Shown here in pieces: positions 1-64,000 of a stretch of 64,000 bases of DNA (position 1 is its first letter; each line of letters begins with the position of its first letter). The DNA lies in the NCBI GenBank assembly GCA_963836235.1, contig CAWIIP010000004.1, positions 512,001 through 576,000 on the forward strand. Reading direction: 5' to 3'. The DNA is from an uncultured Pseudomonadota bacterium (GTDB lineage Bacteria; Oederibacteriota; Muellerivitia; Muellerivitales; Muellerivitaceae). Under the pieces are notes generated by a model. It was not told the origin of the DNA and did not search any database. It worked only from the letters and a program-made list of their open reading frames with translations. A program made the position numbers and the translations under genes.

Positions 1-1
1 C

Positions 2-175
2 TTGATCCATTACCCGGTTCCGCCCCACCTTACCCCGGCTTACGCGGAGAGGGGATGGCGGGAAAATAGTTTTCCGATCGCGGCGAAGCTCGCCAAGACG
101 GTTGTGAGCCTTCCCATGGGGCCCCAGCTTTCTGAGCAACAGGTGACGAGCGTGGTTGATTTCCTAAGGAAATAA
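2..175 (+). CDS. 3' end (partial) of DegT/DnrJ/EryC1/StrS sugar aminotransferase
   Basis: Not in the ORF track. Frame 2 reads LIHYPVPPHLTPAY...FPIAAKLAKTVVSLPMGPQLSEQQVTSVVDFLRK*; IHYPxPxH and SLPMGP are typical of the family C-terminus, and the context is a glycan locus. Confidence 0.85.
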   Translation: MIHYPVPPHLTPAYAERGWRENSFPIAAKLAKTVVSLPMGPQLSEQQVTSVVDFLRK

Positions 176-240
176 GAAACCTAAATAGTGATAATTTTGA
201 ATATCGTTTTATGGCTTTAATACCAATATGAAGTGGAAAA

Positions 241-262
241 ATACGATGAGCCATCGTATAAT
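241..262 (+). promoter_or_regulatory. Palindromic operator overlapping the -10 box of TA module 1
   Basis: ATACGATG-agc-CATCGTAT (241-259) overlaps TATAAT (257-262); ATG at 269. Confidence 0.7.
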
Positions 263-268
263 TAGATT

Positions 269-484
269 ATGAAAGTCACCGCGCTCATACCCGATAAACT
301 TGTCCAAGAAGTTCAAGGATTCGCCAAAGGCAAAAACCTTACGGAATCGCTTGTCAAGGCCTTATCGGAATGGAACCAACAACAAAAAATCAGGGAATTG
401 AATCAATCGGTTCTTTTCCGCCCCTTGAGTTTCTCAAAAGATTTTTCAGCCACCCGCGTTCGAGCCATTAACCGCAAATCATGA
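269..484 (+). CDS. VapB-like antitoxin (DUF2191-like)
   Basis: 71 aa, MKVTALIPDKLV RHH-like start, ATGA overlap with a PIN gene. Confidence 0.75.
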   Translation: MKVTALIPDKLVQEVQGFAKGKNLTESLVKALSEWNQQQKIRELNQSVLFRPLSFSKDFSATRVRAINRKS

Positions 485-855
485 TCCTGGTGGATACTTC
501 CGTTTGGGTGGAGTTCCTCAAGGGTCATCAGCCTTATCCTGATAAAATGAAAAAAATGTTGGAGGACCGCCAGGTTCTGGCGGTTGAACCCGTATTTGGC
601 GAATTGCTTCAGGGTGCCCGGGATGACCGTGAGCGGCGTGTCCTTTTAGATTTTTGGGAAAACCTGCCTAAAAACCGCATCCTGGAAGATTGGGTAAAGG
701 CGGGGGAGTTATCCTCCAAAAATAAATGGCTGAATCATGGAATTGGTTTGATTGACGCAATCTTGATTTTTTATGCCCGGGAAACAGGATCAAAGGTTTG
801 GACCTTAGATAAAAAACTGAAGATGGTTTTGCATAAAAACGAGAATTTTGAATAG
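481..855 (+). CDS. vapC: PIN-domain toxin (VapC family)
   Basis: MILVDTSVW, ELLQG, IDAILI and WTLDK acidic PIN motifs. Confidence 0.88.
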   Translation: MILVDTSVWVEFLKGHQPYPDKMKKMLEDRQVLAVEPVFGELLQGARDDRERRVLLDFWENLPKNRILEDWVKAGELSSKNKWLNHGIGLIDAILIFYARETGSKVWTLDKKLKMVLHKNENFE

Positions 856-899
856 TTACCCGAACGGCGGCCTTCGACGCCCCTTTTGAAGATTCGTTC

Positions 900-938
900 T
901 TGACGATAAATACCAGAACGGTATCATAATGGTATCAC
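900..938 (+). promoter_or_regulatory. Sigma70-like promoter and operator of TA module 2
   Basis: TTGACG (900-905)-N16-TATCAT; ATACC-agaac-GGTAT inverted repeat and GGTATCA direct repeat; AGGAGG Shine-Dalgarno follows. Confidence 0.6.
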
Positions 939-953
939 TTTTAGGAGGCCCGC

Positions 954-1172
954 ATGTCCAGTTTGCTGATTAAAAATATTCCCGAGGATCTTCGGAAAAA
1001 ATTAAAAGAACAGGCCGAGCTCAACCACCGTTCCATGAACAAACAAGTGGTTTCCATCCTGGAGCAGGCCTTGGCAAGGCCGGGTATCGGCCAGCTTCCC
1101 CCGCCGGTTAAATTGAAGTTTCGGATAACGAATGAATGGCTGGATAAAGCGAAACGTTGGGGACGCCAATGA
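954..1172 (+). CDS. Arc/FitA-like ribbon-helix-helix antitoxin
   Basis: LLIKNIPEDLRKKLKEQAELNHRSMNKQVVSIL matches the FitA/Arc pattern; ATGA overlap with a PIN gene. Confidence 0.85.
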   Translation: MSSLLIKNIPEDLRKKLKEQAELNHRSMNKQVVSILEQALARPGIGQLPPPVKLKFRITNEWLDKAKRWGRQ

Positions 1173-1576
1173 TCGTGGTCGATGCCAATATCCTGGTATA
1201 CCGGATTGTGGATGGGGATAGGACGGCGGAAGCGTTACGTTTGCAGGAAAAAGACCCAGACTGGCGTACTTCGCCGCTTTGGGAATATGAATTTGGAAAC
1301 GCGTTGGTTTTGATGATCCACCAGAAGCATTTGACGGGAAAGATGGCGGCTCAATTGTTCCAAGCGGCTAAAGGCTTTTTTACGCCTTGCGAAATTCAGG
1401 CCGACACTCTTTTGGCGCTGCAACTGACGGACGAGAAAAAAATAAGTTTTTATGACGCTCAATATCTCGCCTTAGCTCGAACTCTGGATGTCCCTTTGGT
1501 GACCGAAGATAAAGCATTGCGGAGAGCGGCTGGTAGCTTAGCGGTAAACCTCCGTGATTATTTAACAGGGTGCTGA
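1169..1576 (+). CDS. vapC: PIN-domain toxin (VapC family)
   Basis: MIVVDANIL, YEFGNAL, SFYDAQYLALA, LVTED; start taken at ATG 1169 overlapping the antitoxin stop. Confidence 0.88.
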   Translation: MIVVDANILVYRIVDGDRTAEALRLQEKDPDWRTSPLWEYEFGNALVLMIHQKHLTGKMAAQLFQAAKGFFTPCEIQADTLLALQLTDEKKISFYDAQYLALARTLDVPLVTEDKALRRAAGSLAVNLRDYLTGC

Positions 1577-1667
1577 AAAAGTATTTTCGGCATCCTGTTA
1601 AATTGAAGACATGTTATCTTTTATTAACCCGAATATTGCCCATGGGGTGGGCCAAGTTGGACAGGCA

Positions 1668-1710
1668 TTGAAATGGCCGGTGATATTGTGTAATCTTACC
1701 AGTAAGATTA
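1668..1710 (+). promoter_or_regulatory. Promoter and palindromic operator of TA module 3
   Basis: TTGAAA (1668-1673); perfect inverted repeat TAATCTTAC-ca-GTAAGATTA (1691-1710); GGAGG Shine-Dalgarno follows. Confidence 0.7.
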
Positions 1711-1723
1711 TCGGAGGTGACTT

Positions 1724-1987
1724 ATGACTGTAGCTACGACAAAGCTTTCCTCAAAGGGACAGGTGGTTATTCCCGAATCCATCCGAAAGAGCTTGCATCT
1801 TAAAGAAGGGGACCAATTCGTCGTCGTCGGCCAGGGCGATTCCGTCATCTTTAAGACCATTTCGCCCCCATCTTTGGACCAATTGGACGGACTTTTGGCG
1901 AAGGTGAGGACCCAAGCCCGTAAAGCCGGGCTCCGCCGGTCCGACGCAAAGGCCGCCATTGCCTGGGCCCGGTCCCGGGGGAAATGA
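1724..1987 (+). CDS. AbrB/MazE/SpoVT-family antitoxin
   Basis: TTKLSSKGQVVIPESIRKSLHLKEGD is the AbrB-fold signature. Confidence 0.88.
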   Translation: MTVATTKLSSKGQVVIPESIRKSLHLKEGDQFVVVGQGDSVIFKTISPPSLDQLDGLLAKVRTQARKAGLRRSDAKAAIAWARSRGK

Positions 1988-2382
1988 TTCGAGTCGTAGT
2001 CGATACAAACATTGTCGTTTCCGGAACTTTTTGGAAAGGGCCTCCTGCCCTTGTTTTGGAGGCTTGGAGGAAGGGGGTTTTCCGTTGGCTGGTTTCCCCG
2101 GAAATTTTACAAGAATACCATCGGGCTTTAGGTAAATTGGCCAACGATTTTCCCACCGTTCCGATTGACCCCATTATGGAAATCATCAAGCTGAATTGCG
2201 ACTTGGTGGCCGCTAAACCAATCCGGAACATTTGCAAAGACCCGGATGATGATAAGTTTATTGCCGCCGCCTTAACGGGAAGGGCTGATTTCATTGTCTC
2301 CGGCGATAAGGTACTTTTAGAGGTTGGAACTTACCAAAATATCCAAATAATGAATTCGCCCAATTTCCTGAAAATCCTATAG
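1984..2382 (+). CDS. PIN-family putative toxin
   Basis: VVVDTNIVVSG, CKDPDDDKFIAAA, IVSGDK. Confidence 0.88.
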   Translation: MIRVVVDTNIVVSGTFWKGPPALVLEAWRKGVFRWLVSPEILQEYHRALGKLANDFPTVPIDPIMEIIKLNCDLVAAKPIRNICKDPDDDKFIAAALTGRADFIVSGDKVLLEVGTYQNIQIMNSPNFLKIL

Positions 2383-2523
2383 TTAGGCTGTCCATGATAA
2401 AATTCGTCGTTTTGGTTTTGAGTCTTATAAAACTTTCTTTTTTAACTTGGTACTGCGGGATTCCCTTAAGCATTCGCGCCTTCGCGGTAAAAGCCTGAGT
2501 CTTTATGAAAAAGGATTAAAACG

Positions 2524-3588
2524 ATGAAAATTTTGATCACCGGCGGGGCGGGGTTCGTGGGATCGAACCTGGCCAAAGAATTCAAGGGGTCCTTTCCGCG
2601 GGCCCAAGTCGTGGCTTTCGACAATCTCCACCGCCGGGGTTCGGAAATCAATCTCGTGGAGTTCAAGCGCCTGGGGATTTCCTTTGTCCATGGGGATATC
2701 CGGGTACCTTCGGATTTAGAAGACTTGGAAGGTTCTTACGACCTATTTATTGAGGCTTCCGCCGAACCCAGCGTTCACGCCGGAGTGGGGGCTTCTCCGC
2801 GTTATGTCATCGAAACCAACCTGGTGGGCACCCTGAATTGCCTGGAGTTCGCCCGGAAAAAAGCGGCCCAAACCATTTTTCTTTCGACTTCCCGGGTCTA
2901 TTCGATCCCCGCATTGCGGGCCATCCCCTTGAGAGAGACCAAAGACCGCTTTGAGATGAAGCCCGCCAAATCCGCCAAAGGATACGGCGCGCGAGGCATT
3001 GCCGAGAATTTTCCCACTGAAGGGTTCCGTTCCATCTATGGGAGCACGAAACTGGCTTCCGAATTGATCCTTCAGGAGTATGTCGAAACCTACCGCATGA
3101 AGGCCATCATCAACCGATGCGGCGTCATCGCCGGTCCGGGACAATTCGGGAAAGTTGACCAAGGCGTTTTCGCTCTTTGGGTTGCCAACCACTATTTTGG
3201 AAAACCCCTGAGTTACACCGGTTTCAGGGGCCGTGGGAAACAAGTTCGGGACCTGCTTCATCCGCGGGACCTTTACCGGCTCATCCGGAAACAAATGGAG
3301 AAAATGGACCCGCATTCGGGCCAGGTGTTCAATGTGGGCGGAGGCCGTCCAGTGTCCGTTTCCCTCAAGGAGATGACGGCGCTTTGCCGGAAAGTCACGG
3401 GACGTCAAATGGAAGTGAAGTCGGATTCCCGGACGGCGGGCGTGGACATTCCGCTTTACCTGTCGGACTTTTCCAAGGCACGGAAAGCCTTTGGATGGTC
3501 CCCAGAAAAAACGGTTGAAAATATCATAAGTGACATTTATAACTGGATTCACTCTCAAGAATCCCAATTAAAACCCCTGTTTTCTTGA
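2524..3588 (+). CDS. NAD-dependent epimerase/dehydratase (CDP-paratose 2-epimerase-like)
   Basis: ITGGAGFVG, STSRVY, YGSTK, GKQVRDLLH. Confidence 0.85.
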   Translation: MKILITGGAGFVGSNLAKEFKGSFPRAQVVAFDNLHRRGSEINLVEFKRLGISFVHGDIRVPSDLEDLEGSYDLFIEASAEPSVHAGVGASPRYVIETNLVGTLNCLEFARKKAAQTIFLSTSRVYSIPALRAIPLRETKDRFEMKPAKSAKGYGARGIAENFPTEGFRSIYGSTKLASELILQEYVETYRMKAIINRCGVIAGPGQFGKVDQGVFALWVANHYFGKPLSYTGFRGRGKQVRDLLHPRDLYRLIRKQMEKMDPHSGQVFNVGGGRPVSVSLKEMTALCRKVTGRQMEVKSDSRTAGVDIPLYLSDFSKARKAFGWSPEKTVENIISDIYNWIHSQESQLKPLFS

Positions 3589-3618
3589 CCGTTTTTTCCA
3601 TCCCATCCAGGTGAAAAT

Positions 3619-4689
3619 ATGTCCATCGCCATCGTGACGGGTTCCTCGGGCCTGATCGGAAGCCAAACCTCCCAATTCCTCTCTAGTCAGGGCCTGGATG
3701 TGGTCGGGGTTGATAACAACCTAAGGGAATATTTTTTTGGGAAAGACGGCTCCACCCTTTGGAACCTGGAAAACATGAAGAAAAGCATTCCCAGGTTTAC
3801 CCACAACGCCTTGGATGTCCGCGACCAGGATAAGATCTTCGGGCTATTCAAAAAATACGGAAACGATATCCAACTGGTGGTGCACGCGGCGGCCCAGCCC
3901 AGCCATGATTGGGCGGCGCAAGAGCCCTTGACCGATTTCACCGTGAACGCCAATGGAACCTTGATACTTTTGGAGGCGGCGCGCCAATTTTGCCCCAAGG
4001 CCGTTTTTATCTTCACTTCCACCAACAAGGTTTATGGCGACACCCCGAACCTGCTCCCCTTGGTGGAAACCCCCACTCGGTGGGAAATCGAAGCCTTCCA
4101 TCCTTATTACGCCAAAGGCATCGATGAACAAATGTCGATTGACCAGTCCAAGCACAGCCTTTTCGGGGTCAGCAAGACGGCCGCCGACCTGATGGTCCAG
4201 GAATATGGCAAATACTTTGGGATGAGGACCGGAGTGTTCCGCGGAGGATGCTTGACGGGGCCGGCCCATTCGGGCGCGAAGCTTCACGGTTTTTTGGCTT
4301 ACCTGGTGAAATGCGTGGTGGGCCGGATTCCCTACACGGTTTTCGGTTACAAGGGCAAGCAGGTTCGGGACAATATTCATTCCTACGACTTGGTCCAGGC
4401 CTTTTGGCGTTTTTTCCAAAACCCAAGGTCCGGCGAGGTTTACAACATGGGCGGTTCCCGGGTGAGCAATTGTTCCATGCTGGAAGCCATCACCCTGGCC
4501 GAGGAATTATCGGGTGAAAAGCTGAAGTATACCGTTTCGGGGGAGGCGCGTTCGGGCGACCATATTTGGTGGATCAGCGACGTTTCCAAATTTCAAAGCC
4601 ACTTTCCCGGCTGGTCCTACCGCTATGACCTGAAAAAAATCATGGAGGAAATCGTGGAAGCCAGCCGCGAACGGATTGGAACCCCATGA
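3619..4689 (+). CDS. NAD-dependent epimerase/dehydratase (RfbE/CDP-tyvelose epimerase-like)
   Basis: [36 protein letters not shown]. Confidence 0.85.
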
Positions 4690-5441
4690 AGCTTTCGGTG
4701 GTCATTCCCGCCCATAATGAGGAAGGGGAGATTGAAGGGACGGTCCAAAATCTTTACATCCACCTGAAACACCACCGGATTCCCCATGAAATCCTCGTGG
4801 TCAACGACAATTCCAAAGATGGAACCGAGAATATTTTAAAGTCCCTGCGGCGGGATATCCCCACTTTGCGCTATGTCAATAACCGTCCGCCCAACGGATT
4901 CGGCTTGGCCGTCCGCAAGGGCCTCGCGGAGTCCCGGGGGGACGCCATAGCGGTTTACATGGCCGATGCCTCGGACAGCCCGGAAGATTTGGTGGTCTTT
5001 TACCGGGTGTTGAAGAGGAAAGGGGTGGATTGCGTCTTCGGCACCCGTTTCAGCCGAGGGTCAAAGCTGGTGGATTATCCCTTTCACAAGCTTTTATTGA
5101 ACCGAGGGGCCAATTTATTGATCCGTCTTCTTTTTGCCATTCCCTATAACGACACCACCAACGCCTTCAAGCTCTACCGGCGCCATGTCATCGCTGGCGT
5201 CCAACCCTTGATTTCCCATCATTTCAACTTGACGGTGGAAATTCCCCTGAAAGCCATCGTCCGGGGTTACCGATACGTGGTGGTCCCCAACAGCTGGACC
5301 AACCGCAAATCGGGCATTTCCAAACTCAAGATCAAGGAAATGGGTTCCCGCTATCTATTTATCGTTCTTTATTGCCTCATCGAGAAGTGGCTCTCCCGGG
5401 GGGATTACCACCGGCAAAGAGTCGAGGCAAAGAAGGGTTAA
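4686..5441 (+). CDS. Glycosyltransferase family 2 (polyprenol-phosphate glycosyltransferase-like)
   Basis: [37 protein letters not shown]. Confidence 0.88.
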
Positions 5442-5653
5442 TCTTCGAATATTTTTCGGGCGCCAGATTTTATGATTATTTAGAGCGCTTTTTCATTATT
5501 CCGCTCACCTTCACATCAAAAAGTTACAAAAAAAAGCTCAAATTGAGGGTAGAATTGCGCCTTGTTTGAATTAAGAAAAAGAGTTTCATCCATGAAAATG
5601 CTTATCACCGGGGGGCGGGCTTCACCCCTCTCTTCCATAAACCTTCAAGGTAT

Positions 5654-5677
5654 GTGGGATCGAAGCCCACTTTTTTT
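5654..5677 (+). terminator. Possible intrinsic terminator upstream of rmlB
   Basis: GTGGG-atcgaag-CCCAC followed by T7. Confidence 0.45.
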
Positions 5678-5709
5678 GACGACGGTCAAATAATGATTGC
5701 GAGGATACT

Positions 5710-6783
5710 TTGAGGATATTAATCACTGGGGGCGCGGGCTTCATCGGTTCCAACTTCGTCAGGCTTGCCCTGAAACAAGGGCACCAAGCGGTGGTGCTGG
5801 ATTTGCTGACTTACGCGGGGCATGAATCCACTCTGGACGATGTGAAAAAATCTCCTTCCTTTACCTTCATTAAAGGGGACGTGGCGGACCGGGAACAGGT
5901 TCGTGAGGTTTTCGAAAAGCACAAACCCGGAGCGGTGGTTCATTTCGCCGCCGAATCCCACGTGGACCGTTCCATCGAAAACCCCGGAAGCTTCCTGAGG
6001 ACCAACGTGATGGGAACTTTCGAGCTGATGGACGCGGCCCGGCGCCAGTCCGGGCTGCCCGATGGTTTTCGCTTCATCCTGGTTTCCACCGACGAGGTCT
6101 ACGGGGCCTTGGGAGCTACCGGAGCCTTCACCGAGAACAGCCCCTACGCTCCGAATTCGCCTTATTCGGCCAGTAAGGCCGGGGCGGATCTCCTGGCTCG
6201 GGCCTACCATGAGACTTTCAAATTTCCCGTCCTCATCACGAACTGCTCCAATAATTACGGTCCCTACCAGTTTCCAGAGAAGCTCATCCCCCTCATGCTC
6301 TTGAACGCTCTGGAAGCCAAGGACCTGCCGGTTTACGGCGATGGGGGACAGATTCGGGATTGGCTTTACGTGGAAGACCATTGCGAGGCCATCCTTCAGG
6401 TTTTAGACAAAGGCAAACCCGGCCTAAAGTATTTGATCGGCGGAAGATCCGAAATGACCAATCTGAACCTTTTGGACGCCCTTTTGGGACTTTTGGAGGA
6501 ACTGCGTCCCGCCAGCCAAAATCCGGCGATGAAGGCCCGTGGCCTTTCTCGATACGCGGAGTTAAAAAAATTCGTGGCGGACCGGCCAGGCCATGACCGC
6601 CGTTACGCCATTGACCCTTCTTTCACCGAAAAAGAAACGGGTTGGCGGCCCCGTTATTCCTTTCAGGAGGGCCTCCGGGCCACGGTGGAGTGGTATCTTT
6701 CCAACCGGGATTGGTGCACAAGGGTTCAAGCGAACAATTATGACCGGGGCCGGTTAGGCCTTACCAAAGGAGCCGAAAAATGA
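5710..6783 (+). CDS. rfbB: dTDP-glucose 4,6-dehydratase
   Basis: TGGAGFIG, FAAESHVDRSI, STDEVYG, YSASK, NCSNNYGP, DRPGHDRRY. Confidence 0.96.
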   Translation: MRILITGGAGFIGSNFVRLALKQGHQAVVLDLLTYAGHESTLDDVKKSPSFTFIKGDVADREQVREVFEKHKPGAVVHFAAESHVDRSIENPGSFLRTNVMGTFELMDAARRQSGLPDGFRFILVSTDEVYGALGATGAFTENSPYAPNSPYSASKAGADLLARAYHETFKFPVLITNCSNNYGPYQFPEKLIPLMLLNALEAKDLPVYGDGGQIRDWLYVEDHCEAILQVLDKGKPGLKYLIGGRSEMTNLNLLDALLGLLEELRPASQNPAMKARGLSRYAELKKFVADRPGHDRRYAIDPSFTEKETGWRPRYSFQEGLRATVEWYLSNRDWCTRVQANNYDRGRLGLTKGAEK

Positions 6784-7652
6784 GGGGAATTCTACTAGCG
6801 GGCGGGGCGGGGACCAGGCTTTACCCCATGACCCGCGTGATGTCCAAACAATTGATGCCGCTTTACGACAAGCCGATGGTTTATTACCCCCTGACCACCC
6901 TCTTATGGACGGGAGTTAAGGAAATTCTCATTATCACCACTCCCGAGGACCAAGCTTCCTTTAAACGGTTGCTGGGGGATGGTTCCTGGCTGGGGGTCCG
7001 CTTTCAATATGCCGTTCAGCCCGCGCCAAACGGGATCGCCCAGGCGCTCTTGATTGGCCGTGATTTTCTGGCGGGGGATTCTTGCGCGTTGGCTTTGGGC
7101 GACAACGTTTTTTATGGACATGGCCTTCCGGAAAATCTGAAGGAAGCCTCGGCCCAAACCGGGGGAGCGACAGTTTTCGGTTATTGGGTTAGGGACCCGG
7201 AGCGTTATGGCGTGTTGGAATTCTCCCCAGATGGAAGCGTGAAAGATATCTTGGAAAAACCGGCAAAGGCCCCATCGCCCTGGGCTGTCACAGGCCTTTA
7301 CCTTTATGATCCCACGGCCCCGGAAAGGGCAGCCCGGCAAAAGCCCTCCCCGAGGGGAGAACTGGAAATCACCGATCTTAATCGGGATTATTTGAGGGAC
7401 GGCAAGTTGAACGTGGTCAAGCTGGGCCGGGGAACAGCTTGGCTGGATTCGGGGACTCCCGAAGCCTTGTTGAAAGCGGGCATCTTCCTTCAGGCCATCG
7501 AGGAACGGCAAGGATTGAAGGTTTGTTGTCCTGAGGAAGTGGCTTACGGCTTGGGATTGATCGGTAAAAAAGAAATCCTCGAACAGGTCAAGGCGCTTGG
7601 ATCCAGTCCCTACGCCCTTTACCTCAAGGAACTTATCGAGAGGGATTTATGA
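6780..7652 (+). CDS. rfbA: Glucose-1-phosphate thymidylyltransferase
   Basis: GILLAGGAGTRLYP, YDKPMVYYP, RGELEITD, WLDSGT. Confidence 0.96.
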   Translation: MRGILLAGGAGTRLYPMTRVMSKQLMPLYDKPMVYYPLTTLLWTGVKEILIITTPEDQASFKRLLGDGSWLGVRFQYAVQPAPNGIAQALLIGRDFLAGDSCALALGDNVFYGHGLPENLKEASAQTGGATVFGYWVRDPERYGVLEFSPDGSVKDILEKPAKAPSPWAVTGLYLYDPTAPERAARQKPSPRGELEITDLNRDYLRDGKLNVVKLGRGTAWLDSGTPEALLKAGIFLQAIEERQGLKVCCPEEVAYGLGLIGKKEILEQVKALGSSPYALYLKELIERDL

Positions 7653-8203
7653 GCCTTCTGATTGAAAAGACTCCACTGGAAGGGCTTTTGGTCATCAGCC
7701 CCAAAAGATTTCCGGACGACAGGGGTTATCTGGCCGAGACTTATCATTCGGAAAAATACCGGGAGGCGGGGATACTTTCCAACTTTGTCCAGGACAACCA
7801 ATCCTTATCCCGCCAGGACGTGTTGAGGGGGTTGCATGCCCAGGTCAAAAAACCCCAAGCCAAGCTGGTGCGGGTTTTGATGGGTGAAATCTTCGACGTG
7901 GCCGTGGATGCCCGGCCCGGGTCGCCCACTTATGGGAAATGGCATGGGGACTATCTCTCGGGCGAGAACCTGCGGCAGTTGTTCATTCCGGAAGGGTTTC
8001 TCCACGGATTTTGCGTGATTTCCGCAAACGCCCTTGTGCATTACAAATGCTCGGCTCTTTACGATTCCACGGATCCTTTTGGAGTCAAGTGGGATGATCC
8101 TGATTTGGGGGTGGAGTGGCCGGTTAAGGCGCCTATCGTTTCCGCCAAGGATATCCAAAACATGAGCTGGGCCGCGGCCCGCCGCGTTTTGGAATCCGCC
8201 TAG
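7649..8203 (+). CDS. rfbC: dTDP-4-dehydrorhamnose 3,5-epimerase
   Basis: DDRGY, FVQDNQS, LRGLH, PEGFLHGF. Confidence 0.96.
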   Translation: MSLLIEKTPLEGLLVISPKRFPDDRGYLAETYHSEKYREAGILSNFVQDNQSLSRQDVLRGLHAQVKKPQAKLVRVLMGEIFDVAVDARPGSPTYGKWHGDYLSGENLRQLFIPEGFLHGFCVISANALVHYKCSALYDSTDPFGVKWDDPDLGVEWPVKAPIVSAKDIQNMSWAAARRVLESA

Positions 8204-8221
8204 AATTTTAGGGGGTAAATT

Positions 8222-9076
8222 GTGCGGATCGCTTTGATCGGGGCGGGAGGAATGTTGGGCTCCCGAATGGCGACCCTCTTGAGGGTTTCGGGACACCAGG
8301 TCCTTTCTCCCGTCAGGAGCTTGTTGGATATCACTGACCCGGCGGGCCTGGAGACGTTTTTTAAGAACGAAACTTTTGATGGAATGGTCAATTGCTCGGC
8401 TTTTACGGCGGTGGATGCCTGCGAGGACCCCGCCCAATATCCTATCGCTTTAAAGGTGAATGCCCAGTCCGTGGGTGAAATGGCCAAACTTTCTCGAGAA
8501 AAAAAACGGTGGCTAGTGCATGTATCCACCGATTATGTTTTTGACGGGAAGGGGGAGAGACCCTGGCGGGAAGAAGACCCGATCCAACCCCTGAACGCCT
8601 ACGGCCAAACCAAGGCGGAGGGGGAAAGGCTGTTTCAGGAACAGGGTTGTCCTGGTTGGATTGTCCGCACCAGCTGGCTTTATGGCCCTCAGGGAAAACA
8701 TTTTGTCCGGACGATGGCGAAACTGATGAGGGAAAAAACGTCGGTAGAAGTCGTGGAGGACCAAATCGGGGGGCCCACTTATACGGGAGATTTGGCCCGC
8801 TTTATTCTGGATTTGGTGGAAGGGAAGCCAGCCAAAGGCGTCTATCATTTCGCCAATGAGGGTTACGTTTCCTGGCATGGGTTTGCCGATGCCATTCGGA
8901 AAGAGCTGGGTCTTTCTTGCGAGGTCAAGTCCATTCCTTCCAGCCGTTTTCCCCGGCCCGCCAAGCGGCCTTTCAATTCGAGGTTCGACCTTTCCAAGTC
9001 TAGAGCCGTGGCCCGAAACCCCTTCCGTCCTTGGCGGGAGGCCTTGAAGGATTATCTAGCAACCGAACCCTTGTGA
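8222..9076 (+). CDS. rfbD: dTDP-4-dehydrorhamnose reductase
   Basis: GAGGMLG, STDYVFDG, YGQTK, RTSWLYG, PAKRP. Confidence 0.95.
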   Translation: MRIALIGAGGMLGSRMATLLRVSGHQVLSPVRSLLDITDPAGLETFFKNETFDGMVNCSAFTAVDACEDPAQYPIALKVNAQSVGEMAKLSREKKRWLVHVSTDYVFDGKGERPWREEDPIQPLNAYGQTKAEGERLFQEQGCPGWIVRTSWLYGPQGKHFVRTMAKLMREKTSVEVVEDQIGGPTYTGDLARFILDLVEGKPAKGVYHFANEGYVSWHGFADAIRKELGLSCEVKSIPSSRFPRPAKRPFNSRFDLSKSRAVARNPFRPWREALKDYLATEPL

Positions 9077-9167
9077 TTCGCCCTTTCTGAAATTTATCCA
9101 TTTACCAAGGCCAGTCTTGGAATCTTTAGTTGATTCCATGGGATAGGGGAATTATTCTAAAACCACC

Positions 9168-10223
9168 TTGTATAAATTCTTCAAGCCGATCCTATTTTCC
9201 CTGGAACCCGAGGCCGCGCATCATTTGGCATTGGGTGTCCTGAAGCTTTCCAGGCCGTTTCTCCCTTTCTTTTCACCTTTTCTGCGGACCCGGGATGACC
9301 GGCTGGCCAAAACTCTTTTCGGCCTGAAATTCCCTAATCCCATCGGGTTGGCGGCGGGTTTGGACAAGAAGGGTGAACAGGTGGAGGTTTGGGAAAAGGT
9401 GGGATTCGGCTTTGCCGAACTGGGAACTTTTACCGCCAAACCCCAGCCAGGGAACGAGGGGCCCAGGGTTTTTCGCTATCCCGCTCAAGGGTCCCTCATC
9501 AACCGCATGGGTTTTCCCAATCCGGGCGCGGAAGCCGTTGCCAGAAACTTGAAAGCGGTGAGGGAAAGCGGAAGCTGGCCTTCCAGCCCGGTGGGGATCA
9601 ATATCGGCAAAAGCAAGGTGACGCCCCTGGAAGGAGCGGTCGAGGACTATTTGGAATCCTTGGAATTATTGAAGCCCTATGCCGACTATGTGGCGGTCAA
9701 CGTCAGTTCACCTAATACCCCCGGTTTAAGGAAACTTCAGGAGGCCAAACCACTCAAAAAACTTTTGACGGCATTGGTAAAAAAGGCGGGGAAAAAACCG
9801 GTTCTATTAAAGCTCTCGCCCGATTTGGGGGAAAAGCCTTTGCGGCAGGCGGCGGAGACGGCCTTGTCGGCCGGCTGCGCCGGGTTGATCGCCACCAATA
9901 CCACCCTTTCGCGGGAAGGATTGCCCCCGGGGGAATATCCCGAGGGAGGGATGTCGGGAAAACTTTTAAGGAAACAATCAACCCATGTGTTGAAAATCCT
10001 TTCCCGCTTCACAGGGGGCAAGGTGCCCCTCATCGCCGTCGGCGGCGTTTTTACGCCGGAGGATGTTAGGGATAAATTGGACGCGGGCGCCGGTCTGGTG
10101 CAAGTTTACACGGGGTATATTTATGAAGGGCCGGGACTGCCCTCAAGATTATGCCGGGGATTATTGAAAGAAACTCGAGTTGACCGCCAAGGCGCCAAGG
10201 CGCCAAGAAAACCTGGAAATTAA
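9168..10223 (+). CDS. pyrD: Quinone-dependent dihydroorotate dehydrogenase (class 2)
   Basis: [45 protein letters not shown]. Confidence 0.95.
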
Positions 10224-10225
10224 AG

Positions 10226-10768
10226 ATGAAAAGAATTTCGTTCACTGCAAGCATGAACCCATTGTGGAAAATAAAAATCTTTTGCCGTTATTGGTGTTTT
10301 GGAACCTTGGTGGTAATTTTTTCCTTTACTGGAGGGTGTGTGCCGATTCGGCAAGCCCTTCCCGGCTCTCGTGCGGGTGACCATCCTGCCGGAAGCGCCC
10401 CGCCAGCGGAGTATGAAAATCCGGACGATTTCAAGAACTTGGGTAAGGACGCTTGGAAAAACGAGATGGAAGGGATCGCATCCTGGTATGGCGAGGATTT
10501 CAACGGCCGATTGACCGCGAATGGGGAAGTCTACGACATGTACAAGTTCACGGCGGCCCATAAGACGCTTCCTCTTGGAACCGTAGTGAAGGTGACCAAC
10601 CTGGACAACGGAAAAACCGTCGAGGTGCGGATCAACGACAGGGGGCCCTACGTGAAAGGGCGGATCATCGATTTGTCCCGAACGGCAGGCCGGGCTATCG
10701 GTATGAGGGAAGCCGGAACAGCCCAAGTGAAATTAGAGGTGGTTCATTGGCCTGACGACAGCCATTAA
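10226..10768 (+). CDS. rlpA: Septal ring lytic transglycosylase RlpA-family lipoprotein
   Basis: [34 protein letters not shown]; TGGC lipobox-like motif. Confidence 0.9.
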
Positions 10769-10975
10769 GTGACCGGCATCCATCGCGCCCTTTTTCATTT
10801 TTGAGTTTTTTAATTCATATTCGGCTTCGGTGAGGCAGGCTTTACAGAAATGCCAGCTTTCCTTTTTAAAAATGCTTTTTTCCAACACGCCCTTGAGCTT
10901 ACATAAATCACATTCATGAAAATAGATTCGTCGGTTGCTGAAAACATTTTGGCTCCGGTGTTTTAATAGGAGCAA
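10733..10975 (-). CDS. Small hypothetical protein with two CxxC motifs
   Basis: CDLC...CKAC in an 80-aa ORF filling an otherwise empty gap; TTG start, no clear SD, 3' overlap with rlpA. Confidence 0.35.
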
Positions 10976-11111
10976 TTTAATTTCGCGCTATTAAATATCT
11001 GTAACGGTTGACGTAACCTTTCGTTACAATGGGTCCCTAGATGGGGGTTGGGGCACGAAACCGGACAGCGTTTAGACGAAAAAGACACAGCGACAATCGG
11101 AACGGAAAAGA

Positions 11112-11933
11112 ATGGCCTTGTTTTCCGAAAAACTGAAAAAAGCGATCCGCCGCACTGGGGGATGCCTTTGCGTTGGGCTGGACGTGGATCCGGCGAAAAT
11201 GCCCAAGAACCTGCCCCATGACGGTGAGGGCGCCCTGAAGTTTTGCCGTTCCATTATCGAGGCCACCCGCGATTTGGCGGTGGCTTACAAGCCCAACATG
11301 GCTTTTTTTGAGTCCTTGGGGGTACAAGGTTTTGAGGTTCTGGAGCTTTTGCGCCAGTCCATTCCCCATGACGTCCTCTTCGTGATGGACGCCAAAAGGG
11401 GGGATATCGGCAATACTTCCCAAGCTTATGCCAAGGCTTTTTACGGCCTCCTGCAGTCGGATGGACTGACCCTTTCCCCCTATATGGGGAAGGATTCCAT
11501 TGAGCCCTTCTTGGAATATTCGGGAACCTGTTCTTTCGTCTTGTGCCTCACCTCTAATCCTTCCGCCGCCGACTTCCAGTTGCAAACCCTCCAAGGCGGG
11601 GAAAAACTTTACGAGAAGGTGGCCAAAACGGCGGTGGGATGGGCAGAGGGGAAGAAAGGGGAAATCGGCTTGGTGGTGGGCGCGACCCAAACTCAATACC
11701 TAAAAGACCTGCGCCTTTTGGCCCCCTCGACGACATTCCTGGTGCCGGGAGTTGGAACGCAAGGCGGCAACCTCCAGGCTGTTTTGAAAGAAGGAAGGAA
11801 TCAGGAAGGATTCGGAATACTGGTGAATGTTTCCCGGCAAATCCTGTATGCTTCCACCGAAAATGACTTTGCTGACGCGGCCCGGGAACAGGCCCAAAAG
11901 CTGGTTGTCGAGATGAAACCATACTTTAGTTGA
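11112..11933 (+). CDS. pyrF: Orotidine-5'-phosphate decarboxylase
   Basis: LCVGLD, YKPNMAFF, DAKRGDIGNT, GLVVGAT, LVPGVGTQGG. Confidence 0.95.
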   Translation: MALFSEKLKKAIRRTGGCLCVGLDVDPAKMPKNLPHDGEGALKFCRSIIEATRDLAVAYKPNMAFFESLGVQGFEVLELLRQSIPHDVLFVMDAKRGDIGNTSQAYAKAFYGLLQSDGLTLSPYMGKDSIEPFLEYSGTCSFVLCLTSNPSAADFQLQTLQGGEKLYEKVAKTAVGWAEGKKGEIGLVVGATQTQYLKDLRLLAPSTTFLVPGVGTQGGNLQAVLKEGRNQEGFGILVNVSRQILYASTENDFADAAREQAQKLVVEMKPYFS

Positions 11934-11978
11934 GAGTTGTTGTGCTTTCGTCTTCAGCCGAAAACCAGATACTGACCG

Positions 11979-12572
11979 ATGAGGGGTTTGATGACCAATG
12001 AGGAAGTACTCAAAATTTACGAGGAAACCGGAGCCCTTCTCAAGGGGCATTTCCGCCTGTCGTCCGGGCGCCATAGCGACCGCTATCTCCAATCCGCCCT
12101 GGTTCTTCAATATCCCTGGCATGCCGAAAAACTTTGCCAGGCGCTTTCGGAAAAAGTGAAGGTTTTAACCCCCCAGGCGATCCTATCACCGGCTATGGGA
12201 GGGCTTTTCGTGGGCCATGAGCTGGCCCGGGCTTTGAAGGTGAGGTCCATCTTTACCGAACGAAATAAAGAAACAGATGCCATGGAACTGCGGCGCGGAT
12301 TTACGGTTGGAAAAGGGGAGAGGATATTCGCGGTGGAGGATATCATCACTACCGGGAAGTCCGTCAAGGAGTCCTACCAGGTGGTTCGGGCCTTGGGGGC
12401 CGAGGTGGTGGGAGTGGGGTGCCTGATCGACCGAAGCGGTGGGGAAAACGCCTTTGACGTTCCCGTGAAATCCTTGACGTCGATGAAAGTGGAAAGCTGG
12501 GAAGAAAAAGATTGCCCCATGTGCAAGCAGGGTTTGCCGGTGGTGAAACCGGGGTCGAGAGCCAAGTTTTGA
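11979..12572 (+). CDS. pyrE: Orotate phosphoribosyltransferase
   Basis: GHFRLSSGRHS, VEDIITTGKS PRPP motif, KPGSR C-terminus. Confidence 0.95.
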   Translation: MRGLMTNEEVLKIYEETGALLKGHFRLSSGRHSDRYLQSALVLQYPWHAEKLCQALSEKVKVLTPQAILSPAMGGLFVGHELARALKVRSIFTERNKETDAMELRRGFTVGKGERIFAVEDIITTGKSVKESYQVVRALGAEVVGVGCLIDRSGGENAFDVPVKSLTSMKVESWEEKDCPMCKQGLPVVKPGSRAKF

Positions 12573-12674
12573 TGGATAGGTTTTAAGTGGATGAAGAATA
12601 CGATCTGAAGGCTTAATTGAAATGAGGCCTGGCGTAGAACTCAAATGTAAAAGCTTAAAACGAGTCTGGGGAAC

Positions 12675-12944
12675 ATGATCGAGAACAAGCAGGGTTCGAA
12701 AAAAGTTGAAAAGCGGCTATCCGCATTCGAAGAATATTTCTATGCCAACCTTCTCTTTTGGGGTTTTTTGGTGGCCCTGGCCATCATTAGTTTTTTTGTT
12801 TGCGGCGCCGTTTGGGATGATGTCACCTCCGGGGTGATGGAGTTTATTTTCGTCATCCTGGGCGGTGGATTCACTTTGGTTTCGGCGATGGATTATATCT
12901 ATGAGAAATATTACGGTCATCCCTCAGGAGAGATGAAGAAATGA
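12675..12944 (+). CDS. Small hypothetical membrane protein (2 TM)
   Basis: Two hydrophobic segments; ATGA overlap with the next gene. Confidence 0.7.
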   Translation: MIENKQGSKKVEKRLSAFEEYFYANLLFWGFLVALAIISFFVCGAVWDDVTSGVMEFIFVILGGGFTLVSAMDYIYEKYYGHPSGEMKK

Positions 12945-13951
12945 AAAACTTCGCGCGGAATTTATTGGTCCTCTTTTTAGCCTCCCTTCTTGTTTTAAGC
13001 CCCCGGATGGTTCAAGTGGTATTGGCCCAGGAAGATACGGATTCGGCTTCGCCGGAAGAAGTTCAGACGCTTCAAGGCTTGGCGAAAAATGGTTATGTGG
13101 GAGATAAAAAAGATTTTTATCTATCGGCCAAGGGGCTGACGGAGGACGATGTCACGGACGCACTGTTGAAAATAGACGACCAGCTTTCGCAGGTGGATTT
13201 AAAAACCCTTCAACCCGGGGATAAAAACTATCAAGTGGACGACCTGAAGGCCCTTTTGACGCTGATCAAGGAAAAGTCGGAGGATATCCGCACGCGCAAG
13301 ATGTCGGCGTGGAAATTCGAAAAACGGGTCGAAAGGATGATCGCCGCCCTCACCCCGGCTTCCGCCGACCCGACGCCCGAAGTGACCGCCCTCCCCTCGC
13401 CCCAGCCGACCGAATTACCCATGCCAACTCCCACGGCCACGCCTATCCCTGGCCCATCACGGGAGGAATGGAACCAGATGAAGGGGGATGTGAAGGACCT
13501 GGCCCAAAAAACATCCAGCCTCCAGGGCGACTATGATAAAAAAATCCAGTCCCTTCAGACAATTGAGGATGATGTGGCGAAAAGCAACGGTGAACTCAAA
13601 ATCACGGACGCCGATCTTCAGGAACAATTGAAATTGGTGAAAAAACTTCTGGACCAAGTTCAGGATAACCTCAGCAAAACGGGCGATCGTTTGGACCAAG
13701 TGGCTCAAAAGGCCAATGAAAAGGCCATTACGGACACCGAATTGGAACAGGAGTTAACCATCCTGCATAAGGATTTGAGGGATAATTCTCAGGATGTGAC
13801 GATTCTGAAGGAAGAAGTGGCTAAACTGGATAAGACAAACGCCGAACAGGGCCAAAATCCCTTGGACCAGTTCTTGAATTCCAAGTGGCTGGCGGGTGGG
13901 GCCCTGGCCGTTGGACTGGCCGCACTGGTTGTTTCATTGACTCGAAAATAA
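12941..13951 (+). CDS. Exported coiled-coil protein with C-terminal hydrophobic anchor
   Basis: Signal peptide (VLA-Q), Pro/Thr linker, long heptad-rich region, C-terminal WLAGGALAVGLAALVVSLTRK. Confidence 0.8.
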   Translation: MKNFARNLLVLFLASLLVLSPRMVQVVLAQEDTDSASPEEVQTLQGLAKNGYVGDKKDFYLSAKGLTEDDVTDALLKIDDQLSQVDLKTLQPGDKNYQVDDLKALLTLIKEKSEDIRTRKMSAWKFEKRVERMIAALTPASADPTPEVTALPSPQPTELPMPTPTATPIPGPSREEWNQMKGDVKDLAQKTSSLQGDYDKKIQSLQTIEDDVAKSNGELKITDADLQEQLKLVKKLLDQVQDNLSKTGDRLDQVAQKANEKAITDTELEQELTILHKDLRDNSQDVTILKEEVAKLDKTNAEQGQNPLDQFLNSKWLAGGALAVGLAALVVSLTRK

Positions 13952-13964
13952 TCAAGGAGGCCTT

Positions 13965-14624
13965 ATGTTTATTGGTCATTACGCGGTGGGGTTGGCGGCT
14001 AAAAAGTGGGCTCCGAAAGCGTCCTTGGGAACTTTAGTGGCCGCGGCCATTTGGCTCGATCTCGTTTGGCCCCTGTTCCTTTTGTTGGACTTGGAACATT
14101 TCCGCATCCTTCAGGGAATCACCCAAATGGTCCCCTTCGATTTTTACGATTATCCCTTGAGCCATAGCCTGTTCATGGCTCTGGCTTGGTCCGCTTTCCT
14201 TGGATTGGCCTATCTCATAGCCGAAAAAGATACCAGGGGATCTTGGGTGATTGGCGCCCTGGTCTTGAGCCATTGGTTTTTAGACTTGATCGTCCATCGG
14301 CAAGATCTTCCTTTGTGGCCGGGAGACCCCAGCGGAATCCAAAAGTTTGGATTCGGCCTTTGGAATCACGCATGGGCGGCTATTCCCCTGGAAGTCGCTC
14401 TTTTCGCCGCGGGTCTTTGGCTTTACCAGAAATCCACAAAAGCTTTGGATGAGGTTGGCGACATGAGTTTTTGGATTTTCGGCGCTGTTTTAGTGATTTT
14501 CTTTTTTGTCGATCTCAAAACGACACCGTCTTCAAATCCCTATATTGTTTCACTCATGGGTTTCAGCCAGCTTTTGTTCGTAGCTTGGGCCTATTGGATC
14601 GATGATCACCGTAAGAACGGTTAA
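13965..14624 (+). CDS. Membrane protein, metal-dependent hydrolase-like
   Basis: MFIGHY, DLVWP, YPLSHSL, SHWFLDLIVH His/Asp motifs in a multi-TM protein; AGGAGG SD. Confidence 0.75.
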   Translation: MFIGHYAVGLAAKKWAPKASLGTLVAAAIWLDLVWPLFLLLDLEHFRILQGITQMVPFDFYDYPLSHSLFMALAWSAFLGLAYLIAEKDTRGSWVIGALVLSHWFLDLIVHRQDLPLWPGDPSGIQKFGFGLWNHAWAAIPLEVALFAAGLWLYQKSTKALDEVGDMSFWIFGAVLVIFFFVDLKTTPSSNPYIVSLMGFSQLLFVAWAYWIDDHRKNG

Positions 14625-14758
14625 CTTTCTCCCATTTGGCTTTTAGGCTTTTTTATTAGGAATGTTAAAAAACCGTATAAAACCGCAAAATATCTAACGT
14701 TTGGGGCCTGATGGGGCTTTTTCCATTCCCTTTAATTAAAGAAAACAAGGCTTTTTCA

Positions 14759-14774
14759 TGGCATGGGAAATGCC
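14759..14774 (+). promoter_or_regulatory. Sigma54-type (-24/-12) promoter
   Basis: TGGCATGGGAAATGCC: GG at 14760-14761 and GC at 14772-14773 give exact GG-N10-GC spacing. Confidence 0.6.
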
Positions 14775-14811
14775 ATTGGAATGGGGAATCATTCTCTAAC
14801 GGGGGATTTTG

Positions 14812-14982
14812 GTGAAGAAGCAACTAGTTTTTTTAACTCTTATTATTTTACTGGCCTTGCCATTGGCTTGTCAGAACCGTGCTTTTAATGAGCCAATTAG
14901 TCCCGTTGCCGCGCCTACTCCCACGCCCACCCCGGTCTGGAGTTATCAGACCGCCGTTCCCGCTGCGACCCCAACTCCTTAA
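14812..14982 (+). CDS. Small Pro/Thr-rich lipoprotein (56 aa, below the ORF-track cutoff)
   Basis: GTG start after GGGGGA; MKKQLVFLTLIILLALPLA-C-QNRAFNEPISPVAAPTPTPTPVWSYQTAVPAATPTP*. Confidence 0.7.
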   Translation: MKKQLVFLTLIILLALPLACQNRAFNEPISPVAAPTPTPTPVWSYQTAVPAATPTP

Positions 14983-15100
14983 CCGGAACCGCTTTCGATA
15001 ACCGTCCTGTTGAAGGTCACGAAAAATCGTCCAGTCTTTTCAAATTATGAAAGTGATCGAAAAGCATTCAGCGGAACTATCATGCACAGGTCGAAGGTTC

Positions 15101-16756
15101 TTATGCTTCGGTTACCAAGCTCTTTTCCTTGGTCATGGTAACCATTCCGGGAGGCGCTCCCGGAATTTTTTTGACGTTTTTTTTCTCAGTGTAACTGACC
15201 ATCACCTTAGTTCCGGGTTCGGCCTTGCTGTGGGTCGCGGCCAGTTGGGCCGCTTGAAGAATCAATTCATTGGGAACGACGGCGTTTCTTTGTAATTTGC
15301 GCAAAATCACATGGGCGCCGGGAAGGTCCCGCACATGGAACCATAGATCCTCCGGTTGGGCCAATTGAAAAGTCACGTAGTCATTGGCCGCCGCCGAGGT
15401 GCCCGCGCAGATCTCGAATTCCTTACCCAGCTTCGTGCGAATAATATTGGGTGTAGGAACCTTTTCTTCCTTGGGTTTCTTGGGCTTGGGTTCGGATTCT
15501 TTCTTTTTGGGGAAAAGATCGAGAAAAGCTTTTTGGATGTCTTCCGAGTTTCTGAGGGCGGGCAGGCTTCGCTGGGCCGATTTTAATTGGTTCAGCCGTT
15601 CCTGGATTTCTTTCTCCCGCTTTTCCACCAAGGCCAGTCCCCGGGAACCCTTTTGGGCTTTTTTAAAAAACCTCTGAGCGTTCTGCAAGGGGGTGATTTC
15701 GGGATCGAGTGGAACAGTGACCCGCCCCGGACTCCCCCTTACCACATCCTCCAGGCTGGCTTCCCTCAGGTGCAGCTTGATCTTGTGCAATTGGGCCATT
15801 AAAAGTTCGCCCCACCATTGGTATTGGTCGGATTTTTCAGCTTCAGCCCTGTCTTTTTTCAGTTTTTCCAGGATCCGTTTCTCGTGTTTGATGGCTTTGG
15901 CCACTTCCGATTCCAGTTTTGTCTTTCGGGTCAAGCGGATTTGATTCTCAAATTCCAATTTGAAAAGCTTTTCGAGGGCCTGGCTGAGAGTTGGAAAAGA
16001 AAGGAATTCTTTTTCGGGGACGCCTAGATCAAAAAGCCTGAGGGAAGGGGGCGGTCCAGGAAAAAGCAGATAGCGATCCAGGCCTTTTTCCTCCCAGGAA
16101 GTTTTTAAAATTTCCCATTGGGAGAAAAAGTCCTTCCCGCGTTTTTCCAAATGGGCGGCTAACTCCGTATCAGTTCCCCTGAATTTCTCTTTGATCCAAG
16201 CGCCCAGGGGGGGATGGCCCGCTTGGTTCCAGAGGCTTTCAACCTCTCGTCCAGTGAGATTCCATAGGTTTGGTTTATCCAAGGGTTGGGGAGGTTTTTG
16301 ATAGACGGTTTGAGGCATGACCAAACGTTCCACGTCGTTTTTGTAACGTAAGGCGCTGATGATTTGATTATCCGGGCCCACCAAAATGAGATTGGGATAT
16401 TTTGGAATCCCCTCGAAAATGAGCCGAAAGACCCCTTCCGGAGTTTTGAAATGGAAATCCATCAGCCGTTCGCCGGCTTCGGATTCGAGGCCGATGAGTT
16501 GAGCGTATTCCAGGTTTTTTCTTAACGACCTGCAAAAGTTAGGCGGCTTTTGCAAGGCGGGGCGTTTCTCGGTTGTGGAAAAAAGAACGGGTTTTAAAGG
16601 CGTGATCGCGATGACCAAGGTGCGCGACGGCCGGTCCGGATGATAGAAGGTTAAATCCACGATTTCGGCGGCGGACTGGGAAATGTGGGAAAGGCGGGCC
16701 GAGAGAAGAAATTGTTTCAACTCGCGGGCCAAGAGGCGCACTAACAGAGGGGTCAA
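15101..16756 (-). CDS. rqcH: NFACT/Rqc2 (RqcH, FbpA-like) ribosome quality-control protein
   Basis: FCRSLRKNL, ERLMDF, NLILV, QNAQRFFKKAQK, DLWFHVRDLPGAHVIL, PGAPPGMV; start moved to TTG 16756 behind an AAGGA SD. Confidence 0.85.
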   Translation of the reverse strand: MTPLLVRLLARELKQFLLSARLSHISQSAAEIVDLTFYHPDRPSRTLVIAITPLKPVLFSTTEKRPALQKPPNFCRSLRKNLEYAQLIGLESEAGERLMDFHFKTPEGVFRLIFEGIPKYPNLILVGPDNQIISALRYKNDVERLVMPQTVYQKPPQPLDKPNLWNLTGREVESLWNQAGHPPLGAWIKEKFRGTDTELAAHLEKRGKDFFSQWEILKTSWEEKGLDRYLLFPGPPPSLRLFDLGVPEKEFLSFPTLSQALEKLFKLEFENQIRLTRKTKLESEVAKAIKHEKRILEKLKKDRAEAEKSDQYQWWGELLMAQLHKIKLHLREASLEDVVRGSPGRVTVPLDPEITPLQNAQRFFKKAQKGSRGLALVEKREKEIQERLNQLKSAQRSLPALRNSEDIQKAFLDLFPKKKESEPKPKKPKEEKVPTPNIIRTKLGKEFEICAGTSAAANDYVTFQLAQPEDLWFHVRDLPGAHVILRKLQRNAVVPNELILQAAQLAATHSKAEPGTKVMVSYTEKKNVKKIPGAPPGMVTMTKEKSLVTEA

Positions 16757-16884
16757 TCGGGTTTCCTTAATTTTTTTCTCTGCGGCTATTATGGCATAGG
16801 AATTTCTCCCCTCGAAAGGTCCATTCTTTTGAAAAGAGGGGTAACCATGTGCTTTTTGGAGCGATGGATTTATTAGGCCTTCAT

Positions 16885-16913
16885 TTGACACTCATGAAAT
16901 AGGGGCATAAACT
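16885..16913 (+). promoter_or_regulatory. Sigma70-like promoter of the fatty-acid degradation operon
   Basis: TTGACA-N17-TAAACT; the -35 is flanked by a short TTCAT/ATGAA inverted repeat. Confidence 0.6.
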
Positions 16914-16953
16914 GATCTTGAATTACCACTTTTCCCACGCACCGAGGGCATTC

Positions 16954-18630
16954 ATGAGCGAGAGGCCTTGGCTTTCTTCCTATGATGAAGGTGTTCCGAA
17001 GACCCTCGAATATCCTGAAAAGACCCTTTCCGAACTGCTTCAGGATGTTTCACGAAAATATCCCCAAAATCCAGCCCTTTATTATTTCGGTTCCCGAATG
17101 GATTACGGCGATCTGAATGAAAAGGTCAACCGTTTCGCTAACCTGCTCATGCAAGAGGGAATCAAACCCGGCGACCGAGTGGCCCTCTATTTGCCCAATT
17201 GTCCGGCTTGTGTGATCGCTTTTTTCGGGGTTTTAAGAGCGGGTGCGATTTTGACCCAATTGAATCCCCTCTATTCGGCCAGTGAGACGGCCCACCAATT
17301 GAAGGATTCGGGGGCGAAATTTGTGGTTTCCCTGGATCGTTTCGTGCCGATCCTGCGGCAAGTGGCGGGGGAATGCGGGTTGAAAAAAGTCTGGGTCACC
17401 CGGATCAACGACTATTTTCCATTTCCCCTGAAGTGGCTATATCCCCTGAAAGCGAAAAAGGAAAAGAGCTGGGTGAAATGGCCAAAGGAACCCCTTTTCA
17501 CCAGTTTTGTGAAGGACCTGGCGGCGTCCTCCCCCGCCCCAGTGCCCGTTCCCTTGAAGATGGATGAGACCGCCCTGCTTCAATATACGGGGGGAACCAC
17601 CGGTGTGGCCAAGGGCGTCATCCTGACGCACCGCAACATGGTGGTTAACGCCTTCCAATGCAAGTACTGGCTGCCCCGCCTTTCGGAGGGCAAAGAAGTA
17701 TTTATGCTGGCTATTCCCATTTTTCATTGTTATGGCATGACCGCGGGAATGAATTGGTCCGTCATCATGGCCGCTTCCATGGTACTGGTTCCCAAGTTTG
17801 AAGTGGAAACGGTTCTGAAGGCCGTGGACCGGTATGGGGTGAGTATTTTTCCCGGGGTCCAGGCCATTTATGTGGCTATCAATAACTATCCCCACGTGGG
17901 GAAATACAAGGTTCGCAGCATCCAGGCTTGTATTTCAGGAGCGGGGCCGTTGCATCAGGAAGTACAGAAAAAATTCGAAGTGCTCACGGGGGGTAAATTA
18001 GTGGAGGGTTACGGCCTCACGGAGGCTTCCCCGGTCACCCATTGCAATCCGGTTTACGGCAAGCGCAAGATGGGCATGATCGGTCTTCCTTTCGTTGGAA
18101 CCGATTGCCGAATCGTGGATGTGGAAACTGGGAAAATCGAGATGAAGGTTCGGGAAATCGGCGAACTAACGGTTAAGGGCCCCCAAATTATGCAAGGTTA
18201 TTGGAACCATCCTGAGGAAACCGCCATGGTTTTGAAAGATGGCTGGCTCTATACCGGTGACATCGGTTATATGGACGAGGATGGTTTTTTCGCCATCGTG
18301 GACCGCAAGAAAGATATGGTAAAAGTCGGCGGAGAGAACGTCTATCCAAGGGATGTTGAGGAGGTGCTTTTCAAGAACGAAAAGATCCTGGATTGCGTGG
18401 TCGCCGGGATACCCGACGAAAAGCTGGTGGATAAAATTAAAGCTTACATCGTCCTCAAACCGGGTTGCGTAGCCGAGCCTCAGGAAATCATCGATTTCTG
18501 CAAGGACAAATTGGCGAAGTACAAAGTTCCTAAGGAAGTGGAGTTCAGGGAGTCCTTGCCTAAAAACATGGTGGGAAAGATGCTGAGACGGCTGCTGGTG
18601 GAAGAAGAGAAAGCAAAATTGAAAAAATGA
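16954..18630 (+). CDS. fadD: Long-chain-fatty-acid--CoA ligase
   Basis: QYTGGTTGVAKG, EGYGLTEASP, GWLYTGD, DRKKD, LPKNMVGK; start placed at ATG 16954. Confidence 0.92.
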   Translation: MSERPWLSSYDEGVPKTLEYPEKTLSELLQDVSRKYPQNPALYYFGSRMDYGDLNEKVNRFANLLMQEGIKPGDRVALYLPNCPACVIAFFGVLRAGAILTQLNPLYSASETAHQLKDSGAKFVVSLDRFVPILRQVAGECGLKKVWVTRINDYFPFPLKWLYPLKAKKEKSWVKWPKEPLFTSFVKDLAASSPAPVPVPLKMDETALLQYTGGTTGVAKGVILTHRNMVVNAFQCKYWLPRLSEGKEVFMLAIPIFHCYGMTAGMNWSVIMAASMVLVPKFEVETVLKAVDRYGVSIFPGVQAIYVAINNYPHVGKYKVRSIQACISGAGPLHQEVQKKFEVLTGGKLVEGYGLTEASPVTHCNPVYGKRKMGMIGLPFVGTDCRIVDVETGKIEMKVREIGELTVKGPQIMQGYWNHPEETAMVLKDGWLYTGDIGYMDEDGFFAIVDRKKDMVKVGGENVYPRDVEEVLFKNEKILDCVVAGIPDEKLVDKIKAYIVLKPGCVAEPQEIIDFCKDKLAKYKVPKEVEFRESLPKNMVGKMLRRLLVEEEKAKLKK

Positions 18631-18649
18631 TTTCGTGAAGGGGGCTTTT

Positions 18650-19840
18650 ATGAAAGAAGTGGTCATCGTCGATGGGGCAAGAACGCCCATTGGTAATATG
18701 GGCGGGGCCTTAAAGGACGTGACGGCGCAGGATATGGCCGCCACCGTCATGAAGGAAATAGTGAAGCGCAACAACCTGAAACCCTCCGACGTGGAGGAAG
18801 TGATCCTGGGCTGCGTGGGCCAATTCTCCGACGCGCCCAACGTGGGAAGGGTGGCGGCCCTTTTGGCTGGGCTCCCGAAGGAAGTGACGGGCTATACGGT
18901 CCAACGCAATTGCTCCTCGGGCATGCAAGCCCTGGTAAACGCTTATCAAAACATCCAGTGCGGGGACGCGGACATCCATTTGGCGGGTGGAACCGAATCC
19001 ATGAGCCAAGCTCCCTATGTGAGCCGGGACCTTCGGTTCGGGAAGCGCATGAGGGATTCGAAAATGGTCGACACCCTTATGGAAGGTCTGACCGACCCGG
19101 TCTGCCATTTGGTAATGGGCCAGACGGCCGAGGTTTTGGCCGAGGAATTCAAGATTTCCCGCAAAGAACAGGACGAATACGCGGTTCAAAGCCATAAAAA
19201 AGCCTTTAAAGCCCAAAGGGAAAATAAATTCAAGGATGAGATCGTGCCGGTCATGGTGCCCAAGAAAGTCATGGGAAAACCGGTGACCCCTGAGCCCGTT
19301 TCCCAGGACGAGGGCATCAATGCCGCCTTAAATGAGCAGACACTGTCCGCCTATCCGACAATTTTTAAAGAAGGTGGCACGGTAACTCCTGGCAATGCTT
19401 GCGGCATCAATGATGGAGCCTGTGTGACGTTGGTCATGTCCAAGGAGAAGGCCGACGCCTTAGGCTATAAGCCTCTCGGATACATCAGGTCCTACGCTTT
19501 TACGGGGGTGGAACCGGAAAGGATGGGCATCGGGCCCGCCTATGCGATCCCGAAGGCCCTAAAAAAAGCGGGATTAGAGTTATCCAACATGCAGTTGATC
19601 GAGATCAACGAGGCTTTTGCGGCCCAGATTTTGGCCGATGACCGGGTTTTGAAGATGAATCGGGAGATCTTGAACGTAAACGGGGGGGCCATTGCCTTGG
19701 GCCATCCGGTTGGCATGACCGGGGCGAGGCTGGTCTTGACGGGTTTGAAGGAAATGGCCCGGCGGAACCTTTCCTTGGGCGTTATTTCCATGTGTATTGG
19801 TGGTGGAATTGGTGGAGCAATGGTGCTCGAGCGCAAATAA
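18650..19840 (+). CDS. Acetyl-CoA C-acyltransferase (thiolase)
   Basis: RTPIG, catalytic NCSSG, NEAFA, GHPVG, CIGGG. Confidence 0.95.
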   Translation: MKEVVIVDGARTPIGNMGGALKDVTAQDMAATVMKEIVKRNNLKPSDVEEVILGCVGQFSDAPNVGRVAALLAGLPKEVTGYTVQRNCSSGMQALVNAYQNIQCGDADIHLAGGTESMSQAPYVSRDLRFGKRMRDSKMVDTLMEGLTDPVCHLVMGQTAEVLAEEFKISRKEQDEYAVQSHKKAFKAQRENKFKDEIVPVMVPKKVMGKPVTPEPVSQDEGINAALNEQTLSAYPTIFKEGGTVTPGNACGINDGACVTLVMSKEKADALGYKPLGYIRSYAFTGVEPERMGIGPAYAIPKALKKAGLELSNMQLIEINEAFAAQILADDRVLKMNREILNVNGGAIALGHPVGMTGARLVLTGLKEMARRNLSLGVISMCIGGGIGGAMVLERK

Positions 19841-19911
19841 GCGCTTGAGTAGGGTGTTTGTAGTTAACTTCTAACTACAAATTCCTAATTCCTCATGGAA
19901 CGGAGTTCAAC

Positions 19912-21123
19912 ATGTTTATCTACAAAGCGGGCGTCATTGGCGCGGGAGCCATGGGGGCAGGAATCGCGCAGGTCATTTCCTTTTCCGGGCTTCCAGTTGT
20001 TTTGAAGGACACTGATGAGGAACGGGTGAAGAGGGGCATCGAGATGATCCGCAAGGTCTATCAGGGCCGGGTGGACAAGGGCAAGATGTCGGCTTCTGAG
20101 ATGGACCAGAAAATGAACCTGGTGACCGGAACCACTTCCTATGATGATTTCAAGGATTGCGACTTGGTGGTCGAGGCCGTTTTCGAGAGTATGAAAGTAA
20201 AACACCAGGTTTTTCAGGATCTCGAAAAAGTCCTTCCGGAAACCGCCATCATGGCAACGAATACTTCCGCTCTTTCCATCACCCAGATCGCCTCGGCGGT
20301 TAAAAGATCCGAAAAGGTGATTGGTTTGCATTTCTTTAATCCGGCTCCTGTCATGAAACTGGTTGAAGTGATCCCGGGACTTCAAACCTCACCAGAGACG
20401 GTTGACGATACAGCGGCTTTTGCAGAGTCACTTCGCAAATTGCCTGTTCGGGTGAAGGAATGCGCCGGGTTTTTAGTGAACCGTCTGCTTCTTCCCTATT
20501 TGAACGAAGCTGCTTATGCCTTGCAGGAAAGCTCAGCTCCGGCCGAAGAAATGGACAAAGCTCTGAGAGCTTTCGGCATGCCGATGGGTCCTTTCGCGCT
20601 TCTTGATATGTTGGGGCTGGATGTCTGTGCCGAGGTTTCCATGATCCTTTACGATTCCTTTGGCCCCCGGATGAAGGCGGCAGAGATTTTGGGAGAGATG
20701 CACAAGGCCAACCGCTTGGGCACCAAAAATGGCATCGGTTTTTATGTTTATGACGATTCCAAAAAAGCGGATTTGAAACCGATTGTCGATGCCATCCAGG
20801 TCAAAACGGGGGTGAAGGGGACGCCCTTTTCACCCGAACGATTGGTGTTCCAAATGATCAACGAGGCGGCCTATTGCTTGGAAGAAAACGTGGCGTCCCC
20901 TTCGGACATCGACTTAGCCATGTTGGCTGGAACGGGTTTTCCCCAGGACAAGGGAGGACCCTTGCACCTAGCCGATGGAATCGGCCTAGATGTGGTATTG
21001 GAAAAGCTGAAAGAATTGTCTAAAACTTTAGGGACCCGGTTCTGGCCAGCGCCTATTTTGAAACGGATGGTTTCGGCCAATTATTTGGGTCAAAAAACAA
21101 AACGCGGGTTCTTTAACTATTAA
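19912..21123 (+). CDS. 3-hydroxyacyl-CoA dehydrogenase (two C-terminal domains)
   Basis: GAGAMGAGIA, EAVFE, TNTSAL, HFFNP; GPF/GPL C-terminal domain present twice. Confidence 0.92.
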   Translation: MFIYKAGVIGAGAMGAGIAQVISFSGLPVVLKDTDEERVKRGIEMIRKVYQGRVDKGKMSASEMDQKMNLVTGTTSYDDFKDCDLVVEAVFESMKVKHQVFQDLEKVLPETAIMATNTSALSITQIASAVKRSEKVIGLHFFNPAPVMKLVEVIPGLQTSPETVDDTAAFAESLRKLPVRVKECAGFLVNRLLLPYLNEAAYALQESSAPAEEMDKALRAFGMPMGPFALLDMLGLDVCAEVSMILYDSFGPRMKAAEILGEMHKANRLGTKNGIGFYVYDDSKKADLKPIVDAIQVKTGVKGTPFSPERLVFQMINEAAYCLEENVASPSDIDLAMLAGTGFPQDKGGPLHLADGIGLDVVLEKLKELSKTLGTRFWPAPILKRMVSANYLGQKTKRGFFNY

Positions 21124-21132
21124 GGAGGATTT

Positions 21133-21912
21133 ATGGCCCAATACATTAGTATTTCGATCGAAAACAAAGTCGCCACGGTGGTCATCAACCATCCCCCAGT
21201 CAATGTCCTTTCGCCGGAGGTCTTGAAAGAACTTGAGACGGCCTTTGATGAATTGAAGGGTAATAAAGACGCTAAAGTTATTGTTTTGACGGGAACCGGC
21301 CCCCATTTCATCGCCGGCGCGGATATCAAGCAAATGTCCCGAATTCAATCGGTGGTTGATGGCAAGAAAGCGGCGGGGGAAGGACAAAGGATATTCCTTA
21401 AAATCGAAAGGTTTGAGAAACCCGTGATTGCCGCCATTAACGGCACTTGTCTGGGCGGGGGAATGGAATTGGCCATGGCTTGTCATATAAGGATGTGTTC
21501 TGATCACGCTCGGCTGGGACAACCCGAAATCAATTTGGGAATTATTCCAGGTTTTGGGGGTACTCAAAGAATGTCCCGGTTGGTGGGAAGAGGAAAGGCT
21601 ACTGAATGGATTTTAACGGGGGACAATATCGCGCCACCTGACGCCAAGGCTTTTGGACTCGTGAATCATGTTTTGCCTGAATCCGAGGTGCTTCGTCAAG
21701 CCCAGGGATTGGCCAAGAAAATTGCAATGAAGCCAGCGGCAGCCATAGCCGCCGCTTTGAAGGTCATCAACAATGGTTTGGAACAGTCAACCATGGAAGC
21801 CGCTATGGGGGCTGAATTGGAAGGGTTTGGCAAATGTTGCGAGTCACCTGATATGAGGGAAGGTATCAAGGCTTTTGTGGAAAAGAGACAGCCCCAATTT
21901 ACCGATCAATAA
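21133..21912 (+). CDS. Enoyl-CoA hydratase
   Basis: FIAGADI, GGGMELAMAC, GQPEINLGIIPGFGGTQR. Confidence 0.93.
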   Translation: MAQYISISIENKVATVVINHPPVNVLSPEVLKELETAFDELKGNKDAKVIVLTGTGPHFIAGADIKQMSRIQSVVDGKKAAGEGQRIFLKIERFEKPVIAAINGTCLGGGMELAMACHIRMCSDHARLGQPEINLGIIPGFGGTQRMSRLVGRGKATEWILTGDNIAPPDAKAFGLVNHVLPESEVLRQAQGLAKKIAMKPAAAIAAALKVINNGLEQSTMEAAMGAELEGFGKCCESPDMREGIKAFVEKRQPQFTDQ

Positions 21913-21985
21913 AACTCATTTGTCTTTCGTGGTTAAGAACGATAGTGAGTTCGAAACTAAAGAAAATTGAAAATAAGGAAAAGGG

Positions 21986-22852
21986 ATGCCGAGAAAAACA
22001 AAGAACTCAAAAGAATTCCAAACTCTTATTGAACTGCGGCGAACCAGTGAGGAAAGCCGTTATAAAGTTGGCTTGGCCCTTTGCGGGGGAGTGGCTTATG
22101 GCGTCGCCCAGATCGGGGTATTAAAAGCACTGGAAGAGGCGGGAATCAAAATCGATTGCCTGGCGGGGACCAGCGCGGGAGCCATTATCGCCGCCGCTTA
22201 CGCATCGGGGTTGCCGGTTTCCCGTATTGAGGAAATCGGGATTAATACCAGTTGGGGAGAACTTTTTTCCTTTAGGCCTTCCCGCAAGGGGCTGGTTTCG
22301 TCTGGCCCCATTGAAGAATATATTCGCAAGTACCTCAAGGTCGACACTTTCGAACAACTAAAAAAACCCTTGGCAGTAGTGGCTACCGATATTTGTTCCG
22401 GAGAGGAAGTCATTTTCACCCGTGGAGCGCTGGATAAGGCGGTACGAGCTTCCTGTTCAATCCCCGGAATCTATAGCCCGGTGGAACTAGACGGGCGGCA
22501 ATTGGCCGACGGGGGCATGGCCGAAAACGTGCCCGTGAAGGCCTTGAGAAGCCTAGGAGCCGACGTGGTGATTGCGGTGAATCTTTTCGGGCACCACCAA
22601 GTGTTTCCCCCCGCTTCCAACGTTTTCCAAATTTTGATGCGAGTCTGGTATTTTTTCGTGCGAGAGGAATCGGCTTGGCGGGAAGAAAGTGATGTCGTCC
22701 TTGAGCCAGACCTGCGACTTTTTGATTTGTTCGATTTTAGCGCGGGGAAGGAAATCATAGCGGCGGGTGAAAAGGAAGCCAAACGCCAGATGCCAAAGAT
22801 CAAACAGGTCATCCAAAGGCGGTTTTTCTTTCGACCGGAAATCTACCGTTAA
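21986..22852 (+). CDS. Patatin-like phospholipase (RssA-like)
   Basis: GTSAG nucleophile motif, ASCSIPG, DGG. Confidence 0.9.
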   Translation: MPRKTKNSKEFQTLIELRRTSEESRYKVGLALCGGVAYGVAQIGVLKALEEAGIKIDCLAGTSAGAIIAAAYASGLPVSRIEEIGINTSWGELFSFRPSRKGLVSSGPIEEYIRKYLKVDTFEQLKKPLAVVATDICSGEEVIFTRGALDKAVRASCSIPGIYSPVELDGRQLADGGMAENVPVKALRSLGADVVIAVNLFGHHQVFPPASNVFQILMRVWYFFVREESAWREESDVVLEPDLRLFDLFDFSAGKEIIAAGEKEAKRQMPKIKQVIQRRFFFRPEIYR

Positions 22853-23071
22853 GTTTTCAGAAGCTGAAAGTGGGTTAATATCGCTGTATTCTTTGGGCAT
22901 TTTTACCAGGGTCAAATTCGTTAAAACCTTTATTTTTCAATGGGAAATACCCTCAACAAGATTACTTACAAAAATGAGGGTTTTTTCTTGTCGCTCCCAA
23001 TTTGCAAGAGCATAATTGCTAGAAATCTTATTGTTTTTACAGCTTTTTTGTCGAGAGGGAGGTTGTCAGGT

Positions 23072-23344
23072 ATGACCAAGGATGAGTTGGTTGCGAAGGT
23101 TGCGGAAACCACGGGAGTTAAAAAAGTCGATCTTCAAAAAGCATTGGATGTGATCATTCATACCATTATTGAAACGATTAAAACCGGGGATAAGGTTAAT
23201 ATCACGGGCCTCGGTATTTTCAAGATTAAGGACAAGAAAGCACGATTAGCTCGCAATCCAAAAACCGGGGAATCTATTCAGGTTCCCGCCAAGAGGGCGC
23301 CTAAATTTTTGCCTTCCAAAAACTTCAAAGAAGCGGTCAAGTAA
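23072..23344 (+). CDS. hup: DNA-binding protein HU
   Basis: MTKDELVAKVA, GLGIF, ARNPKTGE; GGAGG SD before ATG 23072. Confidence 0.93.
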   Translation: MTKDELVAKVAETTGVKKVDLQKALDVIIHTIIETIKTGDKVNITGLGIFKIKDKKARLARNPKTGESIQVPAKRAPKFLPSKNFKEAVK

Positions 23345-23372
23345 ACTCCGTTTATCTCCTTTGTTAAAAGTC

Positions 23373-23400
23373 AAAAGCCCCTTCTTTAAGGGGCTTTTTT
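23373..23400 (+). terminator. Intrinsic terminator after hup
   Basis: AAAAGCCCCTT-cttt-AAGGGGCTTTTTT. Confidence 0.85.
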
Positions 23401-23413
23401 ATTAAAGGGCCCC

Positions 23414-23442
23414 TTGACCCTTTTTGGACGATTACCTATAGT
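23414..23442 (+). promoter_or_regulatory. Sigma70 promoter of groESL
   Basis: TTGACC-N17-TATAGT. Confidence 0.8.
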
Positions 23443-23451
23443 AACGCACTC

Positions 23452-23478
23452 TTAGCACTCGTGGGAAGAGAGTGCTAA
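23452..23478 (+). promoter_or_regulatory. CIRCE element (HrcA operator)
   Basis: Perfect TTAGCACTC-N9-GAGTGCTAA upstream of groES. Confidence 0.97.
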
Positions 23479-23563
23479 TCCCGGCAGCATCCACTGCCAA
23501 ACAATTAATTTTTTAAACTTGTGGTGGCGTCAGCCGTCACGATTAATCTTCAGGAGGTAGTTC

Positions 23564-23854
23564 ATGAAATTTCGTCCGTTGCACGATCGCATTATGGTTG
23601 AACGAGTTGGAGAGGAAGAAAAAACTAAAACCGGGATCATCATTCCCGACGCGGCCCGTGAAAAGCAGCAGAAAGGGAAAATCGTGGCCGTCGGCAAAGG
23701 ACGCGTCACCGATAAGGGTGAAGTTATCAAGCTGGATGTAAAAGAGGGGGATGTGGTCCTTTTTGAAAAGTACGGTGGTGAGGACATTACGATTGATGGT
23801 AAAGAGTACGTGATCTTGAAAGAAGAAGGGGTTGTTGGAGTCATTGAAGCTTAA
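23564..23854 (+). CDS. groES: Co-chaperonin GroES
   Basis: FRPLHDRI, TGIIIPDAA, AVGKG. Confidence 0.98.
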   Translation: MKFRPLHDRIMVERVGEEEKTKTGIIIPDAAREKQQKGKIVAVGKGRVTDKGEVIKLDVKEGDVVLFEKYGGEDITIDGKEYVILKEEGVVGVIEA

Positions 23855-23895
23855 TTAAAACCAAAGTTAAAAATCACTCACTAAACATTCGATAA

Positions 23896-25548
<1,653 letters not shown>

Positions 25549-25591
25549 TCGCAAAAAGCGATTTAGAAGCGGTAAGGTTTAGTTGGAAGTT

Positions 25592-25626
25592 AAAAAACCC
25601 CTGGCGGGAAACCACCGGGGGTTTTT
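25592..25626. terminator. Bidirectional intrinsic terminator between groEL and the multicopper oxidase
   Basis: A6-CCCCTGG...CCGGGGG-T5 hairpin between convergent genes. Confidence 0.8.
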
Positions 25627-25641
25627 CATTTTTAGAGGCTT

Positions 25642-26829
25642 TTAAGGATGACAGGTCGGGTCTGAGTAGAGTGCCCCCGCCGCTAAATAGTCTGTTTTGA
25701 CCTCTTCTTGAGGCATTACGTCGATGTAAGTCATTAGCCCCCCCATGTTGGCTGGCGTTAAAGCGTCCCCCTCTCCCTGGGGGCCAGGATTGATCATGTG
25801 GTCCAGGATATGGCAATGGAACATCCACCTTCCCGGGTTGATGGCCGTGAAGGCGATGTCGGCCGTCTGGGAGGGTCCTAAGTTCACCGTATTGGCCGCA
25901 TAGGGATGCTCCAATGGGTTGCCGTCCAATGCGACCACCTTGAAGGTGTAGCCGTGCAGGTGCATAACGTGGTCGTTCTCACCGCTGGCGTTTACCAACC
26001 GCAAAAGGACCCTGGCGCCGGTGGGGACCTTCAAGACCGGGGCCTCGGGAAAGGCTTTGCCATCCAGGGTAAAGACGTTCTCTTGGTCGCCACCGCCGAC
26101 CTTGAAAGATGCCATTTCATAAAGGGCCTCCACGTCGTAGGGACGGGTAGGTTTTTTCGCCGGGTCCACGATCAGGACGCCGTGAAGGCCCATGTCCATC
26201 TGGAAAGTATCGTTGAAATGGGTATGGTAGAGATGGGTGCCGATCATTTGGGGGGTGACCGTAAAGGCGTAAGTGTGGCTGCCTCCCGGTGGAATGGGTT
26301 TTTGGGTGATGTCGGGCACACCGTCTTCCGAGTTGGGAACGGCTAAACCGTGCCAATGGACGGTGGTTTCCTGAGGCAGCTCATTTTTCACGATGATCCT
26401 GACCTTATCCCCCACCCACCAGCGGATCAGGGGCCCCGGTACCTGGTGATTGTAGCCCCAGACGGTCACTCGGGCGGTGTTGTAAAGCTGCCAGACGAAG
26501 GGGGAAGCCGTCAAAAAGAATTCTTTGGTTCCGTCCGGCAGAATCCTGGGTTGCAATCCCCGTCCGTGTAGGATGTTATTGCAAGCTGAGTCCTGGCGGT
26601 CGATTTCTTTCCGCGAGATGAAGGGATTGTCCAATTGCGAGTAAAGGATGACCTCGTCTGCGTCGGCGTGATGGGGGGCGGTTACCGCGGCAGGGGCGGG
26701 CGGAGATCCGCCGGGTGTTCGGTGAATCCGTTGTCCCAGGACGAAACCAAAAGCCAATCCAGCCATCACCAATATTGAAATAGCCCATCTTTTTAGTTTT
26801 GACAGCCGGGCATCATTCGAAAAATTCAT
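25642..26829 (-). CDS. Two-domain multicopper oxidase (small-laccase-like)
   Basis: HWHG, YHTH, HVMHLHG and HCHILDH copper motifs; N-terminal hydrophobic segment; 395 aa. Confidence 0.88.
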   Translation of the reverse strand: MNFSNDARLSKLKRWAISILVMAGLAFGFVLGQRIHRTPGGSPPAPAAVTAPHHADADEVILYSQLDNPFISRKEIDRQDSACNNILHGRGLQPRILPDGTKEFFLTASPFVWQLYNTARVTVWGYNHQVPGPLIRWWVGDKVRIIVKNELPQETTVHWHGLAVPNSEDGVPDITQKPIPPGGSHTYAFTVTPQMIGTHLYHTHFNDTFQMDMGLHGVLIVDPAKKPTRPYDVEALYEMASFKVGGGDQENVFTLDGKAFPEAPVLKVPTGARVLLRLVNASGENDHVMHLHGYTFKVVALDGNPLEHPYAANTVNLGPSQTADIAFTAINPGRWMFHCHILDHMINPGPQGEGDALTPANMGGLMTYIDVMPQEEVKTDYLAAGALYSDPTCHP

Positions 26830-26992
26830 TCGTGTCTCCGGTTGTTGAAATAGTGTTCGTTACGAAAACACGCCTTGTTAGATAGCATTTGTCCGGATGA
26901 TTCACCATGGGTTGGAAGTATCATCCGTGTAAATTTTGTAGAACTTTCTTATTCCCTGGATTACCCGACATTAGTTTTTCCAAATCGAAATT

Positions 26993-27024
26993 AAAAAAGG
27001 TCCGCCCGGTTCGAGCGGACCTTT
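26993..27024 (-). terminator. Intrinsic terminator after phosphoesterase paralog 1
   Basis: AGGTCCGC/GCGGACCT stem with an A6 run on the + strand (U-tract on the - strand). Confidence 0.8.
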
Positions 27025-27058
27025 TGTTCAACGTTGCTGGTGAAAGAAGAGTTGGAGC

Positions 27059-28555
27059 TTAAATGCCATTGCCTCCTAAGGGACGGCCTGTATTGGGATC
27101 CAAGATCAGGCGGTCGGGGCGCGAAGAGTCGTCAAAGTCAAACATACCCTTGAGCGAACCGGCCAGCGCATCAAAGGAATAATCCCCAATTCTTCCCAGG
27201 TTCCAGTTGTCCTCGACAAAGCGCAGGATGGAGGTCTGGTCCGTGGTGTGATGGTCCACGTAATTGTTCCTGGCATAGGGCGAAAGGACCAAGAGGGGCA
27301 AACGAGGGCCATAACCGGCCCGGGATTGATAGCCGCCCATAGGAGGGGTGCTGGACTCCCGGGTGAAGCTTGGATCGACCGAACTTTGGGAGGTGTTAAC
27401 CACCGGCGGGGCCTGGTGATCGTACCAGCCATCCGAGTCGTCGTAGGTGATAAAAACGGCCATATCCTTCCATTCGGGCGACTTCTGGAGCCGATTAAGG
27501 GTGTCCACCAGGAATGCCTGCTCGCAGGCCGGATTGGAATCGCCGGGATGGCCCGTCTGGGTGGGGTTACCCTTCACGTAAGAAACGGCCGGCAGGTTGT
27601 GGGCATCCAGGGCGCTCCAGAGGTCCGTAATATCGTACTCGTGGTTGGCCTGGTCGGTTTGGCCGATCATGGCCACGCTGCTGGGCGGCACGTGGGCTGG
27701 GTTGGCCGTGGAAGCATAGTATTGGAAAGGAGCATAGTGGGGGTTGTAGGACAATGTGGTGCCGGCGTTACAGACGTAAGTGGCGTTGGGATTGGCAAAG
27801 CCGGTCACAAAGGAGCCCCAAGTGATGTTTTTGGCGTTCAGAAGATCCCCCATGTTTTTTCCTGTCATGGCGATGGTGGCCCCGACGGAATAGTTGTCAA
27901 AGGCCGGGTCGATGTTGGCGATGACCGAACCGTTCAACACCATGGAGGGGACACTCGCCGGCACGGCCCCGTGAGTCTGGCCGGAAATAAGGTTCAAGTG
28001 GCCTAGGCAGGTGGCCCCGAAAGTGGTCCCGAAAAAATTATCGCTCATGGAGAAATTCTGGGCGTAATTCCAAAGGGCAGTGACGATACCTCCATCGTAA
28101 TAACCCATGACCTCGTAGGGAACGGTACAGCCCGATCCCTCGGTATACTCGACGAACTCGTCGGCAGCCCCCTGATCGTAGGCTTCCTGCTCGCCTTTAT
28201 ACGCGTTACTCTGGTTGCAAGTCAGCAGGTCCGTGATCAAGAAAGGTTGGGCTGAGTTTTGGTTGTTGGTCAAAAGGTTATGGGTCAGGCCGTTTATCCT
28301 CGGCGTGTCGTCTTTGGGCCGGAAAAGGACGTTGCCGTTGGAGTCCTTAATAGTGCTGGGATAGGTCCCAAAATAATGGTCGAAGGAAGTATTCTCCTGG
28401 AAGATGATCACCACGTGCTTGATAGGGGTGGTGGTATCCCAGGATGGGTTCGGCCCAGCCGCTGTCCCCAAGACGGATAGAACAATGGCAAAAAGGGACA
28501 AAAAGAGGAAAGGCGCCCACAGGTGTGGGATCATGGTTTTTTTCTTCGTAATCAT
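27059..28555 (-). CDS. Secreted phosphoesterase (AcpA/phospholipase C family), paralog 1
   Basis: IKHVVIIFQENTSFDHYFG, YDDSDGWYDH, GPRLPLLVLSPYA; signal peptide. Confidence 0.88.
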   Translation of the reverse strand: MITKKKTMIPHLWAPFLFLSLFAIVLSVLGTAAGPNPSWDTTTPIKHVVIIFQENTSFDHYFGTYPSTIKDSNGNVLFRPKDDTPRINGLTHNLLTNNQNSAQPFLITDLLTCNQSNAYKGEQEAYDQGAADEFVEYTEGSGCTVPYEVMGYYDGGIVTALWNYAQNFSMSDNFFGTTFGATCLGHLNLISGQTHGAVPASVPSMVLNGSVIANIDPAFDNYSVGATIAMTGKNMGDLLNAKNITWGSFVTGFANPNATYVCNAGTTLSYNPHYAPFQYYASTANPAHVPPSSVAMIGQTDQANHEYDITDLWSALDAHNLPAVSYVKGNPTQTGHPGDSNPACEQAFLVDTLNRLQKSPEWKDMAVFITYDDSDGWYDHQAPPVVNTSQSSVDPSFTRESSTPPMGGYQSRAGYGPRLPLLVLSPYARNNYVDHHTTDQTSILRFVEDNWNLGRIGDYSFDALAGSLKGMFDFDDSSRPDRLILDPNTGRPLGGNGI

Positions 28556-28625
28556 GAATGGCTCCTTTTAAATTAAATCCAGCATCGGGTTATGAGGTGG
28601 GAAGACGGGTGAAATCCAGCCGGTT

Positions 28626-28656
28626 AAAAAAAGGCCCGCTCCCAAGAGCGGGCCTT
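28626..28656 (-). terminator. Intrinsic terminator after phosphoesterase paralog 2
   Basis: A-run followed by GGCCCGCTC-ccaa-GAGCGGGCC. Confidence 0.8.
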
Positions 28657-28691
28657 CCTAACGATTACTTTGTTAAAGATGAAAACCTGAA

Positions 28692-30221
28692 TTAAATGTT
28701 GTTAACAGGACGGCCCGTAACCGGATCCAGGATCAAACGGTCTTGGCGCGGAGCGTCGTCAAAGTCGAACATCCCATTGATCGAACCCGCGATGGCGTCG
28801 AAAGATCCGCCGCCGATCTGGCCCAGGTTCCAGTTGTCCTCGATGAAGCGCAAGATGGAGGATTGGTCCGTGGTCTTGTGGTCCACATAATTCTCCTTGG
28901 CATAGGGCGAAATAACCAAAAGGGGCAACCGGGGCCCATAACCCATGCGGCCTTGAATCCCGCCCAGCGACGGCGGGGTATTGGACTCGTAGGTGAATGG
29001 ATCGGCGCTGGTGTGGGAGAAGTTCACGACCGGCGGGGCTTGGTGGTCATACCAGCCGTCCGAGTCGTCATAGTTGATGATGATGGCTGTTTCCTTCCAC
29101 TCCGGCGACTTCTCAAGCTTGTTGATGGTGTCCACCAGAAATTCCTGCTCGCAGGTCGGGCCCGAATAACCCGCGTGTCCATCCTGGTAGCCGGGAGCTT
29201 TCAGGAAAGAAACCGCGGGCAGGTGGCCGGAATCCAGGGCGTCCCAAAAATCCGTGATGTCGTACTGGTGGTTGGCCTGGTCGGTTTGGCCGATCATGGC
29301 CACGCTTGTGGGCGGCAGGTGGGTGGGGTTGGCGGTGGAAGCGTAATACTGGAACGGCTCGTGGTGGGGGATATAATCCGCGGTCGCGCTGGCGGTGCCG
29401 CAGGCATGGGTGGCGGTGGGGTTGCGGAACCCGCCCTCAAACCAGCCCCAGGTGAGGCCCTTCTTATTCAACAGGTCCCCAACATTGAGTCCGGCGGTGA
29501 CGGCGCAATTTTTTGTGGTGCTGGAGGCGATATCCCCCGTAGGATCGGCGTCGTTGATTTGGGTGCCGTTCACATTGGAACTTCCCAGACCGACTCCTGT
29601 CGCGTTCGCGGTGTTGCCGGAGATCAGGTTCAAGGCGCCTGGTGTGGAAGGCCCATAGGTGGTGTTGTAGGAATTGTCGCTCATGGCAAAGTGTTGGGCG
29701 TAATTCCACATGCCCGTTACCATGCTGCCGTCGTAATAACCCATGACCTCGTAGGGAACGGCGCAACCGGAGCCTTCGGTGAATTCGACGAATTCATCGG
29801 CGGCGCCCTTGTCGTAAGCTTCCTGCTCCGGGGTGTAGTTATGGCCCTGGTCGCAGGTGTTCTGATCGGTCAAGAGGAAAGGTTGGGCCGAGTTTTGGTT
29901 GTTGGTCAAAAGGTTCTTGGTCATGCCGTTCACCCTCGGCGTGTCATCCTTGGGCTGGAAGATCACATGCCCGGAGGCGTCCTTGATAATACTGGGATAA
30001 GTCCCGAAGTAATGATCAAAGGACACATTCTCCTGGAAGATAACCACCACGTGTTTGATAGGAGTCGTTGTTAGACCCTTATCATCCGAATCGGCGGCGG
30101 CCTTTACGACCATCGCCAAAAGCAAAAAGGCGCTTAAAAACAAAAACGGCGTCAAAGGTGCCATCAAGAAATTAAACTTCGCAACTTTTTTCTTCTTTCT
30201 TTTCACGGGACTAAAATGCAT
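28692..30221 (-). CDS. Secreted phosphoesterase (AcpA/phospholipase C family), paralog 2
   Basis: QENVSFDHYFG, GPSTPGAL, HHEPFQYY, DGHAG, YDDSDGWYDH; signal peptide. Confidence 0.9.
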   Translation of the reverse strand: MHFSPVKRKKKKVAKFNFLMAPLTPFLFLSAFLLLAMVVKAAADSDDKGLTTTPIKHVVVIFQENVSFDHYFGTYPSIIKDASGHVIFQPKDDTPRVNGMTKNLLTNNQNSAQPFLLTDQNTCDQGHNYTPEQEAYDKGAADEFVEFTEGSGCAVPYEVMGYYDGSMVTGMWNYAQHFAMSDNSYNTTYGPSTPGALNLISGNTANATGVGLGSSNVNGTQINDADPTGDIASSTTKNCAVTAGLNVGDLLNKKGLTWGWFEGGFRNPTATHACGTASATADYIPHHEPFQYYASTANPTHLPPTSVAMIGQTDQANHQYDITDFWDALDSGHLPAVSFLKAPGYQDGHAGYSGPTCEQEFLVDTINKLEKSPEWKETAIIINYDDSDGWYDHQAPPVVNFSHTSADPFTYESNTPPSLGGIQGRMGYGPRLPLLVISPYAKENYVDHKTTDQSSILRFIEDNWNLGQIGGGSFDAIAGSINGMFDFDDAPRQDRLILDPVTGRPVNNI

Positions 30222-30868
30222 TTTGTCGCTCCTTTAAATTGGGTGCAGCCAAGATTTAAGGTGAATAAGGCGGAAAAATTTTTTTCCGCCTAGGTGGTTT
30301 AAGCGCCTCCTTTCGCGAATGTGATGCGTAACGTGCTCGGACTATAGCTGCTATTAAAAAAAAAAATAAAGCGGCTTGAGGTGATTTAACCGAGGTTTAA
30401 CTATTCCAGGAAAACGAGAGAAAAAATTTTCACGGATGTAATCAAACAGAAAACTTTTTTCTCGAAATTTAAAAAACGTTTTCGGTTAAAGAGTTGTAAA
30501 TTTATTTTTTCGGTAACTTCCAAATCGATTTCTCGAAAACCGCGAGATCGAAATCGGACATCCAAATTTATTAAAATTTAAAAATCAAAATTGTTGTCCA
30601 TGTTCCTAGGGTCCGATTAAAAAATTAAAACTTCCTAGTGCGCCATGTCGCGGTGTGAGAGGGGACGTTTATCGTGAAGGTGGTATCGAATCCACCGGCG
30701 AACGATTTTTGAAAAAACATTTGATCGGGTTTTGGACTGCTAATGGATATGGTTTTCCCGATTGTTACACGCTTTTGACGTGGACCGGATAAATGATCGT
30801 TTAATCTAAACGACAAAGAAGTTTTCAACGCATCGCAAGAAAGCCAACACGAACTCCAAGGTCGCACA

Positions 30869-32068
30869 ATGCCAATTTACATTTATCGAACGGTTTTGTT
30901 GGATGGTAGGGAAGCGGCCAAGGAAGCGACCGCCGCAAACGAGGAAGAGCTGCGCCAGGAACTGGAGGGCCAAGGAGTTTTGGTAAAAGCCATCCGGCCT
31001 AAACGGATGATCGTCGGCATCTGGGGGGGACAAAGGGTCAGGCCGGGGGATTTTTTGAGGACCAACCAAGAAATGGCCACCCTCTTGAAGGCGGGTTTGA
31101 CTCTGCCTGAGGTCTTGGAACTAGCCGCTGACCGGCCTGAAAGCCCGTTCCTGGCCTTGATCCTCCGGCGTGTCCTGGAAGAAATCAAAACCGGGACCCC
31201 TTTCTCAACCGCTTGCGCTAAATACCCCCGAGTTTTCGACGGCCTATATCTTTCCTCCCTCAAGACCGGCGAAAGGACCGGCGACTTGGCCAAACCCCTG
31301 GCCCGCTATCAGGATTACCTGCGCCAGAAGGTAAGCTTGCAGGCCAAGGTTTCCCAGGCCATGGTTTACCCCACCTTCCTTCTTATCGTGTTGGCCTTGG
31401 TATTGGGACTCCTCTTTACCTTCGTGATGCCCCGCTTCACGGCCCTTTACACCGATTTCAACGCTACCCTCCCCCTGCCCACGCGCATCCTAATGGCTTC
31501 GGTCCACCATTTACCCTGGATAGGGGGCCTTTTGGCTGGAGGCGGCCTCGCCTCATGGGCGGCTTTCAAGGCCTGGAATTCAACCGAATCCGGGCGTATT
31601 TGGGTGGATGGCGCTGTTCAAAAATTTCCCGTGGTGGAAAAATTCATCAACCCCTTCTTGGCCTCCCAGCTCTCCCGCACCCTTTCGACCCTGCTTTCGG
31701 GGGGGACCCCTCTGACCGAAGCACTGAAGGTGGCGCGGGAATCCCTTTCAAATCGGGCTTTCGCTCTTCAGTTCGACCGGGTCATCCGCCGGGTTTTGGA
31801 AGGGGAGGCACTCTCGAAAGCGTTGGATGAGGAAAAGCTGCTCCCCCGAACCGCGGTCAAGCTGGTCAAAGTGGGGGAGGCATCGGGACAACTGGAGGCC
31901 ATGTTCCAGGAAGCGGCGAACGCTTCCGAATGGGAATTGGAACACCGAATACAGCGGGCCATGTCCTTAGTGGAACCTGTTTTCATACTTTTAACAGGGC
32001 TTCTGATTGGAACGGTCATCGTGGTGATGTATCTTCCCATCGTTCATTTGTCCGACGTCGTTAAATGA
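30869..32068 (+). CDS. gspF: Type II secretion inner-membrane platform protein (GspF/PilC)
   Basis: LLKAGLTL, GERTGDL, AMVYP, VGEASGQL, MYLPI. Confidence 0.9.
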   Translation: MPIYIYRTVLLDGREAAKEATAANEEELRQELEGQGVLVKAIRPKRMIVGIWGGQRVRPGDFLRTNQEMATLLKAGLTLPEVLELAADRPESPFLALILRRVLEEIKTGTPFSTACAKYPRVFDGLYLSSLKTGERTGDLAKPLARYQDYLRQKVSLQAKVSQAMVYPTFLLIVLALVLGLLFTFVMPRFTALYTDFNATLPLPTRILMASVHHLPWIGGLLAGGGLASWAAFKAWNSTESGRIWVDGAVQKFPVVEKFINPFLASQLSRTLSTLLSGGTPLTEALKVARESLSNRAFALQFDRVIRRVLEGEALSKALDEEKLLPRTAVKLVKVGEASGQLEAMFQEAANASEWELEHRIQRAMSLVEPVFILLTGLLIGTVIVVMYLPIVHLSDVVK

Positions 32069-32087
32069 CTCTTCTTCCTGGAAAGGC

Positions 32088-33851
32088 GTGAACCCACCGA
32101 TGAAATCTGAAACCAAAGAACCCGTCGGCAAGGTTTTGCGCTCGAAACATCCCTTTGCTTCCAAACGAATAGGAGACATCTTGATGGCCCGTCATGGGCT
32201 GACACAGCTTCAACTAGAAGAGGGACTGAGCCGGGCCGAAGGGTTGATCGGCCGTTGGTTGGTGGAAAAGGGCTTTATCACTGAAACCCAGTTGGCCCAG
32301 GCCCTTGCCGAACAGTTTCAACTGCCCTATGTGGACTTGAAGGGATTCGCCGTCGCCCCCGAATTGTTCGGACATTTTCCGGCGGCGGAAGCCTACCGCC
32401 ACAACGCCCTGCCTTACGGGCGAGACAATGGAATCCTAAAGGTCGTGGTTTCCAATCCCCTGGAAAGCCACAAGTTGGCCGACCAGTTGGAAACAAAGAC
32501 GGGACTGAAGGTGGAGTTACTCCTGGCCGACTTCTCGGCCGTTCAAGAGGCCTTGGAGCGCAGCCAAGCCACCTCGGCCCTTTTAAGTGATTTTTCGCAT
32601 GGATTTAAGGCGAAGGAATTTGAAGCAGACTCCAAGGGTTCGGTTTCGGCCGCCAACCTGGAGGACCAGGACAGCGGCGTCGTGCGGCTCATCAATACCC
32701 TTCTCTTGGCGGCTCTGCAGAGGCGGGCCAGTGATATCCATTTTGAGACCTACGAGAAGGCTACGGTCATCAAGTACCGGGTGGACGGCCTCCTTTATCC
32801 GGCCACCGAGAGACTGGATGCCCGGCACAACAAGGCCTTCGTATCCCGTATCAAGGTCATGGCCGAACTGGACATCGCCGAGACCCGGGTCCCCCAGGAC
32901 GGCCGGTTCCAATTGCGACTGAACGGCCGGGACATTGACTTCAGGGTTTCGGTCATGCCCAGCGCCCTGGGGGAAGACGTGGTGATCCGCGTTCTCGACA
33001 AGTTCGCCCTCAACGAGGAATTCAGCCAGCTCAAGCTGGAGGCTCTGGGCCTCCCGGAAAGTACCCTGAAAAAATTCCGCCGCAGCGTTCGGGAACCCTA
33101 CGGCATGGTGCTCATCACGGGGCCCACCGGCAGCGGCAAGACTACCACCCTCTACGCGGCCTTGGGTGAGATCAACTCGGGGGAAGAAAAGATTATCACC
33201 ATCGAGGACCCGGTGGAGTATCAGTTGAACGGCGTCGTGCAGGTGCCCGTGAACGAAAAGAAGGGACTGACCTTCGCCCGGGGCCTTCGATCCATCCTCC
33301 GGCACGATCCGGACAAGATCATGGTGGGGGAAATCCGGGACACCGAGACCGCCCAGATCGCCGTGCAGTCGGCGCTCACCGGGCATTTGGTTTTCACCAC
33401 GGTCCACGCCAACAACGCCTGCGATGTCATCAGCCGTTTCAGCCACATGGGCGTGAACCTCTACAGCTTTGTGTCGGCCCTGAACTGCGTCATGGCTCAA
33501 CGGCTGGTACGGGTGATCTGCCCCAAGTGCCGCCGGAAGGATAAGCCGGACCGGGAATTACTCGCCGCCTCCGGCCTGAGCGCCAAGGACTATGCCGACT
33601 ACGATTTTTACGCTGGGAAGGGCTGTGGTTATTGCGCCGGCACGGGATACCGGGGACGGCGGGCCGTGGCTGAATTCTTGAACCTGACACCCCGCATCCG
33701 AAAATTGGTCGTGGACCAAGCGCCCGTGGACGAACTCCAGACCGCCGCCGTGGAAGAAGGAATGGTGACCCTTCGCCAAGCGGCGCTGGAAAAGGCCCTG
33801 GCGGGGGAAACGACTCTCAAGGAAATCAACCGGGTCACATTCGTGGAGTAA
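32088..33851 (+). CDS. gspE: Type II secretion ATPase (GspE/PilB)
   Basis: ASDIHFE, GPTGSGKTTT, TIEDPVEY, LRHDPD, GEIRD, two CxxC motifs. Confidence 0.93.
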   Translation: MNPPMKSETKEPVGKVLRSKHPFASKRIGDILMARHGLTQLQLEEGLSRAEGLIGRWLVEKGFITETQLAQALAEQFQLPYVDLKGFAVAPELFGHFPAAEAYRHNALPYGRDNGILKVVVSNPLESHKLADQLETKTGLKVELLLADFSAVQEALERSQATSALLSDFSHGFKAKEFEADSKGSVSAANLEDQDSGVVRLINTLLLAALQRRASDIHFETYEKATVIKYRVDGLLYPATERLDARHNKAFVSRIKVMAELDIAETRVPQDGRFQLRLNGRDIDFRVSVMPSALGEDVVIRVLDKFALNEEFSQLKLEALGLPESTLKKFRRSVREPYGMVLITGPTGSGKTTTLYAALGEINSGEEKIITIEDPVEYQLNGVVQVPVNEKKGLTFARGLRSILRHDPDKIMVGEIRDTETAQIAVQSALTGHLVFTTVHANNACDVISRFSHMGVNLYSFVSALNCVMAQRLVRVICPKCRRKDKPDRELLAASGLSAKDYADYDFYAGKGCGYCAGTGYRGRRAVAEFLNLTPRIRKLVVDQAPVDELQTAAVEEGMVTLRQAALEKALAGETTLKEINRVTFVE

Positions 33852-33904
33852 GACGCGGCCTCCGCGAGGGACCGAGGATAAAATTTGAGCGAAAGAATAA
33901 ACCG

Positions 33905-34867
33905 ATGGGGAGTTTGAAGAATCCGAACCTCCAAAAGGCCGTGGACTTTTTCCGCCCCTTGCCTGAAGAAACCTCTTGCTTAGGCATAGCCTTGGGTCGG
34001 CAGGAAATAGGCGTGATGGAGACCCTGGAGTCCCCGGATAAAATCCAAATCCGTTACTCGGAAATTTTCCCCTTGCCTGTCCCGCTTTGGGTGGGGGTGC
34101 CTCCGCCGGACGTTCTTCCGTCCCTTGTTTCGGTTTTAACCCCGCTTTTCCAGAAAAATGAAAATTACCGGATCCTTCAAGTTTCCCTGCCGGATCCCGC
34201 CGCGCGGTTGGAAGTTTTTGAATTGGAAAAGATTCCGGCTGCCGGAACTCCCTTGGAAAAATTCCTCCATTGGAGGTTGTGCCCGGATGGTTCGGATAAG
34301 GCCTCCCTGGTCTTTGCCAGTCAATTCTTAGGCGAGGAAAAAGGAAAGAAACTGCTCTTGGGAGAGTCCCTGGACCGTGCTTGGCTTCAACTGGTCAGCA
34401 AGGCCTTTGAAGAGGCCAAAGGAAGGATCTCTGTCATGGACATGTCCTCCTGGTTCCGGTTCAACCTATTTCACGAGACTTTTCGCTCAAAAGGCCCAGG
34501 CGCCCTAGTAAGTCTGGAACGGGATTATTGGACCTTGTTGATTTGGGACGGCCAGGCCCGCCCCCGGTTCCAAAGGTCCAAATGGTGGAGGGGGCCTATC
34601 TCGGAACCCGCAGACCTTCCCCTGGGCGAGGTGGTGTTGGAAGCGGAAAGAACCATCCGTTCCTATGTTCATTCGGGCCCAGACCGTTTGGTGGAAAGCC
34701 TGTTCCTCTTGGTGCCGGAAGCCTGGCGGAATGGGGCTATTCGAGCTTTCCAACAACCCACCGAAGGAAGGATCACGGGCCTGTCCCTTGAGGCAGTTCT
34801 TAAGATTCAGGATTCTTCCAACCCCAATTTTTCGCCTTCCCTCGCCGCTACGGCGGTGCGGCGATGA
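33905..34867 (+). CDS. PilM/GspL-cytoplasmic-like assembly protein
   Basis: Position between the ATPase and the PilN-like gene; VSLPD motif; no TM segment. Confidence 0.6.
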   Translation: MGSLKNPNLQKAVDFFRPLPEETSCLGIALGRQEIGVMETLESPDKIQIRYSEIFPLPVPLWVGVPPPDVLPSLVSVLTPLFQKNENYRILQVSLPDPAARLEVFELEKIPAAGTPLEKFLHWRLCPDGSDKASLVFASQFLGEEKGKKLLLGESLDRAWLQLVSKAFEEAKGRISVMDMSSWFRFNLFHETFRSKGPGALVSLERDYWTLLIWDGQARPRFQRSKWWRGPISEPADLPLGEVVLEAERTIRSYVHSGPDRLVESLFLLVPEAWRNGAIRAFQQPTEGRITGLSLEAVLKIQDSSNPNFSPSLAATAVRR

Positions 34868-35409
34868 AAATCGCAACGAACTTTTCCTTTCCCTTCGACC
34901 GGGGTCTGCCGGTATTGGTCGGGATGGGATGGGGAGCGGCCTTTTTGGGGCTGGCACTGGCGGTGGGCCTAATCCTGGACGGGCTTCGCCAGAGCCAGGA
35001 AAATCCGGCGCTTCAAAAAAAACTAGTCGAACTACAGGAGGAACCCGTGACGGCGGTCTCCCCGACTGACCTGCCTTCAGCGGGGGACTTATCGGATTTG
35101 CGCCGCCGCCTGGAGGAATTGAACCGCCTCCAGGCCGGGGGCGGCTCCTCCGTGGCCGGGTTACTGGCGCAAATGGAAAAAATGACCCCGCCAGGAGTGC
35201 GCTTGCTCAGTTTCCAAAACGACCGGGACAGCGGCGGGGTCCAATTGGTAGCGGAAGCCCTGAACCTGGACGACCTATCCCGTTTTCTGGAAAGGCTGGA
35301 AAAGTCCGACAACTTTTCCAGTGTGAACCTGGCTAAGCAGACCCAAGCCCAGGACGGTTCAAGGAATTGGATCCAATTTTCAGTGGATCTTACGGAGAAC
35401 GCCCCATGA
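34864..35409 (+). CDS. PilN-like assembly protein
   Basis: TM, coiled coil, then TPPGVRLLSF...FLERLEKSDNFSSV ferredoxin-like pattern. Confidence 0.8.
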   Translation: MKIATNFSFPFDRGLPVLVGMGWGAAFLGLALAVGLILDGLRQSQENPALQKKLVELQEEPVTAVSPTDLPSAGDLSDLRRRLEELNRLQAGGGSSVAGLLAQMEKMTPPGVRLLSFQNDRDSGGVQLVAEALNLDDLSRFLERLEKSDNFSSVNLAKQTQAQDGSRNWIQFSVDLTENAP

Positions 35410-35981
35410 TCTCCGTTCGTCTGCTGGGAGGATTCATCTTGGATGCTTGGAAACACCGCAAGGTCCGGCGAGCCGCTTGGGCCGCTTTAGCCTTCGCATT
35501 GGCGGATTTTTTGATCCTGGTTTTCTTTTGGATGCCTGCGGCCTGGGGCCACCACCAGCTGGAAAAGGCCATTGGCGATAACCGGTCCGCTAGGCTAGAG
35601 GCCGCCCATGCCCGGGAAACGACTGAGGCCTATGAAAGGCTTTCCCGTCTGGCCGGGGCCCTCGAAATCAAATGGAAGACGCCCGTGACCCAGGCCGGTT
35701 TGGTGGAATCGCTGACCCGATCCGCCGCCCGGCACCGACTCAGGATACTTTCACAGGATTTCGAGGTGAAAAGCCTGCCCGAAGGCGGTATGGCCTTCGA
35801 GCAAAACTTGTCCCTGGCTGGGGATTACGCTTCCCTTCGGGAGTTCCTGGGAGGCCTAGACGGCCTGCCGACCCTGACGGTAGTGAGCCAGGCAAGACTG
35901 GAACGGGAGGGAGCGGCAGGGGGCGAGGTTCGGGCCAACCTTCTGCTTTTGACCTACCAGAAAAGCTCCGGAGGGGCATGA
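35406..35981 (+). CDS. PilO/GspM-like assembly protein
   Basis: TM plus LSLAGDYASLREFLGGLDGLP pattern; ATGA overlaps at both ends. Confidence 0.78.
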   Translation: MISVRLLGGFILDAWKHRKVRRAAWAALAFALADFLILVFFWMPAAWGHHQLEKAIGDNRSARLEAAHARETTEAYERLSRLAGALEIKWKTPVTQAGLVESLTRSAARHRLRILSQDFEVKSLPEGGMAFEQNLSLAGDYASLREFLGGLDGLPTLTVVSQARLEREGAAGGEVRANLLLLTYQKSSGGA

Positions 35982-36556
35982 GTATGTTCCGAAAAAACCG
36001 ACTTCTCTGGATTTCGGCTGTGGGGTTCCTGGTTTTATTGAATCTGGTCCGTTGGGCGCCGGTGCTTTGGAAAGGGAAAATCATGGAGGGACGGGAAACG
36101 TCTGGATGGATGCGGTTGGAATTTCCGGACCCGCTGGATCCCGAGGACCAAAAGGTTCAAAGGAACTTGTTCGCCTTGGGTTCCAGGCCCCCTGAAAGCC
36201 GCCGAGTAAAACGGATCGTAAGGGTAGTAACAGTTCCAACGCCCGCAGCGAGTCCCACGCCCTCCTTCCCGGATGGGTCCGTTCTGGAAGCGGCCGGTGG
36301 CTACCGGTTGATGGGGGTGGTTTCCCGGGAAGGCTTCAGTCAAGCCTTGATCGGGCGGGGGACCCAGCTGTTCCAGGTGGGGCCGGGGGACAACCTGGAA
36401 GACCGTTACCAGGTCCAATCCATCACCCAGGATGAAGTTTATTTGACCGAAAAGCCGACGGGGAACACCTTGAAGCTTCGAATTTGGGATTCAACGACAG
36501 CCGCTATTCCGGCCTCCCAGGCCAACGAGGGGATGAACATTCATGAACATGACTAA
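35978..36556 (+). CDS. PilP/GspC-like protein
   Basis: N-terminal TM, RNLF, Pro-rich linker, YRLMGVV...VGPGDNLEDRYQVQSIT. Confidence 0.7.
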   Translation: MSMFRKNRLLWISAVGFLVLLNLVRWAPVLWKGKIMEGRETSGWMRLEFPDPLDPEDQKVQRNLFALGSRPPESRRVKRIVRVVTVPTPAASPTPSFPDGSVLEAAGGYRLMGVVSREGFSQALIGRGTQLFQVGPGDNLEDRYQVQSITQDEVYLTEKPTGNTLKLRIWDSTTAAIPASQANEGMNIHEHD

Positions 36557-38846
36557 TCCGGGACGAAAAAGTTTATCCGCTGCGAAGAGGGGAATTCCGC
36601 GTCCGTTGGGATGGAGCTGGCTGTTGCTGGCCCTCATTGCCGGGTGCGCATCCCTTCCCAAGCCCGAAAACCACGCCAGCAAGAACGACTGGATGAGGGC
36701 GGTGCAGGAATACCGGAAGCAATACTCCGACCATCCGGCCGATTACGAAATCAAGATGAGGCTGGAAGAAGCCGAGTTGAACGCCGCCGAGGCCTGTTAT
36801 GAGGACGGCATGGCCCTGGAGAAGCAGGGCGGCCTGGACGACGCCATTTACCAGTTCCGTGAGGGCCTTTCGGCCATGCCGGACAACGAGAAGATCGCCA
36901 ACGCCCTGAAGAAGGCCTTGGAACAAAAAGAGGCCAGCACCTTCTACCAACAAGCGGTGGATTTGGATAAGGCTGGGAAGGAAGAGGACGCCAAGAACCT
37001 GCTGACCCAGGCCCTGGAAGCGGACCCGGACCAGCAAGGCGCCAAAGCCCTGTTGGAAAAGATCAAGGCCGAGCTGCCCGAAGCCACGGGAGGCTTGGTT
37101 TTCTCCTCCCAGGAGCCCGTTTCCCTCCACTTCAACCACACCGACCTCAAGGCTGCTTTTGATTTTATTGGAAGGGGTTTCGGCATCAACGTTCTTTTTG
37201 ACGGGGACCTGAAGGAGCAAACCGTTACCCTCTCCGTCGAAAACGTAACCTTCGACCAGGCCTTGGACCTGATTCTCCACACCACCCAAACCTTTTCCAA
37301 AACCGTGGGCCCCAATACCATCCTGGTGGCGGACGACAGCCCGGAGAAACACGCCCAATACGACGACCTCCTTATTAAGGACATCCAACTCAATTCGGTC
37401 CGGGCCTCCGACATGGCGAACCTCCTGAAAAGCATCATTGACTTGAAGCACATGGTCGTGAACGATCAGCTGAACACCCTCACGATCCGTGAAACGTCGG
37501 ACAAGCTGAAACTGGCCCAGGAAGTCATTGAGGCCAATGACCGTCCACCCGCCGAGGTGCTTTTGGATGTGGAAATACTGGAGGTCGACCGCACCAAGGC
37601 CGAACAACTGGGAATGGATTATGGCCAGTCCCTCCAATACAATTTCACCTCCCCGACTACTCTCTCGAGTCTGACCGGTGGGAACCTGGGCAGCACCCTG
37701 GAACAAGGAACCTTCACCCTGCCCGCCCTCACGTTGAATTATTTCAAGCAGGACGTGGACGCCAAGACCCTGGCCCATCCCCAGATCCGCTCCTTGGACA
37801 ACAAGGAAGCCAAGATTCATATCGGCGACCGGGTGCCCCTGGCCTCGTCCAATATCCAGCCGACCAACGGCGGGGTACTGCAAACCACCTATACTTACAG
37901 CGACATCGGGGTATTGCTCGATATCCTGCCCATCATCAACTTGGACCGCACCGTGCAGGTGAAGCTCTCCCTGGAAGTCAGTTCCCTGGGGCCCAACATC
38001 GGGACGAGCGGTAATCCCGCCTATGAGATTCTCACCCGGGACGCGGACAACACCATGTTGCTGCATGATGGGGAATCGGCCGTGCTGGGGGGGTTGATCC
38101 AGGACAACGACTCCAAGACCCACAACCACCTTCCCATCATCGGGGATTTCCCGATCCTGGGGGATTACCTGGCGGGCAATGTCGACAACTCGGACAGCCG
38201 AACGGACGTCCTTTTGACCATCACCCCCCATATCGTGCGGGATTGGAATTTTCCCCATAAGGAACTGCAAGAAATTTATTCGGGAACGCAGAACAACCTT
38301 TCCAGCAAGCCACTTTTTAGCCTTTTCCAGCAAAAGGCCGTCGGAAGCGGGGCACCCAAGATTGCCTTGGGCCCGACATCGGGAGAAGGCGGTCCATCCG
38401 CGCCGGAAGGAACACCAGTCCCGATGTTTCAGGGAGAGCAAACCAATGGAGGCGTGGCCTTTTCCTTTGACCAGCCTCAATATGAGGCTGACTTGGGGCA
38501 GCCTGTGGAGCTGAAACTTTACGGGGAAAACCTGGGGAAGCTCAAAACCTTTCCGCTGGCCGTAGCCTTCAACGCCAGTTACCTGAAATTCGCTTCCGCC
38601 ACACCGGGCTCGGCGGCGGTGGAAAAGGTGGAAACGGATTCGGACGAGAAGCACGGGATGGTCCGGATGACCCTGACCTTGAAACCCGACCAGACCGCCA
38701 CTGGCCCCACCGAGTTGGCCGACCTCAAGCTCAACGGATCCACTCCCGGTATTTCCTATTTGATCTTCCTCAATCCGACGTTCAAGGACGAGAATGGAAA
38801 CGACGTGCAAGCGCAGGCCCATGCCTCTCGCATCGTGGTCAAATAA
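36543..38846 (+). CDS. gspD: Secretin (GspD-like) with lipobox, TPRs and C-terminal cohesin-like domain
   Basis: LIAG-C lipobox, TPR helices, EVLLDVEILEV, AKIHIGDRVP, LGGLIQD, PILGDYL, LLTITPHIV; C-terminal beta domain. Confidence 0.88.
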   Translation: MNMTNPGRKSLSAAKRGIPRPLGWSWLLLALIAGCASLPKPENHASKNDWMRAVQEYRKQYSDHPADYEIKMRLEEAELNAAEACYEDGMALEKQGGLDDAIYQFREGLSAMPDNEKIANALKKALEQKEASTFYQQAVDLDKAGKEEDAKNLLTQALEADPDQQGAKALLEKIKAELPEATGGLVFSSQEPVSLHFNHTDLKAAFDFIGRGFGINVLFDGDLKEQTVTLSVENVTFDQALDLILHTTQTFSKTVGPNTILVADDSPEKHAQYDDLLIKDIQLNSVRASDMANLLKSIIDLKHMVVNDQLNTLTIRETSDKLKLAQEVIEANDRPPAEVLLDVEILEVDRTKAEQLGMDYGQSLQYNFTSPTTLSSLTGGNLGSTLEQGTFTLPALTLNYFKQDVDAKTLAHPQIRSLDNKEAKIHIGDRVPLASSNIQPTNGGVLQTTYTYSDIGVLLDILPIINLDRTVQVKLSLEVSSLGPNIGTSGNPAYEILTRDADNTMLLHDGESAVLGGLIQDNDSKTHNHLPIIGDFPILGDYLAGNVDNSDSRTDVLLTITPHIVRDWNFPHKELQEIYSGTQNNLSSKPLFSLFQQKAVGSGAPKIALGPTSGEGGPSAPEGTPVPMFQGEQTNGGVAFSFDQPQYEADLGQPVELKLYGENLGKLKTFPLAVAFNASYLKFASATPGSAAVEKVETDSDEKHGMVRMTLTLKPDQTATGPTELADLKLNGSTPGISYLIFLNPTFKDENGNDVQAQAHASRIVVK

Positions 38847-39336
38847 AAAGATCTGCCGCTTTGACGAGCAGGGTTTCAGCCTGGTGGAAATGCTGGTGGT
38901 CTTGGCCATCCTCGCCATACTGGCGGCCGTGACCCTGCCCTATGCCGAAACCACGGTTCGGCGGGACAAGGAATTGGAATTGCGCCGGGACTTAAGGCAG
39001 ATGCGCACCGCCATTGACCAGTTCCATGACAACTGGCAAAACGGGGTCATTCCAAAGTTGGGAACGGGCACCAGCGATGATGGTTTTCCCAAGGACCTGG
39101 ATGTCCTGGTGAAAGGCGTTGAACAAAGCGGGCCCAGGCCGGTGAAGCAAAAATACCTGCGGCGGGTTCCTGAAAACCCCTTCGGCGAGAAAAACCTGCC
39201 GCCGGAGGAGCAGTGGGGACGGCGCAGCTATGCCGACCAATCGGATTCCACCCAATGGGGGGGACAGGACGTCTACGACGTCTATTGCCCGGGGGATGAG
39301 AAGGCATTGGATGGGAGCTATTACCATGATTGGTAA
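38821..39336 (+). CDS. Pseudopilin
   Basis: QG-FSLVEMLVVLAIL class III signal; YLRRVPENPF; the start could be 38794. Confidence 0.87.
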   Translation: MPLASWSNKKICRFDEQGFSLVEMLVVLAILAILAAVTLPYAETTVRRDKELELRRDLRQMRTAIDQFHDNWQNGVIPKLGTGTSDDGFPKDLDVLVKGVEQSGPRPVKQKYLRRVPENPFGEKNLPPEEQWGRRSYADQSDSTQWGGQDVYDVYCPGDEKALDGSYYHDW

Positions 39337-39727
39337 CCGCCAAAGGCTAGGCCTTTGCGAGGATGGATTCACCTTCATTGAATTATTGATTGTCCTAGCC
39401 ATCATGTCGCTTTTGGCGAGCCTAGTGGTTGCGGTCTCCATGGGGAAAATCCGGCAGTCCAAGGAATCCGCACTGAAAGAGGACCTCCATAGTATGAGAA
39501 AGTCCCTTGATGACTTTTACGCGGATAAGGGGAAGTACCCCGTGAAACTGCAGGACTTGGTGGAGAAACATTACCTTCGTTCCATCCCCGTGGACCCCTT
39601 GACTGATAGCGAAGACACCTGGAAGGCGGTGATTTCCCAAGACCCGGCCCAAAAGGGAGGGATTGTGGACATCCATAGCGGTTCGGAGGAAAAGACAAGT
39701 GATGGAAAGCCTTATAACGAATGGTGA
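39326..39727 (+). CDS. Pseudopilin (GspG-like)
   Basis: DG-FTFIELLIV; YLRSIPVDPLT; C-terminal YNEW. Confidence 0.87.
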   Translation: MIGNRQRLGLCEDGFTFIELLIVLAIMSLLASLVVAVSMGKIRQSKESALKEDLHSMRKSLDDFYADKGKYPVKLQDLVEKHYLRSIPVDPLTDSEDTWKAVISQDPAQKGGIVDIHSGSEEKTSDGKPYNEW

Positions 39728-40230
39728 GAGGAAAAATTTTGAAATTTAAGATTTCGACATTAAGCGCGGGGCGGAACCGCCACCGTAGGTTAAGGGCCTT
39801 ATCCCAATCAGGGTTCACCTTGATTGAGCTTTTGATAGTCCTGGTCATTCTCTCCCTTTTGGCCGCGCTGGTGGGACCTGCCCTGGTGGAACGACTGAAG
39901 CCCGCCAAACGAACGGTGGCCCAGGCCCAGATTGAGGAGTTCATGGCCGCATTGGACAATTATTATGTGGATGTGGGCCGCTACCCCACTACGGCGGAAG
40001 GGACGCAGGCCCTGCGTGAAAAACCCCCTTCGGCCAAAAAATGGGATGGACCCTACCTGAAAAAAGAGGTCCCGATGGATCCCTGGGGAAATCCCTATGT
40101 CTATCGGTCGCCCGGCCATAATGGGGGATATGAGATTATTTCCTATGGTGCGGATGGGAAAGAAGGAGGGGAAGGGGAGAACGCGGATATCAACAGTTGG
40201 GAAACGGGTCCCGCAAAGGCTTCCAAGTGA
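39721..40230 (+). CDS. gspG: Major pseudopilin GspG
   Basis: SG-FTLIELLIV, WDGPYL, DPWGNPY, SYGADGKEGGEGENADI. Confidence 0.92.
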   Translation: MVRGKILKFKISTLSAGRNRHRRLRALSQSGFTLIELLIVLVILSLLAALVGPALVERLKPAKRTVAQAQIEEFMAALDNYYVDVGRYPTTAEGTQALREKPPSAKKWDGPYLKKEVPMDPWGNPYVYRSPGHNGGYEIISYGADGKEGGEGENADINSWETGPAKASK

Positions 40231-40793
40231 CATCCCGCCTGCGGCGGACCAAGCCTATCCATAATGAGGGCTTCGGTGCATCAGGGTTAATTCTTGGGAA
40301 AAATCAGAATGGCTATGCCTACGTCATGGTGATCGCAGCGGCGGCGGTCCTTGCTATACTGGCTGCGGCCGTTTCCGAACTGGTATCTTACGAAGTGCGG
40401 CACGATAAAGAGATGGAACTTTTATTTCGCGGCGGCGCCTATGCGAGAGCTATTGGGGCCTATTACAGGGCTGGCCCGGCTGGGAAAGCCCACACCTATC
40501 CCCGTCAATTGGAGGACCTCCTTTTTGATCCGCGTTTTCCCCGCAAGCGCTACCTGAGGGCCCTTTATCCGGAACCCTTTGGCGCGGGATGGGCCTTGGT
40601 CCGCTCTGCCGATAGCGGCATCACAGGCTTGGCCAGTCAATGCCAGGAGAAGCCCCAGAAACAGGATAACTTCCCCCCCGAGTTCCAAAATTTCACTGGG
40701 ACAGCACATTATTCGGATTGGATTTTCCTCTACCAGCCCAATGGAACTGGCCAAGCGGTTTCCCAGGCGCAAGGAACAACAAATCTTGATTAA
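40227..40793 (+). CDS. Minor pseudopilin lacking Glu5 (GspK-like position)
   Basis: NG-YAYVMVIA hydrophobic helix; EMELLFRG, YPRQLEDLL, YLRALYPEP. Confidence 0.75.
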   Translation: MTSRLRRTKPIHNEGFGASGLILGKNQNGYAYVMVIAAAAVLAILAAAVSELVSYEVRHDKEMELLFRGGAYARAIGAYYRAGPAGKAHTYPRQLEDLLFDPRFPRKRYLRALYPEPFGAGWALVRSADSGITGLASQCQEKPQKQDNFPPEFQNFTGTAHYSDWIFLYQPNGTGQAVSQAQGTTNLD

Positions 40794-40810
40794 AGGGGCG
40801 CCCGGAAGCG

Positions 40811-40839
40811 TTGACACTCTAGGGGGTTAACCCTATCAT
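40811..40839 (+). promoter_or_regulatory. Sigma70 promoter upstream of the FmdB-like gene
   Basis: TTGACA-N17-TATCAT. Confidence 0.8.
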
Positions 40840-40871
40840 TAGGTTTTTCCAGATCATTTATGAGGTTTTAG

Positions 40872-41171
40872 ATGCCAACTTACGAATATTCCTGCGAAAA
40901 ATGTGGCTCTTTTGAGATATGGCAGTCCATCAAGGACAATGCCCTGGGAGTTTGTCCTACTTGTGGCTCAAAGGTCGAACGATTGATTTCCGCGAACGTG
41001 GGGTTTGTCTTTAAGGGATCAGGTTTTTATCAAAATGAGTATAAAAATGCTCCGACTGCCCCAGTAAAGACGCCCAGCCCGGCCAAGGTGGAAGAAAAAC
41101 CCAAGGCCGACGCGGTTCCCGGTTGCGGCACCTGTGGGAGCCCAGATCCCTGTCCTTCGGGGAATAATTAA
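40872..41171 (+). CDS. FmdB-family zinc-ribbon protein
   Basis: MPTYEYSCEKC...CPTCG...FKGSGFY. Confidence 0.9.
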   Translation: MPTYEYSCEKCGSFEIWQSIKDNALGVCPTCGSKVERLISANVGFVFKGSGFYQNEYKNAPTAPVKTPSPAKVEEKPKADAVPGCGTCGSPDPCPSGNN

Positions 41172-41189
41172 CGGTTTAAGGAGCGGACA

Positions 41190-41372
41190 TTGGCGCCAGG
41201 ATGGATTGTGGGGATAATTATAGGTTACGTGCTGTTTAACTTGGGTCTTTGGAAGTCGGATTCTACCCCCAAGCCCCAGGATACCCTTTGGGCTTTGGTT
41301 ATGCTGGGCGGCACCATTCTGATGTTCCTTTCGGTCTTACTTTGGGCCGTGCCGGGTTTTTTCAGTTCGTAA
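41190..41372 (+). CDS. Small hypothetical membrane protein
   Basis: AGGAG SD, TTG start, two hydrophobic segments. Confidence 0.6.
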   Translation: MAPGWIVGIIIGYVLFNLGLWKSDSTPKPQDTLWALVMLGGTILMFLSVLLWAVPGFFSS

Positions 41373-41396
41373 TTGGAAACTGGAAGGTTTTTGGGA

Positions 41397-41744
41397 ATGA
41401 AAGAACTTATTACCGAAGAACAGGCCAACTTGGTCATTCTTTTATTGTCCATCGCGGTGGCGTTGGTCAGTTTGGGTTTTGGGGTTTACCAATCTTCGAA
41501 AGTGGAAAAAGGTAAAAAGGCATTTCATTGGGCTAACTGCTTATTATGCGCCCTTGTTGGTCCGGTGATTTGGATCTTTTGGCAGGTCTATAATTCCATC
41601 GAAAACTATTATGGTTTAGATTCTTTAAAGGCATTGGAGATTAATTTTTTCATCGCGATCGGTCTCGGAGCTGTTTTTTTTGTTTTGTTTTACTTCATTC
41701 CCAGTTGGATTCCGGAAAAGTCAGCGGCCAAACACCGGAAGTAA
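41397..41744 (+). CDS. Hypothetical membrane protein (3 TM)
   Basis: Three hydrophobic segments; start placed at ATG 41397. Confidence 0.7.
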   Translation: MKELITEEQANLVILLLSIAVALVSLGFGVYQSSKVEKGKKAFHWANCLLCALVGPVIWIFWQVYNSIENYYGLDSLKALEINFFIAIGLGAVFFVLFYFIPSWIPEKSAAKHRK

Positions 41745-41814
41745 AATCTGATGGCAGTCCGCAGTTGGCAGTCCAGGACCAGCCCAAAAAATAAGTCCAA
41801 ACGTCTAAACACCC

Positions 41815-42696
41815 ATGAATAAATCAGATCCTTTATCCATTTTAAAAGAAGTCCGCCGGCTCGAAATTGTCACCCGTGGAGCCGTCGACACTCTCTTAAA
41901 AGGCTCCTATAAAAGTACATTTCGGGGCCGAGGCTTGGAATTCAACCAAGTCCGGGAATATACCCCTGAAGACGATTTTCGCACCATTGACTGGAATGTT
42001 ACCGCCCGACTAAACGCACCTTTTGTTAAAACCTACATTGAGGAACGGGAACTCCAAGTTGTCGTGGCCATTGATCTTTCAGCTTCTCTTTGGCACGGAA
42101 CGGGGCCCCTGAGTAAAAGAGAAACCGCCCTTCGGCTTTGCGCGGTCATGGCTTTTGCGGCCGTCCAACACCAGGACCGGGCGGGGCTTTTGGTTTTCAC
42201 GGATCGAGTGGAATATTACATTCCTCCCAAGCGGGGGAAATCCGCCATTATGGGCGCGCTTCGGGATCTAGTCGCGTTTAAACCCATCGGCAAAAAGACG
42301 AATTATAAGCCGGCTTTCCAAATGCTGACCAAGGTTCTCAAGCGTCGAAGCGTTTTGATGGTGATTTCGGATTTTACCGAGGCCATCCCGATGGAAGCGG
42401 CTTCGGTCCTGGCCCGACGGCATGACCTGATGGCGGCGGTGGTGAAGGACCCGTTGGAAAAGGATTTCAAACTGCCCGCCCGATTGGCGGTCCATGACCC
42501 GGAAACGGGAAGAGTGGGATATCTTTCCCCCGGCTCCAGGGCTGTTTTTCAAAAAGCTGACCAGTTTCGGGAAACCCAATTGAGAGCTCTTGTTTCCAAG
42601 GGCGCGGACATCCTTGACCTGACGGCGGGTCAAGACGTTATTCCCCGCCTTGTCCAATTTTTTCGTAAACGTCAAGAACGGATGGGACGACGATGA
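41815..42696 (+). CDS. DUF58-domain protein (MoxR-associated)
   Basis: FRGRGLEF, REYTPEDD, IDWNVTAR, ISDF. Confidence 0.92.
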   Translation: MNKSDPLSILKEVRRLEIVTRGAVDTLLKGSYKSTFRGRGLEFNQVREYTPEDDFRTIDWNVTARLNAPFVKTYIEERELQVVVAIDLSASLWHGTGPLSKRETALRLCAVMAFAAVQHQDRAGLLVFTDRVEYYIPPKRGKSAIMGALRDLVAFKPIGKKTNYKPAFQMLTKVLKRRSVLMVISDFTEAIPMEAASVLARRHDLMAAVVKDPLEKDFKLPARLAVHDPETGRVGYLSPGSRAVFQKADQFRETQLRALVSKGADILDLTAGQDVIPRLVQFFRKRQERMGRR

Positions 42697-43808
42697 CTCC
42701 TGAGGGTTTTCATTTTGCCGATCCCATTTGGCTTTATGGCTTGCCTCTCGCTTTCTTGGTCCTCGTACTTGCTTTCTTTCATTCCCGCGCCAAACATTCC
42801 ACACTTTTAGTGGGCAACCCCCGCCTGGTTGAATGGGCGCCAGGCTTTTTTTCCATTCAACTCATACCCTGGTTTTTACGACTTCTGGCCGTTTGCCTTT
42901 GCCTGATTGCCGCCGCGAGGCCCCAATCGGGCCAAAAGAAGGTCGAGGAGAAGATGCCCGTCACCGATTTGTTCGTGGCGTTAGACGTTTCGGGTTCCAT
43001 GGTAACCAATGACTTAAAACCCAACCGGATTACCGCGGCCAAGCATTTTTTGTCCGAGTTTTTGGACAAAATCCAAAATGTAAGGGTAGGGTTGACCATT
43101 TTTGCTCGAATCAGTTTTACCCAATGTCCCCTGACTAATGACGTGGGTATTGTTAAACAACTTTTGGCGAATGTGGAACCGGCTCCCCATTCCATTAAGC
43201 TGGATGGAACGGCAATTGGGGATGCTTTGGTGTCTTGTTTGAACCGGCTCCAAAACGGAACGGGAAAGGGCGCTGAACAGACGTCGGCCGAACCTTCGGT
43301 ACTATCCAAATTACTGGGAGAGGCGAAGCCTTCTGGGGAAGCGAGTGATAATAATAACCAAGCCATCGTTCTTTTGACGGATGGAGGGAATAACGCGGGA
43401 GCTGTGGACCCTTTGGCAGCGGCTAAAATCGCGGCCAGCCGGGGAGTGAAAATTTATACCATTGGAATGGGAGCTAAGCATAGCGTGCCAGCTTTGTTTG
43501 AGTATCCCGATGGCCATTTGGCGCCAGCCATTGATCCGAGAACCGGGCAAATCGCCATGAGCGATCCCGTGGATATGGCTCTTTTAACGGAAATCGCCAA
43601 TATCACCGGGGGGAAGGCTTATGCCGCGACGGACAACCACGCCTTTCAGGCAATTTTGGACGAGATAGCCCGGTTGGAAAAAAGGGATGTTTCGGTAACG
43701 ACCCACTGGGAATATAACGAACTTGCGTCTTATTTTTTATTGGCGGCTTTTTTAATCCTAGCGTTGGACATTGGATTGGAAACGACTGTGTTACGAACTC
43801 TTCCGTGA
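42693..43808 (+). CDS. batA: VWA-domain membrane protein (BatA-like)
   Basis: AARPQ, DVSGSM MIDAS motif, GTAIGDAL, LLTDG, IYTIGMG. Confidence 0.88.
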   Translation: MTPEGFHFADPIWLYGLPLAFLVLVLAFFHSRAKHSTLLVGNPRLVEWAPGFFSIQLIPWFLRLLAVCLCLIAAARPQSGQKKVEEKMPVTDLFVALDVSGSMVTNDLKPNRITAAKHFLSEFLDKIQNVRVGLTIFARISFTQCPLTNDVGIVKQLLANVEPAPHSIKLDGTAIGDALVSCLNRLQNGTGKGAEQTSAEPSVLSKLLGEAKPSGEASDNNNQAIVLLTDGGNNAGAVDPLAAAKIAASRGVKIYTIGMGAKHSVPALFEYPDGHLAPAIDPRTGQIAMSDPVDMALLTEIANITGGKAYAATDNHAFQAILDEIARLEKRDVSVTTHWEYNELASYFLLAAFLILALDIGLETTVLRTLP

Positions 43809-43844
43809 TGTTTTGTAGGTTCGAATTTTAAATTTGGATGGTTT

Positions 43845-44834
43845 ATGCATATTGCGAATGACGACTGGTTATTGTACCTGGCCCCACTTTTCTTGGTATG
43901 GGCAGTAGCCACCTTCTATACCTTTTGGCGGGATAAGAGGGATTTAGGCTTATTGGGAAACCATAATTTGATTTTGTCTCCAGGGATTGTCTTGGTCCGA
44001 AGAGTGGTAAAAGGATTTCTAATCTTAGTTGGCTTTTTCCTTGTCTTTTTGGGCGCGATTCGTTTGCAAGGAAAGCCGGTGCCGGGCGACCTTAACTTAA
44101 GGGGCATTGACGTCATGGTGGTTCTGGATGTTTCCAAAAGTATGTTGACCCAGGATATGGTGCCCAACCGTCTCGAAGCCGCCAAGAGGGCGGTTCTCAA
44201 TTGGCTTCAAAATGAAGATGGGGACAGGGTAGGTGTCGCCATTTTCGCGGGAGAAGCCTTGGTGCAAGTTCCATTGACAATGGACTTGGAAGCCGTTTCC
44301 CTGGTTCTTTCCAAAGCAGATGTGGACTCCGTTGACCGGGGTGGCACAGATATCGGCGAGGGAATCAAGACAGCATTGGCCGCTTTTGATAAGGATGACC
44401 AATCAAAACGTGGAAAAGCCATCCTGCTCATTACCGATGGGGAAACGACGGAGGGATCTTCCGACGTGACTGAGGCCTGCCGTCAAGCCAAAGGAAAGAA
44501 TATACCCATCCTCGCCGTCGGGATCGGAACACCCAAGGGAAAGCCCATCCCCGACGGAGTTTCTTTTTGGGGTGAGGCTATCTACAAGAAAGACGAGGCA
44601 GGAAACATTCATGTCAGCCATTTAGACGAGGGGACTCTGAAAAAAATTGCCGGCCTTACCGATGGAGTTTTTGTTCAGGGTGATAGTGAAGAAGGACTCG
44701 AATCTATTAAAGAACACTTGAATCAATTGCAAAAAACCGAAATGAAAGGGAAGGGAACAATGCGGCGGGAAGAATTGGCCCCCGCCCTTGCCGCCGGGTC
44801 AGCCTTTACCCTTTTACTTTCATTTCTTTTATAG
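43845..44834 (+). CDS. batB: VWA-domain membrane protein (BatB-like)
   Basis: DVSKSM, PNRLEAAK, FAGEA, ITDGE, GIGT. Confidence 0.85.
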   Translation: MHIANDDWLLYLAPLFLVWAVATFYTFWRDKRDLGLLGNHNLILSPGIVLVRRVVKGFLILVGFFLVFLGAIRLQGKPVPGDLNLRGIDVMVVLDVSKSMLTQDMVPNRLEAAKRAVLNWLQNEDGDRVGVAIFAGEALVQVPLTMDLEAVSLVLSKADVDSVDRGGTDIGEGIKTALAAFDKDDQSKRGKAILLITDGETTEGSSDVTEACRQAKGKNIPILAVGIGTPKGKPIPDGVSFWGEAIYKKDEAGNIHVSHLDEGTLKKIAGLTDGVFVQGDSEEGLESIKEHLNQLQKTEMKGKGTMRREELAPALAAGSAFTLLLSFLL

Positions 44835-44840
44835 GAGTAA

Positions 44841-45809
44841 ATGGTGTTTTTAAATGTGATGGATCATAAATTGAATATTTCTCCCCGAATGGTTTTGGGG
44901 GTTTGGCTGCTTTTGGCTTTTGGGGGGCCTTCGCGGGTACTGGCCGCGTCGCCGGGAGAGCAGGCTTATGACCAAAAAGATTATGAAGCGGCGGAAAAAT
45001 ATTATGGTGAAAAAGCCCAATCTGGATCAGGCACAGCCGCGGATGCCTATGACTGGGGGAATGTCCTTTACCAGATGAAGAAATACGAAGAGTCCGAAAA
45101 GGCCTATGGAATGGCCATCCAAAAAAAACCAAATTTGGAGCAGGGGTGGTACAACCTCGGGAATTCCGTTTTTCAACAGGAGCGATATCGGGACTCCATT
45201 TCGGACTATCAAAAAGCCTTGCAATTAAATCCGGATGACGGGGACGCCAAGTTTAATATGGCGCTGGCCGAAAAATTATTAAAAAAGAACCCTAAAAAGG
45301 ATAAGAGCGCGCCTCCCAAAAAAGACGATCAAAAAAAACAACAAAAACAACAGCAAGCCCAAAACCAACAGCAGAATCAGCAACAAAACCAACAACAAAA
45401 TCAGTCTTCGAAAAAAGATCAACAAACTCAAAACCAGCCTGGTCAAAAGCCGGATCAAAAAAATAATTCTTCCGGCAATCCGAATCCGCAACATAAACAG
45501 TCCCCGAGCCAGAGCCAACAAAAGCAAGCTGACGCCAACGCCGCTTCGCAGGAACGGCAAGAAGATCAAAAACGGCAAGAGCAGGCGAAAAAGGAATTGA
45601 AACTTACGGATAAGCAGGTTAAGGACCTCATGGCTCAACTCCAAAAGCAGGAAGAAAGGACCCAACAATATTATTCGGCCAATCCTAAAAAGGACCGGCA
45701 AAACCAGGATCCGATGTGGAATTTTATGCCGAAAGAACAGCAGGAATTCATGAGGCGTTTTATGGGCCAGCCCTCCAAGAAAGACGATAACGTTCCGGAA
45801 GACTGGTAA
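44841..45809 (+). CDS. batC: TPR protein with Gln-rich tail (BatC-like)
   Basis: YNLGNS, ALQLNPDDGDAKFN, Q/N-rich linker, C-terminal DW. Confidence 0.82.
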   Translation: MVFLNVMDHKLNISPRMVLGVWLLLAFGGPSRVLAASPGEQAYDQKDYEAAEKYYGEKAQSGSGTAADAYDWGNVLYQMKKYEESEKAYGMAIQKKPNLEQGWYNLGNSVFQQERYRDSISDYQKALQLNPDDGDAKFNMALAEKLLKKNPKKDKSAPPKKDDQKKQQKQQQAQNQQQNQQQNQQQNQSSKKDQQTQNQPGQKPDQKNNSSGNPNPQHKQSPSQSQQKQADANAASQERQEDQKRQEQAKKELKLTDKQVKDLMAQLQKQEERTQQYYSANPKKDRQNQDPMWNFMPKEQQEFMRRFMGQPSKKDDNVPEDW

Positions 45810-45874
45810 TGACTTTGGTTTTGAGGATTATTTTGGTATTTTGAGGGCCGTTTTGAACGGCAAAGGGTAAGGAA

Positions 45875-46849
45875 ATGAAAATGAATTTTAAGCTACTTGG
45901 CCTTTTTGCGATGACTTTTTGGGGAAGCCTCGGGACGCTACCTGTGATGGCCCAACAGGGGGGCGAAACCATCGGTTTACGGATGGATGTGGATAAGCGC
46001 CAAGTGGAGGTGGGGGACCATTTGACGGTGAGTATTGAGTTCAAACAAGTTGGGAGTGGTAATTCGGCCAATGGGGAGCCTTCAATCTCTACGCCGGAGC
46101 ATTTCGAGATTCAGGGCCAATCTTCCGCGACACAAGTAACCATTATTAATCAACAGGAAGCTATGGTTTCTACGACTCGTTTGAGCCTTGTGGCCACCAA
46201 GGCCGGGGACGAGACCTTGGGTCCGGCTCTTCTGATCTACCAAGATCCGCAGGGACAAAAGCACGAAATCAAATCCAATGTAGTGACCGTAACCGTGGTT
46301 GAAAAATCGGGTTTTTCCCTTTTTGGTAAAAAGAATAGTAGCCCGAGCCCAACTCCGGAGATTACTCCAACTGAGTCGGATGAACCCAGGGACGTAAAAC
46401 CTCTCTTGAATGACTCTCATACAGGACTTCGAGTGCTTTTTTGGCTGGTCGTTGCCGCCTTGGTGGCCGGATTCATATGGTGGCACTTCCGGCAAAAAGG
46501 TCCGGTAAGTAGTCCCACTGTTGCTCCCTTAGGGAAGGCGGCCCAACTGAGAGATAGTTGGAAGAAACTATCGAATGAGGACTTGTCCTCGAAAGAATTT
46601 TGCTTGGGACTTTCGAGCCTGGTTCGGGAATGCCTTCAATACCGTTTTGGTTTTTCGGCGGTACATTACACCACCGAGGAAATTCTAAAGGAAATGGCAA
46701 AATCCAAAGCTACGGAGGATGAGAAAATCTCGGCGGAGAAGATTCTCAAAACCTGTGACCGGGTCCTGCATGCGGATGGAAATCTGACGGGCAGGGATGC
46801 TTTGCGGGCCCTTTGTTCGCCGCTTTTGCCGAAAATACCCAAATCATAG
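45875..46849 (+). CDS. Short BatD-like protein
   Basis: Signal peptide, one Ig-like BatD domain (VDKRQVEVGD...SSATQVTIIN), TM, TTEEIL tail. Confidence 0.7.
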   Translation: MKMNFKLLGLFAMTFWGSLGTLPVMAQQGGETIGLRMDVDKRQVEVGDHLTVSIEFKQVGSGNSANGEPSISTPEHFEIQGQSSATQVTIINQQEAMVSTTRLSLVATKAGDETLGPALLIYQDPQGQKHEIKSNVVTVTVVEKSGFSLFGKKNSSPSPTPEITPTESDEPRDVKPLLNDSHTGLRVLFWLVVAALVAGFIWWHFRQKGPVSSPTVAPLGKAAQLRDSWKKLSNEDLSSKEFCLGLSSLVRECLQYRFGFSAVHYTTEEILKEMAKSKATEDEKISAEKILKTCDRVLHADGNLTGRDALRALCSPLLPKIPKS

Positions 46850-46893
46850 TCGGCAGTCCATATTGAGGTTTAAAGTTAAAAAAGGAGAGATCG

Positions 46894-47883
46894 ATGGCAA
46901 CCCAAAATGAGGAATTAACGCAGGAAGGACAGCGGCTCAGCGAGCAATTCGCCAAAGTCCGCGAAGAAGTTTCGAAAGTTATCGTGGGTCAAGAAGGCCT
47001 TCTTGACCGCCTACTGCTTGGACTTTTGGCCCGGGGGCATTTGCTTTTGGAGGGATTGCCGGGTTTGGCCAAGACCCTGGCTATCCGAACCCTTTCCGAA
47101 GCCTTAGGTATATCCTTCAGCCGAATTCAATTTACGCCCGATCTTTTACCGGCGGACCTTTTGGGAACCAGAATTTATATGCCTGCCAAGGGTGACTTCA
47201 AAACCCAAAAAGGACCGGTCTTCGCCAATCTCGTTCTGGCGGATGAGATCAATCGGGCCCCCGCAAAGGTCCAATCGGCGCTGTTGGAAGCCATGCAAGA
47301 ACACCAGGTCACCATTGGTCCTGATACTTTCAAATTGGAAGAGCCCTTTTTTGTGATGGCTACCCAAAATCCTATCGAACACGAGGGGACCTACCCCCTT
47401 CCGGAAGCCCAGGTCGACCGGTTTTTTATGAAAATTCAAGTGACTTATCCGGAATTCAAGGATGAAAAGGAAATCATCACCCGGATGACAGGTGGAAGTG
47501 GGATTAAGACCAAGGAAATTCTTTCCGCCCAAGCTATTCTCAAGTCCCAAAATATTGTCGATGGTATTTTTGTGAGTGAACCCCTGAAGGATTACATCGT
47601 GCATTTGGTAACCGCCACCCGGAAACCCAAAGACTATCAATTAGAAAAGCTGACTCCTCTTATTGAATATGGAGCCAGTCCAAGGGCTTCCATTGGCTTG
47701 ACGGTTGCTGCCAAGGCTCACGCTTTTTTGAATGGACGGGGATATGCGACACCGGAAGATGTAAAAGCCCTGGCGCCGGACGTCATGCGCCATCGTTTGA
47801 TTTTGACCTATGAGGCTGAAGCCCAAAACTTGAAGACGGATGATCTGATCGCCCAAATCCTGCAAAAAGTCCGGGTTCCTTGA
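46894..47883 (+). CDS. moxR: MoxR-family AAA+ ATPase
   Basis: EGLPGLAKT, RIQFTPDLLPAD, LADEINRAPAKVQSALLEAM, YPLPEAQVDRF. Confidence 0.95.
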   Translation: MATQNEELTQEGQRLSEQFAKVREEVSKVIVGQEGLLDRLLLGLLARGHLLLEGLPGLAKTLAIRTLSEALGISFSRIQFTPDLLPADLLGTRIYMPAKGDFKTQKGPVFANLVLADEINRAPAKVQSALLEAMQEHQVTIGPDTFKLEEPFFVMATQNPIEHEGTYPLPEAQVDRFFMKIQVTYPEFKDEKEIITRMTGGSGIKTKEILSAQAILKSQNIVDGIFVSEPLKDYIVHLVTATRKPKDYQLEKLTPLIEYGASPRASIGLTVAAKAHAFLNGRGYATPEDVKALAPDVMRHRLILTYEAEAQNLKTDDLIAQILQKVRVP

Positions 47884-48908
47884 GAATCGGATCAAAGCTC
47901 ATAATCTGCTCTTTGCTGTTAAGACTTTTTAAAAATCGCGCGCCGGCGCTGAGCCGCCAATTGCAAATTTGTTTTTTAATGCTGGCTTTGGTTCTGTCGG
48001 TTGGTTGCAAGGCTAAATCCAGGTTTATCGAAAACACTTTGCCCCTTCCCCCTTCCGCCGATAGCGGGATTTATGACGGCCAATTCATCCAAACAGATTA
48101 TGGATTCGCTTTTCCGCTACCGCCTAAATTGAATTGGTTGAGGCTTTCGGCAGAACAGGAAGTGGACGAGGTAGCCCGGTTTTCGGATAATTCCCAAAAT
48201 TTTCTTGTCCGGGTTTCGGTCCAAGTGCTGGGCAATTCCCAAACGCTTTCCAAAAAGAGTTGGGAGGAAGCCGCCGAGCAGGACTTGAAAAACCACTTGT
48301 TTAAAATCCAAAAAAAGGATTCCGCTCAGGAGTGGAAAACGGCGGACTCGGGTCCTTGGATCGAGATTTCTTTCCTCTTGTCCGATCCCAGAGGCGGCTC
48401 ATGGACCGATCAGGAATGGGCCCTGAATCAGGGCGATCTTTTGATTGGTGCGCACGCCATGCAGCCCGAGGAGATGGCGGAGTCGGAAACCGGTCAAAAA
48501 CTCTTTAAGGATTTGCGGGGAGCCTTGTCTCAAATTCATTGGTACACCCCTATCGGCTCTCGGGGAATTTCCATTGATCGGTTTGAATTGCGCCAATTTA
48601 CCGAGAGTTTTCGAAGCGCTTTGGAGAGCCGGTCCGCATCAAAGGTTGTAGCCTATTTTGACGATATGTACCCGGACCGGACCAAGTGGAATAACTGGTA
48701 TCAACAGGCAATTTCAGGCGACCCTAAAACCTTCGAACTTCAGGCCGACCTTTCGGGATTGGTCATCAACGGGGATTATGCTGCCGCTTCCTTTATACTG
48801 ATCCGCAAGGAAAAGAATGATTCCCATTCGGAAAAGTTTGAGAAGAATTTTAAGCTTTCAAAAAAAGAAGGAGCTTGGAAGATTACAGCTTCACTGGATA
48901 AGAATTAG
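47880..48908 (+). CDS. Hypothetical lipoprotein
   Basis: LVLSVG-C lipobox; the true start is probably downstream of 47880. Confidence 0.65.
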   Translation: MRIGSKLIICSLLLRLFKNRAPALSRQLQICFLMLALVLSVGCKAKSRFIENTLPLPPSADSGIYDGQFIQTDYGFAFPLPPKLNWLRLSAEQEVDEVARFSDNSQNFLVRVSVQVLGNSQTLSKKSWEEAAEQDLKNHLFKIQKKDSAQEWKTADSGPWIEISFLLSDPRGGSWTDQEWALNQGDLLIGAHAMQPEEMAESETGQKLFKDLRGALSQIHWYTPIGSRGISIDRFELRQFTESFRSALESRSASKVVAYFDDMYPDRTKWNNWYQQAISGDPKTFELQADLSGLVINGDYAAASFILIRKEKNDSHSEKFEKNFKLSKKEGAWKITASLDKN

Positions 48909-48923
48909 AAACGAGGGATAAGT

Positions 48924-49796
48924 ATGCGCAGTATGACAGGCTTCGGCCGAGGTGTCGGACAGAACAAATCCGTACATGTGGTGGCCGAAATAAAGACGGT
49001 CAACCACAAATACCATGATCTGGCCGTGAAATTGCCATCCGCCTTCCAGTCGATGGAGCCGGAAGTGCGTGAATTGATATTGGCTTCGGTGACTCGTGGG
49101 AAGGTTGATTTTTTTCTGAAGGATATTTCTCCTGCTCGTCTCAAAACGGTTCGGATAAATGATCCGCTTATTATGGAATACCTAAAGGCCGCGAAAAAAG
49201 CCGCGGGCCATTTCAAGTTGAAGGGTGAACTTTCGATTGAAACCATCCTTAAAATGCCGGATGTGCTTTCGGTGGAGGAGGAAGAGCGATCCGAAGGCGA
49301 CCAGAAGAAGGCCTTGAACGAGGCCGTCCAGGAAGCCTTGAAGGCACTGGAAAAAATGCGGCAATCCGAGGGAGCTCGCCTCGGCAAGGATATGTTGGAC
49401 CGCGCTCGAGATATCTCCGCTGTCGTCCAACAACTTCGCCAGCGCCACAAAGCCATCATGATTGAAAGGTTGAAGGCATTTCGGGAGAAAATTGCCGAAT
49501 TCCTGCCCGAACCCCTCCAAGATCAAATGCGTCTTTCCACGGAAGAAAGTGTCACGATCCAGAGACATGATATCGCGGAAGAATTGACCCGTCTGGACAG
49601 CCATTTGGTGGCCCTCCAGGAAACTTTGAAAGAAAAGAACAGCGTGGGCCGCAAACTGGATTTCCTGATCCAGGAAATGAATCGGGAAGCCAACACGGTT
49701 GGTTCCAAGTCGGCGGACTCCAAAATGGCCCAAAACGTGGTCCGGCTGAAGGAGTTGCTTGAACAGCTCCGGGAACAAATTCAGAATATTGAATAG
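48924..49796 (+). CDS. yicC: YicC/YloC-family endoribonuclease
   Basis: MRSMTGFG, EELTRLDSH, GRKLDFLIQEMNREANT, EQIQNIE. Confidence 0.95.
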   Translation: MRSMTGFGRGVGQNKSVHVVAEIKTVNHKYHDLAVKLPSAFQSMEPEVRELILASVTRGKVDFFLKDISPARLKTVRINDPLIMEYLKAAKKAAGHFKLKGELSIETILKMPDVLSVEEEERSEGDQKKALNEAVQEALKALEKMRQSEGARLGKDMLDRARDISAVVQQLRQRHKAIMIERLKAFREKIAEFLPEPLQDQMRLSTEESVTIQRHDIAEELTRLDSHLVALQETLKEKNSVGRKLDFLIQEMNREANTVGSKSADSKMAQNVVRLKELLEQLREQIQNIE

Positions 49797-49804
49797 CTAC
49801 AGAC

Positions 49805-50401
49805 TTGGTGGGTATCGACGTGGATAAATCAAAACATAAGAAGGGTCTGCTAATTGTTTTGTCTTCTCCCTCGGGCGGCGGGAAAACGACAATCGCCCAG
49901 CGTCTTTTGAAGCGGGACAAGAATATTATCCGGTCCGTTTCTTGTACCACCCGAAAACCCCGTCTGGGAGAAAAAAGCGGCCGAGATTATTTTTTCGTTA
50001 CCCCGGCCCGTTTTAAAGTCATGGTGGCCCAAAAAAAATTTCTTGAGTGGGCTAGAGTGCACCAAAACTTTTACGGCACTCCTCGCCATTGGGTTGCGGA
50101 GCAATTGGAGAAGGGAAGGGATGTTTTGTTCGTCATTGATGTCCAAGGCGGAAAATCCATTAAAGGCGAGGAGCCGGGGGCCCTGTTGATTTTCCTGAAA
50201 CCACCCTCATTCTCAGTCCTTAAAAAGAGACTTTTAGGCCGCCAAAGCGAGGATGCGGTGGGTTTGAAGGTCCGCCTCAAGGACGCCAAGTGGGAATTAA
50301 GCCAGAGTCGGCATTATGACTATCAAGTCGTGAATGACCGCTTGGCGACTGCCACTTCAGATGTTTTGAAGATTATTCGAAAAATACGGGAAACCAGCTA
50401 A
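49805..50401 (+). CDS. gmk: Guanylate kinase
   Basis: SPSGGGKTT, TTRKPR, FYGT, IDVQG. Confidence 0.95.
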   Translation: MVGIDVDKSKHKKGLLIVLSSPSGGGKTTIAQRLLKRDKNIIRSVSCTTRKPRLGEKSGRDYFFVTPARFKVMVAQKKFLEWARVHQNFYGTPRHWVAEQLEKGRDVLFVIDVQGGKSIKGEEPGALLIFLKPPSFSVLKKRLLGRQSEDAVGLKVRLKDAKWELSQSRHYDYQVVNDRLATATSDVLKIIRKIRETS

Positions 50402-50484
50402 AATAGTCCAGTTTCCCGTTACGATTTTGACCGGTTTTGAGTATAATCCAGCCTCTTTGAATCGATCTTGAATGAGGAGTCGCC

Positions 50485-50712
50485 ATGACTGAAGAGAAAA
50501 AAGCCCAAACAATGGAATCTATTGATAACAAGTATATGTCCGTTTTGGCGGCTTCCAAAAGAGCCCGTCAATTATTGGACCGGGCTGAAAAACATAATCT
50601 GACCGTGGATACTGAAAAGGTGATTCTGCAGGCTCTCAACGAGTTCATGAGCGGCAAGGTTACTTATACCAATCACCCAGTGCCTCCCAAGAAGAGAAAA
50701 AAAGAAGACTGA
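50485..50712 (+). CDS. rpoZ: RNA polymerase omega subunit
   Basis: NKYMSVLAASKRARQL; located between gmk and coaBC. Confidence 0.9.
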   Translation: MTEEKKAQTMESIDNKYMSVLAASKRARQLLDRAEKHNLTVDTEKVILQALNEFMSGKVTYTNHPVPPKKRKKED

Positions 50713-50779
50713 TTCGGCAGCTCCTAGCTATCAGTCGTTAGCTGTCAGCTGAAGATTGAAAGCTGATGGCTGAGGTCCG

Positions 50780-52006
50780 ATGAATCCATCACGCACCAAA
50801 CCCCGAATCCTTTTAGGCGTTACCGGAAGCGTAGCTGCCTATAAAGCCGTCGCCCTAGTCCAACTCCTCAAAAAGTTTTCCGATATCAAGGTTGTCCTGA
50901 CTTCTGCGGGTTCTCATCTCGTTTCTGAAAAAGCCTTGGCTAAAGCTTCCGATTCGCCCGTTTGGACCAGCTTATTTAAGGGATCGACGCCGATTCCCCC
51001 AGGAACACCCAGTGGCAGCCATCCTTTCGCTGTTGTTCCCCATATTGAATACGCCAAGGAAGCAGACTTAGTTTTGATCGCGCCCGCATCGGCGGATATC
51101 CTCTCCAAGTTGGCCTTGGGGATCGCCGACGACCTTCTTTCCACCCTCTGTTTATACGTTGCTTGCCCTCTTTGGGTCGCGCCCGCAATGAACGTCAAGA
51201 TGTGGAACCACCCGGCAGTCATTCAAAATCAAAAAACTTTGAGAGAGCGTGGGGTCCGCTTTTTAGGGCCTGATAGCGGCCATTTGGCTTGTGGCGAAGT
51301 AGGTGATGGGCGCTTTGCGGAACCAGTGGAGATTGCTTTTCAGGCGGAAAGCTATTTCAAGCATTTCGGAGCATGGCGAGGGAAGACTGTCTTGATTACC
51401 GCTGGGCCAACCCAAGAACCTATTGATCCGGTTCGAATGATCACCAATCGTTCCAGCGGCAAAATGGGCTATGCCTTGGCCCAGGCGGCTTTGAATCGGG
51501 GGGCCGAAGTTATCCTAATAACCGGGCCGACCAAAATCATTCCGCCTCCCGTGAGTAAGTTAATTGGGGTCGAGAGCGCCAAGGAAATGCACCAACAGGT
51601 TTTGAAATTTTTAGACCGTGTCGATGTGATTTTTATGGCCGCGGCGGTTGCCGATTACCGAGTTAAAAGGATGTCGAAAACAAAAATCAAAAAAAGCGAG
51701 AAAGAGCTTTCCCTCCGGCTTGAAAAGAACCCCGATATATTGGGAGAAGTCTTGAAAAGGAAAAAGCCATCCCAAGTTATTGTGGGTTTTGCGGCGGAAA
51801 CCGACCATCTGGAAAAGAACGCCTTAAAGAAGTGGAAGAAGAAACCTTGCGACTTATTGGTCGCTAATTTGGTCGGGCAAAGAGGTATGGGATTCGATGG
51901 TGACCGAAATGAATTGCTGGTTTTTAGCAAGAAGGAGAAAAAAACTATCCGCCTTTCGAAGGATTTAAAAAGCCGGTTGGCGGAAAAACTGTTGGATTTA
52001 GTATGA
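50780..52006 (+). CDS. coaBC: Phosphopantothenoylcysteine decarboxylase/ligase
   Basis: GVTGSVAAYK, PAMN, LACG, IDPVRMITNRSSGKMG, AAVADY, GFAAET. Confidence 0.96.
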   Translation: MNPSRTKPRILLGVTGSVAAYKAVALVQLLKKFSDIKVVLTSAGSHLVSEKALAKASDSPVWTSLFKGSTPIPPGTPSGSHPFAVVPHIEYAKEADLVLIAPASADILSKLALGIADDLLSTLCLYVACPLWVAPAMNVKMWNHPAVIQNQKTLRERGVRFLGPDSGHLACGEVGDGRFAEPVEIAFQAESYFKHFGAWRGKTVLITAGPTQEPIDPVRMITNRSSGKMGYALAQAALNRGAEVILITGPTKIIPPPVSKLIGVESAKEMHQQVLKFLDRVDVIFMAAAVADYRVKRMSKTKIKKSEKELSLRLEKNPDILGEVLKRKKPSQVIVGFAAETDHLEKNALKKWKKKPCDLLVANLVGQRGMGFDGDRNELLVFSKKEKKTIRLSKDLKSRLAEKLLDLV

Positions 52007-52043
52007 CGAATAAAAGTTGAACTTTATAAAAAGGTTTAAATGG

Positions 52044-53834
52044 ATGCGCCTGAAAAAAGTTTCCTCTCTTTTGTTTTTAGCCTTTTATGGAATTAGCCTT
52101 CCGGTTTCGGCAAAGGTTTCTAGCCTGGCCGGGAAGGCGGTTTTTGTTCCAGGCGAAATCATTGTTCGATTGAAAGAGGGAGCTACTCCTGGTGATCGGG
52201 CCAAGGCCCTAAACGCTGTGGGAACGGCCCGATCCTTGAAACGTTCTGATTTTTATAAGGTGAAGTTAAAACCGGGAATAGATGTTCCAACCGCCGTGAA
52301 CCAAATGGCAAAAGATCCGTCGGTCCAATATGCCCAACCCAATTACCGCTATTACGCTTTGGGATGTTCTCCGCCAACCGATCAATATTACATATCGCTC
52401 CAAGACTGGCCGTTTCTTAAAATCTCCGCACCGCAGGCGTGGAATTTGTTTGCCATTTGTCCCCCCGGAAGTTCTTCAGTGACGGTGGCGGTTTTGGATT
52501 CGGGTGTTTCCCGTTCCCATCCGGATCTTCTGAATGTTCCGCTGATTGGTTATAACGCCGTCTGTGCTGTTAAGGAACAAGATCCTTCTTCGGTAGTGCC
52601 AGACCCTTCCTGTAGTTCATGCGGTGGGCCAGTCAGCGATTCCGTTTCCGGCCCCGTTACCGCCAGTATGGATGACTTCGGCCATGGTACTTATGTATCG
52701 GGAATTATTGCGGCCAGTTGGGGTACGGCGAATCCCGAGGCTTGTGGCGCCATGATGTCAACGACGGGCATTGCGGGTTTGGCGCCTGGAATCACTCTTC
52801 TGGCGGTTAAAGTTCTCGATTGCACAGGGAGTGGGACTACTGAATCCATAGTGGATGGAATAAATTTTGCAGTTAGCCAGGGGGCGAAAATTTTGAATTT
52901 TTCTCTGGGGTCAGATCCTTCATATGGTTTTGATCCAACGGAAAAAGACGCATTGGATAACGCCATCGCCAATGGATGTGTGATTGTAGCTGCCGCGGGC
53001 AACGAATCCGAGGGTGGAACGTTGGCGCCTCTTGATTTTCCAGCTGCTTATCCACCAGTTCTCTCGGTGGGTGCCACTGGTCCGAATGACGAGGTTGCAT
53101 GTTACTCAAACGGCGGGAGCGGTTTGGACTTGGTGGCGCCAGGCGGTTTAGCCAACGATTGCCAAAAATGCGGCGTCACTTGTTACAATCCTGGCGGTGA
53201 TGTTTTCGGGTCGTTTCTTTGCCCTCTTTCGCCAGCAGCGAATTCTGAAGGTGGATTTTGGCTCCTAGCAAGTGATTATAATTTTGGCACGGCTGCCGGA
53301 ACATCCGCCGCAACACCGTTTGTCTCCGCGACCGCAGCCTTGATCTGGTCCCTTTATCCCAATCTCACCAATAGTCAAGTTGTTCAGGCCATCATCAATA
53401 ACACAGATAGTTTGAATGGCAATCAGGGTTGGGATTCTAAAACCGGTTATGGCCGACTGAATGTTTACAATGCGCTCCTGAATGCGGGGAACGGAAGCGG
53501 CCAAATGACGGATTACGTCCAAACATTTAACAGCCCTAATCCTTTTTATACCGGAATTACCGGGACGACCAATATCACCCTCGCCATTTCCCAGCCGGCG
53601 CCAGTGGAATTAACTATTTTTGATTCCTCGGGAGAGTTGGTTTTTCGCAAGAACTACAATGCTTCCGATCTCAATAACAATCCGTCCAATCCGCAGTTTA
53701 AATCCTATTATCTTTCTTGGGATGGGCGGAATGGGGCAGGGCAAAAAGTCGTGACGGGGATTTATTTTTACAGCGTTAAGGTGAATGGACAAATTGGGAG
53801 AAACAAGATAGCCCTTGTCCAGGGAACGAAATGA
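52044..53834 (+). CDS. Secreted S8 subtilase with FlgD-Ig/T9SS-type C-terminal domain
   Basis: Signal peptide, prodomain, triad LDSG/HGT/GTSAATP, AAAGN; C-terminal SPNPF...IFDSSGELV...WDGRN...GIYFY...K. Start 52017 or 52044. Confidence 0.9.
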   Translation: MRLKKVSSLLFLAFYGISLPVSAKVSSLAGKAVFVPGEIIVRLKEGATPGDRAKALNAVGTARSLKRSDFYKVKLKPGIDVPTAVNQMAKDPSVQYAQPNYRYYALGCSPPTDQYYISLQDWPFLKISAPQAWNLFAICPPGSSSVTVAVLDSGVSRSHPDLLNVPLIGYNAVCAVKEQDPSSVVPDPSCSSCGGPVSDSVSGPVTASMDDFGHGTYVSGIIAASWGTANPEACGAMMSTTGIAGLAPGITLLAVKVLDCTGSGTTESIVDGINFAVSQGAKILNFSLGSDPSYGFDPTEKDALDNAIANGCVIVAAAGNESEGGTLAPLDFPAAYPPVLSVGATGPNDEVACYSNGGSGLDLVAPGGLANDCQKCGVTCYNPGGDVFGSFLCPLSPAANSEGGFWLLASDYNFGTAAGTSAATPFVSATAALIWSLYPNLTNSQVVQAIINNTDSLNGNQGWDSKTGYGRLNVYNALLNAGNGSGQMTDYVQTFNSPNPFYTGITGTTNITLAISQPAPVELTIFDSSGELVFRKNYNASDLNNNPSNPQFKSYYLSWDGRNGAGQKVVTGIYFYSVKVNGQIGRNKIALVQGTK

Positions 53835-54886
53835 GGAATCAAAGTCGAATTCCTCAAGGCTGGGAGACAAAGAAAAACTTTTTTTTAAAAAATTGTTATA
53901 TTGATCTTGGGTCTTTTCTGAAGTTTTGTTGGTCTTTTTGTCGTATAGAAATTAAATTTTGCTTCTTATTCTTTTTTTTGGCTTTGCCGGTTCTGGCGGA
54001 TCAGCAGGGAGGGCAAAGACCCGCGGCCTATTTGGAATATGGAGCGGGTGGGATTGAAAACGCCATGGGCGGGGCCGCCGTCGCCGATCGCAATGATGCA
54101 GCCAATGGATTTTGGAACCCGGCAGGATTAAGCGGCCTCCGAGGGTTTCAGGTGGAGGGCCATAAAACCCTGATGTCGTTGGGCCAGGAACTGGATTACA
54201 TAACTTTCGCCAATGGTTTTCGAGATGCGTTCTTTTACGGACTATCCTGGTTTAATTACAGCGCAGGAGGGGACATCGAGGCAAGGACGGGACCGTCCCT
54301 AGCGCCGGACAGTGTTTTCGGGGATACGGAAATGACTTTCCTGGGTTCGATCGCTTTCAAACTGGATCCCCAATGGGCCCTGGGCTGGAATATCAAAGTG
54401 TTGACCCAAAATTTTAACAACTTTTCCGCTTTTGGCCTGGGTGAGGACCTGGGGATTCAATACCGCGTCACCCAATACACGACCCTGGGTTTCATGATCG
54501 AAGACCCAATCACTTTTTTCAGTTATAACAATTCAATCACTGATTTTATTCCTCCTACTTTTAAGTCAGGTATTTCTCAACGTGATGAGAGGATTAACGC
54601 TAAATTAAATTTTGACCTGGACTGGAGTCCGGATTTAGGGTTAGAACCTCATTTGGGAATTGAGTGGCATCCAGCGGAAGCATTTGCCTTGAGGGGCGGA
54701 TGTTGGGCTGAAAATTTGACGGCTGGAACATCGGGCGGCGCTATTTTGATCAACCCGACAGCTGGTTTTGGGATTTTTGTTCCGATGGGGGACAGCTTAG
54801 TTGAATTGGATTACACGATTCTAACAGATCGTGTTGAACAAGGAAATTTTCTTCATCAGGTTTCGATCACTGGAAAATTTCTTTGA
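53831..54886 (+). CDS. PorV/PorQ-family outer-membrane beta-barrel
   Basis: YLEYGAGGIENAMGGAAVA...FWNPAGL N-terminal motif, amphipathic strands, HQVSITGKF end; start uncertain. Confidence 0.78.
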   Translation: MRNQSRIPQGWETKKNFFLKNCYIDLGSFLKFCWSFCRIEIKFCFLFFFLALPVLADQQGGQRPAAYLEYGAGGIENAMGGAAVADRNDAANGFWNPAGLSGLRGFQVEGHKTLMSLGQELDYITFANGFRDAFFYGLSWFNYSAGGDIEARTGPSLAPDSVFGDTEMTFLGSIAFKLDPQWALGWNIKVLTQNFNNFSAFGLGEDLGIQYRVTQYTTLGFMIEDPITFFSYNNSITDFIPPTFKSGISQRDERINAKLNFDLDWSPDLGLEPHLGIEWHPAEAFALRGGCWAENLTAGTSGGAILINPTAGFGIFVPMGDSLVELDYTILTDRVEQGNFLHQVSITGKFL

Positions 54887-54940
54887 GATGCGTTGTAATT
54901 AACAACCTTTATTCTCTGAGGCGGCTTATGGCGAGGTTCT

Positions 54941-55750
54941 GTGGAAAATCCTGAAACATTAAAATCGCGGCTTGAACTTTGTCGACGTTTAGGTGTCCAA
55001 TATGTTTCTTTGAATGTTTCTGGCGAAGAAGGAACTGCGGATTATTCAACTAGGACGTCTTTTGTCGAATCGGTACCCGGTTTAATTGAAAGTGCGAGCA
55101 ACTCGGATTCTCTTCCTGGGCAAAAGCTTTCCGATATTGATCAGGCTAATCCCAAGTGGCTAACGGCTTTTCCGGACTCGGTCCAAGCCATGGAACTTTT
55201 GGCCTTTAACCGTGACATTTGTGAATGCCAAAACTGTCCTCTGGGTAAAACTCGCCAAAATTTTGTTTTCGGAAGTGGCAGTCCGCGTGCCGAGATAATG
55301 TTTGTGGGAGAGGCTCCGGGTGCGGATGAAGACGCCCAAGGTTTGCCCTTCGTTGGGAAAGCCGGTCAACTTTTGACCAAGATCATTGAATCAACCAAGA
55401 CCTGGAAGCGGTCCGATGTTTTTATATGTAATGTCCTCAAGTGTAGGCCTCCGGGAAACCGGACACCTCAACCGGAAGAAGTGGCACAGTGCCGACCCTA
55501 TTTGGAAGAGCAGATTCGTATTATTAAGCCCAAATTCATCATGGCTCTTGGAGCCAGTGCGGCCCAGGCGCTTTTAGAGACCAAGGATTCGGTTGGGAAA
55601 CTCCGCAACAAGTGGCATGATTTTGCCGGAATTCCCCTTCGTGTGACCTATCACCCGGCTGCCCTTTTAAGGTTTGATGGATATAAAAAGGACGTTTGGG
55701 AGGATATGAAGGAATTGACGGCCAAATATCAGGAATTGACCCACATGTAA
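54941..55750 (+). CDS. Uracil-DNA glycosylase family 4 (Fe-S)
   Basis: [32 protein letters not shown]. Confidence 0.93.
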
Positions 55751-55870
55751 AAATCCACTTTTTGGTGGATTACCGATGCTAAAAATCTGCCTTTTTCGTC
55801 GTTTTGAGCAAATAATCGGTATAATTTCAACAAAATTCCTATGTACCTCCTATTCCAACTACCGGATTAA

Positions 55871-58800
55871 TTGATGAAGTCTTTTAAAATTTTATTTCTG
55901 GCCTCTTTTATCGTTTCTTCTGCTTTTCAAGCTTCCGAGGTTCAAGCCCAGTGTGGCATTTCTTATGATAACAATGAGGCTGTAACCTTCTTGACGGGAA
56001 CAACGGCTACTTTTCCCGTCACGGTTGGAAATTTGGGGAATCGGCTTCTTTTGCTTCAGGTGTCCACAAATAATAGCCCGAATGCCGTGAATGCTACTAC
56101 TACCACTTCCAGTAGAACAGCTAGTTTAACATCGATTGTTACTAATTCTGTTTTTGGTCGAACACTGGAATCCTTATACCTACTTAACCCCGATTCTGGG
56201 CCCAATACAATAACGTTGACCTTAACTAATTCTTCTTTTATTGCGGCCGCGACCAGCTTTGCAGGTGTATCTCAAACTGCTCCGGCACCTTGGAACACCA
56301 ATTTCTCTCGTCAGTCCACGGCGACCCAGGATTTTTCAATTTCTTTGGATACCACCACTCCCGACAGTTGGATCGTGGATCAATTTTTGTGGAATAATGC
56401 GACTATTGGAATTTCCGCATTGGGAGCTGCCCAGATTCAAATGTGGAACTCACCCTTCATAACTCCCAATATCAGCGCCGAAGGTGACTATCTTCCTACC
56501 AGCAGCCCTGGTTTGACAGCCCTTAGCTATTCCCTCACTGCCGCTACCAGCGGAGATTTACAGGCAGTGGAAATACTTCCATTCGTATGTACGCCAACCC
56601 CAACGAACACGTCTACAGATACTTCTACTAATTCGCCTACCGACACGCCGAGCTCGACGGCGACTTTGACTACTACGGATACGACAACCTATACGGCTAC
56701 AGATACGGCGACATTGACAGATACCTTGACTCCCACAGATACACCGACTTTGACCCCGACTTTTACCACTACGTGCACAACTACGGATACGGCCACAAAT
56801 ACTCCAACTTCAACAGCAACCCTTACGCCGACCAATACACCGGTCAATCCTCCGGTGAACATAATCCTGGCGGCAACACCCGTGAACCAGACGGTAATTC
56901 CGGGAATTGAAGGGGTGACGGTTATACAGTTGCAGGTGACCAACAATAGCATGACGGAAGGAGTGTCTTTCTTGTCCATTGTTTTGGGCGGGACCAACCC
57001 GAACGACTCTACCGAAATAGCACAGGTAAATCTTTATGATGAAACGGGACTGGTGACAAGCGGGACATTTAAAACTGCAGGGGCGGTGACGTTGGGGTTG
57101 GCACCCCTGGAAACGTTAGGGATGAGTGGTTCGGCTTCGGCATCGCAAACCTTCGTGGTGACTTATGATTTTTCAAATGCACAATTTGCGGGAACTTACG
57201 GATTGACGTTAGGCTCAGGTAGTTTGACCGGAACAGGTGCTTCGACCGGAAAGCCCATCGCGGTTTCAGGATTGCCATTAGGCGGAGCGCAAATAACAAT
57301 TGAGTTGCCGACATCAACGCCAACTAATACAGCCACGAGTACAACCACAGATACTCCAACAAATACGCCTACGCTTACCAATACAGCGACATTCACACCG
57401 ACGTTTACGGCGACGAATACGGCGACGGCCACGGCGACCGACACAGCCACAAATACGCCAACGAATACGGCGACCTATACGACGACGGATACGCCTACGG
57501 ATACGGCTACCTATACAACCACAGGTACGGCGACATTGACTGATACCTTAACTCCCACAGATACGCCGACTTTGACCACGACTTTGACGCCGACGGCGAC
57601 ACCGCAATCGAAGCTGGTGCTTTCGTGGAATAACGAACCGGCATCACAGAGCTATTTTTACAACCAGGCGAATGTGACGGGAATCCAGGTAGTGCTAAAG
57701 GCGCTTGGACAGGAGCCGGTGTCGGTGAACCAACTGGCTTTTGGGTTGGGAGGAACGCTTTTGAGCGGGGAGGTAGTGGGTGGAAGCGTGGAATTGTATC
57801 CGGATTCAGGGGCGAATGAGGTAGGTGGGGTTTATAACGGAACTGCTAGTCCGACGCCAGTGGCGACGGGAAGCTTTGTTGGCGGAACGGTTACTTTTGC
57901 GGGATTGACGAATTTAAAGGTGAATCCGTCGGGTGCGCCTCAAACCCTGCTGTTGGTGTTTAGCCTCCAAGCCAACGGCGGGGAGACTTTTTACAATACG
58001 ATTAGCGGCTCCTCAATTACGGCGGTGGGTGCGAATACGGGGCTACCGGTATCGGTTTTCGGAACACTGATCAATGGGAATACGCATACGGTGATAGGCC
58101 CTACGGCGACACCGACGTTTACGGCGACGAACACGGCGACGGCCACGGCGACCGACACAGCCACAAATACGCCAACGAATACGGCGACCTATACGACGAC
58201 GGATACGCCTACGGATACGGCTACCTATACAACCACAGGTACGGCGACATTGACTGATACCTTAACTCCCACAGATACGCCGACTTTGACCACGACTTTG
58301 ACGCCGACGGCGACACCGCAATCGAAGCTGGTGCTTTCGTGGAATAACGAACCGGCATCACAGAGCTATTTTTACAACCAGGCGAATGTGACGGGAATCC
58401 AGGTAGTGCTAAAGGCGCTTGGACAGGAGCCGGTGTCGGTGAACCAACTGGCTTTTGGGTTGGGAGGAACGCTTTTGAGCGGGGAGGTAGTGGGTGGAAG
58501 CGTGGAATTGTATCCGGATTCAGGGGCGAATGAGGTAGGTGGGGTTTATAACGGAACTGCTAGTCCGACGCCAGTGGCGACGGGAAGCTTTGTTGGCGGA
58601 ACGGTTACTTTTGCGGGATTGACGAATTTAAAGGTGAATCCGTCGGGTGCGCCTCAAACCCTGCTGTTGGTGTTTAGCCTCCAAGCCAACGGCGGGGAGA
58701 CTTTTTACAATACGATTAGCGGCTCCTCAATTACGGCGGTGGGTGCGAATACGGGGCTACCGGTATCGGTTTTCGGAACACTGATCAATGGGAATACGCA

Positions 58801-61800
58801 TACGGTGATAGGCCCTACGGCGACACCGACGTTTACGGCGACGAACACGGCGACGGCCACGGCGACCGACACAGCCACAAATACGCCAACGAATACGGCG
58901 ACCTATACGACGACGGATACGCCTACGGATACGGCTACCTATACAACCACAGGTACGGCGACATTGACTGATACCTTAACTCCCACAGATACGCCGACTT
59001 TGACCACGACTTTGACGCCGACGGCGACACCGCAATCGAAGCTGGTGCTTTCGTGGAATAACGAACCGGCATCACAGAGCTATTTTTACAACCAGGCGAA
59101 TGTGACGGGAATCCAGGTAGTGCTAAAGGCGCTTGGACAGGAGCCGGTGTCGGTGAACCAACTGGCTTTTGGGTTGGGAGGAACGCTTTTGAGCGGGGAG
59201 GTAGTGGGTGGAAGCGTGGAATTGTATCCGGATTCAGGGGCGAATGAGGTAGGTGGGGTTTATAACGGAACTGCTAGTCCGACGCCAGTGGCGACGGGAA
59301 GCTTTGTTGGCGGAACGGTTACTTTTGCGGGATTGACGAATTTAAAGGTGAATCCGTCGGGTGCGCCTCAAACCCTGCTGTTGGTGTTTAGCCTCCAAGC
59401 CAACGGCGGGGAGACTTTTTACAATACGATTAGCGGCTCCTCAATTACGGCGGTGGGTGCGAATACGGGGCTACCGGTATCGGTTTTCGGAACACTGATC
59501 AATGGGAATACGCATACGGTGATAGGCCCTACGGCGACACCGACGTTTACGGCGACGAATACGGCGACAAATACGGCCACCAGCACTACCACGGATACGT
59601 CAACGAATACGGCGACATTTACGATGACGAACACACCTACGGAAACAGACTCCTACACGCCCACAAACACCGCGAGTGATACCGCCACCGCCACTCCGAC
59701 TGCCACCTATACAACGCCGGATGTACATGTTGGTTTATTTGGCACATTAGGCCCATTAATCCAAATACCCGGAGCTTTCAACATTGCGGACTTGGAAGTA
59801 CTGGTCAGCAATAATAGTACCGAGCCGATAAGCTTGGTCGACATAGTGTTTTCGGCGAATGGACCCGGAAACGCGGGGATAACGCTGGTGAGTTTGTACA
59901 GGGGAGCCGGTGTTGCTGCGGGAAACCTTGCCCAAAGCGGCCCTTATAACGCTAGCAATGTGGTGACATTGGGTGCTCCGCTTCTGGACGAAATTCCAGC
60001 CGGTCAGGCTCAAACCTATACGGCTGCTTTTGACTTTTCGAATACGGCTCCGACAGGGGACTATGCGGCGGTTTTGACAAACTTGCAAGGAGCGGGCGTG
60101 TCATCTACCTTTCCACTTGTAGTTTCAGGACAGCCAGTTACTGGTGTGACGATCACCATCGCTACTCCGACTTTTACCCCGACCAATACGGCCACTAATA
60201 CCGCTACTAATACACCGACCAATACGGCGACGGTCACTGCGACCAAAACGGCAACGAATACCGCAACGAATACGGCAACGAATACAGCGACTAATACGGC
60301 AACGAATACCGCGACTAATACGGCCACAAGTACTGCGACCAACACGGCTACGAATACACCCACAAAAACGACTACCAATACCGCCACGAATACAGCGACT
60401 AATACCACGACGAAAACAACGACGAATACGGCTACGAATACCACCACGTATACCCCGACGAATACAGCTACCAATACTGCGACCTATACGGCCACGAATA
60501 CAACGACGAACACGCCTACGAATACGGCGACCTATACTGAGACCAATACGCCCACAAATACTACGACCGCCACAGCCACGAATACGGCGACAAATACAAC
60601 GACTAGTACGGTGACGAATACGACTACTGTTACCCCGACCAACACGGCCACAGACACAGCGACCAATACGGCTACCAGCACAGCTACTGCCACAACCACA
60701 CAAACTACCACTAGTACGGCTACGAACACGCCTACGGCGACTGACACGCCCTGGCCCGCGTCCCGTTTGGCTTTTGTTTCCACGCCCGTTCCTACGTTTA
60801 TTGCCGGAATCAGTTCCGGCCCGATGACGGTTGAAATCCAGAACAGTTCTGGTGCGGGGGCCACATTAAATGCCCCCATGACGATTAACTTGTCCTCCAA
60901 TTCGACGGGCGAGAACCTGTTTTCACAAACATTGGGCGGCAATCCGGATGGCAACTTTGTAGTCCAGCCCTTCTCAACTCCAGTGATCAGTTTCTATTAC
61001 CTGGATTACAAAGCTGGAAATTGGACTGCCACGGCATCGAGTCCTTCCGGTATCACTCCGTCCACTCTTTCGATGCCCGTGTCTACGGGGGCGCTATCCC
61101 AATTGCAAGTGCTGTTGCCGGGGGAAACCGCCTATCCCGGCTGGCCCACACCCGATCCATTGGGAAAAACAGGCGCTCCCAGCATTCAAACTTCAGGGAA
61201 TCCTTTCCCGGTGGTGGTGAACGCAGTGGATGCCTATTTCAATGTCATTTCGATTTCCAACCAGATTGCCTTGACGTCTACAGGCGCCCTATCCCAGGGA
61301 TCTTTTACATTGGCGGCCGGTACCTGGCCTGAGCCAGTGACTCTTTTCTCGCCTTTAAGTCAAACCTTACAGGCTACTGACTTGTCGGTTAGTGGCATTA
61401 CGGGTATTAGTTCACCAGTTTCTCTACTGCCTGGTTCCCGAAGCAATTTCTTGAACGTGGTCCATCTTTCGCCGACCCTCTCGACTGCCGTCTTGGGACA
61501 AGCCGGGGTCAACCTTTTGGTACTTCAATTCACCCCTAATGGGACGGATGAGGTGGAGCTTACGAATTTACAACTTCACGCAAAAGACGGTAACGGTACC
61601 GACATCCCAATTAATAGCGCCTTCCAGGATCTATCGATGGTCGGCAAGAACGCCAGTGGAGTAACCGTTTATTCCCAAGCGGTGTCCTCGGTTAATTTAG
61701 CCACCGTCACTTTGGGACCAATTCCTCCCGGGACTTTTATGAGCTCTTTTACCAGTCCTCCTGGCAGCCTGTCTGTGACGGTGGAAGCGAATATTTCCTC

Positions 61801-62245
61801 TTCTGCTAGCGCAAAAGACATCCAAATTTTTGTGGATAACGCGGGGTCCATTTCCGATCTGGATACCTATCCCCCCACCTTCTCGCTTCCAGTATCCGCC
61901 CAAGGCGACCCAACCGGGTTTCCCATGTCCTCCAATCTTTTGTTGATCCGCTCTGCCGACGTGGCAAGCACCTATGGCAATTATCCGAATCCATTCCACC
62001 CTGAGACCGGAAATACTACCATCGAGTTCAACTTGGCGACCCCTTCGATTTATTCCCTGGTCATTTATGATGTTCTTGGAAGGAAAGTAAAATCCTTTGA
62101 AACGAACACGCCTCAGTCAGGGCTTCAACAATTATCATGGAATGGGAAGAATGACGCCGGAACACCTGTCCTGAGCGGTGTTTACTACGCTCAATTGAAC
62201 ACGGGTGGGAGTAAATATCTCCTAAAAATAGCGGTGGTGTATTGA
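55871..62245 (+). CDS. Large secreted Thr-rich repetitive surface protein with FlgD-Ig/T9SS-type C-terminal domain
   Basis: Sec signal (VQA-Q), beta-rich domains separated by TNTATNT/TPT linkers, C-terminal NYPNPF...IYDVLGRKV...WNGKN...SGVYY...K. Confidence 0.9.
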   Translation: MMKSFKILFLASFIVSSAFQASEVQAQCGISYDNNEAVTFLTGTTATFPVTVGNLGNRLLLLQVSTNNSPNAVNATTTTSSRTASLTSIVTNSVFGRTLESLYLLNPDSGPNTITLTLTNSSFIAAATSFAGVSQTAPAPWNTNFSRQSTATQDFSISLDTTTPDSWIVDQFLWNNATIGISALGAAQIQMWNSPFITPNISAEGDYLPTSSPGLTALSYSLTAATSGDLQAVEILPFVCTPTPTNTSTDTSTNSPTDTPSSTATLTTTDTTTYTATDTATLTDTLTPTDTPTLTPTFTTTCTTTDTATNTPTSTATLTPTNTPVNPPVNIILAATPVNQTVIPGIEGVTVIQLQVTNNSMTEGVSFLSIVLGGTNPNDSTEIAQVNLYDETGLVTSGTFKTAGAVTLGLAPLETLGMSGSASASQTFVVTYDFSNAQFAGTYGLTLGSGSLTGTGASTGKPIAVSGLPLGGAQITIELPTSTPTNTATSTTTDTPTNTPTLTNTATFTPTFTATNTATATATDTATNTPTNTATYTTTDTPTDTATYTTTGTATLTDTLTPTDTPTLTTTLTPTATPQSKLVLSWNNEPASQSYFYNQANVTGIQVVLKALGQEPVSVNQLAFGLGGTLLSGEVVGGSVELYPDSGANEVGGVYNGTASPTPVATGSFVGGTVTFAGLTNLKVNPSGAPQTLLLVFSLQANGGETFYNTISGSSITAVGANTGLPVSVFGTLINGNTHTVIGPTATPTFTATNTATATATDTATNTPTNTATYTTTDTPTDTATYTTTGTATLTDTLTPTDTPTLTTTLTPTATPQSKLVLSWNNEPASQSYFYNQANVTGIQVVLKALGQEPVSVNQLAFGLGGTLLSGEVVGGSVELYPDSGANEVGGVYNGTASPTPVATGSFVGGTVTFAGLTNLKVNPSGAPQTLLLVFSLQANGGETFYNTISGSSITAVGANTGLPVSVFGTLINGNTHTVIGPTATPTFTATNTATATATDTATNTPTNTATYTTTDTPTDTATYTTTGTATLTDTLTPTDTPTLTTTLTPTATPQSKLVLSWNNEPASQSYFYNQANVTGIQVVLKALGQEPVSVNQLAFGLGGTLLSGEVVGGSVELYPDSGANEVGGVYNGTASPTPVATGSFVGGTVTFAGLTNLKVNPSGAPQTLLLVFSLQANGGETFYNTISGSSITAVGANTGLPVSVFGTLINGNTHTVIGPTATPTFTATNTATNTATSTTTDTSTNTATFTMTNTPTETDSYTPTNTASDTATATPTATYTTPDVHVGLFGTLGPLIQIPGAFNIADLEVLVSNNSTEPISLVDIVFSANGPGNAGITLVSLYRGAGVAAGNLAQSGPYNASNVVTLGAPLLDEIPAGQAQTYTAAFDFSNTAPTGDYAAVLTNLQGAGVSSTFPLVVSGQPVTGVTITIATPTFTPTNTATNTATNTPTNTATVTATKTATNTATNTATNTATNTATNTATNTATSTATNTATNTPTKTTTNTATNTATNTTTKTTTNTATNTTTYTPTNTATNTATYTATNTTTNTPTNTATYTETNTPTNTTTATATNTATNTTTSTVTNTTTVTPTNTATDTATNTATSTATATTTQTTTSTATNTPTATDTPWPASRLAFVSTPVPTFIAGISSGPMTVEIQNSSGAGATLNAPMTINLSSNSTGENLFSQTLGGNPDGNFVVQPFSTPVISFYYLDYKAGNWTATASSPSGITPSTLSMPVSTGALSQLQVLLPGETAYPGWPTPDPLGKTGAPSIQTSGNPFPVVVNAVDAYFNVISISNQIALTSTGALSQGSFTLAAGTWPEPVTLFSPLSQTLQATDLSVSGITGISSPVSLLPGSRSNFLNVVHLSPTLSTAVLGQAGVNLLVLQFTPNGTDEVELTNLQLHAKDGNGTDIPINSAFQDLSMVGKNASGVTVYSQAVSSVNLATVTLGPIPPGTFMSSFTSPPGSLSVTVEANISSSASAKDIQIFVDNAGSISDLDTYPPTFSLPVSAQGDPTGFPMSSNLLLIRSADVASTYGNYPNPFHPETGNTTIEFNLATPSIYSLVIYDVLGRKVKSFETNTPQSGLQQLSWNGKNDAGTPVLSGVYYAQLNTGGSKYLLKIAVVY
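57395..59568 (+). repeat. Three near-identical 714-bp (238-aa) tandem repeats plus a ~32-bp partial copy
   Basis: ATCGAAGCTGGTGCTTTCG recurs at 57607, 58321 and 59035; units start at 57395, 58109 and 58823. Confidence 0.95.
60160..60750 (+). repeat. Low-complexity Thr-Asn-Thr-Ala coding repeat
   Basis: About 190 codons of degenerate 12-bp units encoding TNTA/TNTP with varied synonymous codons. Confidence 0.85.
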
Positions 62246-63933
62246 TGATTCACGGTTACCTCACAGCCCCAACGGATATTCGGCCCAAGGCATTCCGAGG
62301 AGGTCTCGGGATCTTATTTTTAGGAATAGCCACGTTCGCAATGGTTTCATTAGCCGGGGCTCAAGTCTTGAGTACGGGGGGGACCGAATCCCCATTTGAG
62401 TTGGGGGGATCGGCTTGGTCCCTGGGGATGGGCGGGGCTGTGGCGGCGGTCTCGGGTTATGGGGACAGTTTTTTTGAGAATCCGGCAGCCTTAGCAACGG
62501 TTCAGGAACATGAAATTCTCACCTTTCACGCTCCTTTATTCCTCGATACTCTTTATGATTCCGTCGGTTATATCCATCCTATCGGAGCGAACAATAGCTT
62601 CGGTCTGGCTGTAACCCGATTGGGGACTTCGGGAATCTTTCAAACTCAAAATAACATTGAAGCCATTTCCACCTTTTCTTCCGAGGAGTATGAAGGGCTT
62701 TTGAGTTATGGGTTTCGCCTTTGGCCTGATTTGGATTTGGGGGCTTCGGTAAAATACATCTTTGAGCAATTATTGACTTATCAGGGAAGCGGCGCGGGGT
62801 TGGATTTGGGTCTTCTTTACCATTTTTCAAGAAGCCACGCGGATTTTAACCAGGTTGGATTCCGGAATATCACTCTGGGGTTCTCGGTTTCCAATGTTCT
62901 CCAACCGCAAACCAAACTTTTCCAGGTCGCGGATAACCCGGCTCGTGTTTTTCGCCCCGCCTTTTCTTACTATTATCAATTCCCGGGATCCCGAAACGAT
63001 TTTTGGGTGATGGCGGAAGGTGAATTTCCCTATAGCGGTGAAAAGCTCGTTAAGGCGGGTCTTCAATATGGGTGGAACAATACCGTTTTCGTCCGGACCG
63101 GATTTGACGGGACGGGACCCACGGCAGGCGCAGGGATAAAGCTTTATGATTTCGAGTTCGATTACGCCTACGACCAGCAGGATTTGGGGGCTTTGAACCA
63201 GTTTTCGCTGACTTACCGATTCGGGCGTTATGTAGACCCGCTTCAGGCTCAAAAAATTGATCTCTTGAAATGGGTAGCCCAAAGCTATTCCAAGGACAAC
63301 GATTTTGATCCAGCCATCAAAGCTTGGCAAAATGTATTGAGGGAATTTCCGGACGACACGGAAGCTCCGCAGGCCATCAAGGATCTTCAGCACCAGCGTA
63401 AAAATCTGGTTCAGGACCAGCTTCAGATGGCGCGGTCGGCCATGAGCCGGGGAGATTATGAGAAGGCATTGCCCTTGATCGCCAAGGTTTTGAGCTTGGA
63501 TCCCGGTAATCCGGATGCCAAGAAGCTCTTAAGCCAAATTGATAAAAAGACCTTGGTTTCCACCAATTATACACGCGGGGTGGAAGCTTACAGCCGTGAG
63601 GATTACGGACTGGCGATTCAATATTTGGAAATGGTCTACGAAGTGGATTCCCATTACCGGGATGTCAATTATCTTTACCACGACGCGCAAAGCCATTATC
63701 TTCCCTTGGAATCCATGCCCAAGGAATTAACCGAGCTTTATGCCCAGGGAGTGAATTACTATATGGGCGGAGATTATCGGAAAGCCATCGATGCTTGGGA
63801 ACAAGTGCTGAACAAGAGTCCTAAAAACTTCCTCGTTCGTCGCAATATTGAGGATGCCAGAAGACGTGTGAATGATAAGGCTGTTCCGGAAGATACTTCT
63901 ACTGAAAATCAGGAGCTTAAAAACAAACCATGA
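62245..63933 (+). CDS. PorV-like beta-barrel fused to C-terminal TPR repeats
   Basis: PFELGGSAWSLGMGGA...FENPAAL, barrel end NQFSLTYRF, then TPR-like helices (AWQNVL, VLSLDPGN, AWEQVLNKSP); start 62242 or 62245. Confidence 0.78.
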   Translation: MIHGYLTAPTDIRPKAFRGGLGILFLGIATFAMVSLAGAQVLSTGGTESPFELGGSAWSLGMGGAVAAVSGYGDSFFENPAALATVQEHEILTFHAPLFLDTLYDSVGYIHPIGANNSFGLAVTRLGTSGIFQTQNNIEAISTFSSEEYEGLLSYGFRLWPDLDLGASVKYIFEQLLTYQGSGAGLDLGLLYHFSRSHADFNQVGFRNITLGFSVSNVLQPQTKLFQVADNPARVFRPAFSYYYQFPGSRNDFWVMAEGEFPYSGEKLVKAGLQYGWNNTVFVRTGFDGTGPTAGAGIKLYDFEFDYAYDQQDLGALNQFSLTYRFGRYVDPLQAQKIDLLKWVAQSYSKDNDFDPAIKAWQNVLREFPDDTEAPQAIKDLQHQRKNLVQDQLQMARSAMSRGDYEKALPLIAKVLSLDPGNPDAKKLLSQIDKKTLVSTNYTRGVEAYSREDYGLAIQYLEMVYEVDSHYRDVNYLYHDAQSHYLPLESMPKELTELYAQGVNYYMGGDYRKAIDAWEQVLNKSPKNFLVRRNIEDARRRVNDKAVPEDTSTENQELKNKP

Positions 63934-64000
63934 ACTTGTCCCCCCTCCTTTACCGTATTCTTTCCCGCCTTCCCTTTGAGCCTAGACGAAGGCTTTACCG
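63930..64000 (+). CDS. 5' end (partial) of next gene, unknown function
   Basis: ATGA overlap; frame is open to the window end (MNLSPLLYRILSRLPFEPRRRLY). Confidence 0.5.
   Translation, partial: MNLSPLLYRILSRLPFEPRRRLY

Follow-up and report, generated by a model that had tools for sequence, protein, structure and literature searches.

Type A cargo proteins paired with PorV-family barrels in a lineage outside the FCB group: a possible motor-less variant of type IX secretion

Introduction

Near one end of a 64,000-nucleotide stretch of DNA from an uncultured bacterium (the window), two genes for secreted proteins with C-terminal tails of the same type are each followed by a gene for an outer-membrane barrel. 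Do such pairs belong to a type IX secretion system (T9SS), and what could each barrel do for its neighbour? A 2024 paper holds that T9SS genes do not occur beyond the FCB phyla (PMC11285876); according to a model of 2025, the system descended from the gliding machinery of Bacteroidota, as its translocon needs a moving track (PMC12635249). In F. johnsoniae a single PorV serves all type A tails, and type B cargo of Bacteroidota use cognate PorP/SprF-like shuttles, e.g., SprB-SprF and Fjoh_3952-Fjoh_3951 (PMC12618676). Two elements of a different arrangement were known before: a dedicated PorV paralogue, namely PorQ, which serves one uncleaved tail in the P. gingivalis attachment complex of PorQ-PorZ and PorV-PorU (PMC10947112), and a motor-less T9SS gene set in an 'Incertae sedis' Bacteroidetes class, within Bacteroidetes sensu lato (PMC7323717).

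An earlier note on this DNA proposed that type A/FlgD-like cargo here have dedicated PorV paralogues, perhaps without the canonical motor and outside Bacteroidota; our analysis supports that reading in part. Judged by record labels and database kinship, the lineage does lie outside NCBI's FCB group, its close relatives being labelled candidate division FCPU426; GroEL was identified in the sequence. Among the top literature listings, with subscription journals and supplements outside the scope, we found no T9SS described for FCPU426, Goldbacteria, Firestonebacteria or Elusimicrobiota. The proteins discussed here may already bear names given by public annotation pipelines.

Results

Two cargo-barrel pairs

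The features of the locus are collected in Table 1. In confirmation of the earlier note, family models place a type A/FlgD-like tail at the end of both cargo proteins and a PorV-family barrel directly after each.

Table 1. Features of the locus, in positions of the window
Feature	Position	Strand	Description
Secreted subtilase, cargo of pair 1	52017..53834	+	Signal peptide, prodomain, S8 domain, C-terminal type A/FlgD-like tail
Tail of S8 protease	~53502-53831	+	Type A/FlgD-like
PorV-family outer-membrane barrel 1	53831..54886	+	Without periplasmic tail; NF033709 67.3 bits
Family-4 uracil-DNA glycosylase	54941..55750	+	TIGR00758 196 bits, over cut-off 125
2124-aa secreted protein, cargo of pair 2	55871..62245	+	Signal peptide, beta-rich domains, Thr/Pro-rich linkers, type A tail
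714-bp tandem repeat within the 2124-aa gene, three identical copies	57419..59559	+	Period 714, 0 mismatches between copies
Type A tail of 2124-aa protein	61949-62242	+	TIGR04183 43.6 bits, over cut-off 23
PorV-family barrel 2	62242..63225	+	Signal peptide and 14-stranded barrel, N-terminal plug; NF033709 91.2 bits
C-terminal TPR tail of barrel 2	63226..63933	+	TPR families (Pfam)
Start of 800-aa inner-membrane protein	63930..64000	+	4-base overlap with barrel 2; continues beyond the window

The protease of pair 1, for which ATG 52044 is the likely start, matches Peptidase_S8 with an E value of 1.8e-47 and a prodomain model as well (Pfam), and all its catalytic motifs (D161/H223/N329/S430) are there. 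Its C terminus scores 29 bits against FlgD_ig (cut-off 27), barely passes the cut-off of CHU_C, and reaches 19.1 bits against TIGR04183, below the cut-off of 23; the tail is kept across homologous loci. Barrel 1 stays below the NF033709 (PorV_fam) cut-off of 90 bits, with the PorQ and PorV2 models next best, and is predicted to be the private carrier or anchor of the protease. A tail gene stands upstream of the barrel 1 homologue in 29 of 30 loci, and the remaining locus ends at a contig edge. The stop/start overlaps recorded in the earlier note (ATGA at 53831, TGATG at 62243) are present; since the hydrophobic signal stretch of barrel 1 begins about 43 residues past ATG 53831, the actual start codon of that barrel, and with it any translational coupling, is uncertain. 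The uracil-DNA glycosylase between the pairs is not regarded as a member of the system.

The cargo of pair 2 is predicted to be a surface adhesin or sensor: five segments of its body gave no family match at E 0.05, and its final 300 residues and tail are conserved among relatives. The reading frame of barrel 2 (62242-63933) just exceeds the NF033709 cut-off, and its structure model has a pLDDT of 89. The TPR tail, which barrel topology would place in the periplasm, is most conserved in its last repeat, with invariant columns Y172-A211 (alignment A6); it was absent from the earlier reading of the window. Barrel 2 lacks any cysteine that could serve a disulfide coupling of the SprF type. The cargo-barrel order of pair 2 is kept in 29/29 loci, and conservation of both pairs reaches down to ~30% barrel identity. 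Taken together, the paralogous barrels proved too divergent to be aligned for a collection scan, which was therefore made with barrel 2 orthologues and rests on a single peptide pattern.

The barrels are PorV-like rather than FadL-like, as the earlier note had held, with PorV ranking first by both sequence and fold. The best fold matches of the barrel 2 model were PorV (8gl6_F, TM 0.80; 6h3i_F, Z 30.9) and then FadL (TM 0.70, Z 28.5), a modest lead in Z. Toluene_X gave 20.2 bits, below its cut-off of 29.7, so that neither family model nor closest fold points to FadL/TodX, and matches to UPF0164 were weak.

Genome-wide cargo and tail-barrel pairing

The genome encodes ~113 tail-bearing cargo proteins. 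A signal-like stretch precedes 103 of its 117 terminal tails by a hydrophobicity heuristic. Two T9SS features, Sec-signal cargo with type A tails and a PorV-family carrier barrel, are present. Cargo sizes reach 4454 aa and include proteases and carbohydrate-binding modules on Thr/Pro linkers, a design typical of extracellular proteins. We count 21-23 PorV-like genes: 16 of 21 pass the NF033709 cut-off (barrel 2 included, barrel 1 not), and the set of 23 comes from a custom profile, two of its members being unseen by NF033709 and perhaps of another family. Many of these barrels bear periplasmic TPR, FN3, FlgD or OmpA tails.

A tail gene lies directly upstream on the same strand for 14/23 PorV-like genes and directly downstream for 2/23, against a background of 76/3218 other genes, and in four other families it occupies position -1 for 81/122 barrels vs. 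position +1 for 12; the adjacency is therefore non-random genome-wide and conserved. One of the 14 upstream tail genes encodes an anti-sigma factor, not a cargo. By gene order, 13 cargo proteins have a candidate private barrel; these are a minority, as some 100 of the 113 stand beside none.

The tails of the 13 paired cargo are sequence singletons (median nearest neighbour 36%), and those of the 100 unpaired cargo form families (58%). Across genomes, tail type tracks barrel type even in cargo whose bodies share no recognisable homology (best-matching tail in 33/93 comparisons, 5.4 expected), and it does so within genomes (18/80, 4.7 expected); singleton status and tracking could also stem from age or physical linkage, and kin and orthologues are not independent. 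The tail-like fold does not signal export in every case, since it occurs on the periplasmic side too, where four membrane anti-sigma factors and certain barrel tails contain it.

An SprA-like translocon and components not found

The earlier note had seen no sprA, porK/L/M/N or porU gene in the window. Genome-wide, GldKLMN and PorU were likewise not found, but an SprA-like translocon does exist. Its gene encodes 2028 aa with a signal peptide and a C-terminal Phe, and scores 112 bits against TIGR04189 (E 5.7e-33), under the cut-off of 200. A single-sequence search against the PDB gave no match; a profile of 21 orthologues was needed, and its sole match was F. johnsoniae SprA (E 4e-50). A model of residues 840-2028 matched SprA at E 1.8e-32, the next family following at 3e-5, and this model is partial (pTM 0.47, TM 0.40, rmsd 18 A). 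By profile and partial-model fold, we therefore count the SprA/Sov translocon as present. It was found in 92/99 genomes of the phylum and in 58 of the 60 near-complete ones, under the curated cut-off in 85 of the 92 matching genomes. The protein has an N-terminal FN3-like stretch, and an FN3-rich tail protein follows its gene in 15/21 loci.

GldK, GldL, GldM and GldN gave no match in this genome, in searches run with no known-motor genome as positive control. Phylum-wide, again without a true positive control, the counts were 0/99 for GldN, 0/60 for GldM_4th and 0/45 for GldL. Five further genomes, with the labels Zixibacteria, Elusimicrobiota (two), Spirochaetia and Calditrichaeota, all match the SprA profile; a search for GldN gave nothing in them either, so they supply no positive control. 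The PorU sortase (C25 peptidase, PF01364) was not found here or in 30 other genomes of the family, the model matching 8/99 genomes of the phylum as a positive control. PorP/SprF (PF11751) was not found in this genome, with matches in 5/45 genomes of the phylum; the barrels of both pairs fit the PorV/PorQ models instead of a type B cargo-PorP/SprF system. The five MotA/ExbB genes were rejected as a substitute motor: their surroundings are flagellar, TonB-receptor or Tol-like, and not one of them stands close to sprA or to any barrel.

The operon of pair 2

Pair 2 heads a conserved operon whose signalling part begins 71 bases before the window ends. The 800-aa protein comprises an RsbW-like kinase, an sCache-like domain between two membrane helices (residues 177-195 and 338-356), HAMP and a SpoIIE phosphatase; genes for a STAS protein and a TPR protein come next. 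Pfam matches are HATPase_c_2, HAMP and SpoIIE in the protein and STAS in the operon; sCache_3_2 is weak (E 1.4e-4) and reaches 5.9e-15 in one orthologue. An RsbW-sCache-HAMP(-SpoIIE) membrane protein stands directly behind barrel 2 in 29/29 loci, and likewise in a Zixibacteria-labelled record.

All six barrels of this genome with TPR-only tails lie in loci with signalling genes (ECF sigma/anti-sigma in four, a histidine kinase in one, RsbW-SpoIIE in one). In four other families, a same-strand signalling gene lies at most two genes away for 10/24 TPR-tailed barrels vs. 4/98 other barrels. A transducer role for all TPR-tailed barrels is made less likely by the other 14, which have no such gene within two genes. 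A predicted complex of the barrel 2 TPR tail with the sensor protein scored 0.43 vs. 0.08 for the best of three controls, with runs agreeing in at least 82% of contacts and a partner pLDDT of at least 82. This is weak support for a contact of TPR tail and sensor: the score mark is reached by 116/157 solved and 2/215 mismatched pairs, and scores up to 0.60 include just 18 solved pairs and both mismatches, a weak pass at that level being oftener wrong than right unless the pair was likely beforehand.

Discussion

On balance, we favour a T9SS variant without motor or sortase, in which an SprA-like pore exports the cargo, private barrels anchor it and the TPR-tailed barrel of pair 2 relays a signal. 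Tail proteins would reach the periplasm by Sec, as in Bacteroidota, and would probably cross the outer membrane through the SprA-like pore of this genome. By the same analogy, barrel loops would recognise the tail inside SprA and the barrel-cargo complex would exit laterally. Each adjacent PorV-family barrel would probably collect its own neighbour by the tail and hold it on the cell surface; with no PorU sortase the tail would stay uncut, and the barrel would thus become a permanent one-to-one anchor, as modelled on PorQ for PorZ or on SprF-like barrels for type B cargo. A single orphan barrel, or a few, may serve the ~100 unpaired cargo. Departure from the pore could be spontaneous, or powered by a further energiser, none of which was found in this genome. 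In pair 2, sensing at the surface would fall to the 2124-aa protein; the TPR tail would contact the sCache-like domain of the 800-aa protein, which, as an RsbW/SpoIIE fusion, would switch the STAS anti-anti-sigma factor.

The proposed scheme shares features with several known systems. As in type B/SprF pairs, the cargo gene is followed directly by its own barrel, each such cargo has one private barrel to which it likely stays bound, and orphan cargo probably share orphan barrels; unlike in those pairs, the tails are type A/FlgD-like, the barrels belong to the PorV/PorQ family and PF11751 was not found. As in PorQ-PorZ, a PorV-family barrel is proposed to retain at the surface a partner whose tail is uncleaved, but P. 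gingivalis has two such barrels and this genome 21-23, many with periplasmic tails, and PorU/C25 was found neither here nor in the family. An SprA homologue, PorV carriers and type A tails recall the SprA/Sov systems with GldKLMN/PorKLMN (PMC10994853, PMC12635249), from which the present one differs in the Gld proteins not found, the FN3-like stretch on the SprA-like protein and the lineage. The 'Incertae sedis' set likewise combines Sov with PorV and PorQ and has no PorK, L, M or N, whereas it retains PorU and PorZ, and the consulted part of its description reports no paired-barrel expansion (PMC7323717).

The alternative that survives best, which we nevertheless consider unlikely, accepts export and anchoring and treats the barrels as an interchangeable pool, with adjacency as inherited co-expression and the TPR tail as a structural or chaperone element rather than a relay. 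The plastic hydrophobic contacts by which PorV binds type A tails (PMC12618676), the many cargo without an adjacent barrel, linkage as a sufficient cause of tail-barrel tracking and the 14 TPR-tailed barrels that lack a signalling neighbour are consistent with it. However, 21-54 barrel matches per genome are hard to square with one generic shuttle, and the strict -1 order across five families, the distinctness of the paired tails and the presence of the sensor gene behind barrel 2 in all 29 loci argue for private partners.

We regard as improbable a T9SS that has private carriers but is energised in the ordinary way, by a motor and hub too divergent for Bacteroidota-trained profiles to recognise. 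The SprA-like protein itself scores so far under its cut-off that a diverged motor could escape profiles, the Gld searches had no true positive control, and in F. johnsoniae the carrier-substrate complex comes free of SprA only at the expense of energy (PMC10994853). Nonetheless, GldK, GldL and GldM gave nothing in this genome even at E 0.1, though weak look-alikes matched in control genomes; the phylum-wide Gld counts were all zero, the neighbours of sprA in 21 loci include no conserved motor candidate, and the missing cysteine of barrel 2 speaks against SprF-type coupling.

We give still less credence to tail proteins that are periplasmic or surfaced by another route, with the FlgD-like domain as a docking module and the pairs as envelope scaffolds: FlgD-like domains do occur in membrane anti-sigma factors and, beside OmpA domains, in barrel tails, but the conserved SprA homologue and the size and extracellular design of the cargo argue for export. 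Least probable is an uptake function of the FadL/UPF0164 type, in which the barrels import what the neighbouring enzymes produce and have no relation to the tails, a reading to which FadL as second-best fold, the weak Toluene_X and UPF0164 matches and the five PorV/FadL-like UPF0164 proteins of Treponema pallidum, annotated as possible fatty-acid transporters (PMC13749626), would lend some weight. Against it, PorV leads by sequence and fold, the upstream genes share a tail and not an enzyme class, and tail type tracks barrel type.

If the motor-less, privately anchored variant is correct, the pairs break the rule that one PorV serves all type A tails, and a phylum-wide SprA-PorV-tail set without a detectable track implies that translocon and carrier can form a module of their own, one that may also have arisen independently. 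Such a minimal system would make the energy question testable. More tentatively, and with rather more doubt than confidence, we suggest that a SprA-PorV-tail module that does without the energy chain derived from gliding occurs widely beyond the FCB group and represents the older core from which type IX secretion grew, that dozens of private PorV barrels form an address code for proteins of the surface, and that TPR-tailed barrels are a new class of outer-membrane transducer, linking surface-held sensors to kinases, phosphatases and anti-sigma factors. Orthogonal tail-barrel pairs could also serve surface display.

In P. gingivalis, the PorV-bound surface tail protein PorA influences an inner-membrane sensor and a sigma factor (PorA - PorV - PorY/PorX - SigP), by a link across the periplasm that is unknown (PMC7712824). 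Pair 2 resembles this chain and offers a candidate for the missing link; unlike there, the barrel here carries a TPR tail, and the sensor (an RsbW/SpoIIE fusion, or elsewhere a kinase or anti-sigma factor) is encoded in the same operon. Signalling neighbours are not confined to TPR-tailed barrels in this genome, as an adenylate cyclase or a cNMP-binding regulator is encoded close to two barrels of the non-TPR kind.

Two cargo-barrel pairs in the window

All four genes that the earlier note had assigned to two cargo-barrel pairs are present, each pair comprising a protein with a C-terminal type A/FlgD-like domain ("tail") and a PorV-family outer-membrane barrel; a uracil-DNA glycosylase gene sits between them. 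Family-profile searches of the pair 1 protease identified an S8 domain (E 1.8e-47) plus prodomain, and a C-terminal FlgD_ig match above cut-off, with 19.1 bits on the type A tail model TIGR04183, below its cut-off of 23; the 2124-aa protein of pair 2 scores 43.6 bits, above it. On the PorV/PorQ family model NF033709 (cut-off 90), barrel 1 falls below at 67.3 bits and barrel 2 above at 91.2, and a TPR tail extends barrel 2 at its C-terminal side. The stop/start overlaps described for both pairs are present in the sequence, but the real start of barrel 1 is uncertain because its signal stretch begins ~43 residues past the overlapping ATG. Orthologues of the 2124-aa protein measure about 1300 to 2600 aa; the tandem copies within its gene (Table) are either a recent expansion or an assembly artefact. 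In a same-genus genome (loci L073 and L112), the barrel 2 orthologue is frameshifted within its TPR tail and the gene split, which may be a sequencing error.

Tail-barrel pairing

The supposition that tails and barrels adjoin non-randomly held genome-wide: a tail gene lies directly upstream of 14/23 barrels (13 cargo and one anti-sigma factor) versus a background of 76/3218, and downstream of 2/23. Upstream tail genes accompany barrel 1 homologues in 29 of 30 loci, the remaining one at a contig end, and barrel 2 homologues in 29/29. Four genomes of other families, sampled as 100/103 regions around 121 of 124 listed matches (143 in all), have a tail gene directly upstream of 81/122 barrels and directly downstream of 12, among the matches listed; these are four of the five genomes searched, 47 matches of that search being outside the listing. 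The 13 paired tails are singletons, with a median of 36% to the nearest neighbour; the 100 unpaired ones fall into families (median 58%). Across 94 pairs, with bodies partly truncated, the tail paired with the nearest barrel gave the top tail match in 33 of 93 comparisons made across genomes and lacking detectable body homology (5.4 expected), and in 18/80 within genomes (4.7 expected). Such tracking also arises from linkage and shared ancestry; that the barrels are interchangeable and their linkage inherited is the strongest alternative to cognate capture, though we consider it unlikely.

An SprA-like protein and a proposed export route

The genome (3.97 Mb, 5 contigs, 99.4% complete) yields 25 NF033709 matches in 21 genes, 16 above cut-off, and 23 barrels by an iterated profile made here. 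Among the 3251 called genes, our tail profile, whose best reversed control reached E 0.88, detects 117 terminal tails: four are periplasmic domains of anti-sigma factors and 113 belong to cargo-like proteins, 102 of them with Thr-rich linkers. The earlier note had envisaged export perhaps lacking the canonical motor; the genome-wide inventory recovered a 2028-aa SprA-like gene, on another contig than the window's, and neither GldK/L/M/N nor PorU. Against solved structures, a 21-orthologue SprA-like profile matches only F. johnsoniae SprA (E 4e-50), and the last 1189 residues are modelled as a long beta-sheet matching SprA (E 1.8e-32; next family E 3e-5), but with TM 0.40 and model pTM 0.47. 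An SprA-like protein occurs in 92/99 genomes of the phylum (7 above cut-off). The FN3-rich tail protein directly behind its gene in 15/21 loci is a candidate dedicated translocon partner or plug.

C25/PorU, GldM, GldL, GldN, GldK and PorP/SprF gave no match in this genome. In the phylum, C25 occurs in 8/99 genomes, which serve as positive control for that search, none of them in this family; PorP/SprF occurs in 5/45. Searches without a positive control found GldN in 0/99, GldM_4th in 0/60 and GldL in 0/45 genomes. Because PorU is lacking and the motor was not found, the system should be regarded as a T9SS-like variant, not a canonical T9SS. A 2024 paper states that T9SS genes are absent outside FCB phyla (PMC11285876). 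By record labels of barrel 2 homologues and the NCBI listing, five records with homologues 51-61% identical are labelled candidate division FCPU426, and more distant ones Goldiibacteriota, Firestonebacteria, Elusimicrobiota, Zixibacteria and others; some close records have uninformative or conflicting labels. FCPU426 and Goldiibacteriota are listed outside the FCB group, and excerpts of PMC7031533 equate FCPU426 with Goldbacteria, nearest to Firestonebacteria and Elusimicrobia.

The most likely reading, which we lean towards rather than hold firmly, is that cargo leaves the cytoplasm by Sec export and enters the SprA-like pore, where its cognate barrel would capture the tail; barrel and cargo would exit laterally, with display permanent because no sortase cuts the tail. 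Beyond gene content and homology, this is what we infer. The system would work like type B cargo served by their cognate SprF-like shuttles, and like PorQ-PorZ, as excerpted (PMC12618676; PMC10947112), whereas here the tails are type A and the PorV family is large; one Bacteroidetes class has a motor-less set on record, but with PorU, in the excerpted text (PMC7323717). Our literature search, subscription journals and supplements aside, found no description of this system. The SprF-type link is a disulfide (PMC12635249, in part); barrel 2 has no cysteine for one. Energy is the weak point: the F. johnsoniae motor is needed for release (PMC10994853, in part), and none energising release was found in the genome, whose ExbB/TolQ genes lie away from the SprA-like gene and the barrels. 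A motor present but diverged is improbable.

Barrel fold and variants

Paralogous barrels are bare or carry TPR, FN3, FlgD or OmpA tails. Those fused to FlgD-like and OmpA domains (Table) would pin cargo to the wall; that the pairs are periplasmic scaffolds seems quite improbable. The predicted barrel 2 model (pLDDT 89, 14 strands, N-terminal plug) matches PorV best (TM 0.80, E 8e-12; Z 30.9, rmsd 3.6, 278 aligned), above FadL (TM 0.70; Z 28.5, rmsd 2.8, 261 aligned), in line with the PorV-like assignment of the earlier note, and FadL-type uptake is the least credible reading.

Features and their coordinates (L numbers are locus labels, followed by coordinates within the locus)
Feature	Location	Strand	Remark
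714-bp unit, three identical tandem copies	window 57419-59559		within 2124-aa gene
FN3-rich protein with terminal tail, 1545 aa	L001:2873-7507	-	directly behind SprA-like gene
FlgD-like and OmpA peptidoglycan-binding domains fused to PorV-like barrels	L007:5762-7960; L017:3509-5863		common in other families too
Two tandem PorV-like barrels in flagellar gene cluster	L011:4978-8686		right before flgF/flgG/flgA; order repeated in L193, L259
Duplicated unit: unknown secreted protein and divergent barrel	L018:3323-7764		barrel missed by NF033709
TPR-tailed PorV-like barrel, then 581-aa protein	L160:9362-12757	-	FliG middle and C-terminal domains in 581-aa protein

Signalling genes behind barrel 2

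An 800-aa gene starting at 63930 overlaps the barrel 2 gene and encodes an RsbW-like kinase, two membrane helices around an sCache-like domain, HAMP and a SpoIIE phosphatase; genes for a STAS and a TPR protein come next. Its N-terminal half has a homologue behind barrel 2 in 29/29 loci and one Zixibacteria-labelled record, and related sensor domains occur in ~460-470-aa proteins adjoining other PorV-like barrels. All six TPR-only-tailed barrels of this genome have ECF sigma/anti-sigma, kinase or RsbW-SpoIIE genes in the locus; in the four other families, a signalling gene lies within two genes of 10/24 TPR-tailed versus 4/98 other barrels, which makes the link enriched without being general, and the orthologues do not count as independent cases.

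With permanent surface display, pair 1 would present the protease and pair 2 a large protein acting as adhesin or sensor, and the TPR tail may relay the state of that protein to the partner-switching module; excerpts of PMC7712824 leave open the link from PorV-bound PorA to PorY. Contact between the TPR tail and the sensor domain is weakly supported by a predicted complex (contact agreement at least 82%, partner pLDDT at least 82), which scores 0.43 versus 0.08 for the best control. The mark was reached by 116/157 solved and 2/215 mismatched pairs; at 0.60 or lower, those reaching it were no more than 18 solved pairs and the two mismatched ones. Each of L002, L003, L004 and L005 combines an ECF sigma factor and a tail protein with a PorV barrel and a membrane anti-sigma factor whose C-terminal end is a tail-like FlgD domain. 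These barrels share a short beta-strand motif and have a Pro-rich linker as well as a short TPR tail.
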